Source: a virus
Direction: 5' to 3' (one strand)
Length of the DNA stretch: 38,421 bases
IMG/VR virus record: IMGVR_UViG_3300045988_170866
Shown here one piece after another: positions 1 to 38,421 of this stretch (positions are counted from its first letter, which is position 1; each line of letters starts with the position of its first letter). Position numbers and translations under genes: made by a program. The notes below the pieces were generated by a model. The model had not been told where the DNA came from, did no database searches, and was given only the letters and a program-made list of their open reading frames with translations.

Positions 1-77
1 TTATCTTTATCCTCCTAAAAGTCCAACGTACAAGTAAATGTACATTTTGTATTTATATCATTTGAAGTGATTGTGAA
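1..77. repeat. terminal direct repeat, identical to 38345-38421 (circular-assembly overlap)
   Basis: 77/77 identity read directly. The repeat spans the stop of ORF 15..2045 and the RBS of ORF 37322..38344. Confidence 0.95.
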
Positions 78-2045
78 AATAAATCCATTATCACTAATTC
101 TTTTGTCATTTTGTTCTAATTCAGTCCAGCCATCTTCTCCCATTTGCTTTTGTGACCAAATTATTTTTGCATCATTTCCAAACTCATCATACATAGCTTG
201 AGAACTATCGATTTTTCTATCTCCTACAAAAATCGTAACTGTAAGAGCAGTTGCAATATCGTTATTTTTAAATGATGTTCCGTTTGAACTGCTGATATTT
301 AATAAAATTGCATCCTGTCCTTGTAGAATTAAACCGATTTCTTTAAAAAGCTTGATTGTTGAATTCTTATAAGTAACAGTACATGCATAATTCAAATATG
401 AATTTTTCCTATCCATGATATTCTTGTTAAGAGTAAGAACACCATTCTTAACTGTTTCATCTGTTAAGTCAGTTTCTAATCCATTGACTATCTTTTTATA
501 AGAAATGTCACAATCTTTTAGATCAATAACAATATTGTCGTCCATGATGCATGGTGTAATAACTAACGGGTCAGTTGTAAAGTCAGGGAAAAAAGTTCCA
601 TCCAAATATTGTTGAGGAGCATTGCAATCCAAATAGCTGTTTCCTAGATTAGCAATGTCCGTTTCATCAATGATTGTGATGCATCCAGTATCTAGTGTTA
701 ATTCTCCAACTGTCACTAGACATTTGAAATTGGCACTGACATCCACATCAATGCTTCCAACTGTGATGCCTTTACCAGTTTTATATGCTACATCATTTCT
801 TAACCAGTTGAACTGTAAATCTTGCTGTTCATCAGTCACATCATCATTGCCGTTATAGACCTTACAATCCAATGTAATAGTTCGATTGTTTTCATTGATG
901 ATCGTTCCACTGGATAGTATTTCAACACGATACAAAGACAAATCAACATCATCCAATTTACTTTCGATATTTTCTATCTTAGTTTTGAATTCTTCATTAG
1001 AAAGAGATAATTCTCCAACCTTTTTATTCAATCCCTCTTGTTCTTTTGCAACAATATCCAATCTTGATTTTTCTTGATCCTGTGTAATTTGCAATTTTCT
1101 TATTCTTGTTGAATTTGTTGTTTTTTTGATAACACGTTCTTCATTTTTGGTTGCTACACTTCCATCTACATCAGTTATAGAAAATTCTCCACCTTTATAA
1201 GTAATAGAAATGTCCGTAACCATAAAATCAAATTCATCATTGTAATTGACTAGATATCCTGGCAAAAGGTTATCGATTGAAATCATGCTGATGCTTTTAG
1301 CCTGATTGAATATCAAACCATTTAACTGATCATACAATTTATCGATGATGTCCTGCTCATCAGTCAAATAAAGGTTATTGCTGTCAAGAAAAACGGTATT
1401 ACCTGTTGTGTCACCTTTTTCTAATGGATTAATTCCATTTTCATAGTAAACACGAGATACACTGTATAATTCATTCTTTTCATAATTGGTTAATGTATCG
1501 GTTTTAGCGAACACATCCTTAGTCACTTGAACAAATCCAAGAGAGCCTTTACCACTTGCAAATACATTTGCTCCAAAAAGCTCAGCAATCCATCCTAAGT
1601 AGTTTCTAATGACAATAGTGTTATCGTACCAGGAAACCTCTTTTTCTAAGACATACATAGGAATATTGGTTCTTACAATGGAAAAACCAGTTAGCGTTTC
1701 TATTTCATCTAACTGGTCTTTAATCGTTACTGGATAAGATAATTGAGTTGCATAAGGAACATCCAATTCATAGTTATCATCATATAGTTTCAAACTCAAT
1801 GATTTTGTATATTTTTCAGGTTGATCATACACCTTAAAATATCTTACATCGCTGTTGTCATTTTCCTGTACTTCCCAATACTTTGTTATATCCAAATCAT
1901 CAAGGATGCCATCGTAGTTATCGAATTTAAGATTCAATTGCATTGTAGGAACATTCCCAATAAGATATCCCTTTGCAAAGGCAATAGATACTTTATATTC
2001 CAATAAGCGATGTGTTACATCCAAATCTCCATATTTAATAAGCAT
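15..2045 (-). CDS. tail-associated minor structural protein (Tal-like tip/baseplate protein) with C-terminal Ig-like module
   Basis: 676-aa ORF directly after the tape measure and a small Dit-position gene. It has a central coiled coil, and its C-terminal SSNGTSFKN..IATALT module recurs at the C-terminus of ORF 37322..38344. Confidence 0.65.
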   Translation of the reverse strand: MLIKYGDLDVTHRLLEYKVSIAFAKGYLIGNVPTMQLNLKFDNYDGILDDLDITKYWEVQENDNSDVRYFKVYDQPEKYTKSLSLKLYDDNYELDVPYATQLSYPVTIKDQLDEIETLTGFSIVRTNIPMYVLEKEVSWYDNTIVIRNYLGWIAELFGANVFASGKGSLGFVQVTKDVFAKTDTLTNYEKNELYSVSRVYYENGINPLEKGDTTGNTVFLDSNNLYLTDEQDIIDKLYDQLNGLIFNQAKSISMISIDNLLPGYLVNYNDEFDFMVTDISITYKGGEFSITDVDGSVATKNEERVIKKTTNSTRIRKLQITQDQEKSRLDIVAKEQEGLNKKVGELSLSNEEFKTKIENIESKLDDVDLSLYRVEILSSGTIINENNRTITLDCKVYNGNDDVTDEQQDLQFNWLRNDVAYKTGKGITVGSIDVDVSANFKCLVTVGELTLDTGCITIIDETDIANLGNSYLDCNAPQQYLDGTFFPDFTTDPLVITPCIMDDNIVIDLKDCDISYKKIVNGLETDLTDETVKNGVLTLNKNIMDRKNSYLNYACTVTYKNSTIKLFKEIGLILQGQDAILLNISSSNGTSFKNNDIATALTVTIFVGDRKIDSSQAMYDEFGNDAKIIWSQKQMGEDGWTELEQNDKRISDNGFIFTITSNDINTKCTFTCTLDF

Positions 2046-2048
2046 TTT

Positions 2049-2414
2049 CTACACCTCAATCAAAGCAAAAGAAAAAGATTGTGCTTTGAGCCCAACCTTT
2101 GTCCTTACATAATTAAATTTCTTATTTCCAGCATACATTTTTTTAGTGCCACGTATTCCATGATCAGGAATATACAGCTCCGCATTGAATTCTGCAGGAG
2201 TAACTGCATTTAGAATACTCATGACATCTACAAATGTCTTTAGATTCCATGTCAATGTTACTTTTAACATGTTTGATCTTATTCTGTTACGCCTTAAAAC
2301 TCCTGTAGCGATAGGTCTAATGCTATCACCATCCAAGTCTTGGATTTCAACACTGATATCAGAAGGTGTAGGTAATAATACACCATTCACTTTTATTTTA
2401 GCTTCATCGGCCAT
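2049..2414 (-). CDS. small distal-tail component (position-based)
   Basis: 121-aa ORF with RBS aggaggtg, lying between the tape measure and the Tal-like gene. Confidence 0.45.
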   Translation of the reverse strand: MADEAKIKVNGVLLPTPSDISVEIQDLDGDSIRPIATGVLRRNRIRSNMLKVTLTWNLKTFVDVMSILNAVTPAEFNAELYIPDHGIRGTKKMYAGNKKFNYVRTKVGLKAQSFSFALIEV

Positions 2415-2426
2415 ATTCTACACCTC

Positions 2427-5126
2427 CTAATAATCGAATACTGGCTTACCAGTTTGTACTTCATATTCCTTAATATCATCAATGACCATCTTAGTTAAGA
2501 CCTTGCCATTTTCTAAAACAAGCTTGATGACATAAACAGCCCCCTTACCATCACTAACATTTTGTGGCAATCTTTCAGAGATTTTTTGAGCAATCAAATC
2601 AAGACCTTTTGTATTTCTTTGTAAAGGAATTACTGCTTCCGTTCCAGCTTCACCAAAGATAGCAGGAGTTGCTTTTGAAACAACAGCACCCTCAGCCAAT
2701 TTTGGAATTTTTGAAATATTAAATCCTTTTCCACCGATACCTGGAACCCAATTAGGAATTTTAATTTTATTTAATCCACCGATAAAACTGTTGATTCCAC
2801 TAATGATTGCATTAATAGGCGCTTTAAATATTCCAGCAAAACCACTAACTATATTGCTAAAGATATTCTTAACACCATTCCATGCTCTTGCCCAGTTTCC
2901 AGTAAAAACTCCACCAACAAAGTCAATGATACCACTTAACACACCTTTTATTGTGTTCCAGATAGCTGTTACTGTAGAGCAAAATGCATTAAGAGGTACA
3001 CCTAATAAGCCGAATGCTTTTGTCCAATCATTCGTAAAACCTACTTTTAAGAAATTAGCAAATCCTTCAAAGATTTTTCTAATGCCTTCCCAACAACGTT
3101 TTTCGTCACCAGTGAACACACCAACAAAGAAATCAGTTAAGCCTTGGAACATTTCAATAACATTAGGAATTAATTCATTGATTAAATCTCCCCATGATTT
3201 GAATGTATCACTGAACGATCCAACGATAAAATCAACTAATGGTGATAACACATTATCCCATACCCAATTAATAGCATCACCTATAGCTTGGATACCTGGT
3301 TTCCATGTATTCCATACTTCTAATATTCCTGATAATGCAATTGATAATACGCTTACTAGGAAGTTTGCTAATGGAGCTAGTACATTTTTCCAAAGTGATA
3401 AGGCAATCGTAAATACTGCTTCTACTGCTTTGACAAATGTTTTAGCAAGGAACATTGCTATTGGTACAATAATTGTATTGAATAGATCCAATAGAAAATT
3501 AAATATTGGTACTAAAATACTCTTATAGAAATTATCTAATATACCTGTTAATTCACTAATAGAATCATTTACTAATTGTCTAAAACTATCACTTGTTTGA
3601 TATAAATACACAAGAGATGCAGTAACAGAGGCTATTAGAGCAACAACTACTAACATCGTCGCGCTCATACCAGTAAATGCTAAAGAAACAAGGTTTGGAT
3701 AATTGTATAAAGCAATAAATGTCTCTAATAATTCTTTTAGTGCTAATTTGATTGTGCTGATTGCAAGTGTAATGTTTTCCCAATTTTTTATTGTTTCAAA
3801 AGCTAAAAAGCCTGCAACAATACCTGCAATTAATGAAAGAATGATTGGTTTATTTTGTTTAAGCCAATCTTTAATTGAATTCAATTTCTTGAGTACTTTA
3901 TCTACTGCTTTATCAACACCACTTGTATCAGGCTCTCCAAAAGCATTATCCCAATCAATAGAGCCAATATCATAGCCTCCGCCACCAACTCCTCCAGCTC
4001 CGCTTCCACCTGAGCCTCCTGAACCTGATGAATCACTTGCGCTGATTGTATTGATTTCATCAAATGATGCTAATGAACCTAAAGCCTTAGCTGTTTTCTT
4101 GGCTTGACCTTCAGTACCTTTTAAAGCTTTATTTAAACCACCAGTTGAAGCAGTTGCTTTTTTAGCTGAATCACCTGCAGCAGTAAATCCAGCACTCGCT
4201 TGTTTAGCTCCACTCTTTTTACCAAATAATTTACCAAAAACTCCCGCGATTACATTTGCTAGTGTAATGAGTTTTCCAATAATCATATTTATAACTTGAA
4301 TGACTGGTGTCAATACAGCAATCAATCCATTACCAATGATTCCTAATAACTGTTTGAACTGTTCTTGCAAGATACGCACTTGGTTGGCCCATGTTCCACT
4401 TGTTTTCGCAAAGTCTCCTTGAGCCATTGATAATTGATTCAATACAAAGTTGTATCTTAAAGTTGTCAATTCAGCTTGTGACATGTCACTTACATTCTTG
4501 CTGATTCCTTGGCTCAATGCGTAAGATTGCAAGTTAGTTTGTGTCATAACGATTCCTAAATCTTTTAAGGTTTCAGTTTCACCAGTAAATACTGATTTCA
4601 ATTTGATATCCGCTAACTCTTGTGAAATGTTGTAGAACGATGCAACATCCCCTGAAAGTCCAGCCAAAGAAATAGCCATATCACTCGCTTTGTCAGCACC
4701 TAGTCCCATACCTGATGCCATGGCCATGTATGTAGATGCTGTCTTTTTGGCTGAGAGTTCACTCATACCAAATTGTTGAATGGAATTTTGTGCAAACCTC
4801 TCGGCTTTCCATGACATATCTCCAAAGGCTGTATCTACTACGTTCTGTACCTCAGTAATATTGGAAGCAACCTCAATCGCTTCTTTTCCTAATTTGTACA
4901 AACCAAAACCTGCAGCAACCTTTGCTACCATAGATTTAATTCCACTTACTGCTCTGCTGATTCGACCAGTAGAGCTTTCAATACTGTTAGCTGATGTTTT
5001 TGCTTCATTCGTCGCATCTTTCAATGCATTCTTGAATTTGCTTGTTTCAGCTGAGATGATAACTTTTAATTCTTCTAGTGTCTTTTTAATCATCTCCTTT
5101 AAATTTTTTATTGTAAGCATTCGCAA
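2427..5126 (-). CDS. tail tape measure protein
   Basis: 899 aa and the largest ORF, sitting after the chaperone pair. It has a TP901-type TMP N-terminal region, a Gly/Ser linker and hydrophobic segments. The start is uncertain (TTG 5126 or ATG 5120). Confidence 0.9.
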   Translation of the reverse strand: MRMLTIKNLKEMIKKTLEELKVIISAETSKFKNALKDATNEAKTSANSIESSTGRISRAVSGIKSMVAKVAAGFGLYKLGKEAIEVASNITEVQNVVDTAFGDMSWKAERFAQNSIQQFGMSELSAKKTASTYMAMASGMGLGADKASDMAISLAGLSGDVASFYNISQELADIKLKSVFTGETETLKDLGIVMTQTNLQSYALSQGISKNVSDMSQAELTTLRYNFVLNQLSMAQGDFAKTSGTWANQVRILQEQFKQLLGIIGNGLIAVLTPVIQVINMIIGKLITLANVIAGVFGKLFGKKSGAKQASAGFTAAGDSAKKATASTGGLNKALKGTEGQAKKTAKALGSLASFDEINTISASDSSGSGGSGGSGAGGVGGGGYDIGSIDWDNAFGEPDTSGVDKAVDKVLKKLNSIKDWLKQNKPIILSLIAGIVAGFLAFETIKNWENITLAISTIKLALKELLETFIALYNYPNLVSLAFTGMSATMLVVVALIASVTASLVYLYQTSDSFRQLVNDSISELTGILDNFYKSILVPIFNFLLDLFNTIIVPIAMFLAKTFVKAVEAVFTIALSLWKNVLAPLANFLVSVLSIALSGILEVWNTWKPGIQAIGDAINWVWDNVLSPLVDFIVGSFSDTFKSWGDLINELIPNVIEMFQGLTDFFVGVFTGDEKRCWEGIRKIFEGFANFLKVGFTNDWTKAFGLLGVPLNAFCSTVTAIWNTIKGVLSGIIDFVGGVFTGNWARAWNGVKNIFSNIVSGFAGIFKAPINAIISGINSFIGGLNKIKIPNWVPGIGGKGFNISKIPKLAEGAVVSKATPAIFGEAGTEAVIPLQRNTKGLDLIAQKISERLPQNVSDGKGAVYVIKLVLENGKVLTKMVIDDIKEYEVQTGKPVFDY

Positions 5127-5906
5127 ATTTCATTCTTCTTGCCTTAAAGTTCTCAAATTCATTTTCTTCTTGTTCAATAAGATGCTGTTTCTTTTCTTCT
5201 TCAAATAATCCAGGGTAATAATCCCATAATTCATTGATTTCAATAGCTTTATTTTCTTCACTGAAAATAACTGATATTCCTTTAAGCAGTTGATCAGCAA
5301 GAATATGATTGTCGATTGCTATTTGCTTTTGTTTTCTCTTTTCTTTTCTTCGATACGATTCGATATAGTCAGTGATTTCAAGTACCGAAGATTCCCAAAA
5401 TAAAAATGAACTGATATCACAATCTAAAGCAATTGGATAAAGTTCATTTATTAAATCGGTTAAAAATTCATATTCTACATTAGCTCCTTCGCTTCCACTA
5501 GTTTCTTGTCCATTGTGTCCGCTTGAGCTTGGGAGAAAAAACCACTTACCTGATAAATTGGCAAGAACACATCCGTCATGAATGTCATTTGAGTTCCGCC
5601 CTCTTCACAATATTTATCAAATAATTCGATGACATCATCTTCTTTGATTCCATGTTGGAACTTTTTCATTGCACCATGTGTAATCAATAACATTACTTTC
5701 AATGGTGGCAATGAACCATCATCAGCACTAGAAATAATCGTTAATAGGTTAACTCTTAATTTTGATTCTAAGCTGACAATTTCAGAAGTAGTGAGTTTTA
5801 ATCTGTATTCTTTACCATCAACTTCCCAAATGGTAAAAGGTTTTCTTTTTGGTGCCTCAACGACTTCTGCTTGAACTTCTTCGGTTTCTCCACTTAATAC
5901 TCCCAT
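5086..5906 (-). CDS. tail assembly chaperone, long form made by -1 programmed frameshift (G-T type)
   Basis: The zero frame runs 5906 to the slip site. The -1 frame stays open from 5535 to TAA at 5086-5088 (checked codon by codon) and has no start codon of its own. Confidence 0.75.
5475..5906 (-). CDS. tail assembly chaperone, short form
   Basis: 143-aa acidic ORF between the major tail protein and the tape measure. Confidence 0.75.
   Translation of the reverse strand: MGVLSGETEEVQAEVVEAPKRKPFTIWEVDGKEYRLKLTTSEIVSLESKLRVNLLTIISSADDGSLPPLKVMLLITHGAMKKFQHGIKEDDVIELFDKYCEEGGTQMTFMTDVFLPIYQVSGFFSQAQADTMDKKLVEAKELM
5535..5541 (-). promoter_or_regulatory. -1 slippery heptamer U UUU UUC
   Basis: The minus strand reads ggT TTT TTC in the zero frame (codons G122-F123-F124), 20 codons before the chaperone stop. 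Confidence 0.7.
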
Positions 5907-5917
5907 TTTTCAGCCTC

Positions 5918-6334
5918 CTAAACAATTTTTGGATCAGTAATTTTAAATGCACTTGCTAATGCAATATTTAAATCAAATTCAATAACACCATTGACACCGC
6001 CACCAGTTCTCTTAAGAGAAATTTGGCCATCGAATTCAGTAGTTGTTCCATCTTTCAATGTTTCTTTGAAAGATAAAGTTTCTCCTGATGCTTCATATGC
6101 TCTTAAAATACGATATGGACTGTCAGTTTCAGTATTTTCATATTTGAATTTGTAAGTGATGTCTCCTGGGTCTCCAATTCCCATTTCATACACTTTTTGA
6201 GAGGCTTCCAAATCAGTATTATCTACTTTTTCAGGATCCACTCCAATTTCAGGAATTTCTTTCAAGCCTTTTAATTTAGCAAAGCTTGTTACTGACTTAC
6301 TCTTATATTCTAATGTTGCTCCATTCGCTAACAT
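5918..6334 (-). CDS. major tail (tube) protein
   Basis: 138 aa with a strong RBS, immediately upstream of the chaperones. The N-terminal ATLEYKS...LKGLKEIPEIG pattern is typical of small siphovirus tube proteins. Confidence 0.7.
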   Translation of the reverse strand: MLANGATLEYKSKSVTSFAKLKGLKEIPEIGVDPEKVDNTDLEASQKVYEMGIGDPGDITYKFKYENTETDSPYRILRAYEASGETLSFKETLKDGTTTEFDGQISLKRTGGGVNGVIEFDLNIALASAFKITDPKIV

Positions 6335-6348
6335 TTTCTACTCCTCCT

Positions 6349-6708
6349 TTATTTTGTGTGATAAATAAATTGTTTTTTGCAATCAATGATTGCCTCATAT
6401 CTCATTTGTTTATGTTTTAAACCGCTTGGGTCAGGAACATCCGCACATGTCGTTCTTAAAAATCCTAGAGACGACATGATATCATCTACATCACATGCTG
6501 TTTGTGAAGTACTTTTCATATCCCATATGTCGATTCTAAAGCGAACAAAAGAAAGCTGTTCCTTATCATCCGTAAATTCATATGGCTTATTTTCTTCCTC
6601 AACATATTGAATTGCAGGTGTTTTGCTCCAGTTTTGTGGATAAGCATCACTTACATTTTCAACAACTTGAGACAATCCTTTATAAACGATATCTTTAACA
6701 TTAATCAT
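6349..6708 (-). CDS. tail completion / head-tail joining protein (position-based)
   Basis: 119-aa ORF between the gp10-like gene and the tube protein. Confidence 0.45.
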   Translation of the reverse strand: MINVKDIVYKGLSQVVENVSDAYPQNWSKTPAIQYVEEENKPYEFTDDKEQLSFVRFRIDIWDMKSTSQTACDVDDIMSSLGFLRTTCADVPDPSGLKHKQMRYEAIIDCKKQFIYHTK

Positions 6709-7238
6709 TTTTTACATAGCTCCCTTATTTTATTTTTAAATAGCTTTTCAGTATTTTTATTAATGGTATCTTCCTGATCATGAAGCGCAGGATACATAAA
6801 AGGCCTTGCCATTTGACCTTTAGTGTAATAACCAATGACTTCACCATCTTTATAAGCAACCTTGAAACCATACATTTCAGCTTTATCAACTGTCATCGCA
6901 TCTGCAGGTATCATCCAACCTGTTTGTTTATATTTGGGTGATACTTGAGGAGAAATACCTTGATGATTGGCTTCTCCATTAGGACCAGTTCCAAATTCAT
7001 AGTAAGGTGCATAAGCTGAATTAGTGTAAACAGTGGATGTTGCCTTGTTTTCCTTGACCTCATTTTTCACCTTGACTGAACGGGCCAATGCTCCAGTATC
7101 ACTGGATATCAGCAGTCTTGCTTGAGATTGAACCATCACACCTGCTTGTTTAACAGCTGTAACTGCAACCTCCTGACATGCTTGGTTGTCCAACGCTGAA
7201 AGTTTTCTTATGAGATTGCTAAAATCAGTGCTTGTCAT
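6705..7238 (-). CDS. HK97 gp10-family head-tail component
   Basis: 177 aa. The motif ...VTAVKQAGVMVQSQARLL...DTGALARSV is typical of the gp10 family. It overlaps both neighbours by 4 nt. Confidence 0.7.
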   Translation of the reverse strand: MTSTDFSNLIRKLSALDNQACQEVAVTAVKQAGVMVQSQARLLISSDTGALARSVKVKNEVKENKATSTVYTNSAYAPYYEFGTGPNGEANHQGISPQVSPKYKQTGWMIPADAMTVDKAEMYGFKVAYKDGEVIGYYTKGQMARPFMYPALHDQEDTINKNTEKLFKNKIRELCKK

Positions 7239-7540
7239 ACTCTTTCAATCTCAATTGCTTTAAATCGCTTGAAATTTTGAATGCTGATGACTTTATAGCT
7301 GATACCCTCATAATTAATCATGTCATGCTCTTTAATTGCTAGAGAGCCATAATAATGCATATTCAAGATACCATTTACACGCATACCATATAGTTCAGTT
7401 TGAAGTTTTGAAGATGCTGGCCATATAAGAGCTACATCTTCATTTGCTTCATCACTATAGGTTTCAATGACATTGCCCTCATCATCTTTTACAGCACTGT
7501 AAGTTTTAATTTGAAACTTCTTGAGACTTCTTTTTTTCAT
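7235..7540 (-). CDS. head closure / head-tail adaptor protein
   Basis: 101 aa with RBS aaggagattgaaagATG, in the position after the gp6-like connector. Confidence 0.6.
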   Translation of the reverse strand: MKKRSLKKFQIKTYSAVKDDEGNVIETYSDEANEDVALIWPASSKLQTELYGMRVNGILNMHYYGSLAIKEHDMINYEGISYKVISIQNFKRFKAIEIERV

Positions 7541-7838
7541 CTTTCAATCTCCTTGCCATAGCTGATAAGCGATAATTGGAAATACCTGAAAGAATTTCAT
7601 CTTCACTTTGATAACTTTCACTCTCTCCACCCTCGCTATAAGATGCAAGCCCCTCGTTTCCTTGACGATTGTAAAGTGCAATGGCCAATTTCAAAACATA
7701 ATCATTGAGATCATCAATCAACTCACTTCGATTGGTTTTTGATAATACAGTATTTTGAGATTTTAAAAGAAAAGAAGAAACCAATTCTTCATCAGTTTCT
7801 CCTGTTAGTTTTTTAAACTGCTCTTTTAATTTATCCAT
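7506..7838 (-). CDS. gp6-like head-tail connector protein
   Basis: 110 aa in the first connector position after the capsid module. The helical N-terminal part is typical of phage gp6-like connectors. Confidence 0.6.
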   Translation of the reverse strand: MDKLKEQFKKLTGETDEELVSSFLLKSQNTVLSKTNRSELIDDLNDYVLKLAIALYNRQGNEGLASYSEGGESESYQSEDEILSGISNYRLSAMARRLKDEKKKSQEVSN

Positions 7839-8082
7839 TTTTCTTTTCTTTGATTACTGCAATCAATTCATCTCTTGTAAGTGAGTCTGTATTTTCAATT
7901 CCTAATTCTGTTGCTAATGCTTTTAATTCATCAACTTTCATTTTAGATAACGGCTTATTTTCAGGAGCGTTATCATTTGCTTTTGAAGATGAAATTTCTT
8001 TGTAGCCTAAGGCTTTATATTTTTCTAACATTTCATCTTCGATAATTCTTTCAACATTGCTATTGATAATAGTTTTCATCAA
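7831..8082 (-). CDS. small protein with Rho-N/SAP-like helix-extended-helix motif
   Basis: 83 aa. The motif LSKMKVDELKALATELGIENTDSLTRDELIAVIKE matches the Rho N-terminal / SAP pattern. It lies directly after the capsid gene. Confidence 0.5.
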   Translation of the reverse strand: MMKTIINSNVERIIEDEMLEKYKALGYKEISSSKANDNAPENKPLSKMKVDELKALATELGIENTDSLTRDELIAVIKEKKNG

Positions 8083-8094
8083 AAAGACCTCCTA

Positions 8095-9021
8095 TTACGC
8101 AGCATCTTTAATATTTAAATAAATTAATGGTAATGTATTGTCTTTTGTCCAAACATCATGGAAACGTCTATAATCCATTGCCCATGCATCAGCTTTTTGG
8201 TTTGTATTAGGATCAAAGATACGCATTTTGTCTTGTTTAGAAACCGCAATCGCACCTGGTTTAGGAATAATCATAAAGTTGATATCTTTTGCAGTTGTAC
8301 CTTTTGCGTATCCACCTACTTCTTGACCAGATGTTTTTCCATCGTTCATTTTGATAGAAGTATACATACGATTTTGAGGTGTTTCGATGATTGCACATTT
8401 ATCAATTGCTGGAACTGTTAAATCAATTCCACCGATTGAAATTGTTGCTGTTTGCATTTTTGTTGATAAGAACATTTCTAGTTCTAACATAACATCTCCA
8501 GTTGCATGGATGATTAAATCACCGTTATATCCTGCATCTCTGATTTTTTTAATACCAGTTTTCATTTTTCTTAAAATAGTTGATTCTGCAGGAGTATATC
8601 CATATTCAATCATTTCTGTTTTGTTAGCTGTAATAACATCTGTTGCAATTTTTGATAATCGATATGCATCGATTTCAGGAACAACATGAACTCTTTGGAA
8701 TTCTCCCATAACGGTTGAAGCAGTTGCGACAAAATTAGTTTCATCAACATCTACTGCATCCAATGAAAACTTACGTCCACGATCTTGTGTCATTTTTCTT
8801 GTTTCATATTCTAATGTTACAGAGCCTTGTGTATATCCATTATCTCTGTCATAATCTCCCAATCCTTGTAAAGACATTTTAGGAATTTTAATTTCAGCAC
8901 CACCATTATAGATTACATCTCCTGCATTTGCTTCCATCCATCCTGTTAATGCTTCGTGCATAGCTACTTTATCTAATGTTTCTTGAAATAAAGTAGCTGT
9001 TGCTAATGTGTTAATTGCCAT
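8095..9021 (-). CDS. major capsid protein
   Basis: 308 aa following the scaffold gene. N-terminal MAINTLATATLFQETLDK... is typical of SPP1-like coat proteins. Confidence 0.8.
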   Translation of the reverse strand: MAINTLATATLFQETLDKVAMHEALTGWMEANAGDVIYNGGAEIKIPKMSLQGLGDYDRDNGYTQGSVTLEYETRKMTQDRGRKFSLDAVDVDETNFVATASTVMGEFQRVHVVPEIDAYRLSKIATDVITANKTEMIEYGYTPAESTILRKMKTGIKKIRDAGYNGDLIIHATGDVMLELEMFLSTKMQTATISIGGIDLTVPAIDKCAIIETPQNRMYTSIKMNDGKTSGQEVGGYAKGTTAKDINFMIIPKPGAIAVSKQDKMRIFDPNTNQKADAWAMDYRRFHDVWTKDNTLPLIYLNIKDAA

Positions 9022-9034
9022 ATTTTATTACCTC

Positions 9035-9628
9035 CTATTTTCCCATCATTTTTTGATAAACTAATTCCTCATCAGTTAATTTAGCATCTTTAGCTTTTTT
9101 CATAGGTTCTCTACCTTTTATTCTTTCTTCCACTGCTCTTTGCACAGCTGTTTGAAAAGCTTTTTCTACTGTTTCGATACTTTTTTTACAAGAATCGGCA
9201 TCAGTTAAAATAAGGATCTCAGCAAGTTCAGTTGGAATTCCTTTGTCGGCCAATTGTACTTTTGCTTGTGCAGTCAATTCTCTACGTGTAATTGCTGCTT
9301 CTCTATCATCTAAATCCTTGATTCTTTTTTCTTCCTGATACTTTTTCTTTTCTTTTTCACTCATTTTTTCTAGTTTTTGAGCTTCTGTTTGCTGTTCTTC
9401 CAATTGCTTTTCCCAAGATTTACGTTCTTTCGCAATTCTTCCTTGAACGATCCTATCTAGTTCCTCTTGAGTAAAAGTCTTCGTTTCTTGGCCAGTTTGA
9501 CCATCATTTCCTTGGCCGTCATTACCTTGGCCATCGTTTCCTTGATCATTATCATTTCCTGAATCATTTCCGGAACCATCATCAGCAAATAATTGAATGT
9601 TTAAAGGAAATAAAAATTTTTCTTTCAT
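9035..9628 (-). CDS. scaffolding protein
   Basis: 197 aa with an N-terminal LNIQLFA motif, a (GNDGQ)n low-complexity run and a highly charged coiled coil. It sits immediately upstream of the capsid gene. Confidence 0.75.
   Translation of the reverse strand: MKEKFLFPLNIQLFADDGSGNDSGNDNDQGNDGQGNDGQGNDGQTGQETKTFTQEELDRIVQGRIAKERKSWEKQLEEQQTEAQKLEKMSEKEKKKYQEEKRIKDLDDREAAITRRELTAQAKVQLADKGIPTELAEILILTDADSCKKSIETVEKAFQTAVQRAVEERIKGREPMKKAKDAKLTDEELVYQKMMGK
9501..9545. repeat. 3 x 15-bp tandem repeat inside the scaffold gene (encodes GNDGQ repeats)
   Basis: Units ccatcatttccttgg / ccgtcattaccttgg / ccatcgtttccttga, read directly. Confidence 0.8.
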
Positions 9629-9714
9629 AAAATCCTCCAGTTAAGGTCCGTAAGACCATCCCATCTTTTAGTGTCATAAGTTTTTGGACATATAAAAAGA
9701 CAATCAGTAATTGC

Positions 9715-9876
9715 CTATTTATCAGGTTTAATTTTTTCTTTTACTTCTTCTACTACTTTTGCATCTAATAACTCTTTGATACGTTCTTCATCGTTCACTT
9801 CAAAAACTTCTCCAGTTCTTCTTGTGATTCCACATCTAGTATCAACCATGTTATGAATAACTCTTAACTTTGCCAT
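9715..9876 (-). CDS. hypothetical small protein (53 aa)
   Basis: ATG at 9876 is preceded by aaaaggaggcatatt. The longer TTG form in the ORF track is unlikely. Confidence 0.5.
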   Translation of the reverse strand: MAKLRVIHNMVDTRCGITRRTGEVFEVNDEERIKELLDAKVVEEVKEKIKPDK

Positions 9877-9917
9877 AATATGCCTCCTTTTTAGTAAAAT
9901 AAAAAGCAACCTCTCAG

Positions 9918-10106
9918 TTACCCGTTTGAATTTTCTTTTCTATTTGGCGGCGGTACATAACATTTAGTAATTACGTATCTCTCTCGGCCACATATCATAC
10001 ATATCTTTTGCTCTTTTTTTATTAAAAGATGTTTCTTTTTATTGTAGTACTGTTCACTTCTACCAATGTATTCTTGATGAAAGTGAGGTCTTAATCCTTG
10101 TGACAT
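9918..10106 (-). CDS. hypothetical basic small protein (62 aa)
   Basis: Internal ATG at 10106 is preceded by aaaaggagggcttt. The upstream part of track ORF 9918..10232 is better explained by a separate ORF in another frame. Confidence 0.4.
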   Translation of the reverse strand: MSQGLRPHFHQEYIGRSEQYYNKKKHLLIKKEQKICMICGRERYVITKCYVPPPNRKENSNG

Positions 10107-10144
10107 AAAGCCCTCCTTTTTACGAATAAAAGAAAAGCAAGTTT

Positions 10145-10294
10145 CTATTTCTTGCTTAAAATATAACAAAATAAATAAACTATAATAGGACTTAACATCG
10201 CTATAATCAATGGACATAACACAATCCACCATGGCCAGGTAATCAATCCTAGAATTTTTGCTATTACAAATATAATTAATAACGCTTTTAACAT
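10145..10294 (-). CDS. small two-TM membrane protein (49 aa), not in the ORF track
   Basis: MLKALLIIFVIAKILGLITWPWWIVLCPLIIAMLSPIIVYLFCYILSKK, RBS aaaggattaagagaa. Translated codon by codon. Confidence 0.45.
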   Translation of the reverse strand: MLKALLIIFVIAKILGLITWPWWIVLCPLIIAMLSPIIVYLFCYILSKK

Positions 10295-10319
10295 TTCTCT
10301 TAATCCTTTCTTTTTAGGC

Positions 10320-10346
10320 AAAATAAAAACCGACTAGTTGTCGGTT
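10320..10346 (-). terminator. intrinsic terminator after the MuF-toxin/immunity pair
   Basis: Stem aaccgac/gtcggtt (10328-10334 / 10340-10346), followed on the minus strand by tttattttg. It overlaps the TAG of ORF 10334..10546. Confidence 0.5.
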
Positions 10347-10546
10347 AATTCTATTTTTTCAATTTCATCAGCAAATGCCACAACACAATGTGAACTATTT
10401 TTCTGTCTAATATCAATTGATGCCTTTCTAGGAGCATTATCATTTTCAGTATCAAACCCTTCACAAAATCCTTCTAAAATTTGACCATCTTTAAAAATGA
10501 TTTTTACATTTTTTCCTAAACAATCAAACAATTCTCTTTCAGTCAT
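10334..10546 (-). CDS. candidate immunity protein for the MuF C-terminal toxin domain
   Basis: 70-aa acidic ORF overlapping the 3' end of the MuF fusion by 8 nt. This is the usual immunity-gene position downstream of MuF polymorphic toxins. Confidence 0.45.
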   Translation of the reverse strand: MTERELFDCLGKNVKIIFKDGQILEGFCEGFDTENDNAPRKASIDIRQKNSSHCVVAFADEIEKIELTDN

Positions 10547-12107
10547 TTTTCTTTACTCCTTTTAGTGTCGGTACCATATGTGTACCTTTCTCTTTACTAT
10601 AATGTATTTTAAACTTATTTGTTGCTATCCATGTCTTGTCAATACTTAATACATATCCAACAATTGAATTATCAACTATAGACTCTGTGTTATCCCAGTC
10701 TCCATTTCTACATCGATTTATTGTACCATTTCCAGCATGTTTTTTTATGCATTCTTGTATATCTTTCATTGATGCATCAACTATATAACTTCTTCCTTCA
10801 AGATAATTATTATGTCCTAAAATGTGTTTCCCTTGTTGACCTTCTCGTAAAGTCAAATTGTAAGATTCAGTGATTCCCTTTTGCAACTTACTATCTTTAA
10901 AATGCAATTTTAAATCATTGAATTTCTCAACATCATTATACTTCATATCTTGAAATTTAGATAGTGAAGTTGGCATATTTTCTTTACCTAAAACATCAAT
11001 GTATTTATTATACTGCTTTCTATCGCTAGATGCATTCTTTGTTTTTTCCATGAAAGAATTAACAGTATCAACACCATGTTCTTCTTGTTGTCTTTTCAAC
11101 CATTGATCATAATTTTCACTAACATCCACAACTTCATCTTTATTAGTAACGGGATTGCGTTGTCTTTTCTTCATAGCATCAGTAACGCCCTCAATATAAG
11201 GAATCATGTGTGAACGACAATTTGGATGAAGAGGTGGAACATTGACACCTACTTTAGCTTTTGCTATTTCTACGATGCTTCTATCATGATGCTGACAAAT
11301 TTGGGATGTTCTACTGTCATGTACTGCAATAAACATTTCTTTTTCAATGCCAGCATCTTTAAAAGCTTGTTGATCAGCAAATGCTGTCATTGCTGCACTT
11401 TCAGTTTGAATAAGTCGTCTTGCTTGATAAGCACCAACAGCAAACTTATTCATAATCGTGTCGGCCATTTCTTTTTCAGTCTTGTTTGTTAAAACGCCCA
11501 TCAGCATTTCATCTTTTAAAGATTCGGCCAGTGCGTTCGTATTATCCCAAATCCTATTGGAATAATTCTTACCACTCCATCTTGACTTTAACATGCTGTC
11601 TATCAGTTCAGGATCCAACATATCGAACTGATAAGCAACTTTCATGCCTTTTTGAAGATTATATACATTTCTATAATAAGCATTAAAAGCACTGTTGATA
11701 TAACAATCAGTGCTTACATCTTTTTCAACTTTATAAACTTCATTCATCAATTTATCTAACTGACTTTGCATATTTTCAAGTCGTTTGATTCTATATTGAT
11801 AGGGTGGCGTATCCAATTTCTTTAAAAGCTCTTTTCTTTGTTTGGTCTTTGGATTATTTTCAAGTATTCTTTTTATTTGATTATAATCCCTATCGCTTAT
11901 CAAAGAATCAAGCATTTCTTTTGCATCGGCATTTGATAAGCCATGACCATCTCTATACTTTTCAAAGATACCATTGATTTTACTTTGAGTGTAAAGACTA
12001 GCCTTACTGTAGATATCTGAAACATATTCACTTGCTACTTGTGCATCATTCAAAATAGATGAAAGCTTTTCTTCTTGGCGCTTTTTCCAATATTTCTCAT
12101 TCTTCAT
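10539..12107 (-). CDS. SPP1 gp7/Mu F-like head morphogenesis protein fused to a C-terminal polymorphic-toxin-type domain
   Basis: The MuF core is RWSGKNYSNRIWDN...ARRLIQTESAA...HPNCRSHMIPY. A C-terminal ~120 aa carries GKHILGHNNYLEGRS...IHYSKEKGTHMVP, which I recall from the type-50 toxin domains annotated on phage MuF proteins. Confidence 0.8.
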   Translation of the reverse strand: MKNEKYWKKRQEEKLSSILNDAQVASEYVSDIYSKASLYTQSKINGIFEKYRDGHGLSNADAKEMLDSLISDRDYNQIKRILENNPKTKQRKELLKKLDTPPYQYRIKRLENMQSQLDKLMNEVYKVEKDVSTDCYINSAFNAYYRNVYNLQKGMKVAYQFDMLDPELIDSMLKSRWSGKNYSNRIWDNTNALAESLKDEMLMGVLTNKTEKEMADTIMNKFAVGAYQARRLIQTESAAMTAFADQQAFKDAGIEKEMFIAVHDSRTSQICQHHDRSIVEIAKAKVGVNVPPLHPNCRSHMIPYIEGVTDAMKKRQRNPVTNKDEVVDVSENYDQWLKRQQEEHGVDTVNSFMEKTKNASSDRKQYNKYIDVLGKENMPTSLSKFQDMKYNDVEKFNDLKLHFKDSKLQKGITESYNLTLREGQQGKHILGHNNYLEGRSYIVDASMKDIQECIKKHAGNGTINRCRNGDWDNTESIVDNSIVGYVLSIDKTWIATNKFKIHYSKEKGTHMVPTLKGVKKND

Positions 12108-12121
12108 ATCATCTTAATTTC

Positions 12122-13603
12122 TTAATTAGGAATGCTAGAATTTTGTTTATTACCTTTAACATTTGAAGCATCATTTTTTGTATCAGTGTCATTTCCTGTT
12201 TCATCATCCTTGTTCTCCTCGTCTTGATTAAAAGGTACATCACTTTGTTGCTTGAACATTTGCTGTTGAAGTTTTACGCTTTCTTCATTTTCTTTTTTGA
12301 CTTTTTCCATTTCACTTGGAGCATCTTCAATAAAAGGAAGTTGTTCAATCAATGTTTCATTTGATACCTTTCCACTTAAATTGGCAATCATTTGAGCTAA
12401 CTCATTCAAGTTTTTAGGAAGTTTTCGAGTAAATGTGATTTTTACATTTCCAGGATCTATTACGATTGCTTTTATATTTAAATAATTGCAGAACAATTCA
12501 ATTCTTCTTTTTAATCCTTTTATGTAATACTTTTCCTTTTCTCCAGTAATCATTTGAAGTCCTAAAAGTTTATATTCCATGGCCACACCTGAACTGTTAC
12601 CAACGAAATTTTCATCAGTTAAGTTAGGAACATGAGAAAATGTATAGATATCTTCTTTGATTGCTTTTCTTAATACTTCCATCCCTGCTTCATCAAAAAC
12701 TCTTGAAAGATATTCAGCTCTTGCTTCTACAGGTAATTCTAGAAGACCATTTTCTTTTAGAATCTTCATTGTTTCACTGACTTCTTCATTGTCATCACCC
12801 ATCAGCGAACCATAAATAACAAGCAATGATTCAACAAATTGCTCTTTGTCATTAACTCTATCGCTCATGAGCTTGTTATAAGCATCAATCAAAGAGATTT
12901 GCTGTTCAAAATCGCCAATACAAAGCTTATTGTTACGATATTCAATGATTGGAACATCTCCAAAAAAGTGCTTAACAGGTTCATCAATAAACCTATGCCT
13001 ATTTCTATTGTTACATTCTAAAATCATTGTAGTGATATAATTCTTAGTACATACAGTTGCACGATAGCATTGCTGACTGGTGATTGCATCCTTGTATCGA
13101 TAATAATAAACACCAAAAAGAAGATTTTGCTCTATCGTATCATCGTATACTAAGAATGTATGGTCAGGTTCAAGGTTTCTAACTGCAATTTCAGTTTCAC
13201 CTTGTTTAATATACACATATTCATAAGCGACACCACAAATACTCATATCGTGTGCATTGTCACTGTCGACATCATCTACATCCGCTTTATCAAATGCATC
13301 CGTTAGTTTATCAATGCTTTCTTTATTTTGATTATCATAACTTGCATAAGAAATTGGACTGTTCATAAAATAACCAGTTGCTGTATCACTGATATCTTTA
13401 GCGTGATTACAAACAACTCTGTTATTTGCTGATGTCTTCAATTTCTTTTGTCTTCTTTTAATATCATGATCAGCATCATAATATCGCTGATTCTTTTTAA
13501 TTCTTCCAATCAAATTACGATGTTTATTGATCAACTCTTCAATTTGAACAAGATTCAACTTTGTTTCATCATAATTTGAACTATCTATTGTGAACGTAAA
13601 CAC
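12122..13603 (-). CDS. portal protein (SPP1 gp6-like)
   Basis: 493 aa directly after TerL, with an acidic C-terminal tail. Size and order are typical. Confidence 0.85.
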   Translation of the reverse strand: MFTFTIDSSNYDETKLNLVQIEELINKHRNLIGRIKKNQRYYDADHDIKRRQKKLKTSANNRVVCNHAKDISDTATGYFMNSPISYASYDNQNKESIDKLTDAFDKADVDDVDSDNAHDMSICGVAYEYVYIKQGETEIAVRNLEPDHTFLVYDDTIEQNLLFGVYYYRYKDAITSQQCYRATVCTKNYITTMILECNNRNRHRFIDEPVKHFFGDVPIIEYRNNKLCIGDFEQQISLIDAYNKLMSDRVNDKEQFVESLLVIYGSLMGDDNEEVSETMKILKENGLLELPVEARAEYLSRVFDEAGMEVLRKAIKEDIYTFSHVPNLTDENFVGNSSGVAMEYKLLGLQMITGEKEKYYIKGLKRRIELFCNYLNIKAIVIDPGNVKITFTRKLPKNLNELAQMIANLSGKVSNETLIEQLPFIEDAPSEMEKVKKENEESVKLQQQMFKQQSDVPFNQDEENKDDETGNDTDTKNDASNVKGNKQNSSIPN

Positions 13604-13614
13604 GTGGATACCTC

Positions 13615-14901
13615 CTAATTTTCATATCTAGCACGGTTCTTGCCTGCTCGACCTTTTGATTGGATGATGTCTTGTTCACATCCATATCGTGCAGCATCAA
13701 TCGTGTGGTTATTTTTATCAGGAAACTCACCTTTAAGATTTCCCTCTTTATCTTTTTCAATCTCATAGTCATTAAATTCTCTTGCAGCGTTAGGACAACG
13801 AATAGGATCAATAATGATTTCTTCTAAATCCTGCATCCACTTTATCCCGTTTTCTACACTGTCGGGTCCTTTCTTTGCTCCAGTTACCTTTAATCCAAGC
13901 AACTTGAATTCATTTATCGTACGTGGTTCTGCACTGTCACACGTTACTAATTTATTCAATGGGTTAAGCTTTTTGATTTTTGCAACTGCTTTTGCATTGG
14001 ATAAACGTGTACCATATACTTCCCCAAAAATAAAAAGACGTCTTCTCGTCTTGTCATAATGCATCTTAAGATATGCTAATGGATCACCAGCATATCCAAA
14101 GTCCAAACCATTCTTTAATCTATCAAATGTTTGGATTTCTTCATTTGTAATTTCTCTTATTGTAAGATTAGTAAATACTTCTCCACCTGTTCCAGTAACC
14201 TCGCCTAAATAATCATGCTTGTACTTTTCAGGCTTTGTTTTTTTCATGTGTTCAGCTTCAATAAGAAACTGTTCTCCGAGCCACTCTTTCGGGGCTTGAA
14301 GATAAGTTGTATGAGAGACAAAGGAATCATCTCTTTTGACTAGAACTTCTTTATTTACCCAACTTCTTTGTGATTCAGGTGGGTTGAACGAATAAAAGAC
14401 ACAATATTCAGGACCACCACGAAGCAACGACTGATTGATATTCGTTATTTTGTCATAGCTTTCAAATTCATCGCATTCTTCATACCAAACATATTTAATA
14501 TAGCCAATAAATACCTTAGTTGATTTCAACTTTTTAGGATTATCAGCACCTTTAAATATGATGACTTGGCCAGTTGGCTTATATGTCATTTGCAACTTTG
14601 AATCAGGAATCTCCCAATCGTTTTCAGCTTTCAACATATAAATGGCCCACTTGATTTGCTCGTAAACTGAACCTCTCAAAGTATCTTTTACACGTCTGAT
14701 TACAACTGCATTGCTCATTAATCCTTTTTTTGCATCCCTCATGATACCTAAAGGAATTTCAGTTCCAATACACGATGATTTCAATGATCCACGGCCACCC
14801 TTTAACCAGTAGTGGGTGAAATCATTATTTTTGATATGTTTATGAACATCATAAAAAGCTGGACCAATGATTGATTTTAAATTGACTTTATTCGATATCA
14901 T
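13615..14901 (-). CDS. terL: terminase large subunit (PBSX/SPP1-type)
   Basis: 428 aa with Walker A LKGGRGSLKSS and a C-terminal nuclease region with acidic motifs. It overlaps TerS by 14 nt. Confidence 0.9.
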   Translation of the reverse strand: MISNKVNLKSIIGPAFYDVHKHIKNNDFTHYWLKGGRGSLKSSCIGTEIPLGIMRDAKKGLMSNAVVIRRVKDTLRGSVYEQIKWAIYMLKAENDWEIPDSKLQMTYKPTGQVIIFKGADNPKKLKSTKVFIGYIKYVWYEECDEFESYDKITNINQSLLRGGPEYCVFYSFNPPESQRSWVNKEVLVKRDDSFVSHTTYLQAPKEWLGEQFLIEAEHMKKTKPEKYKHDYLGEVTGTGGEVFTNLTIREITNEEIQTFDRLKNGLDFGYAGDPLAYLKMHYDKTRRRLFIFGEVYGTRLSNAKAVAKIKKLNPLNKLVTCDSAEPRTINEFKLLGLKVTGAKKGPDSVENGIKWMQDLEEIIIDPIRCPNAAREFNDYEIEKDKEGNLKGEFPDKNNHTIDAARYGCEQDIIQSKGRAGKNRARYEN

Positions 14902-15307
14902 CTATAATCACTGTTTGACCATTAGAAGTAATATCTACACTTTCTTTAAACATGCCAAAACGTTTACCTAAAAGTTCAGCAGCTTTCAATCTTTCTCTTT
15001 CATCAGGCTTTTTAGTTATGACTTCTTGCATACCATCACCGCACATCGCTAGAGTACTAGCTTCACTTGTTCCACGCATAACTGATGTGAGATATTCCAT
15101 GACTTCTTGAATATCTGCAGTCTTTTCATTATGAATTTCTTCAAGTCGCTTGTTGATGTATTCAGCGATATCTTCTTTTTTTAAAAGATTACTTGCTCTA
15201 GTTGCAGCTGTTCTATCCGTTTTGCTCTTATATACTGTTCTGTAGGCTCGTGTGCCATTTAGATCAATTAAATATTCATCACAGAACAGCTTTTGCTTTT
15301 CTGTCAT
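14888..15307 (-). CDS. terS: terminase small subunit
   Basis: MTEKQKLFCDEYLIDLNGTRAYRTVY is typical of the P27/Terminase_2 type. ATG at 15307 follows aaggaggtgtgtcat. Confidence 0.8.
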   Translation of the reverse strand: MTEKQKLFCDEYLIDLNGTRAYRTVYKSKTDRTAATRASNLLKKEDIAEYINKRLEEIHNEKTADIQEVMEYLTSVMRGTSEASTLAMCGDGMQEVITKKPDERERLKAAELLGKRFGMFKESVDITSNGQTVIIDDIE

Positions 15308-15333
15308 ATGACACACCTCCTTTATTTTTTTAG

Positions 15334-15407
15334 TGGTTGCAGGACCAGGAATCGAACCTGGAATACAAGCTAAAGAGACTTGCGTTATACCTTTTTACTA
15401 CCCTGCT
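15334..15407 (-). tRNA. phage-encoded tRNA, anticodon position reads CUU (Lys), noncanonical loop
   Basis: Full cloverleaf on the minus strand:
- Acceptor stem is 6 bp plus an A.A opposition at 1:72.
- U8 is present; the D arm is GUAA/UAAC with A14 and GG.
- Anticodon stem is CAAGU/GCUUG, with loop CUCUUUA.
- T arm is CCAGG-UUCGAUU-CCUGG.
- The ACCA 3' end is encoded. Confidence 0.6.
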
Positions 15408-15521
15408 ATATTAAATAAAGAAAAAAAACAACCGAAGTTGCTCTTATTGAATTTCGAAAAGGGGTGCTTTTCTTTCTTATGGCTTGACCACATTAATAAT
15501 ATAACACATTTTTTCTAGTAT

Positions 15522-15980
15522 TTAGTCTTGAATTAGTCCAGCATCCGTTTTTTGCACCGATTCAAGGGCTAGAACAGTGTCTAAAATATTAAAGGATTGA
15601 TTTATTACCTCATAAAATTTTGCTCTTGAGAAGCCTTGTTTTAGAGCTTCTTGTTCACGCATCCCACTTTCTCCCTTTCCTGGATTATTTGCATAAATGA
15701 TAATGGCCTTTCTTTGCTCTTGATTAAGCAAGGTTGCTATACAATTTTCCAATCTTTCAATTACAATCTTGTAAGCATGAATATAACCATCGTAAATATC
15801 AGTGTTTTCTAAGATTTTATTATATCTTTGAATAACACTCATGTGATTTGTTCCTGGCATTTCTTTAGAATAAGTAATTGCTTTTCTATCATCCTTTAGT
15901 TGATCACGTGTTTCTTCTAAAAGCCTTTTTGTATCTTTCCAGCGTTTCCAATTAATAACTTGATACTTTGATTCTTGCAT
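15522..15980 (-). CDS. putative late-gene transcriptional regulator (ArpU/RinA-like position, sigma-r4-like C-terminus)
   Basis: 152-aa ORF, the last gene before the packaging module. The C-terminal LLNQEQRKAIIIYAN...FSRAKFYEVINQS looks HTH-like. The call rests on position and motif only. Confidence 0.4.
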   Translation of the reverse strand: MQESKYQVINWKRWKDTKRLLEETRDQLKDDRKAITYSKEMPGTNHMSVIQRYNKILENTDIYDGYIHAYKIVIERLENCIATLLNQEQRKAIIIYANNPGKGESGMREQEALKQGFSRAKFYEVINQSFNILDTVLALESVQKTDAGLIQD

Positions 15981-16047
15981 CTCTATTCCTCATGATTTGC
16001 TAATTATTCCTTATGTAAATAATCTTAACATTTCTTAACGTTTTTTT

Positions 16048-16236
16048 CTATTTTTCTTTGTATAATAATTTTTTATACATGACAATAGCATCTTTTAATG
16101 TCATGCCGTATGGCACATATTGAAAGTATCCTCTTTCTTTCATACCGAGCAAAAGAGGCACTTCATCAAAGTGATTATCAAGCCCACTAGTTAACTCTTC
16201 TAACTCTTGCAATAAGTCCAATTCAAACTTTGTCAT
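16048..16236 (-). CDS. small protein, paralog of ORF 17218..17400
   Basis: MTKFELDLLQEL...GMKERGYFQ versus MTKFELNLLKEF...GMRMRGYFQ. ATG at 16236 follows gaaagggtaaaaca. Confidence 0.5.
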   Translation of the reverse strand: MTKFELDLLQELEELTSGLDNHFDEVPLLLGMKERGYFQYVPYGMTLKDAIVMYKKLLYKEK

Positions 16237-16250
16237 TGTTTTACCCTTTC

Positions 16251-16640
16251 TCATTCACTTGATTTGATATCTATAATTCCATTTTCAACAACTTCTTTTG
16301 CTGGGAAGAATTGAATATCATAAGCATAAGGATTTTCTTTTTTAGCTTCCGTTTGAATACAAGTGTATGTAACATCATTTGATAGATGTGCATAAAATAA
16401 TTTGTATTTTCCTTTTCCAGTCTTAATAGTTACGTTTAAATCTCCATCTTCATCACTATCGAGGGAAATCTTTCCCTCAACGGTAAATAAAGGATCATTT
16501 GTTCTAGTATTAAGAGCAACGACTTTTCTTGTAATTTTAAAGTTGTTGGCATCTTTTCTAATATTATGATTAACTCTAGATGCTTTTGAACACCCGGTTA
16601 AAGCAAATACACTTGCTAATATGATTAATACTTTTTTCAT
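16251..16640 (-). CDS. lipoprotein (candidate superinfection-exclusion or surface protein)
   Basis: Signal peptide with lipobox MKKVLIILASVFALTGC. Confidence 0.75.
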   Translation of the reverse strand: MKKVLIILASVFALTGCSKASRVNHNIRKDANNFKITRKVVALNTRTNDPLFTVEGKISLDSDEDGDLNVTIKTGKGKYKLFYAHLSNDVTYTCIQTEAKKENPYAYDIQFFPAKEVVENGIIDIKSSE

Positions 16641-16817
16641 TTACTTGTTCTCCTTCTTTGGAATGTGATTTCTTTCTTGATAAATTTCTACTTCTTCTTC
16701 AACTGACTTCAATAAATTCTTTTCTCTTACTAGATCCTTTTTACTAGCGTTCGGTCTAGTGATATAGTATTGCAAAGCATGTTTTACTGTTTGCAACTTT
16801 CTATAGTACGCTCCCAT
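16641..16817 (-). CDS. hypothetical 58-aa protein, not in the ORF track
   Basis: ATG at 16817 follows ggaaggagataaaaaaca. The frame is open to TAA at 16641-16643, which abuts the lipoprotein ATG. It overlaps the 3' end of ORF 16784..17236. Confidence 0.4.
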   Translation of the reverse strand: MGAYYRKLQTVKHALQYYITRPNASKKDLVREKNLLKSVEEEVEIYQERNHIPKKENK

Positions 16818-17236
16818 TGTTTTTTATCTCCTTCCCATGGAATTTGAACTGGATAATATCTATTTTCTTCAAAAGGCTTAGTTAGAACACCTGCATCGCA
16901 ATAAAACGTTGTCATTTTAGTTTCTTTGGCAAGAGCATCATCAGAATATAAATATGTATTTTCTAATCTTGTAAAAGTTGTAAAGAAATTATCCCAAACC
17001 CACATACCAGGAGTTAAATCTTCAAATTTAAGGGGTTGAGGATGCTTGATTTCATTCATCGCATCCTCATATCCTTTATCATATTGTCCTCTATCATAAA
17101 TTAGAGCTTTTAGGAGTTCTTCTTTATCAACATTTATGCCGACTTTTTGTATAGCTTTAAATACTGAATTTTCAAAATCCTCATTCATCTTTTGAAACAC
17201 TTCTTTCATTACTATTTCTATTGGCGACTTATACAT
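16784..17236 (-). CDS. hypothetical protein (150 aa)
   Basis: Long ORF in the operon with overlapping neighbours. Confidence 0.6.
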   Translation of the reverse strand: MYKSPIEIVMKEVFQKMNEDFENSVFKAIQKVGINVDKEELLKALIYDRGQYDKGYEDAMNEIKHPQPLKFEDLTPGMWVWDNFFTTFTRLENTYLYSDDALAKETKMTTFYCDAGVLTKPFEENRYYPVQIPWEGDKKQWERTIESCKQ

Positions 17237-17400
17237 TCTTCATACCTCTCTATCAATTCATCAATGGTTTCATCATCTTCGGCATCTTGAAAGTAGCCTC
17301 TCATCCTCATGCCAACTAATGTACTGATTTCATCAAAGTCATCTCCACCACATCCATCATCAGAGAATTCTTTTAATAGATTCAATTCAAATTTAGTCAT
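17218..17400 (-). CDS. small acidic protein, paralog of ORF 16048..16236
   Basis: They share the N-terminal MTKFEL.LL and the GM..RGYFQ motif. Confidence 0.55.
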   Translation of the reverse strand: MTKFELNLLKEFSDDGCGGDDFDEISTLVGMRMRGYFQDAEDDETIDELIERYEECISRQ

Positions 17401-17644
17401 CTTTCATTACCTTCTTTTTCCGATATTCTTTATCTTTTTTAGATTCTTTATCCGTTAAAACATCAATGCAAAGATATAAACCTTCTAGTTTGTTGCAAGC
17501 ATTATCTAAACCTTTTTTTACATCTTCGTAAGCTTTTTCTAATTGCTCACAATATCCTTCTAGAGCTTCTACGTACTTATATGTTTCGTCGACACCGAGT
17601 GCAGCGCCTCGCTCTGTATATTCTTCTCTACTAGGTTTTTTCAA
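17393..17644 (-). CDS. hypothetical coiled-coil protein (83 aa)
   Basis: ORF in the operon, overlapping the downstream gene by 8 nt. Confidence 0.55.
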   Translation of the reverse strand: MKKPSREEYTERGAALGVDETYKYVEALEGYCEQLEKAYEDVKKGLDNACNKLEGLYLCIDVLTDKESKKDKEYRKKKVMKDD

Positions 17645-17647
17645 TTT

Positions 17648-17998
17648 TCAACCCTCCCAATCGATAGCTTGTCCACATTTTGTACAATAGTTTTGCTTTC
17701 CTGCTAAAGCTGAACCACAAGTTGGACACTTTCCAAAAGTTACATCTATATTTAACATTGAAAGAGTAACGGTTTCTTTCTTGATTGGCTTCTTAGGCAA
17801 TTTTGTTTCTAAAATGTTTCTAAGAGCTTTAAAATCAATGCTACCTAACACATGTGCAAATGTTTTATTAAAATCAACTAATTCTTGTAATGTATTTGCA
17901 CAGTTATTTATATTTTCTAAATGCTTAGGACTATAGGCGTCCCTATCTTTTTTAGCCCATGATTTCAATAAATTTAATGCATCTTGGTATTTATTCAT
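17648..17998 (-). CDS. hypothetical protein with C-terminal zinc ribbon
   Basis: CPTCGSALAGKQNYCTKCGQ (CxxC-N10-CxxC) at the C-terminus. Confidence 0.6.
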   Translation of the reverse strand: MNKYQDALNLLKSWAKKDRDAYSPKHLENINNCANTLQELVDFNKTFAHVLGSIDFKALRNILETKLPKKPIKKETVTLSMLNIDVTFGKCPTCGSALAGKQNYCTKCGQAIDWEG

Positions 17999-18219
17999 AC
18001 TTTTTCTCCTACCTCTTTTTTTAACTCTACATTAACAACAACACTAAGTTCTTCACCATCATCTTTTATGAAAAGAATTTCAGAATTATATAAGGCACTT
18101 CCTATATGTTGGCCAAGCTTATAACCGCGACCCTCACAAATAAAAGTACTTTTGCAATCAAATATATTAACCCGCTTTTTAGTGTTATTTAATAGAGAGG
18201 TCAATCTTTCCTTTTTCAT
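17995..18219 (-). CDS. hypothetical protein (74 aa), first gene after cassette A
   Basis: ATG at 18219 follows ggggtaaaaaga. Confidence 0.55.
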   Translation of the reverse strand: MKKERLTSLLNNTKKRVNIFDCKSTFICEGRGYKLGQHIGSALYNSEILFIKDDGEELSVVVNVELKKEVGEKV

Positions 18220-18387
18220 TCTTTTTACCCCGTTTTCTTATAAAATGTTACGTTTAACCTAGATATAATCATTTCGTTTAACCTAGAATTAAACGTAACT
18301 AACTAAATCTCTCAAACCCTATATGTAGCAATGGATTAGAGAGATTTTTACTTTTAAAAACTTCTTGAATTTTTTTAGTACTATTTT
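18220..18387 (-). repeat. intergenic cassette copy A (hairpin plus TTACGTTTAA/TTAAACGTAA half-sites)
   Basis: It aligns with 22098-22210 over ~110 bp. Half-sites lie at 18248-18257, 18272-18281 and, inverted, at 18289-18298. The hairpin arms are at 18305-18313 and 18339-18347. Confidence 0.8.
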
Positions 18388-18624
18388 TTAGAAATTTACA
18401 AAAATTAATAATGTTGGTATTGGACAATAATCTTCTTCAAAATCAATATCATAATTTTCAATTTCTAAATCAAGAATTTCTTTAGAAACTGCCTCATAAA
18501 ATCCAGGATTGAATTCTGCTATTTTTTCATATTCATTAGCGTTTTCATTACAGCTTTTCCATACTGTTACTTTTTCTAAAAGCCCGTTCTTTCTTCTAAA
18601 ACTTAATAATTCTTTTACTGTCAT
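18388..18624 (-). CDS. small protein (78 aa), distant paralog of ORF 22211..22465
   Basis: Both begin MT(V/L)K(E/D)L, have similar length, and immediately precede a cassette copy. Confidence 0.55.
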   Translation of the reverse strand: MTVKELLSFRRKNGLLEKVTVWKSCNENANEYEKIAEFNPGFYEAVSKEILDLEIENYDIDFEEDYCPIPTLLIFVNF

Positions 18625-18628
18625 TTCT

Positions 18629-19051
18629 TTATTCCTCCTTTTCTTCTAATCTATCTATTTCATCTGCATCAATGATTGTTATTGAATGCGGTCTTTTCTT
18701 AGCAGCGGGTGTCAGTTTCCACCTAAAACTGTCAGTTGTTATTCCTAAATAACTAGAACATTGTTGAACATCACCAACAAATAAAACCTCGTCCGTCTTT
18801 TCTTTATACAGTACATACTGCTTTTTATTTGATTCCTTTAACACAATTTCACCATCAAGTCTTGCTAATCTTTCAGACAAAGATTTATTTTTTTGGTATA
18901 ATCTTTTATTTTGAAATCTTAACCTTTGATTTTCTTTGATGAGGGGCAAGTATATGTTCTCGCCCCAACTGAGTAAAGCATCTCTTAATTGATCACATAG
19001 ATTTATATCTTCTTGATTCATATCATCTAGTTTTTTGGCTTCTAAATCCAT
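18629..19051 (-). CDS. hypothetical coiled-coil protein (140 aa)
   Basis: ORF with RBS, in the operon. Confidence 0.55.
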   Translation of the reverse strand: MDLEAKKLDDMNQEDINLCDQLRDALLSWGENIYLPLIKENQRLRFQNKRLYQKNKSLSERLARLDGEIVLKESNKKQYVLYKEKTDEVLFVGDVQQCSSYLGITTDSFRWKLTPAAKKRPHSITIIDADEIDRLEEKEE

Positions 19052-19061
19052 ATTTTCACCC

Positions 19062-20513
19062 CTAAACTGTATAAGTTAACGCTGAATTATCTATCATTCT
19101 TCTAGTACACCACTCATTGATAAAAGACATTTGTTCACTTGTTGGTTCTGCATTATCTTTTCTTCTTGCTTGCAGCAACACTTTATCAACAGGATCTATT
19201 TCTATTGTCACTAAGGATTTTTCTTTTTCATCTTGCTCCCTTAAAAAGAAAACTGCTGATTTGTGATGTGCTATTTTAGGAATGTAATTTCTAACACAAT
19301 GATTCATTTGATTAGATTCATCTTTCAATTCATCTATTGTCTTTGCACATCTTATGAAATATCTCTTGTTTTCTAAATTATAAGGCCTTAACATTTCTTC
19401 AAATTCAGCAATATCATCTTCATATGCTTCATCATTTAACATTTTAAGATTCTTGGACATCTTGTCATGTTCAGTTTTTAAATCTTTAGGAAACAGTCTA
19501 TTTTTATCAAGACTTATCCCTAATCTTTGAATAAAATCAACATAATCAAGCCAAAAACTGAAATCTTGGCCTTGTTTTTTTAAATAATTAACTACTTTTC
19601 TATCACTGGCATATATATTTTGTCTTTTTCGATATCTAACAGTTAAAGCATCTTTTGCAAATTTATAATCATAGGTATCTAGATCAACCATCATTTGCAT
19701 TTCAGCACTTTTAGGGTTTACTTTAGACCATATCTTGTAATAACGTTTATTTTCTTTTAAAAACTTCCTTACGTTTTCCACATCTCTTATTTCCATGTAT
19801 CGCATCAAGTCTTTAAAATACTCTCTCATTCCCATTTTTAATATGATTTCTATTTCAGGGAACATTTCATAGGTTTTAATATATTGTCTCAAATCCCATA
19901 TTTTTGAAGCTTCTAAAAGACAAGCATATTTGTATTTGGTCTTGCTGATATTCTTTTTCTTGCTGGAACCAATTATTTTACCTGTTAGCCTTACATCTCT
20001 TGCCCAAGAACTACTGCGTTGTGTTACTCTCCACTTGTCTTCGGGATCAAAAACATAATAGATGTAATACATATTTACTTTGACATTCTTTTTTACAAAT
20101 ATATTCCTATCTACATTGTATCTATAGATTTCAAAGGCTTCATAACTGAAAGAACGTGATGTTTTATTGAATCTTTTTTTGAATTCAAACGTTCTCATAA
20201 TCAGCTCATTTCTCTTGTTTACATGAGTTAGTGAAAGTAAAGCTCTAAAACCTTGTGGATTTGCTGTTTTTTTGTGAACTTCTGACTTTATTTTGCAAAT
20301 AGGACATTTTTTACGCTCACCTATTTTGATTTTTTTATCATGATACTCAGTTTCGCAATTAGTACAGTAATATGTGTTATCATTCAATCTTATTTGAATA
20401 TTCCAGTCACACCTTTTAGCTTCTTTATTGCCCTCTTTAATCAAATAATCAATCTTTTTATACTCAGGAATTGCTATCAGTTCATCTACGATTTGTTTTT
20501 TGGTAACTCTCAT
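19062..20513 (-). CDS. PcfJ-like protein
   Basis: 483 aa with an N-terminal CxxC...CxxC. The C-terminal LKDESNQMNHCVRNYIPKIAHHKSAVFFLRE matches the PcfJ signature. Confidence 0.75.
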   Translation of the reverse strand: MRVTKKQIVDELIAIPEYKKIDYLIKEGNKEAKRCDWNIQIRLNDNTYYCTNCETEYHDKKIKIGERKKCPICKIKSEVHKKTANPQGFRALLSLTHVNKRNELIMRTFEFKKRFNKTSRSFSYEAFEIYRYNVDRNIFVKKNVKVNMYYIYYVFDPEDKWRVTQRSSSWARDVRLTGKIIGSSKKKNISKTKYKYACLLEASKIWDLRQYIKTYEMFPEIEIILKMGMREYFKDLMRYMEIRDVENVRKFLKENKRYYKIWSKVNPKSAEMQMMVDLDTYDYKFAKDALTVRYRKRQNIYASDRKVVNYLKKQGQDFSFWLDYVDFIQRLGISLDKNRLFPKDLKTEHDKMSKNLKMLNDEAYEDDIAEFEEMLRPYNLENKRYFIRCAKTIDELKDESNQMNHCVRNYIPKIAHHKSAVFFLREQDEKEKSLVTIEIDPVDKVLLQARRKDNAEPTSEQMSFINEWCTRRMIDNSALTYTV

Positions 20514-20992
20514 AGGTCAAACAAGCTCATTTGTCCTTCAATTTCAGTAGATTTTTTTGCTTTTTTCTTGGCTTTTTTATTAATTTTTGGTTCTTTATGT
20601 GTATTTTTTAGTATTTTTTGAACTTTTTCTTCACTTTTTGGAATTTTTTCTTCCTGATTTGGATTATTTTGTTCTCGATTGACAAAAGAAATTTTTGACA
20701 TTTCATTCTCAATCTTTTTCATATCGATATCATCCTCATCAAGATAATGCATAACTATTCCATAAAGTTCTTCATCAGGACCAGCAACGCAAGCCATACG
20801 ATGATTATTTTTTCCTTTCAAATATTTAACATAAAGTTCGTGACCAATAAAAAGCATCATATCTTCAATGTTCTTATTTTCTTTTTTAAGCAATTCACCG
20901 GTATCGTTTCTCGATAAAAGATGATTTTTAATCATTACAATCATTGGATCATTACTGCCTTGCATCTGCTCTAAGAAATTCATCGATACCAC
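20510..20992 (-). CDS. PcfK-like protein (family that, as I recall, includes Cas9 inhibitor AcrIIA9)
   Basis: KNIEDMMLFIGHE...GPDEELYGIVMHYLDEDDID, then a Lys-rich tail ending QMSLFDL. It overlaps pcfJ by 4 nt, the typical PcfK-PcfJ pairing. Confidence 0.6.
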   Translation of the reverse strand: MVSMNFLEQMQGSNDPMIVMIKNHLLSRNDTGELLKKENKNIEDMMLFIGHELYVKYLKGKNNHRMACVAGPDEELYGIVMHYLDEDDIDMKKIENEMSKISFVNREQNNPNQEEKIPKSEEKVQKILKNTHKEPKINKKAKKKAKKSTEIEGQMSLFDL

Positions 20993-21326
20993 TCCTTATC
21001 TTTTTATCAAGAGAATCCCTATATTCCTTTTGAATTCTAACCATTTCATCTTCTGAAATCTCTTTGATAATTCTCATTTTATTTGTACACGCTCTTGTAT
21101 TAAGGCTATTGTCTGTTGAAATTTGGCCGAGCGCTTCAACGATGCAATAACGATTGCCACATCGTCTTGGATAATAATCAAACACTCCAAAAGGTTCAGT
21201 GCAAAAATGCATCCCATTTCTAACAGTCTTTGGATCACCATCAACTTCAAAAGTCTTTCCAACCTCGAACTGCATTCCCATTCCTCTTAATTTGCTGTCA
21301 AACCCTTTGTAACCTATGACACTCAT
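20952..21326 (-). CDS. conserved phage hypothetical protein (124 aa)
   Basis: The GYKGF...G..F.VGKT....G.HFC..PF.VFDYY pattern recurs in phage proteins of unknown function. Confidence 0.6.
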   Translation of the reverse strand: MSVIGYKGFDSKLRGMGMQFEVGKTFEVDGDPKTVRNGMHFCTEPFGVFDYYPRRCGNRYCIVEALGQISTDNSLNTRACTNKMRIIKEISEDEMVRIQKEYRDSLDKKIRSGIDEFLRADARQ

Positions 21327-21916
21327 TTCTCATATGCCTTCTTTTCACTTTCAACGTCTTCCATAGAAACCGTAAAATAAGCCTTATAGTAATTGAAAGT
21401 AGCGTTTTTATCATATTCAGTCTTATGCAAGATGATATATTGCTTGTTTTTGCTTAGAAATACATCGCATGGGCCGAATTTTTCAATCGATCTAGCATAT
21501 GAATCCTTTAAACAAAATCTTGAATAGATAGCAATTTTGGACGTTGCTCCAAACTCTCCTGGATTAATTCCACAAATAGAACCACCACTTGTGTTTGTAC
21601 ATTCAACAATTGCTCTATATGTTGTTTCTTTTTTTTCATTGAAGCCAATAGAAGATAATCTATAAATGTTTCCAGGAAGCTTACATAGCTCATATTCCTT
21701 TTCTTGATCCAATTCTTCAAAAACTGATACTCCATTGATGAAACCTTGAATTTTGATACAAATATCATTGGTTTTACAGTGCAATCCAGCATCATTTAGA
21801 AATAATGTGCTGTTTCCATCTTTACCAATCAATGTGAATACACCTTTTACATATTTATAAAGTGGATTTGCTTGAACGATATCCATTTTTACTTTAGCTG
21901 CTTGTTCCTTTTCCAT
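21323..21916 (-). CDS. hypothetical protein (197 aa)
   Basis: Long ORF with a 4-nt overlap with the downstream gene. Confidence 0.6.
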   Translation of the reverse strand: MEKEQAAKVKMDIVQANPLYKYVKGVFTLIGKDGNSTLFLNDAGLHCKTNDICIKIQGFINGVSVFEELDQEKEYELCKLPGNIYRLSSIGFNEKKETTYRAIVECTNTSGGSICGINPGEFGATSKIAIYSRFCLKDSYARSIEKFGPCDVFLSKNKQYIILHKTEYDKNATFNYYKAYFTVSMEDVESEKKAYEK

Positions 21917-22097
21917 TTTTCTTCACTCCTTTTCTTCTTGGATATAATGTTAAAACCGCCTTTTGATACAATTCAGAGGATTTATATAATCTATAGCCAA
22001 TAAGCTGATAATCCTCAGCATACATTTGATTGTATGTTTCTATCATATCTTCATAATTGATACATGTGAAAGATTCATATTTGTACCTTTTGGCCAT
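21894..22097 (-). CDS. hypothetical protein (67 aa), first gene after cassette B
   Basis: ATG at 22097 follows gggggtgaaaaatc. Confidence 0.5.
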   Translation of the reverse strand: MAKRYKYESFTCINYEDMIETYNQMYAEDYQLIGYRLYKSSELYQKAVLTLYPRRKGVKKNGKGTSS

Positions 22098-22210
22098 GAT
22101 TTTTCACCCCCTGAAACCTATATTTTCATTACGTTTAACCCTATATTAAACGTAATTATATAAATCTCTTGAAACCCTTATGTACCAATGGTTTTGAGAG
22201 ATTTTTTATA
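22098..22210 (-). repeat. intergenic cassette copy B (hairpin plus perfect 11-7-11 palindrome)
   Basis: ATTACGTTTAA (22128-22138), ccctata, TTAAACGTAAT (22146-22156). The hairpin arms are at 22162-22169 and 22196-22204. It is homologous to 18220-18387. Confidence 0.8.
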
Positions 22211-22465
22211 TTAAAAACTTTGTTGATTTTTTAAACCTCTTTTTTTAACGAATTTGAAATTTATTTTTATCATTAGACAGCCTAATATTTTATTGCCGTC
22301 TAGCGTATAGGTTGGTGCAACTGACAACACCTCTTTATTTAATAGTTCTTCTTCTATGCCGGTTGCATCTATAGCTTTTATCGTCTGTAACGGTTCTTCA
22401 TCTTTACCACGTATGAATAGCATTCCCGATGGCGTTAATGTCATTACTAAATCTTTTAATGTCAT
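22211..22465 (-). CDS. small protein (84 aa), distant paralog of ORF 18388..18624
   Basis: MTLKDL... start, in the same position relative to its cassette. Confidence 0.55.
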   Translation of the reverse strand: MTLKDLVMTLTPSGMLFIRGKDEEPLQTIKAIDATGIEEELLNKEVLSVAPTYTLDGNKILGCLMIKINFKFVKKRGLKNQQSF

Positions 22466-22481
22466 TTTCTTACTCCTTTCT

Positions 22482-23420
22482 CTAATATTTGATAGCTTCT
22501 ACTTTTCTCTTCTTCTCTTGTTGAGAGGTATTCGTGTAGATAGCTGTTGTTTGAATAGATCCGTGACCCATTATCTTTGCAAGCTCAGATAGTGAAGCTT
22601 GGCCATTTTGGTGTACCCACTGAATGCCAAACATATGCCGAAAAGCATGGGGATGGGCCTTTTCTAATGAAATCCCTCTACATTGGCCACAAATCTTCTT
22701 GATCCTGTTTTCGATGGTTTTTTTAGCTAACATCTTGTTTTTATCCTTAACTCCGGGAAACAAATAGCCTTGTTCAATCTTGTTTTCCTTAGCATATTTT
22801 AATAATTCTCTTCTAAGGTCATTTCTTAATGGTACTTGTCTCAATTTTCCTTTGTTGTAGACCTCTATATAGCCTTTCTTCTCTTGGATGTTTTCAAGAG
22901 TGAAGAACTTCAATTCACTCAGTCTTATCCCTGTGTAACCAAACACTTTCATGATCATATAAGTGTCTTGTTGACCAATTTTCTTGGCCATTTTCAGCAT
23001 TCTCTTAAATTCACTCGGTTCTAGCACATTTTCAAGACTTGTTTTTTCTTGCTCTCTGATTGCTTTAAGTGAATAATTGTCTGAAATATGCTTTTTCAAC
23101 TTCTTTTTAGAAAAATCATCAACTTCCATCAGTTCAATAAACTTCATAAACTTATTGATAATGACAATGTAATTGTTAATGGTTTTAGTTGCATACTTCT
23201 CTTGCATTTTTTTCTTGTAAGCTATCATGTCTTTTTTTGTAACTTCTTCATTTTCGATAAAATCAATGAACTTTGTAAGAACTAGCTTATACTTGTTGTA
23301 TGTCGATTCCGTTTTTTCGTCCATGATTTCTTCATCGATGAACTGTTCCAAATAACTGTTCATCATAGATTTTGTTATCTTGATGTTAATTCTTTTGAAT
23401 TCCTCCGCCATATCTCTCAA
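22482..23420 (-). CDS. tyrosine recombinase (XerC/D-like; second recombinase of the phage)
   Basis: Catalytic motifs are GIRLSEL (Arg), HPHAFRHMF (H-x-x-R) and GHGSIQTTAIYT (H...Y). The TTG start at 23420 overlaps the rep TGA (TTGA), preceded by ggaggaatat. Confidence 0.85.
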   Translation of the reverse strand: MRDMAEEFKRINIKITKSMMNSYLEQFIDEEIMDEKTESTYNKYKLVLTKFIDFIENEEVTKKDMIAYKKKMQEKYATKTINNYIVIINKFMKFIELMEVDDFSKKKLKKHISDNYSLKAIREQEKTSLENVLEPSEFKRMLKMAKKIGQQDTYMIMKVFGYTGIRLSELKFFTLENIQEKKGYIEVYNKGKLRQVPLRNDLRRELLKYAKENKIEQGYLFPGVKDKNKMLAKKTIENRIKKICGQCRGISLEKAHPHAFRHMFGIQWVHQNGQASLSELAKIMGHGSIQTTAIYTNTSQQEKKRKVEAIKY

Positions 23421-24307
23421 ATATTCCTCCTTTCCCTTTCATCTTTGTTTTTGACTCTCATTTGTACGTAGATGTAGTACATATGGTTAGTCTTGTTGTA
23501 TCTAACCTCATGTGATAGATACTGTTTTGATTTGTAGTTGGAGTTCATAAATTGAGAAATCAATGAAGTATCACTTATCATTTTGCTGATTTTCTTTTTG
23601 GAGAAAACTGTGTAGCTTTTTCTTTCGACTGGTTGCTTCAAGTTTTTGGATGATTTCCAGCGTTTCTTGCCTTTTGGGTCTTTGGAAATATAGTTGGCAA
23701 TTCCTGTCAATCCAAATTCATCCGGTTCAAGTTCCTCTACTTCCGTCCTTGTTCCATTCTTCCAAAGGTTTTTCATAACCTTTCTATCAATTCCTTTTTC
23801 TATCAGCAAATGATGATGCATTCTTATTTTCTTTGCAGGATCATACTCGGTTACATATATCCATTTGGCATTTGGCAAACCAGCTTTCTTTCTTCGATAG
23901 TTGATTCTTCTAATGTAATTGCGGACTTCTTTCTCACCTTCTTCAACTGTTGGCGGCAAGTTCTCGCTGCTGTAAGTTAGATGGATTGCCCAATCGTCCA
24001 AATCAAAATTAGCGTTGATTAATCTTATAAGCCTCTTTCTAGAATTTTTCTCGTTCAAATTTTTCTGAGCTTTCTTTGACGGTTTTCTAGGAGGCTTATA
24101 ATTTTCTATATCTTTCTTATTGAATGTTGGATAAATCTCTACTTCAAACTGATTTCCTGATCTGATTGTTTTTGTAGTATAGTGATGGTCTATCTTGTTT
24201 GTTCTTAGCAGTTCATCTATGTATTTATCTTTTAGACTGTCTATTGGCGTGTCATAGAAATTCTCATAATCATAGTCTATTTCTCTATATCTTCTTTTCG
24301 TTGACAT
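23417..24307 (-). CDS. HUH-type rolling-circle replication initiator (Rep)
   Basis: Three motifs in canonical order: WAIHLTYS (motif 1), RMHHHLLIE (HUH) and GIANYISKD (catalytic Tyr). Confidence 0.65.
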   Translation of the reverse strand: MSTKRRYREIDYDYENFYDTPIDSLKDKYIDELLRTNKIDHHYTTKTIRSGNQFEVEIYPTFNKKDIENYKPPRKPSKKAQKNLNEKNSRKRLIRLINANFDLDDWAIHLTYSSENLPPTVEEGEKEVRNYIRRINYRRKKAGLPNAKWIYVTEYDPAKKIRMHHHLLIEKGIDRKVMKNLWKNGTRTEVEELEPDEFGLTGIANYISKDPKGKKRWKSSKNLKQPVERKSYTVFSKKKISKMISDTSLISQFMNSNYKSKQYLSHEVRYNKTNHMYYIYVQMRVKNKDERERRNI

Positions 24308-24389
24308 GTTAATATCTATTACAAGCTTGATTAGGACACCCTTCCTATACCTTTTCTATCGATTACATCTACACATTTTCAAATACATA

Positions 24390-24461
24390 TGCTATAATCA
24401 ATGTGTCGAGAAAAGTATTGGAAAGGTGTCGTCAATTATTTAATTGATGGCTTCTTTTTTT
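24390..24461 (+). ncRNA. candidate antisense countertranscript RNA in the rep leader
   Basis: Extended -10 TGcTATAAT at 24390-24398 on the plus strand. A 10-bp hairpin (24428-24437 / 24442-24451) followed by TTCTTTTTTT lies in a region where all genes are on the minus strand. Confidence 0.35.
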
Positions 24462-24774
24462 ATGAGAATTTTTCAATAATAAAATCATGCATTTCGTCAT
24501 GATCTTCATTATTCAACGTGTCATTTACCGCTAAAAGAAAATTGACATTTCTAGCTCCTGTGTTATAAAGAGCAAACGCACATCTAGATAGCTCTACTAA
24601 GTCATTGACGGCATATTCTTCTACTACATCATCAAATGAAACGCCGTCCTCAAATCTATGAACATCACAATTCCAATTAGCAACCATAGTCAAATAATCC
24701 TTAAATACATTTTTATATGTGTATTTTTTTTGCAATACATTGATTTGATCCACAACATAATCCACATACTTCAT
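24460..24774 (-). CDS. hypothetical acidic protein (104 aa)
   Basis: ATG at 24774 follows gaaaggagaaaggaaa. The longer track form would run into the upstream hairpin arm. Confidence 0.55.
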   Translation of the reverse strand: MKYVDYVVDQINVLQKKYTYKNVFKDYLTMVANWNCDVHRFEDGVSFDDVVEEYAVNDLVELSRCAFALYNTGARNVNFLLAVNDTLNNEDHDEMHDFIIEKFS

Positions 24775-24800
24775 TTTCCTTTCTCCTTTCAAAGTGAAAA

Positions 24801-24989
24801 AATAGGCTATTATTGAAAACATACAAATCTTTCACAAACTCTTCATAGTCTTAAATTTTTTTGGAGGTAATTTAAAAATTGAAACCTATGTCAAATAATA
24901 GCCTATAGAGCTTATTTATCAGCTCTTAGCAAATATAGAGAAGAACATGGCTAGTAGCAGTTAAAGGAAGTCTCTATACTTGCTAAGAG
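24801..24989 (-). other. structured intergenic region (two long inverted repeats)
   Basis: AATAGGCTATTATTGA (24801-24816) pairs with TCAAATAATAGCCTAT (24891-24906). CTCTTAGCAAATATAGAG (24923-24940) pairs with CTCTATACTTGCTAAGAG (24972-24989) with one mismatch. Confidence 0.7.
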
Positions 24990-25007
24990 ACAACAAACAG
25001 TTATCTC

Positions 25008-25319
25008 TTAATTCAATATTTTTAAAAGCTTGTCTAATATCACATCTTTTCTTTCATCATTCTTTTTCTCCATTCTTTCGATGATGGTGTCAGCAAAGCT
25101 TTTTAAACAAGCGGCAGCTGGTCTTAACATCCTATCAAGCTCCTCATTAGAAATTTCTAAGTCTTTTAAGAGGTCTTTTGTTAGTTGGCTGCCTTGAACT
25201 CTGCATTCAATCCCGTCTTTGGATGTTGCTACTAATTCCATAGCAATCAAATGGATATCGGGTAATTTTCCCCCCCCGTCTTTTAATTTTTGGATTATTG
25301 CTTCTAATAACTCATTCAT
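25008..25319 (-). CDS. hypothetical protein (103 aa) carrying a G8 homopolymer near its 5' end
   Basis: ORF with RBS. The C8 run on the plus strand at 25270-25277 encodes D-G-G-G-K. Confidence 0.55.
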   Translation of the reverse strand: MNELLEAIIQKLKDGGGKLPDIHLIAMELVATSKDGIECRVQGSQLTKDLLKDLEISNEELDRMLRPAAACLKSFADTIIERMEKKNDERKDVILDKLLKILN

Positions 25320-25321
25320 AT

Positions 25322-25855
25322 TTAATTTCTCCTTTTCAAATAAACTTCTGTAACCTGTTTTTCCATTTTTGGACTTTCCACAAAAACATCTATCTTATTC
25401 CCTTTTATTGCGCCTCCGCAGTCTTGTGCGAGGTATTCTTTACCATCAATCAAAACTGTTGACCCATAAGGAATAATATTAGGATCTACTGCAATTGTCT
25501 TACCCTCAACTGCTGTAACTCCAGTAGATGTCAAACTTCCGTATTGGTCCTCTCCCGGCCAGTAAAAAGTAATTACAAACTGGCCAAGAGCTTTTCATTT
25601 AGAAAGTTCTTCAACCTGTGCTTTCAATTGATTCCTTTCAACATCCACACATTCATACATTGCTTTATATTTTGTATATTCTTGAAGTTGGCCTTGAACT
25701 TCATTAAGTTCATCTTTATACAACTTGATTTGTTTAGCTTGCTCTTGATAAGCTATTTGAGTTGCCTTGGCTTGATCAAATCCTGCACCGCCTAAAACAA
25801 GTGATGCTACAAATAAGGCTGAAAGCACTATTTGTCCGTTTCTTGATAACTTCAT
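25322..25855 (-). pseudogene. membrane-anchored coiled-coil + 3D-domain (YocH/MltA-like) protein interrupted by one in-frame TGA (pseudogene or readthrough gene)
   Basis: ORFs 25595..25855 and 25322..25534 share a frame. The TGA is at 25595-25597. The 3D-domain motifs FVITFYWPGEDQYG...IAVDPNIIPYGS...DCGGAIKGNKIDVF continue across the stop. Confidence 0.6.
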
Positions 25856-25925
25856 ATTGTAAAACCTCCTTAAATTAGCTATAATTTAGTTGCTATTTTG
25901 TGCTGATACGAAAGTATCAGCCTTT

Positions 25926-26327
25926 TTATTTTGAAATGACAATTACATACTCTTCACATTGCAAATGCCCATTTCCAACTTGTCTTGTATATAGCTTTGC
26001 TTCTATTCCAGTTCCCACAAAAAGAGAATTCATTTCATCAATCTTTCTTTGGGCATATTCCTTATCTCCATACCAGGGAATACTTGTTCTGCCAGCAATC
26101 ACTGTGCCTTTTTTATCTATTGGTGTAAGATCCGCAACTTCTAAATTCAAAGCATTTGCAATCTTACAAGCGATTAATAATTTACATTGAGAATTATCTC
26201 TATTGATAATTTCACTTATAGTTGAACGATGAACTCCACATTTCTTTGAAAAATCTTTGATTGTGTAATTTTGTTTGGCTATTTCCAACGCAACTTTCTT
26301 GCTGTCAAGCGTTACCATTTGAATCAT
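25926..26327 (-). CDS. XRE-family HTH protein with extra C-terminal domain (133 aa)
   Basis: HTH region YTIKDFSKKCGVHRSTISEIINRDN; RBS aaaggaggaatggaaat. Confidence 0.7.
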   Translation of the reverse strand: MIQMVTLDSKKVALEIAKQNYTIKDFSKKCGVHRSTISEIINRDNSQCKLLIACKIANALNLEVADLTPIDKKGTVIAGRTSIPWYGDKEYAQRKIDEMNSLFVGTGIEAKLYTRQVGNGHLQCEEYVIVISK

Positions 26328-26342
26328 ATTTCCATTCCTCCT

Positions 26343-26426
26343 TTAAAAAGCTCTAACCAAAATTGCTAAACAATCAGCTACAAAACAACTTGCCGCAATG
26401 ATTGTTACTAAACCTCTTGTTGTCAT
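26343..26426 (-). CDS. 27-aa hydrophobic peptide, not in the ORF track
   Basis: MTTRGLVTIIAASCFVADCLAILVRAF. RBS aaggaggaatgcta, with an ATGA overlap with the upstream peptide ORF. Confidence 0.35.
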   Translation of the reverse strand: MTTRGLVTIIAASCFVADCLAILVRAF

Positions 26427-26575
26427 TTAGCATTCCTCCTTGGTCTTTTAGATAAATAATTAGCTAGTTCATACCAGCTCTTTTTGTACCAATCTCTACT
26501 TTTTTTAAGACAAATACAGACAACTATTAGCAAAACATTTGCTAATACTGAAAAATATAATAAAATCCATTCCAT
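26423..26575 (-). CDS. 50-aa single-TM peptide, not in the ORF track
   Basis: MEWILLYFSVLANVLLIVVCICLKKSRDWYKKSWYELANYLSKRPRRNAK; RBS gaaaggataagtt. Confidence 0.4.
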   Translation of the reverse strand: MEWILLYFSVLANVLLIVVCICLKKSRDWYKKSWYELANYLSKRPRRNAK

Positions 26576-26591
26576 AACTTATCCTTTCTAC

Positions 26592-26727
26592 TACTGACCA
26601 CCCAGGAACCAATCTCCAACTAAAATGAAAAACCTGCTGTTTTGTTGTGATTTAAATGCAAATGATATAATTTTATAATTTAAGGAATCGATAAAAAATG
26701 AAGAGATTGATTCCTGGGCAGTCAGTA
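26592..26727. repeat. 25-bp imperfect inverted repeats flanking an 86-bp promoter-bearing segment
   Basis: TACTGACcaCCCAGGAAcCAATCTC (26592-26616) matches the reverse complement of 26703-26727 at 22/25 positions. The segment between them carries TTGTTG-18-TGaTATAAT on the plus strand (26642-26671). Confidence 0.85.
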
Positions 26728-26743
26728 ATTATCTAATTGTTTT

Positions 26744-26772
26744 TTTACATATTTCTTCTCTTTCTTTATAAT
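26744..26772 (+). promoter_or_regulatory. sigma-70-type promoter for the plus-strand ORF
   Basis: TTTACA (26744-26749), 17 nt, TATAAT (26767-26772). A TCGATA...TATCGA palindrome lies just downstream. Confidence 0.55.
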
Positions 26773-26817
26773 TAAGTTATCGATACTGCAATATCGAAAT
26801 CTAATTAGAAAGTGAGA

Positions 26818-27159
26818 ATGAAAAAAATGAAATCAAATATGCCAAATATTGATAAACTCCGTGCTGATTCGACATCAAATTTTGGAAAAATAGATTATTC
26901 TAATATAAAACCTGTACCTATTGTTCCTAATCAGCAAAAACAAATAGAGTTAATGACTGATATGGTTAATAAGCAGTCTGAAATAATCAAACAACAAGCC
27001 GAATTAATTTCTTTAATCCAAGAAGAAGCGCTTGCTGCAGCAAAACAAGCAAAATTAGCTATGATCCTAACTCTAATTGGTTTAGTTACGGGTTTTATTC
27101 AAATCATACCGACATTAGCCTTATGGATAGAAGAATTACTGTCACTGCTAAAGCGATAA
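26818..27159 (+). CDS. C-terminally membrane-anchored coiled-coil protein (113 aa)
   Basis: The only sizeable plus-strand ORF in this region and it has its own promoter. The C-terminal TM is AMILTLIGLVTGFIQIIPTLALWI. The start is uncertain (26812, 26818 or 26827). Confidence 0.5.
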   Translation: MKKMKSNMPNIDKLRADSTSNFGKIDYSNIKPVPIVPNQQKQIELMTDMVNKQSEIIKQQAELISLIQEEALAAAKQAKLAMILTLIGLVTGFIQIIPTLALWIEELLSLLKR

Positions 27160-27277
27160 TCGCATTAGAATTATTTTTTATGGATTTTGTATTAATTGAA
27201 ATTATTAATTCTAATTTTGTAATACGCTCATTGAGTTCTTGAATTCTTTCTTCAAGAGCTTTTTTTTCATTGTCCAT
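27104..27277 (-). CDS. 57-aa coiled-coil + C-terminal TM protein, convergent with and overlapping ORF 26818..27159; not in the ORF track
   Basis: ATG at 27277 follows gggaaaggagaaacaag. The product is MDNEKKALEERIQELNERITKLELIISINTKSIKNNSNAIIALAVTVILLSIRLMSV. The 3' ends overlap by 56 nt. Confidence 0.45.
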   Translation of the reverse strand: MDNEKKALEERIQELNERITKLELIISINTKSIKNNSNAIIALAVTVILLSIRLMSV

Positions 27278-27349
27278 CTTGTTTCTCCTTTCCCATAAAT
27301 TTTATTTACAAACAAAATTATTTTTTTGAAAATCAAAAGTGTGAAGTGA

Positions 27350-27520
27350 TTAACTCAATGTTCGAAGCACATAAATGTATGTGTAATAAGTTACAATTAC
27401 TAAAAATTGTATTTTAAATTTTAAGTTGTCTTCCTTTTGTGAATAAATGCAAGATAAAACACATATAATCATTGGATAACAAATACAATAAATTCTTTTA
27501 ATTGCCTCTACGGTATTCAT
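27350..27520 (-). CDS. 56-aa hydrophobic (2-TM) peptide
   Basis: Internal ATG at 27520 follows aggaggaaaggatattca. The track ORF 27350..27595 extends upstream through a hairpin. Confidence 0.4.
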   Translation of the reverse strand: MNTVEAIKRIYCICYPMIICVLSCIYSQKEDNLKFKIQFLVIVTYYTYIYVLRTLS

Positions 27521-27545
27521 TGAATATCCTTTCCTCCTGTCGGCC

Positions 27546-27579
27546 ATCAAAGAGCCAACTTCTCTTTGATTTGTTTTTA
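27546..27579 (+). terminator. plus-strand intrinsic terminator in a minus-strand gene region
   Basis: ATCAAAGAG (27546-27554), a 7-nt loop, CTCTTTGAT (27562-27570), then ttgttttta. Confidence 0.45.
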
Positions 27580-27648
27580 TGGAATAAATTAGCAACTTTC
27601 TTCTTTTAGATTAGAAATTGACTCTTTGATGACCAACAAAAAATATTT

Positions 27649-27816
27649 TTAATAATGAGAATTGGTGTATTGTGAATCAAGTTTAAGCTGTTTTTCATAC
27701 TTGCTTAATTGATCAGAAAAATACTTGTCAATTTTGAACTTAATTTCCATCCAGTCATTGTACGATATCCCATTTAGAGCATTTAAAGCCTCTTGCTTCT
27801 TTGCTGAATCTCCCAT
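27649..27816 (-). CDS. hypothetical 55-aa protein, not in the ORF track
   Basis: ATG at 27816 follows aaggaggtgtagtca. Translated codon by codon to TAA at 27649-27651. Confidence 0.5.
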   Translation of the reverse strand: MGDSAKKQEALNALNGISYNDWMEIKFKIDKYFSDQLSKYEKQLKLDSQYTNSHY

Positions 27817-27832
27817 TGACTACACCTCCTTT

Positions 27833-28099
27833 TCAAGAAATCTCACGTTTGGCAGCTTCCCTAACTTCCTTTGTTGTTAAACCCATGAAAGCCAGTAGTC
27901 TTCCAACCAAAATTACGTTGAAACAATTTTCTAAACCCTCAGCTTCAACTTGACTTCTAATTTCATGGTAAATTTGACTTGCTTTAACTGAACCACAAGG
28001 AACAAATTTAGCAATTTCACTACGTGTTAAATATCCCTTGCTGATATATTTCATCCTTGTTTGGTTGATTTTAGAAGTATCAAGAATTCTTCTTGGCAT
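27833..28099 (-). CDS. small putative DNA-binding protein of the early lytic operon (Cro/antirepressor-type position)
   Basis: 88 aa; second gene of the leftward operon that diverges from the repressor genes. The HTH-like segment is LTRSEIAKFVPCGSVKASQIYHEI. Confidence 0.5.
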   Translation of the reverse strand: MPRRILDTSKINQTRMKYISKGYLTRSEIAKFVPCGSVKASQIYHEIRSQVEAEGLENCFNVILVGRLLAFMGLTTKEVREAAKREIS

Positions 28100-28101
28100 A
28101 A

Positions 28102-28278
28102 CTACTCCTCCTTTCTTTTGAGTTTTTCATTAGAAGAAAGCGCAGCTTTTGCTAGAACCATGCCTTGGCAAATGTCAGCAACTCTTCTTACTTCTTTATC
28201 ATCTAATTGTTTAGTAATAGATAATAAAGCATCTAGAGATTTTCTCTTTGAATTCACTTTTCTCTCTTCCATTTTCAT
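28102..28278 (-). CDS. 58-aa first gene of the early lytic operon, not in the ORF track
   Basis: MKMEERKVNSKRKSLDALLSITKQLDDKEVRRVADICQGMVLAKAALSSNEKLKRKEE. Its TAG lies within the RBS of the next gene. Confidence 0.5.
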   Translation of the reverse strand: MKMEERKVNSKRKSLDALLSITKQLDDKEVRRVADICQGMVLAKAALSSNEKLKRKEE

Positions 28279-28332
28279 CACCCTTTCATTTTGTGTATTT
28301 GTTTTTTCGCATCTAGTGAACTTTACACTTGT

Positions 28333-28409
28333 ATATTACTTTACTTATTGCGATATGTCAACATATTTTCAATATAGAACTTGAATTAGTGCGATTTTTA
28401 TTATATTAT
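28333..28409. promoter_or_regulatory. divergent promoters of the lysis-lysogeny switch with a palindromic operator candidate
   Basis: Leftward promoter: TTGACA (28361-28356), 17 nt, TAATAT (28338-28333). Rightward promoter: TTGAAT (28381-28386), 17 nt, TATTAT (28404-28409). The palindrome ATATGTcaACATAT (28353-28366) covers the leftward -35. Confidence 0.55.
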
Positions 28410-28431
28410 TTTGCTGAAGGAGGTGATAATA

Positions 28432-28812
28432 ATGAATTTCGAAAGTATGACAATAAATGAAAGAATATATTATTTAAGAAAGAAAGTTTTGAAGATTTCT
28501 CAACGTGAATTAGGAAAAATATTAGGTGTTGGTGATACTGCTGTATCAAAACTTGAAAAAACTGGAAGTACTGTAACTGAAAGAAACATTAAAGCAATTT
28601 GTAATGAATTTAATATAAGTTATAATTGGTTAGTTGATGGCGTTGGTGATATTTTTATTGAAGATGACAAATCAACCATTGAATTGTTAAAAAGAGATTA
28701 TAATTTAAGAGATGTAGAAGTTAGGCTTATTGAAGAATTTTTAAAGCTTGATGAAAATGAACGTGATGTTCTTATAAATTATTTAGAAAGAGCTGTTGGA
28801 AAAGGTGAATAA
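28432..28812 (+). CDS. XRE-family repressor paralog 1 (one HTH module plus shared C-terminal domain)
   Basis: ATG at 28432 follows gaaggaggtgataata. The HTH is ISQRELGKILGVGDTAVSKLEKTG, and the NYNWLVDGVGDIFI motif is present. Confidence 0.8.
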   Translation: MNFESMTINERIYYLRKKVLKISQRELGKILGVGDTAVSKLEKTGSTVTERNIKAICNEFNISYNWLVDGVGDIFIEDDKSTIELLKRDYNLRDVEVRLIEEFLKLDENERDVLINYLERAVGKGE

Positions 28813-28814
28813 AC

Positions 28815-29402
28815 ATGCAACAAATCGGAGATAGGATCCATTCATTAAGAAAAGGATTAGGAATAAGCCAAGGAGAGTTTGGAAGCAAAATAGGTATTAA
28901 AAAATCATCTGTTAGTTCCATGGAAAAAAATAAAAGTAATCCTTCAACTCAAACCATCAAATTGATTTGTGTTGAATTCAATGTGAATTACGATTGGCTG
29001 GTTAACGGTGTTGGCGATATTTTTATTAAAAATAATAATTCTATTCATGAAAGAATTAAATATTTAAGAAAAGACATTCTTCACTTAACACAAATTGATT
29101 TTGGAAAAAGAATCGGTATTGCTGGAACAACTGTAACTGGTTGGGAAAAACGTAATATGAATCCAAGTGAAACAGCTCTTAAAACGATATGTTACGAATT
29201 CAATGTTAACTATGATTGGTTAGTTGATGGAGACGGGGATATTTTTATTGAAAATAACGATTCTATTGAATTACTGAAAAAAGATTATGATTTAGAAGAT
29301 AATGAAGTTAAAGCTATCAAAGCTTTTTTAAATTTAAATAAAGTTGAGCGTAAAGTTCTTGTATATTATTTAGAAAAAGCATTTGGAAAAGATGGGCAAT
29401 AG
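28815..29402 (+). CDS. XRE-family repressor paralog 2 (two tandem HTH modules plus shared C-terminal domain)
   Basis: Two copies of the HTH...NYDWLV.G.GDIFI module, and a C-terminal ELLKKDYDLEDNEV...YYLEKAFG matching paralog 1. Confidence 0.8.
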   Translation: MQQIGDRIHSLRKGLGISQGEFGSKIGIKKSSVSSMEKNKSNPSTQTIKLICVEFNVNYDWLVNGVGDIFIKNNNSIHERIKYLRKDILHLTQIDFGKRIGIAGTTVTGWEKRNMNPSETALKTICYEFNVNYDWLVDGDGDIFIENNDSIELLKKDYDLEDNEVKAIKAFLNLNKVERKVLVYYLEKAFGKDGQ

Positions 29403-29414
29403 TTGCCCATTGAA

Positions 29415-29531
29415 TTATTTAGATTTTCTATAAAGCTTATGTACTGCTTTATAGATAACATCTAGTAATTCTAGATCATCAATTTGCATCAATATTCTTG
29501 TGATGCATTTGATATATTCTTCTTTAGACAT
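29415..29531 (-). CDS. 38-aa ORF between repressor and integrase, not in the ORF track
   Basis: ATG at 29531 follows ggaggtgatatgc. The product is MSKEEYIKCITRILMQIDDLELLDVIYKAVHKLYRKSK. Confidence 0.4.
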   Translation of the reverse strand: MSKEEYIKCITRILMQIDDLELLDVIYKAVHKLYRKSK

Positions 29532-29562
29532 GCATATCACCTCCAAAGAAGAAAATTATAAC

Positions 29563-29602
29563 AAAATAAAAAGAACTCCCTTACTGGCAATAAGGAAGTT
29601 CT
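29563..29602 (-). terminator. minus-strand intrinsic terminator upstream of the integrase gene
   Basis: 12-bp stem with arms at 29572-29583 and 29591-29602 and one mismatch, followed on the minus strand by tttttatttt. Confidence 0.5.
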
Positions 29603-29695
29603 AAAAGTGTAAAAGCAAGAACCTATGATGTGCTTCTACGTTTTTAATTTTAACATATTAGCACATCTAAATTAAATAGAAAGGATGTGTTTTTT

Positions 29696-30793
29696 ATGTC
29701 TGTACATAAAGATGAAAAGACCGGTAAATGGTATTACACTGGTAAGTATCGTGATTTAGCAGGAAAGCGACATGATTATAAGAAAAGAGGTTTTAAAACT
29801 AAAAAAGAAGCAAAGGCTGCAGAAGATGCGTTTTTATTAAAAATTAAAGGTGGCCAAGGAAGAATTAAGATGAATGCTTTAATTGAGCTTTATCATCAAG
29901 AAATGAAAAGCGCTATTAAATATTCTACATTGAGAATGTATGAAATGATTGAACGATTACATATAATTCCTTTTTTTGGAGATAGGTATATTGATACGAT
30001 AAAAACTGTTGATATTACTAAGTGGAATAAAGAAAGAGCTTTGACTGGCAATAATGGTGGTCCTTATAGTCAAGAATATACCAATAATTTATATTTGCAT
30101 ATGTCGGGGCTTTTAACTTTCGCTGTTAATCATAAACTATTGGATGATAATCCTTGCAAGTATGCTAAGCCTTATAAAGATCCTAATGAAGTGAAGAAAG
30201 AAGAAAATGCTGTTGAAAACTTTTGGGAAGTAGATGAATTTAATAAATTTATTGCTACTGTTGAAAATATTGATCATAAAGAAACTTATGATACACTATT
30301 TTTAACTGGATTAAGAATTGGAGAACTTTGTGCGTTAAGATGGTGCGATTTGGACTTGGAACATAAGAAATTAAGTGTTAGAGGTTCATTTAGTACAGCA
30401 TCAAGAAAAGTTACTTCTCCAAAAACGAAAACATCTATCAGGACAATAGATCTTCCTAATCGACTTGTTGAAGAATTAAAACAAAGATATGAAAGAAAGA
30501 AAAAATTAGATGGATTTAATGATCTTTATTATGTTTTTGGTGACATTGCTGTAACTTGGCCAGGAACATTCCGTTATCGTTTCAATAACGATTTAAAGAA
30601 CGTGGATGTAAAACATATAACGATTCACGGGTTTAGACATAGTCATGCCAGTTATCTTCTTTCTAATCCTATGATTAGTGAGAGCTTAGTTGCTGAAAGA
30701 TTAGGCCATTCTATTGATATGCTAAGAAGCACTTATGCTCATATTTATGAAAAAAGGCGTACTGCTTTAGTCGAATATATAGAAAAATTATAA
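29696..30793 (+). CDS. int: tyrosine integrase with N-terminal arm-binding (AP2-like) domain
   Basis: N-terminus SVHKDEKTGKWYYTGKYRDLAGKRH...KTKKEAKAAE. Catalytic motifs are GLRIGELCAL, HGFRHSHASYLL and LGHSIDMLRSTYAH. Confidence 0.9.
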   Translation: MSVHKDEKTGKWYYTGKYRDLAGKRHDYKKRGFKTKKEAKAAEDAFLLKIKGGQGRIKMNALIELYHQEMKSAIKYSTLRMYEMIERLHIIPFFGDRYIDTIKTVDITKWNKERALTGNNGGPYSQEYTNNLYLHMSGLLTFAVNHKLLDDNPCKYAKPYKDPNEVKKEENAVENFWEVDEFNKFIATVENIDHKETYDTLFLTGLRIGELCALRWCDLDLEHKKLSVRGSFSTASRKVTSPKTKTSIRTIDLPNRLVEELKQRYERKKKLDGFNDLYYVFGDIAVTWPGTFRYRFNNDLKNVDVKHITIHGFRHSHASYLLSNPMISESLVAERLGHSIDMLRSTYAHIYEKRRTALVEYIEKL

Positions 30794-30797
30794 AATG

Positions 30798-30817
30798 TCG
30801 TCCATTTGTCGTCCACA
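30798..30817 (+). repeat. 20-bp direct repeat TCGTCCATTTGTCGTCCACA, copy 1 (candidate integrase arm site)
   Basis: Identical to 30981-31000. Each copy contains TCGTCCA twice. Confidence 0.85.
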
Positions 30818-30824
30818 TATTATA

Positions 30825-30855
30825 AAAAGCCTCGTATAATCGAGGCTTTTTGTTG
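30825..30855 (+). terminator. integrase terminator
   Basis: aaaagcctcg-tataat-cgaggctttt, followed by tgttg. Confidence 0.7.
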
Positions 30856-30980
30856 ATTAGTCTAAATCAGCACCAATTATCCCCTATACTATAGTTCTCT
30901 ATAAACCCTTATAAATGCCCATTTATTTATATACAATTCTATATAATTTCTATTGATTTTTTACTGTTTTTTAGCTTCAT

Positions 30981-31000
30981 TCGTCCATTTGTCGTCCACA
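30981..31000 (+). repeat. 20-bp direct repeat TCGTCCATTTGTCGTCCACA, copy 2
   Basis: Identical to 30798-30817. Confidence 0.85.
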
Positions 31001-31040
31001 AAAACAAAAAAGAACCTACTCAAAATTGAGTAGGTTTTAT
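31001..31040 (-). terminator. terminator of the toxin-antitoxin cassette
   Basis: Stem aacctactc/gagtaggtt (31013-31021 / 31028-31036), followed on the minus strand by cttttttgtttt. Confidence 0.65.
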
Positions 31041-31051
31041 GTACATTAATA

Positions 31052-31522
31052 TTAACCGTGTTTGTAAGCAGAAAAGTCATGATCTATACCAAAAATATGA
31101 AATATAGCCTTACATTTCTTACTTCTATATCCAATCAAGCGATATTTATTTCCTCCAAATCTAATAACCCATACTTTAGTATCTCTAGTAAGGTTTAATT
31201 CATTTTGAGGATCTAGTGCATTAAAATTGATTTGTGAGTAATCTAGCAATTCTCTTCCACCTTGAAATTTATTCTTACTTCTCAAGGATTCCCACCCATC
31301 AATACTCATTCTATTTAAACAATCATGAAACGCATTTAAAACATCTATATCGTCTCTAAAATTCCTGCTTCCTTTAAATCCTTTTAAATTATAATTATCT
31401 TGATTTGTAAGATACTTAAAAGAAAATAATATCGTATCATGTTCATTCATGAATAAACATTTCATTTTCACGTCTAATTTAGATAATTTATTATTTTCTT
31501 GCTTTCGTTTTAATTTAGCCAT
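31052..31522 (-). CDS. toxin candidate paired with the Panacea antitoxin (unclassified; RelE/ParE/Gp49-like C-terminal core)
   Basis: 156 aa. Its ATG shares base 31522 with the antitoxin stop. The C-terminus is VWVIRFGGNKYRLIGYRSKKCKAIFHIFGIDHDFSAYKH. Confidence 0.55.
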   Translation of the reverse strand: MAKLKRKQENNKLSKLDVKMKCLFMNEHDTILFSFKYLTNQDNYNLKGFKGSRNFRDDIDVLNAFHDCLNRMSIDGWESLRSKNKFQGGRELLDYSQINFNALDPQNELNLTRDTKVWVIRFGGNKYRLIGYRSKKCKAIFHIFGIDHDFSAYKHG

Positions 31523-31977
31523 TAATCAGTAATATATGTTTTTTCAAAATATTCTTTTATTAAAGGTAAAGGAATTACTTCGTTTCTTTGTGTTTTTAAC
31601 CAAGGGTCTTCTTGATGTGTCATGTTTCTTAATCCCCATGCAGAATACTTTCCAAAAATATCATACACTTCTTCTAAAATTGCAGTTGTATCCTTATCAA
31701 TAGAACTATCATAATCTCCTTGATATTCTATTCCATTTGATCCGTTATTTTTATATTTATGGTAGATTTCTTCTACAACAGGACCATGTGCCCAATTTAC
31801 AATTTGTTCATTAAATAATGGTTCATTTTTTAATGCTAAATAACATCCTTGAGCATAATACAATAATTTTTGCAATTTTAAGTTAGATATCAAATCAGCA
31901 TCTTCCTCTTCTAGGATTTTGTCATTGTACCACAAAAACCACTTTGCTACTGTCAAAGCAGAATACTTTCCTTTCAT
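31522..31977 (-). CDS. Panacea (DUF4065) domain antitoxin, SocA/PanA-like
   Basis: ALTVAKWFLW...NLKLQKLLYYAQGCYLALKNEPLFNEQIVNWAHGPVVEEIYHKYK; RBS ggagggaaaaaatt. Confidence 0.85.
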   Translation of the reverse strand: MKGKYSALTVAKWFLWYNDKILEEEDADLISNLKLQKLLYYAQGCYLALKNEPLFNEQIVNWAHGPVVEEIYHKYKNNGSNGIEYQGDYDSSIDKDTTAILEEVYDIFGKYSAWGLRNMTHQEDPWLKTQRNEVIPLPLIKEYFEKTYITD

Positions 31978-31999
31978 AATTTTTTCCCTCCATACAATA

Positions 32000-32067
32000 A
32001 TTCACATAAACATTAAGTTATTCACATTTTCAACGTTATTATATCAAGGCTATTCACAATTTGGCAA
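32000..32067 (-). promoter_or_regulatory. promoter and repeated operator of the toxin-antitoxin cassette
   Basis: On the minus strand: TTGCCA (32067-32062), 18 nt, TGaTATAAT (32046-32038). Three direct TATTCACA-type repeats lie at 32000-32006, 32019-32026 and 32051-32058. Confidence 0.55.
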
Positions 32068-32190
32068 TATTTTTCTCGTTTAGAAACCTTTTATACTCCT
32101 TTATACCTCTTCATATTATTATAAAACACTCTATATTGTGTTAAAATTCTCTATTTTATTTATATGCCATTTTTCCATAAAAAATACACT

Positions 32191-32232
32191 AAAAGCGAAA
32201 AAACCTACCCAAATTAACGAGTAGGTTTTTTT
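32191..32232. terminator. bidirectional-looking terminator after the endolysin gene
   Basis: Stem aacctac/gtaggtt (32202-32208 / 32221-32227), flanked by an A-run upstream and a T-run downstream. Confidence 0.6.
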
Positions 32233-32339
32233 ATTTAGTTAATAAATAAGGTTGTAGATTTTTTAGAAGAATAGATAATATTACATTTCACTTTTTTATT
32301 AACTAATACAACAAATTTGCATATACATTATACATCAAT

Positions 32340-33077
32340 TTATACTTTTTTTAAATATTTTCCTGACATCCAACCACTTGGAGTTCTCGCAAAACCATTT
32401 TTCCATTCATAAACAGTTACTCTTGTTCCTCTTTCAAGACATCCATCTTTGTCCTTATCGTGTTTTTGGCCATCTTTAGTTAATTCATTATGAGTTTTTC
32501 TTCGATAATTAGTACCAGGACCAGTTCTTACTGATAAATCACTGGCAGTAACTTCATATGTTCCTGTTGATCTTTCACTTGATGAAGTTGATTGTGATGG
32601 TTTAGCTGCAGGAGTTGGTGTAGGTGTTGAAGTAGCAACTTCTTTTACGATTTCATCAAAAGGAAAATTAGTACCAGGACAATTTGTTGAACAAACATCC
32701 TTATGTTTTTGTACTTTAGAAATTCCATATTTTTTCTTTAAATAAGAAACCAACTCTCTACCAGAGTTGATTTGAGCTTGTGACATTGTTTCTGTCATGT
32801 AGCTTCCTTCAAAACAAATACCAATTGAATTGCTGTTTGAACCTTTAGCATGTGATCCAATAACATTTTCAGGTCTACCTCTATAAATAGATCCATCTTT
32901 TCTTACGAAGAAATGATATCCAATACCTGCCCATCCATTTGCTAAATGCCATCTATGAATATCATCTGCAGTACATGATTTTGATTCAGCGTGATGAAGA
33001 ATAATTCTATTAGTTGCCTTTCTATTTGATAATTTTCCATTCCATTTGTAAGTTTTTTCAATAATGTTCATTTTCAT
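32340..33077 (-). CDS. endolysin: N-acetylmuramoyl-L-alanine amidase (PGRP/Amidase_2) plus Thr/Pro linker plus SH3-like wall-binding domain
   Basis: ILHHAES...WAGIGYHFFVRKDGSIYRGRPENVIGSHAKGSNSNSIGICFEG, then TPTPTPAAKP, then YEVTASDLSVRTGPGTNY... Confidence 0.9.
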   Translation of the reverse strand: MKMNIIEKTYKWNGKLSNRKATNRIILHHAESKSCTADDIHRWHLANGWAGIGYHFFVRKDGSIYRGRPENVIGSHAKGSNSNSIGICFEGSYMTETMSQAQINSGRELVSYLKKKYGISKVQKHKDVCSTNCPGTNFPFDEIVKEVATSTPTPTPAAKPSQSTSSSERSTGTYEVTASDLSVRTGPGTNYRRKTHNELTKDGQKHDKDKDGCLERGTRVTVYEWKNGFARTPSGWMSGKYLKKV

Positions 33078-33083
33078 TTCCTC

Positions 33084-33524
33084 CTATAAATCAATATTTT
33101 CCATAACTGCTCTAGCTTCTAAAACAGCAATATAATCTTTCATAGCTTTTAATTGTAAATCATATGTGCTTCTAGGACATGTTGGTTTAAAAGGCAAACA
33201 ACCTTTGTCCCAATTTTCAATCATTCTATTTAAGCCATTGTATCTAATAACAAGTTGATTATATTCAGATTTAAATCTCTCTTTGTAATCACTACTAATC
33301 ATACCAATAGCTGTTTGAGGTAATGCATCAGCATTATATTCTCTATATGATTCATCAAATGGCTTTTTAGGAGACCAACTTTCATAATCATTAGAATATT
33401 TAACTAAATATCCTTCATCATTAGGATCTTCATCTCTTGGAATAGTCCATCCACGATATTTGTTATAATCTCCTCTTGTCATTGGTTTTGCTTCAATTAG
33501 TTTAACTCCAACATATTGTTTCAT
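33084..33524 (-). CDS. conserved phage hypothetical protein (146 aa)
   Basis: The N-terminal KPMTRGDYNKYRGWTIP..EDPNDEGYLVKY..YESWSPK motif is widespread in phage proteins of unknown function. Confidence 0.6.
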   Translation of the reverse strand: MKQYVGVKLIEAKPMTRGDYNKYRGWTIPRDEDPNDEGYLVKYSNDYESWSPKKPFDESYREYNADALPQTAIGMISSDYKERFKSEYNQLVIRYNGLNRMIENWDKGCLPFKPTCPRSTYDLQLKAMKDYIAVLEARAVMENIDL

Positions 33525-33528
33525 TGTT

Positions 33529-33795
33529 TTATTTTCCTCCTAGTTTAATACATCTATTTTCAAATTTTTTATAAGCATCAAAATAAAGTTCTTTCTTATC
33601 ACCGTTATATGTTAATTCGTAATACATACCATCAGATAATGTTGTACTTAATAATGCTTTGCTATTTTGTAATGTTTTACAATTCCAAACAACAAAAACA
33701 TCAAAATTAATTTCGCCATCCGTTTTGTCAAGATGTTCTTCTGTGTACTCTCTAACTGTTTTTTTACATAAATCTAAAAATTCATCTGAATCCAT
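33529..33795 (-). CDS. conserved small phage protein (88 aa)
   Basis: ATG at 33795 follows aaggagattgtaaaa. It carries the motif WNCKTLQNSKALLST..DGMYYELTYNGDKKELYFDAYKK. The track's longer form would read through a hairpin. Confidence 0.55.
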   Translation of the reverse strand: MDSDEFLDLCKKTVREYTEEHLDKTDGEINFDVFVVWNCKTLQNSKALLSTTLSDGMYYELTYNGDKKELYFDAYKKFENRCIKLGGK

Positions 33796-33867
33796 TTTTA
33801 CAATCTCCTTTGTTGCTAATTCCGTTTTAACAACCATTTTTTTCGATTTTTGGTTGTTAAATGATAA

Positions 33868-33888
33868 AAGAGGGTTATTCGCCCTCTT
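33868..33888 (-). terminator. hairpin directly after the holin stop (weak terminator or attenuator)
   Basis: aagaggg-ttattcg-ccctctt, followed on the minus strand by ttatcattt. Confidence 0.35.
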
Positions 33889-33891
33889 CAA

Positions 33892-34341
33892 CTATTCATT
33901 TTTATTCGTACTTGGCATTTCATCAGTAAATGTTTCAAGAAATCCAGTAACTTTTTCATTAACCCCTTTGAACATAGGAAGTCCAATTAATGCCCAGTTT
34001 TTAAGAATGCTTAACAATTCAAAAACAATAAATAATAAGGCAAACACATCACTAATTCCAATTGTGGTAATACCGATTGCTTTAAAGATATCTAGTATTT
34101 GTGATGGCAACCATGCAATCAAATCTAAATGAATTAAAAAATCAAGTACAACTAAAAAAAGCAAACATGCAATCATGCTTACTTTTCTAATCATTCCATC
34201 AATTCCAATTGTAGAGTTTGTCTTTTTCTCTTTGAATGATCTCATTACACCTAAGAATAAATCAAAAATAATAACAAAAGCAACAAGCACCAACATTCTA
34301 TGTGCTTGTAAATAATTAAACAACATTTCCATTTTTTTCAT
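33892..34341 (-). CDS. holin (three-TM, toxin-secretion/phage-lysis holin type)
   Basis: FNYLQAHRMLVLVAFVIIFDLFLGVMRSFKEKK.NS..GIDGMIRKVSMIACLLFLVVLDFL. The start is uncertain (34350, 34341 or 34332). Confidence 0.75.
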   Translation of the reverse strand: MKKMEMLFNYLQAHRMLVLVAFVIIFDLFLGVMRSFKEKKTNSTIGIDGMIRKVSMIACLLFLVVLDFLIHLDLIAWLPSQILDIFKAIGITTIGISDVFALLFIVFELLSILKNWALIGLPMFKGVNEKVTGFLETFTDEMPSTNKNE

Positions 34342-34355
34342 TTTCCTCACCTTTT

Positions 34356-34610
34356 TTAAATTTTATTCAAGAAAACCACACTGTGATTTTCAGCTAAACC
34401 AGCAAATGTATCGTTAATATTATTAACAATCAACATTGCGTTTGTTCCAGTGTATGATGTTTCACCTTTTTCATCTTTGACAACTACTCTAAACAAAATA
34501 TAATCACCTTTTTTGATTTCTTTGTTATCAGTAATATAGAAATTATAGTTTGTAATGTCATTGAATGTTTTTTCAGCGACATCCACTTCATATACGTTTG
34601 TTTTATCCAT
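34356..34610 (-). CDS. hypothetical protein (84 aa)
   Basis: ORF with RBS aggaggaaatataa. Confidence 0.55.
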   Translation of the reverse strand: MDKTNVYEVDVAEKTFNDITNYNFYITDNKEIKKGDYILFRVVVKDEKGETSYTGTNAMLIVNNINDTFAGLAENHSVVFLNKI

Positions 34611-34628
34611 TTATATTTCCTCCTGAAA

Positions 34629-35024
34629 TTATCTATAATACAATCGTGCAACAGCGATTGACGATACATACACTTTGACTTGTGTACTAGAAATAAAGCT
34701 AATTCCTGCTTTAAATTTATCTGATGCTGAATTATAATGCATCGCTTGATGTAATCCTTCGGTTTCATCCTTACCAATGTTAAACATTGCTTTAGGGACT
34801 ACAGTTGAAGCTAACACCCTATACTTGCCAACGGTACCTCCATTTTGACCGCACACAATTAAACACTCATTCCATTTATCAGTATCAACAGTGAAAGTTT
34901 TAGTAGCGCCAGCATTTGTGCTTCCTACTTCAACCCATTGCGAACTGGTATCTAATGCATTTCCGTTTTGAAAGTAAACGTCTTTTGCTCTTATTTTATT
35001 TCCAAATAAATTTAAAAATGCCAT
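34629..35024 (-). CDS. hypothetical structural-module protein (131 aa)
   Basis: ORF with RBS aggaggaagttgt, following the DUF859-like gene. Confidence 0.55.
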   Translation of the reverse strand: MAFLNLFGNKIRAKDVYFQNGNALDTSSQWVEVGSTNAGATKTFTVDTDKWNECLIVCGQNGGTVGKYRVLASTVVPKAMFNIGKDETEGLHQAMHYNSASDKFKAGISFISSTQVKVYVSSIAVARLYYR

Positions 35025-35035
35025 ACAACTTCCTC

Positions 35036-36454
35036 CTAAAAATCATACGTATCCTTAAGTCCAACAATCAACATTTGATTACCACTACTGTCCAATATTT
35101 TTCCATATAGTCTTAGGTCGTACCCAACTTGCAACTGTCCATCTTCATCACAATATCTACCTATGCCCATGCAGTTCTTGTTGGGCGGTACTTGAAATGG
35201 AACTTTCCCGATACCAATTTCAACAGTATATGATGTACTGTTGCCTACTTTATCAGTAATAGTCACTTCAACAGTATGCGTATTGTCTAATCCATATCTA
35301 CTAAATGTATAAGCTTTGTCACTTAAAAATGATGTGTTTTTGGAAGTGCCATCAATTTTTAAATTCTTGGTGGCTATACTGTTTCCAGTAATATTGCAAA
35401 AAGTAAATGTCGGTTTGACAGTGATATAGCTCCCATTAATGTTATCCTTTGTACCACTTGAATTGCTTCGATAAGCTTCAACAGTCAACGTAGGATAAGT
35501 ATATTCAATTACATTAACTGATACTGTTTTTGATGCTGTGAACCCTCTACTGTCAGTAACAGTAACTGTATATATTTTTGTTCCTGTTTGGTTCAAAACT
35601 CCTGAGGTAGCATTATTTGCAGTTCCACTGTAGCTTAATGCATCACCTGAAATTGCATAACTAGCAACTGTTGCACCATATTTACATGTAACACTGTCAG
35701 CACTGATTTTTACTGATGATTTTCCCTGCAGACAAATATTTCCAAAAGGATTAACTATAAATGCTGTTGCTTTATCAATACTTGGTGAAGCATTTGTAAT
35801 CGTATAAGTCTTGTCTTTGTAACTTGCCCAAGTTTTATCTTTTGAATAAAGGCCGATACGAATTGTGCAAGTTTTTCCTTTACATGCTTCCCTCAATTGA
35901 TTTCTTTCAGTATCAGTCAAGGTCCAAGTGTAAGTACCACTCGTACCACTGATAGTACGTTCACATAGATGTGTTCCATTAGGGTTCGGTTCAAGCCAGC
36001 ACTGCATGTTCCAGTTTCCTGGATTGCTGAAAGTAAAGCTAGGATTATCCGTATCCTTAAAATCATTACAAGCTGTAATAGTTGCTGCTCTTGGAATAGT
36101 TGTTAATGCAAAGTTAAATCCTTGCTCACTTGAGCTGAAACGGTCATGACTAATCCAGCCATTTACTCTAATTGTTTTTGAACCATTATTATCATGGGCT
36201 ACAGTCGTATCCCATGTTGCTAATCTAATAGGCGTTGATGTAATTTTTTGACTGGAAGTGATACTTGCGCTTTTTAAGCTTCCATTAACACGAGCATAAA
36301 CAGTACCGCTACCATATGTTGTGTACCCCGAATTAGTTCGCCAAACGTCAATCCAAACACGAACTACTGATGTATTAGCACTTTGATTAATTGATACTTC
36401 CTGTGCATAAACTGCATATTTGATATATTGATTTGTTGTTCCAAAAGTTGCCAT
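35036..36454 (-). CDS. DUF859-like siphovirus minor structural protein
   Basis: N-terminal YAVYAQEVSINQSANTSVVRVWIDVWRTNSGYTTYGSG matches the DUF859 pattern (..E.S.....NTS.V.W.L). Confidence 0.65.
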   Translation of the reverse strand: MATFGTTNQYIKYAVYAQEVSINQSANTSVVRVWIDVWRTNSGYTTYGSGTVYARVNGSLKSASITSSQKITSTPIRLATWDTTVAHDNNGSKTIRVNGWISHDRFSSSEQGFNFALTTIPRAATITACNDFKDTDNPSFTFSNPGNWNMQCWLEPNPNGTHLCERTISGTSGTYTWTLTDTERNQLREACKGKTCTIRIGLYSKDKTWASYKDKTYTITNASPSIDKATAFIVNPFGNICLQGKSSVKISADSVTCKYGATVASYAISGDALSYSGTANNATSGVLNQTGTKIYTVTVTDSRGFTASKTVSVNVIEYTYPTLTVEAYRSNSSGTKDNINGSYITVKPTFTFCNITGNSIATKNLKIDGTSKNTSFLSDKAYTFSRYGLDNTHTVEVTITDKVGNSTSYTVEIGIGKVPFQVPPNKNCMGIGRYCDEDGQLQVGYDLRLYGKILDSSGNQMLIVGLKDTYDF

Positions 36455-36465
36455 TTATACACCTC

Positions 36466-37317
36466 CTAAATAATCAAAAGCCCTAGCTCTTCATCATAAA
36501 CGATCTGAAACGTTCCAATATTGATTTGTTTCATGACTACAGCTTGTGAAATGTTCAACTGTTGATTAGAAAGATACGCAATTCTTGAACCATTTTGATA
36601 AAATCCTAATTCAGTATTTGATAATTTAACTGCGAATGGACTGTCACTTGCTCCAAGCTCTAGAATTCCATCTTTGAATCTAGCCCATTTTGAAATTTCT
36701 TCTTTAGTTGAAACGCCTGTCAAAGTATTGTTGATTTCATTGACACTGCTTGTAATGAATTCAATAGAATCAACATTCTGTTGGATTTGAGAAACAAGTC
36801 TTTCAATACTTGATGTATTGTCAGTAGTAGTTGTTTGAAGCTGTTCAACCATGGTATTGATTGAAGTTTTCAACTGATTGATTGCACTTGTATATTCAGT
36901 TGTAACCTGCTGTTTCATATCATTGATATCTCCAGCAAAGTCATTGGAAACTTCCCACGTTGAACCATTCCAATATTTAAGCAAGTTATTAGCTGTATCA
37001 AACCACATTCTTGTTGTATCGCTTGGTTCAGTATCACTGTATTGAATATCTTTTACATCATTTACAGCTTCCCATGAACTATCTACCTTTGGAGTTGTAT
37101 ATTCAGTACTGCTAGGATTTTCATAGACAATCTTTTCTCTTGTCCATAAATATTTACCTTTTACCCAGGACGGCTGAACAGTCGACCAAGCTCCGCCAGT
37201 TTGCTCCGTTTTTGAAGTACTCAAATAGAATTCTTTTGTGATAGAAACAATACCTTTTCCAGTAGCCCCATCATCAACTCTTGATAAAGTTATTACTGCA
37301 CTTGCTTTAACAGCCAT
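36466..37317 (-). CDS. tail fibre / receptor-binding component with coiled coil
   Basis: 283 aa. It has an N-terminal GGAWSTVQPSWVKGKYLWTREKIVYENP module related to the repeats in ORF 37322..38344, and a central heptad-rich region. Confidence 0.6.
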   Translation of the reverse strand: MAVKASAVITLSRVDDGATGKGIVSITKEFYLSTSKTEQTGGAWSTVQPSWVKGKYLWTREKIVYENPSSTEYTTPKVDSSWEAVNDVKDIQYSDTEPSDTTRMWFDTANNLLKYWNGSTWEVSNDFAGDINDMKQQVTTEYTSAINQLKTSINTMVEQLQTTTTDNTSSIERLVSQIQQNVDSIEFITSSVNEINNTLTGVSTKEEISKWARFKDGILELGASDSPFAVKLSNTELGFYQNGSRIAYLSNQQLNISQAVVMKQINIGTFQIVYDEELGLLII

Positions 37318-37321
37318 GATA

Positions 37322-38344
37322 TTATCCCTCTAGTTGAGCGCTGAAAACCGCTTTGTTTGAAACATCACCAGCAGTAATTGTAAATGTACTTCCAGTTGCT
37401 ACAGCTGTCGTTCCACCATCTTGATACCATTTGATTGTTCCTAATGAACTTAAAGCTGAACCAGTTACTTCTACTCCACCTTTATACACATGTGCTGTTA
37501 AGGTTGTAGCGATTGCTGTATTTTTAAAAATAGTACCATTAGATGATGTAATGGCCATTGTAATAGCATCTTTGCCATCAACTCCATTTGTACCATCTTT
37601 AGGTTGTCTTGAAACTGAATATGATGTCGTAGAGTTTCCATCACTGTATGTTACGATTGTTCTCGTCCACAAATATGATCCTTGTGGAACACTAGGCATT
37701 GTAGAAGACCATGTACCAGTTGGTGCTGATGTACCACTTGTACCTACTTGATAAGTTATTTCATTTTTAGTAATTGTAACTGATGTACCATTTTCACCGT
37801 TTTTTGGATAATACGCTACTGAATAAGCAGTAGTAGATTTTCCATCACTGTAAGTAACTACTGTCTTTGTCCATAGGAAAGATCCTTGAGGTACTGTTGG
37901 AACCGAACTTTGCCAAGTGCCTGTTGGAGCAGTAGTTCCACTCGTACCTACTTGATATGTGATTGCAGTTGATTTAACTTCTACAGAAGTTCCTTTAAAT
38001 GCAATCGAATAACTGAATACCTTATTGATTGTAATATCATCAATAATAACTGGAATTGTTACACTTCCGCTTGATTTCAAAGCTGATGTTGCTGTAATAG
38101 TAAGAGTTGGTTTTGGTGATTTCCCATCACTTACAATTGAAATTCCTGTAGGTGTTGCGATTGTTCCAACTTTACATGCAACAATATTTCCGCCCTGTAA
38201 AGTTTGCACTTCACTCGTAACTGTTTGTGTTCCATTCACTGAGGTTTCAGTTCCAGCAAACGTATGATTTTCATTTGACAATGTAACCGAATAGCTATCG
38301 GTTATATCTACTACCTCAGTTTGTGCTGTTGCTCTAACTGCCAT
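37322..38344 (-). CDS. tail fibre / Ig-like repeat protein with tandem 68-aa duplication
   Basis: ITYQVGTSGT.APTGTW.S..P.VPQGS.LWT.T.VTYSDG.STT.YSV occurs twice (aa 128-190 and 196-255). The C-terminal SSNGTIFKNTAIATTLT module is shared with ORF 15..2045. Confidence 0.6.
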   Translation of the reverse strand: MAVRATAQTEVVDITDSYSVTLSNENHTFAGTETSVNGTQTVTSEVQTLQGGNIVACKVGTIATPTGISIVSDGKSPKPTLTITATSALKSSGSVTIPVIIDDITINKVFSYSIAFKGTSVEVKSTAITYQVGTSGTTAPTGTWQSSVPTVPQGSFLWTKTVVTYSDGKSTTAYSVAYYPKNGENGTSVTITKNEITYQVGTSGTSAPTGTWSSTMPSVPQGSYLWTRTIVTYSDGNSTTSYSVSRQPKDGTNGVDGKDAITMAITSSNGTIFKNTAIATTLTAHVYKGGVEVTGSALSSLGTIKWYQDGGTTAVATGSTFTITAGDVSNKAVFSAQLEG

Positions 38345-38421
38345 TTATCTTTATCCTCCTAAAAGTCCAACGTACAAGTAAATGTACATTTTGTATTTAT
38401 ATCATTTGAAGTGATTGTGAA
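38345..38421. repeat. terminal direct repeat, identical to 1-77
   Basis: 77/77 identity read directly. Confidence 0.95.

Follow-up and report, generated by a model that had tools for sequence, protein, structure and literature searches.

Stand-alone Panacea domains neutralise their cognate toxins directly (PMC10440598), and the proteins encoded next to them, the PanT proteins, have been grouped into clusters, with T1 apparently both the first and the largest of them. In the tables of Kurata et al. 2022 (PMC8832971) the T1 fold is recorded solely as a predicted "mRNase", and no T1 pair has full validation as a toxin-antitoxin system: of three members assayed in E. coli, one proved toxic and none was rescued. 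The toxic protein came from Clostridium cadaveris, and its cognate PanA gave no rescue; the non-toxic ones came from E. coli MOD1 and from Salmonella phage Emek, whose orf161 is assigned to T1 with the same "mRNase" prediction (PMC8832971). It has also been argued that these modules are probably not autoregulated by Panacea (Ernits et al. 2023, PMC10440598). Among the HigB toxins, which enter the comparisons below, sheet arginines and an aromatic residue matter for the RNase activity of the S. pneumoniae protein (PMC7984235).

Here we analyse a Panacea cassette from the window, by which we mean the whole stretch of 38,421 nucleotides of viral DNA deposited as IMG/VR record IMGVR_UViG_3300045988_170866. 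As the Panacea domain and its many toxin partners, including T1, are already published, the cassette is an ordinary find. The evidence points to a predicted RelE/HigB-type fold for T1 and offers a short list of candidate catalytic residues.

Results

The cassette is a two-gene unit on the minus strand. As read from the ORFs, panA (31522..31977, minus strand) is followed by panT (31052..31522, minus strand), and base 31522 is common to the stop codon of the former and the start codon of the latter in the junction ...ACTGAT TAA TG GCT... (panA TAA, 31524-31522; panT ATG, 31522-31520). A Shine-Dalgarno sequence, GGAGGG (31986..31991, minus strand), is read 8 nt upstream of the panA ATG, and none is present in the junction sequence before the panT ATG. 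The promoter (32067..32038, minus strand) comprises TTGCCA, a spacer of 18 nt and an extended -10 element, TG-n-TATAAT. It scores 11/12 with the TG and is the best of all sites within 29400-32600, a region in which the total of promoter-like sites (23) is not above that of shuffles (20.4), and it is kept in the F. faecis prophage L012 and in the IMG/VR loci L015-L019. Downstream, the unit is closed by its own terminator (31036..31013, minus strand), a 10-pair stem followed by a T run; its upstream boundary is the endolysin terminator (32231..32198, minus strand), a 14-pair stem and a T run. The stems of these two terminators are near-duplicates, with AACCTACTC...GTAGGTT in both. An Rfam scan of 30600-32400 recovered no family at gathering score, and the sub-threshold matches fall on the terminators. 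The minus-strand promoter, the base shared between stop and ATG and the separate terminator had all been proposed in an earlier note made from the sequence, and each is borne out here.

These features support the view of the pair as a self-contained promoter-genes-terminator unit in the slot between lysin and attP. As the cassette carries its own sigma-70-type promoter, it would be expected to be transcribed in the lysogen. Given the strong ribosome-binding site of panA, the lack of one for panT and the TAATG overlap, synthesis of the toxin would probably proceed by re-initiation from a start inside the panA stop, and in amounts below those of the antitoxin.

The cassette occupies one end of a Faecalibacillus prophage that is common in the gut. 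On one side lies an endolysin gene coding for an Amidase_2 domain (32340..33077, minus strand), and on the other an integrase gene coding for an Arm-DNA-bind_4 domain (29687..30793, plus strand). In seven integrated prophage loci (L024-L031) the match to the window runs from the toxin stop to ~30866-30857, with host DNA beyond. As the integrated copies diverge into host DNA at this point, we place attP at ~30857-30866, this phage/host junction marking the edge of the attP core. TCGTCCA-type direct repeats (family D1) at ~30797-30816 and ~30981-30998 lie on either side of the junction within the attP region (30797..30998), and are likely to be the integrase arm sites. The mapped junction and the terminator of the endolysin gene together uphold the location that the earlier note had given for the cassette, with the endolysin terminator on one side and attP on the other. 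Such cassettes are well known from the lysin-attP slot.

Among the GenBank phages collected in INPHARED, megablast with the cassette gave no matches, and neither did tblastn searches with the window PanT, the family consensus and P0070. The related-locus search among species genomes recovered F. faecis as its sole match (one alignment of the family). The exact PanT protein is found in 2597 index blocks of gut metagenomes, and this version of the protein occurs in thousands of gut metagenome assemblies.

The product of panA, a stand-alone protein of 151 aa, matches the Pfam Panacea model PF13274 over residues 35-126 (E 4.7e-22; 79.5 bits against a cut-off of 25.7) as well as phrog_1281 (8.9e-47), and identical proteins are named 'Panacea domain-containing protein [Faecalibacillus]' at NCBI. 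These profile matches agree with the Panacea/DUF4065 identity claimed earlier for the upstream gene, and on sequence grounds support its being a Panacea/PanA antitoxin-type gene. A Pfam search detected no DNA-binding domain of the HTH or RHH type in PanA. By analogy with other stand-alone PanAs, the protein would neutralise PanT through direct binding.

The second gene, panT, codes for a toxin candidate of 156 aa, which the earlier note had described as unclassified and possibly a new PanA-associated toxin. Searches against Pfam, NCBIfam and PADLOC recovered no match, in Pfam not even at E<=1, so that none of the curated toxin models in the first two collections applies to it. It does match phrog_8366 (2.6e-8), and searches with it recovered 317 or more relatives (representatives of clusters at the 50% level, E<=1e-3). 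A profile of this family matched the Emek protein orf161 (YP_006560566.1) at positions 23-147 with 43.7 bits and E 1.3e-15, and BLASTP of orf161 against the window PanT gave 4e-5 at ~28% identity; the gene upstream of orf161 in Emek, orf149, likewise codes for a Panacea protein. By this homology to a T1-assigned protein, the window PanT is a member of a cluster already catalogued, and the claim of novelty does not stand. The window PanT itself is absent from the tables of Kurata et al. 2022.

The association of the two genes is strict. In every locus with readable context a Panacea gene lies immediately upstream of the PanT relative. Close relatives of PanT (57-88% identity) are found in different phages behind three endolysin types, and the overlap is always 1 nt, as seen in the window, L001-L009, L012 and L024-L031. 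More distant relatives (L032-L037; 31-36% identity) occupy non-prophage chromosomal sites, where the junction is either a gap of +1 or an overlap of 8 or 17 nt, and a copy on a Legionella plasmid lies downstream of an annotated SocA-domain antitoxin gene, with a +1 gap. In terms of the FlaGs criterion of Kurata et al., panA and panT are a two-gene locus, conserved across species, whose gap does not exceed 100 nt, and the translational coupling of the Panacea gene to a conserved partner is borne out. The two proteins diverge in parallel (identity of 72-95% for PanA and 57-90% for PanT), and with dN/dS values of 0.035-0.048 for panA and 0.11-0.24 for panT both genes are under purifying selection. 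One sublineage has D147E in all its toxin members. The toxin of L022 has in addition E91G, G88D and G123E beside an intact panA, and L020 and L021, from two independent sources, carry a nonsense codon in panA beside an intact panT. The toxin dN/dS in the sublineage is ~1.6, computed from very few substitutions (dS 0.012); the pattern suggests toxin decay, an argument that this small number of substitutions makes thin.

The outcome of structure prediction for PanT depended on the alignment supplied to AlphaFold: 10 close homologues gave an unusable model (pLDDT 37.8) and a more diverse set of 25 sequences gave a pLDDT of 84.5 and a pTM of 0.77. The latter model has the order beta-alpha-alpha-beta-beta-beta-beta, a basic and disordered N-terminus and a long helix at residues 55-82, and the protein is ~50 residues longer than HigB or RelE. 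When this model was compared with 350,542 PDB chains using Foldseek, the top three matches were HigB toxins (6af4_C, 5ycl_B and 5ifg_C), all of them weak (E 0.095-0.8; TM-score 0.43 when normalised by the query and 0.54 when normalised by the target). Against the viral structures of BFVD there was no significant match, the top ones being devoid of functional annotation. A deeper HMMER profile of the PanT family recovered no solved structure among the PDB sequences; matches to hemocyanin in such a search (E 6e-7) were rejected as spurious, being the sum of five weak repeats each with an i-Evalue >= 23.

Among the sequence profiles, PF09907 (HigB_toxin) is the Pfam family matched by most of the 149 PanT relatives, weakly and by three of them (best E 0.0031). 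An hhalign comparison of the PanT family with a HigB alignment gave a P of 0.0025 and a probability of 11.8% over 32 columns, and a home-made HigB profile matched residues 74-131 of the window PanT with 11.8 bits (P 1.3e-5; the score is reached by none of 2000 shuffles), these P values not being fully independent, as HigB was picked for targeted tests after weak hits had been seen. The profile pairs the PanT hairpin GGNKYRLIG with GGNelRvia. No single line of fold or homology evidence for HigB is significant alone. The likeness to a RelE/ParE sheet which had been noticed at the C-terminus extends in the model to the whole fold, with HigB proteins as the best structural matches and the profile covering residues 74-131. 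The structure prediction and profile searches by which the earlier note had proposed to place the protein gave a mixed outcome: HigB toxins do occupy the top of the fold search, but with weak E-values, and the home-made HigB profile does match, but no Pfam model. These predictions give moderate support to a RelE/HigB/YoeB-type microbial-RNase fold as the most likely one for PanT, with the basic, disordered tail at the N-terminus probably preceding it.

Within the family, Y153 and H155 are kept in all 149 members, R128 in 148, E91 and D147 in 144 each and R121 in 139, and we infer that these six positions constitute a candidate catalytic set. In alignment with E. coli HigB, R128 falls on the invariant R68; it is absent from the Emek and Legionella proteins, which may explain the non-toxicity of Emek orf161. 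In YoeB the residues E46, R65, H83 and Y84, reportedly described by Kamada and Hanaoka in 2005, would parallel the invariant Glu, Arg, Tyr and His of PanT.

Three exact copies of the heptamer TGTGAAT on the minus strand lie at the cassette promoter: one in the spacer between the -35 and -10 elements (32052..32058), one just 3' of the -10 element (32020..32026) and one in the leader (32000..32006), with start-to-start spacings of 32 and 20 nt. The former two are kept in L012 and L015-L019, and the third reads TGTGACT in L012 and L019. These are the direct repeats that the sequence-based reading had described over and just downstream of the promoter. Counting both strands, the whole window has seven exact copies of TGTGAAT as against a shuffle mean of 12; the heptamer is therefore not enriched overall, and is strongly clustered at the cassette. 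In a different phage (L009), in which PanT is 63% identical, three tandem copies of TGTGAA(T/C) lie right 3' of the -10 element of its module, which argues that the motif travels with the module. We also considered these repeats as integrase arm sites and rejected this, as they lie ~1.1 kb from the attP junction, which is flanked by the different repeat TCGTCCA.

Overlapping the promoter as they do, the repeats are probably a repressor site. The possibility that they serve a regulator of the host or the phage, or no regulatory purpose at all, instead of being an operator for PanA, falls in our estimate only a little short of even: PanA consists of the Panacea domain with no HTH or RHH detected, Ernits et al. 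consider Panacea unlikely to be the autoregulator (PMC10440598), and the motif is missing from the homologous modules L005-L008 and L022. Against this stand the concentration of three of the seven window copies within 59 nt overlapping the promoter, the retention of the repeats in L012 and L015-L019, the tandem copies in L009 and the lack of any other TGTGAAT cluster in the whole window, including one of the phage CI/Cro operator type. A more far-reaching proposal, that stand-alone PanA or the PanA-PanT complex recognises TGTGAAT and autoregulates the module, and that T1 is an N-terminally extended branch of the RelE/YoeB/HigB RNases serving prophage-encoded defence in a very common bacterium of the human gut, strikes us as quite improbable. 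If the autoregulation it posits were true, it would point to a mode of DNA binding by Panacea that current work discounts; on the promoter repeats, autoregulation of a Panacea module could be tested concretely.

Discussion

We regard it as reasonably probable that the cassette is a PanAT module of type II whose toxin is a translation-dependent RNase of the RelE/HigB-like kind. As a moron of a temperate Faecalibacillus phage it occupies the attP-proximal end, and its PanT would most probably cut mRNA on the ribosome. For the T1 family, the members already assayed make toxicity doubtful. An unlikely alternative takes this further: the partner would not be a growth-arresting toxin, and the pair would be a conserved Panacea-associated module with another job, such as sensing or regulation. 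It draws on the non-toxicity of the E. coli MOD1 and Emek proteins, two of the three T1 members, in E. coli and on the failure to neutralise the toxic one (PMC8832971), on the premature panA stop beside an intact panT in L020 and L021, on the suggestion of Ernits et al. that Panacea may chiefly act as a sensor (PMC10440598), and on the lack of a curated toxin model matching the partner. Yet one T1 member is toxic (PMC8832971), and the pairing with PanA is strict from 30% to 99% identity, with overlapping or near-abutting frames in unrelated contexts. An RNase is in keeping with both the predicted fold and the invariant Glu/Arg/Tyr/His set; Emek and Legionella lack R128, a possible cause of the non-toxicity in Emek; and the lineage with the panA stop also has D147E and relaxed constraint on the toxin, as expected if the toxin was disabled first.

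Granting a toxin of this fold, its target might still differ, as RelE and ParE have one fold and differing activities (PMC10440598), and the fold match of PanT is approximate in a protein ~50 residues longer than HigB/RelE. That PanT is a ParE-like gyrase poison, or for some other reason not a ribosome-dependent mRNase, nonetheless seems to us very improbable: its top matches are HigB RNases rather than ParE, the Glu, Arg, Tyr and His that it keeps invariant are those typically found in RNase members, and T1 is labelled 'mRNase' by Kurata et al. (PMC8832971). A further question is what the cassette does for the lysogen. A mainly anti-phage role, by abortive infection or superinfection exclusion, in place of a prophage-stabilising one by addiction, is a possibility to be entertained, if a rather doubtful one. 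The moron slot between lysin and attP, the separate promoter and terminator, the presence of another PanAT pair in the equivalent slot of Listeria phage B025, the repeated ties of toxin-antitoxin modules and NetFlax systems to defence (PMC10440598) and the wide occurrence of the exact PanT protein (2597 index blocks of gut metagenomes) are in its favour; on the other side, genomic position alone is weak evidence, neither PanA nor PanT has a matching model in PADLOC-DB 2.0 (zero matches at E<=1), no trigger has been described, and the studies cited report no phage challenge of a PanAT of this family. The PanAT of the window is intact and under purifying selection, and there are natural alleles in which the toxin is disabled or the antitoxin truncated, so that it lends itself well to a first full validation within T1.

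Comparison with described systems

With the type VI system SocAB of Caulobacter the cassette has the Panacea/SocA antitoxin domain in common. Unlike that system, its toxin is not SocB, and PanA scores 61 bits against the SocA equivalog model (NCBIfam NF047745), which has a cut-off of 190. SocA is a proteolytic adaptor, a function not expected for the window PanA. Listeria phage B025 presents the same order of endolysin, PanA, PanT, attP and integrase, and its genes gp27 and gp28 likewise overlap with the antitoxin first; unlike the window toxin, gp28 belongs to the MazF/PemK-like cluster T9. As a relative of the window PanT, gp28 was rejected, having no match to the family profile.

The HigB toxins of E. 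coli (PF09907, 5IFG), Shigella (5YCL) and S. pneumoniae (6AF4) are the closest structural matches of PanT. They resemble it in the hairpin, GGNKYRLIG in PanT and GGNelRvia or GGNKYRLI in HigB relatives, in the conserved sheet arginines and in the Tyr near the C-terminus. PanT differs from HigB in having no Pfam-level match, in its extra ~50 residues, its basic, disordered N-terminus and its long helix 55-82, and in ending with the motif D-x5-Y-x-H in place of H-x2-Y-D. The gene order also differs, and is a counterpoint to our main reading: HigBA has the toxin first and the HTH protein HigA downstream, whereas here the Panacea gene lies upstream and codes for an antitoxin without an HTH.

The nearest counterparts remain the T1 PanAT pairs of Kurata et al. 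(PMC8832971), such as orf149/orf161 of Emek (vB_SemP_Emek) and WP_074844973.1/WP_074844970.1 of Clostridium cadaveris. The window pair differs from those listed in coming from a phage of Faecalibacillus, a genus absent from the Kurata tables, and in carrying TGTGAAT repeats at its promoter, and its PanT, ~28% identical to Emek orf161, keeps R128. Like the T1 pairs, which are found in phages and prophages too, the window pair opens with the gene for a stand-alone Panacea antitoxin, followed, in an overlapping frame, by a partner of ~140-160 aa, homologous to Emek orf161 (E 1.3e-15) and having the motifs FSF..., G.E, RF and Y.H-end in common with it.

Identification of PanA and its partner family

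The cassette comprises two reading frames on the minus strand of the window, which are present as the earlier note had described them: panA (31522..31977, 151 aa) and its partner panT (31052..31522, 156 aa). The Panacea signature reported for the product of the former was recovered as a match to the SocA_Panacea domain (PF13274; E = 4.7e-22, residues 35-126); PanA also matches phrog_1281 over residues 3-147, and domain searches found no other domain in it. It is ruled out as a SocA equivalog, scoring 61 bits where the cut-off is 190. For PanT, profile searches found no matching model in Pfam, NCBIfam or PADLOC.

A word-indexed search with PanT recovered 14 close homologues, and an exhaustive profile search extended the family to 317 cluster representatives with E<=1e-3, of which 183 had E<=1e-10. 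Lengths of 130-170 aa hold for nearly all of them, and of 149 members 129 match phrog_8366, which is of unknown function. Relatives with 57-65% identity occur in different phages, downstream of Amidase_3, Amidase_2 or CHAP lysins, and the start of each is overlapped by the stop of the preceding Panacea gene. Those with 31-36% identity are found in chromosomal islands outside prophages, immediately 3' of a Panacea gene, and the gene preceding a Legionella plasmid copy is annotated as a SocA-domain antitoxin. A Panacea gene is hence the consistent context before the partner at all levels of divergence. PanA and PanT diverge in parallel, and both genes are under purifying selection (dN/dS of 0.04 for PanA and 0.11-0.24 for PanT). 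Judged from these sequence comparisons, the partner is a large family dedicated to pairing with PanA.

Kurata et al. 2022 (PMC8832971) predicted 1,268 PanAT pairs, i.e. a Panacea antitoxin with a toxin (PanT), in 88 toxin clusters. All three tested candidates of their cluster T1 were labeled "mRNase": C. cadaveris WP_074844970.1 was toxic with neutralisation absent, and E. coli MOD1 WP_077635758.1 and Salmonella phage Emek YP_006560566.1 (orf161) were non-toxic. The Emek genome codes for a Panacea protein, orf149, which overlaps orf161 by 62 nt, in agreement with the table of those authors. Given that Emek orf161 (C-terminus ...EFNLYKH) matches both the PanT family profile (43.7 bits, E = 1.3e-15, positions 23-147) and the window PanT (BLASTP, 4e-5), we assign the window partner to the T1 family. 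Based on this homology, and with Faecalibacillus missing from the tables of Kurata et al., the window copy is a further T1 member and no new kind of toxin. Thus, while the observation made in the earlier note stands, and its reading does so in part, its suggestion of an unclassified, possibly new toxin does not, as the family was already known as T1.

Predicted fold and conserved residues of PanT

The Pfam family with the most matches among PanT members is HigB_toxin (PF09907), albeit weakly (3/149, best E = 0.0031). After these matches we chose HigB for targeted profile tests, using an alignment built from relatives of E. coli HigB. Comparison of this alignment with the PanT family using hhalign gave P = 0.0025, and a HMMER search with the HigB profile scored the window PanT at 11.8 bits (P = 1.3e-5), a score reached by none of 2000 shuffles. 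The aligned core pairs VWVIRFGGNKYRLIG with yVfNvGGNelRvia, and GGNKYRLI is literally present in some HigB relatives. Given a diverse alignment of 25 sequences, AlphaFold produced a confident model of PanT (pLDDT 84.5, pTM 0.77), which displays a basic, disordered segment (residues 1-20) and an ordered part consisting, in this order, of a β-strand (32-34), a short helix, a long helix (55-82) and four strands. The fold search proposed in the earlier note, run with Foldseek against 350,542 PDB chains, returned HigB toxins as the best three matches: S. pneumoniae 6af4_C (probability 0.92, target-normalised TM 0.54, E = 0.095), Shigella 5ycl_B and E. coli 5ifg_C. These four weak lines converge on a fold of the HigB/RelE superfamily, for which our rating stops at fairly probable because none of them passes a database-wide threshold and HigB was picked after the PF09907 matches.

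Across 149 family members Y153 and H155 are invariant (149/149 each), followed by R128 (148/149), G89 (145/149), E91 and D147 (144/149 each) and R121 (139/149). The catalytic tetrad of YoeB is a Glu/Arg/His/Tyr set. The RNase activity of S. pneumoniae HigB hinges on the sheet residues R68, R73 and F90 (PMC7984235). The Emek and Legionella proteins retain E91, R121, D147, Y153 and H155 and have an alanine in place of R128; we speculate that this alanine may explain the non-toxicity of Emek orf161.

One PanT sublineage, with 82% identity to the window toxin, carries D147E in every member. Its L022 toxin (638-1111) shows G88D, E91G and G123E, all at positions conserved across the family; the adjoining panA is intact. 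In L020 and L021, viral contigs of which one is isolate-derived and the other metagenome-derived, panA (2049-2501 in each) has a TAT-to-TAG nonsense change at about codon 39 and an in-frame 3-nt deletion, and the intact panT frame carries Y132C and D147E. The dN/dS between sublineage toxins (L022 vs L020) is ~1.6 versus 0.11-0.24 elsewhere, a figure underlain by very few changes. These variants suggest signs of decay and fit an order in which the toxin was weakened first and the antitoxin became dispensable afterwards; they can also be read as indicating a partner of low toxicity.

Expression signals

As described earlier, base 31522 is common to the panA stop and the panT start (minus-strand junction GAT TAA TG GCT). 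A Shine-Dalgarno sequence, GGAGGG, lies 8 nt upstream of panA; the junction sequence contains none for panT, suggesting that its translation probably relies on re-initiation. The proposed promoter, TTGCCA-18-TATAAT with an upstream TG (32067..32038, minus strand), emerged from a consensus scan as the top site in 29400-32600 with a score of 11/12; since the total of promoter-like sites in this interval is not above that of shuffles, we base the promoter call on the quality of the site, its position and its conservation. The scan also recovered the cassette's own terminator (31036..31013, minus strand) and another after the endolysin gene (32231..32198, minus strand), the stems of which are nearly identical (AACCTACTC...(G/A)GTAGGTT). 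Similar terminators lie on either side in related loci, and these near-duplicates may be a trace of cassette insertion or exchange.

The three direct repeats noted at the promoter are exact minus-strand copies of TGTGAAT (repeat 1, 32052-32058; repeat 2, 32020-32026; repeat 3, 32000-32006), three of only seven in the window, and overlap the promoter spacer and early leader. Both the F. faecis prophage and four IMG/VR contigs have kept the promoter along with repeats 1 and 2, and repeat 3 is degenerate in the lineage of that prophage and contig L019. In L009, a different phage (PanA 77% and PanT 63% identical), three tandem 9-nt units (AATGTGAAC AATGTGAAT ATTGTGAAT) lie directly 3' of TATAAT (~5470-5500), upstream of panA at 5537. 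The modules of L005-L008 and L022 have different upstream sequences, from which the motif is absent. We regard the motif as a genuine feature, one that accompanies the module and is operator-like in placement. Domain searches detected no DNA-binding domain in PanA, and Panacea has been argued to be probably not an autoregulator (Ernits et al. 2023, PMC10440598).

Position in the phage genome

An exact 77-bp direct terminal repeat (1-77 and 38345-38421), together with a G+C content of 32%, indicates that the window is a phage genome assembly closed into a circle of ~38.3 kb. Proteins identical to both cassette products carry Faecalibacillus names at NCBI, and the exact toxin sequence is found in 2597 blocks in the index of an assembly collection. 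Genes for a holin, a DUF6275 protein, a PF21825 protein and an Amidase_2 endolysin (32340..33077, minus strand) lie in this order 5' of the cassette, and a tyrosine integrase with an arm-binding domain (Arm-DNA-bind_4) is encoded downstream on the opposite strand (29687..30793, plus strand). In seven integrated copies (L024-L031) the sequence follows that of the window from the toxin stop as far as ~30866-30857 and then passes into host genes, which places attP ~190 bp past the toxin stop. TCGTCCA-type direct repeats (TCGTCCATTTGTCGTCCA; 30797-30816 and 30981-30998) flank this junction and probably serve the integrase as arm-type sites. The lysin-attP slot named in the earlier note is thus correct, with the endolysin on one side and the mapped phage/host junction and integrase on the other.

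In the lysis region, the DUF6275 protein (33529-33891, minus strand; E = 1.3e-33) belongs to a family also found beside holins in L006-L009. Between the holin-side genes and the endolysin, the C-terminal half of a 146-aa ORF (33084-33524, minus strand) matches PF21825 (E = 1.3e-18), named crAss001_48-related in Pfam and 'Sequestin' in precomputed tables; L009 has a Tad2-like gene at the equivalent position. The phage further encodes a tRNA-Lys(CTT) (15334-15407, minus strand) and a lysogeny module with three HTH proteins (28411-29402, plus strand, and 25926-26327, minus strand). A 195-aa HTH protein closely upstream of the integrase has two HTH_3 stretches and a match to a CI-repressor-type HTH (PF07022). 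A motif search of the window found no TGTGAAT cluster in the lysogeny-module region.

Function and comparison with known systems

The cassette most likely acts as a type II PanAT module. PanA would be made in excess and would bind PanT directly, by analogy with other stand-alone Panacea antitoxins, for which direct binding has been shown (PMC10440598); PanT left unbound would cut mRNA on the ribosome. The role of the cassette may lie either in retaining the prophage or in defending against other phages; PADLOC has no matching model. T1, apparently the largest PanT cluster and still unvalidated, gains a hypothesis for its fold and a list of residues, and the cassette family supplies apparent natural loss-of-function alleles and a candidate operator. 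The prophage that carries the cassette occurs very commonly in the human gut.

The T1-type pair of Emek (orf149/orf161; 14764-15637) lies between injection-protein genes and the mnt/arc immunity region and not beside attP, indicating that the PanT family is not bound to a single phage slot. In Listeria phage B025 the lysin-attP slot is likewise occupied by a PanAT pair, but its toxin is of the MazF-like cluster T9 and unrelated to the window PanT.
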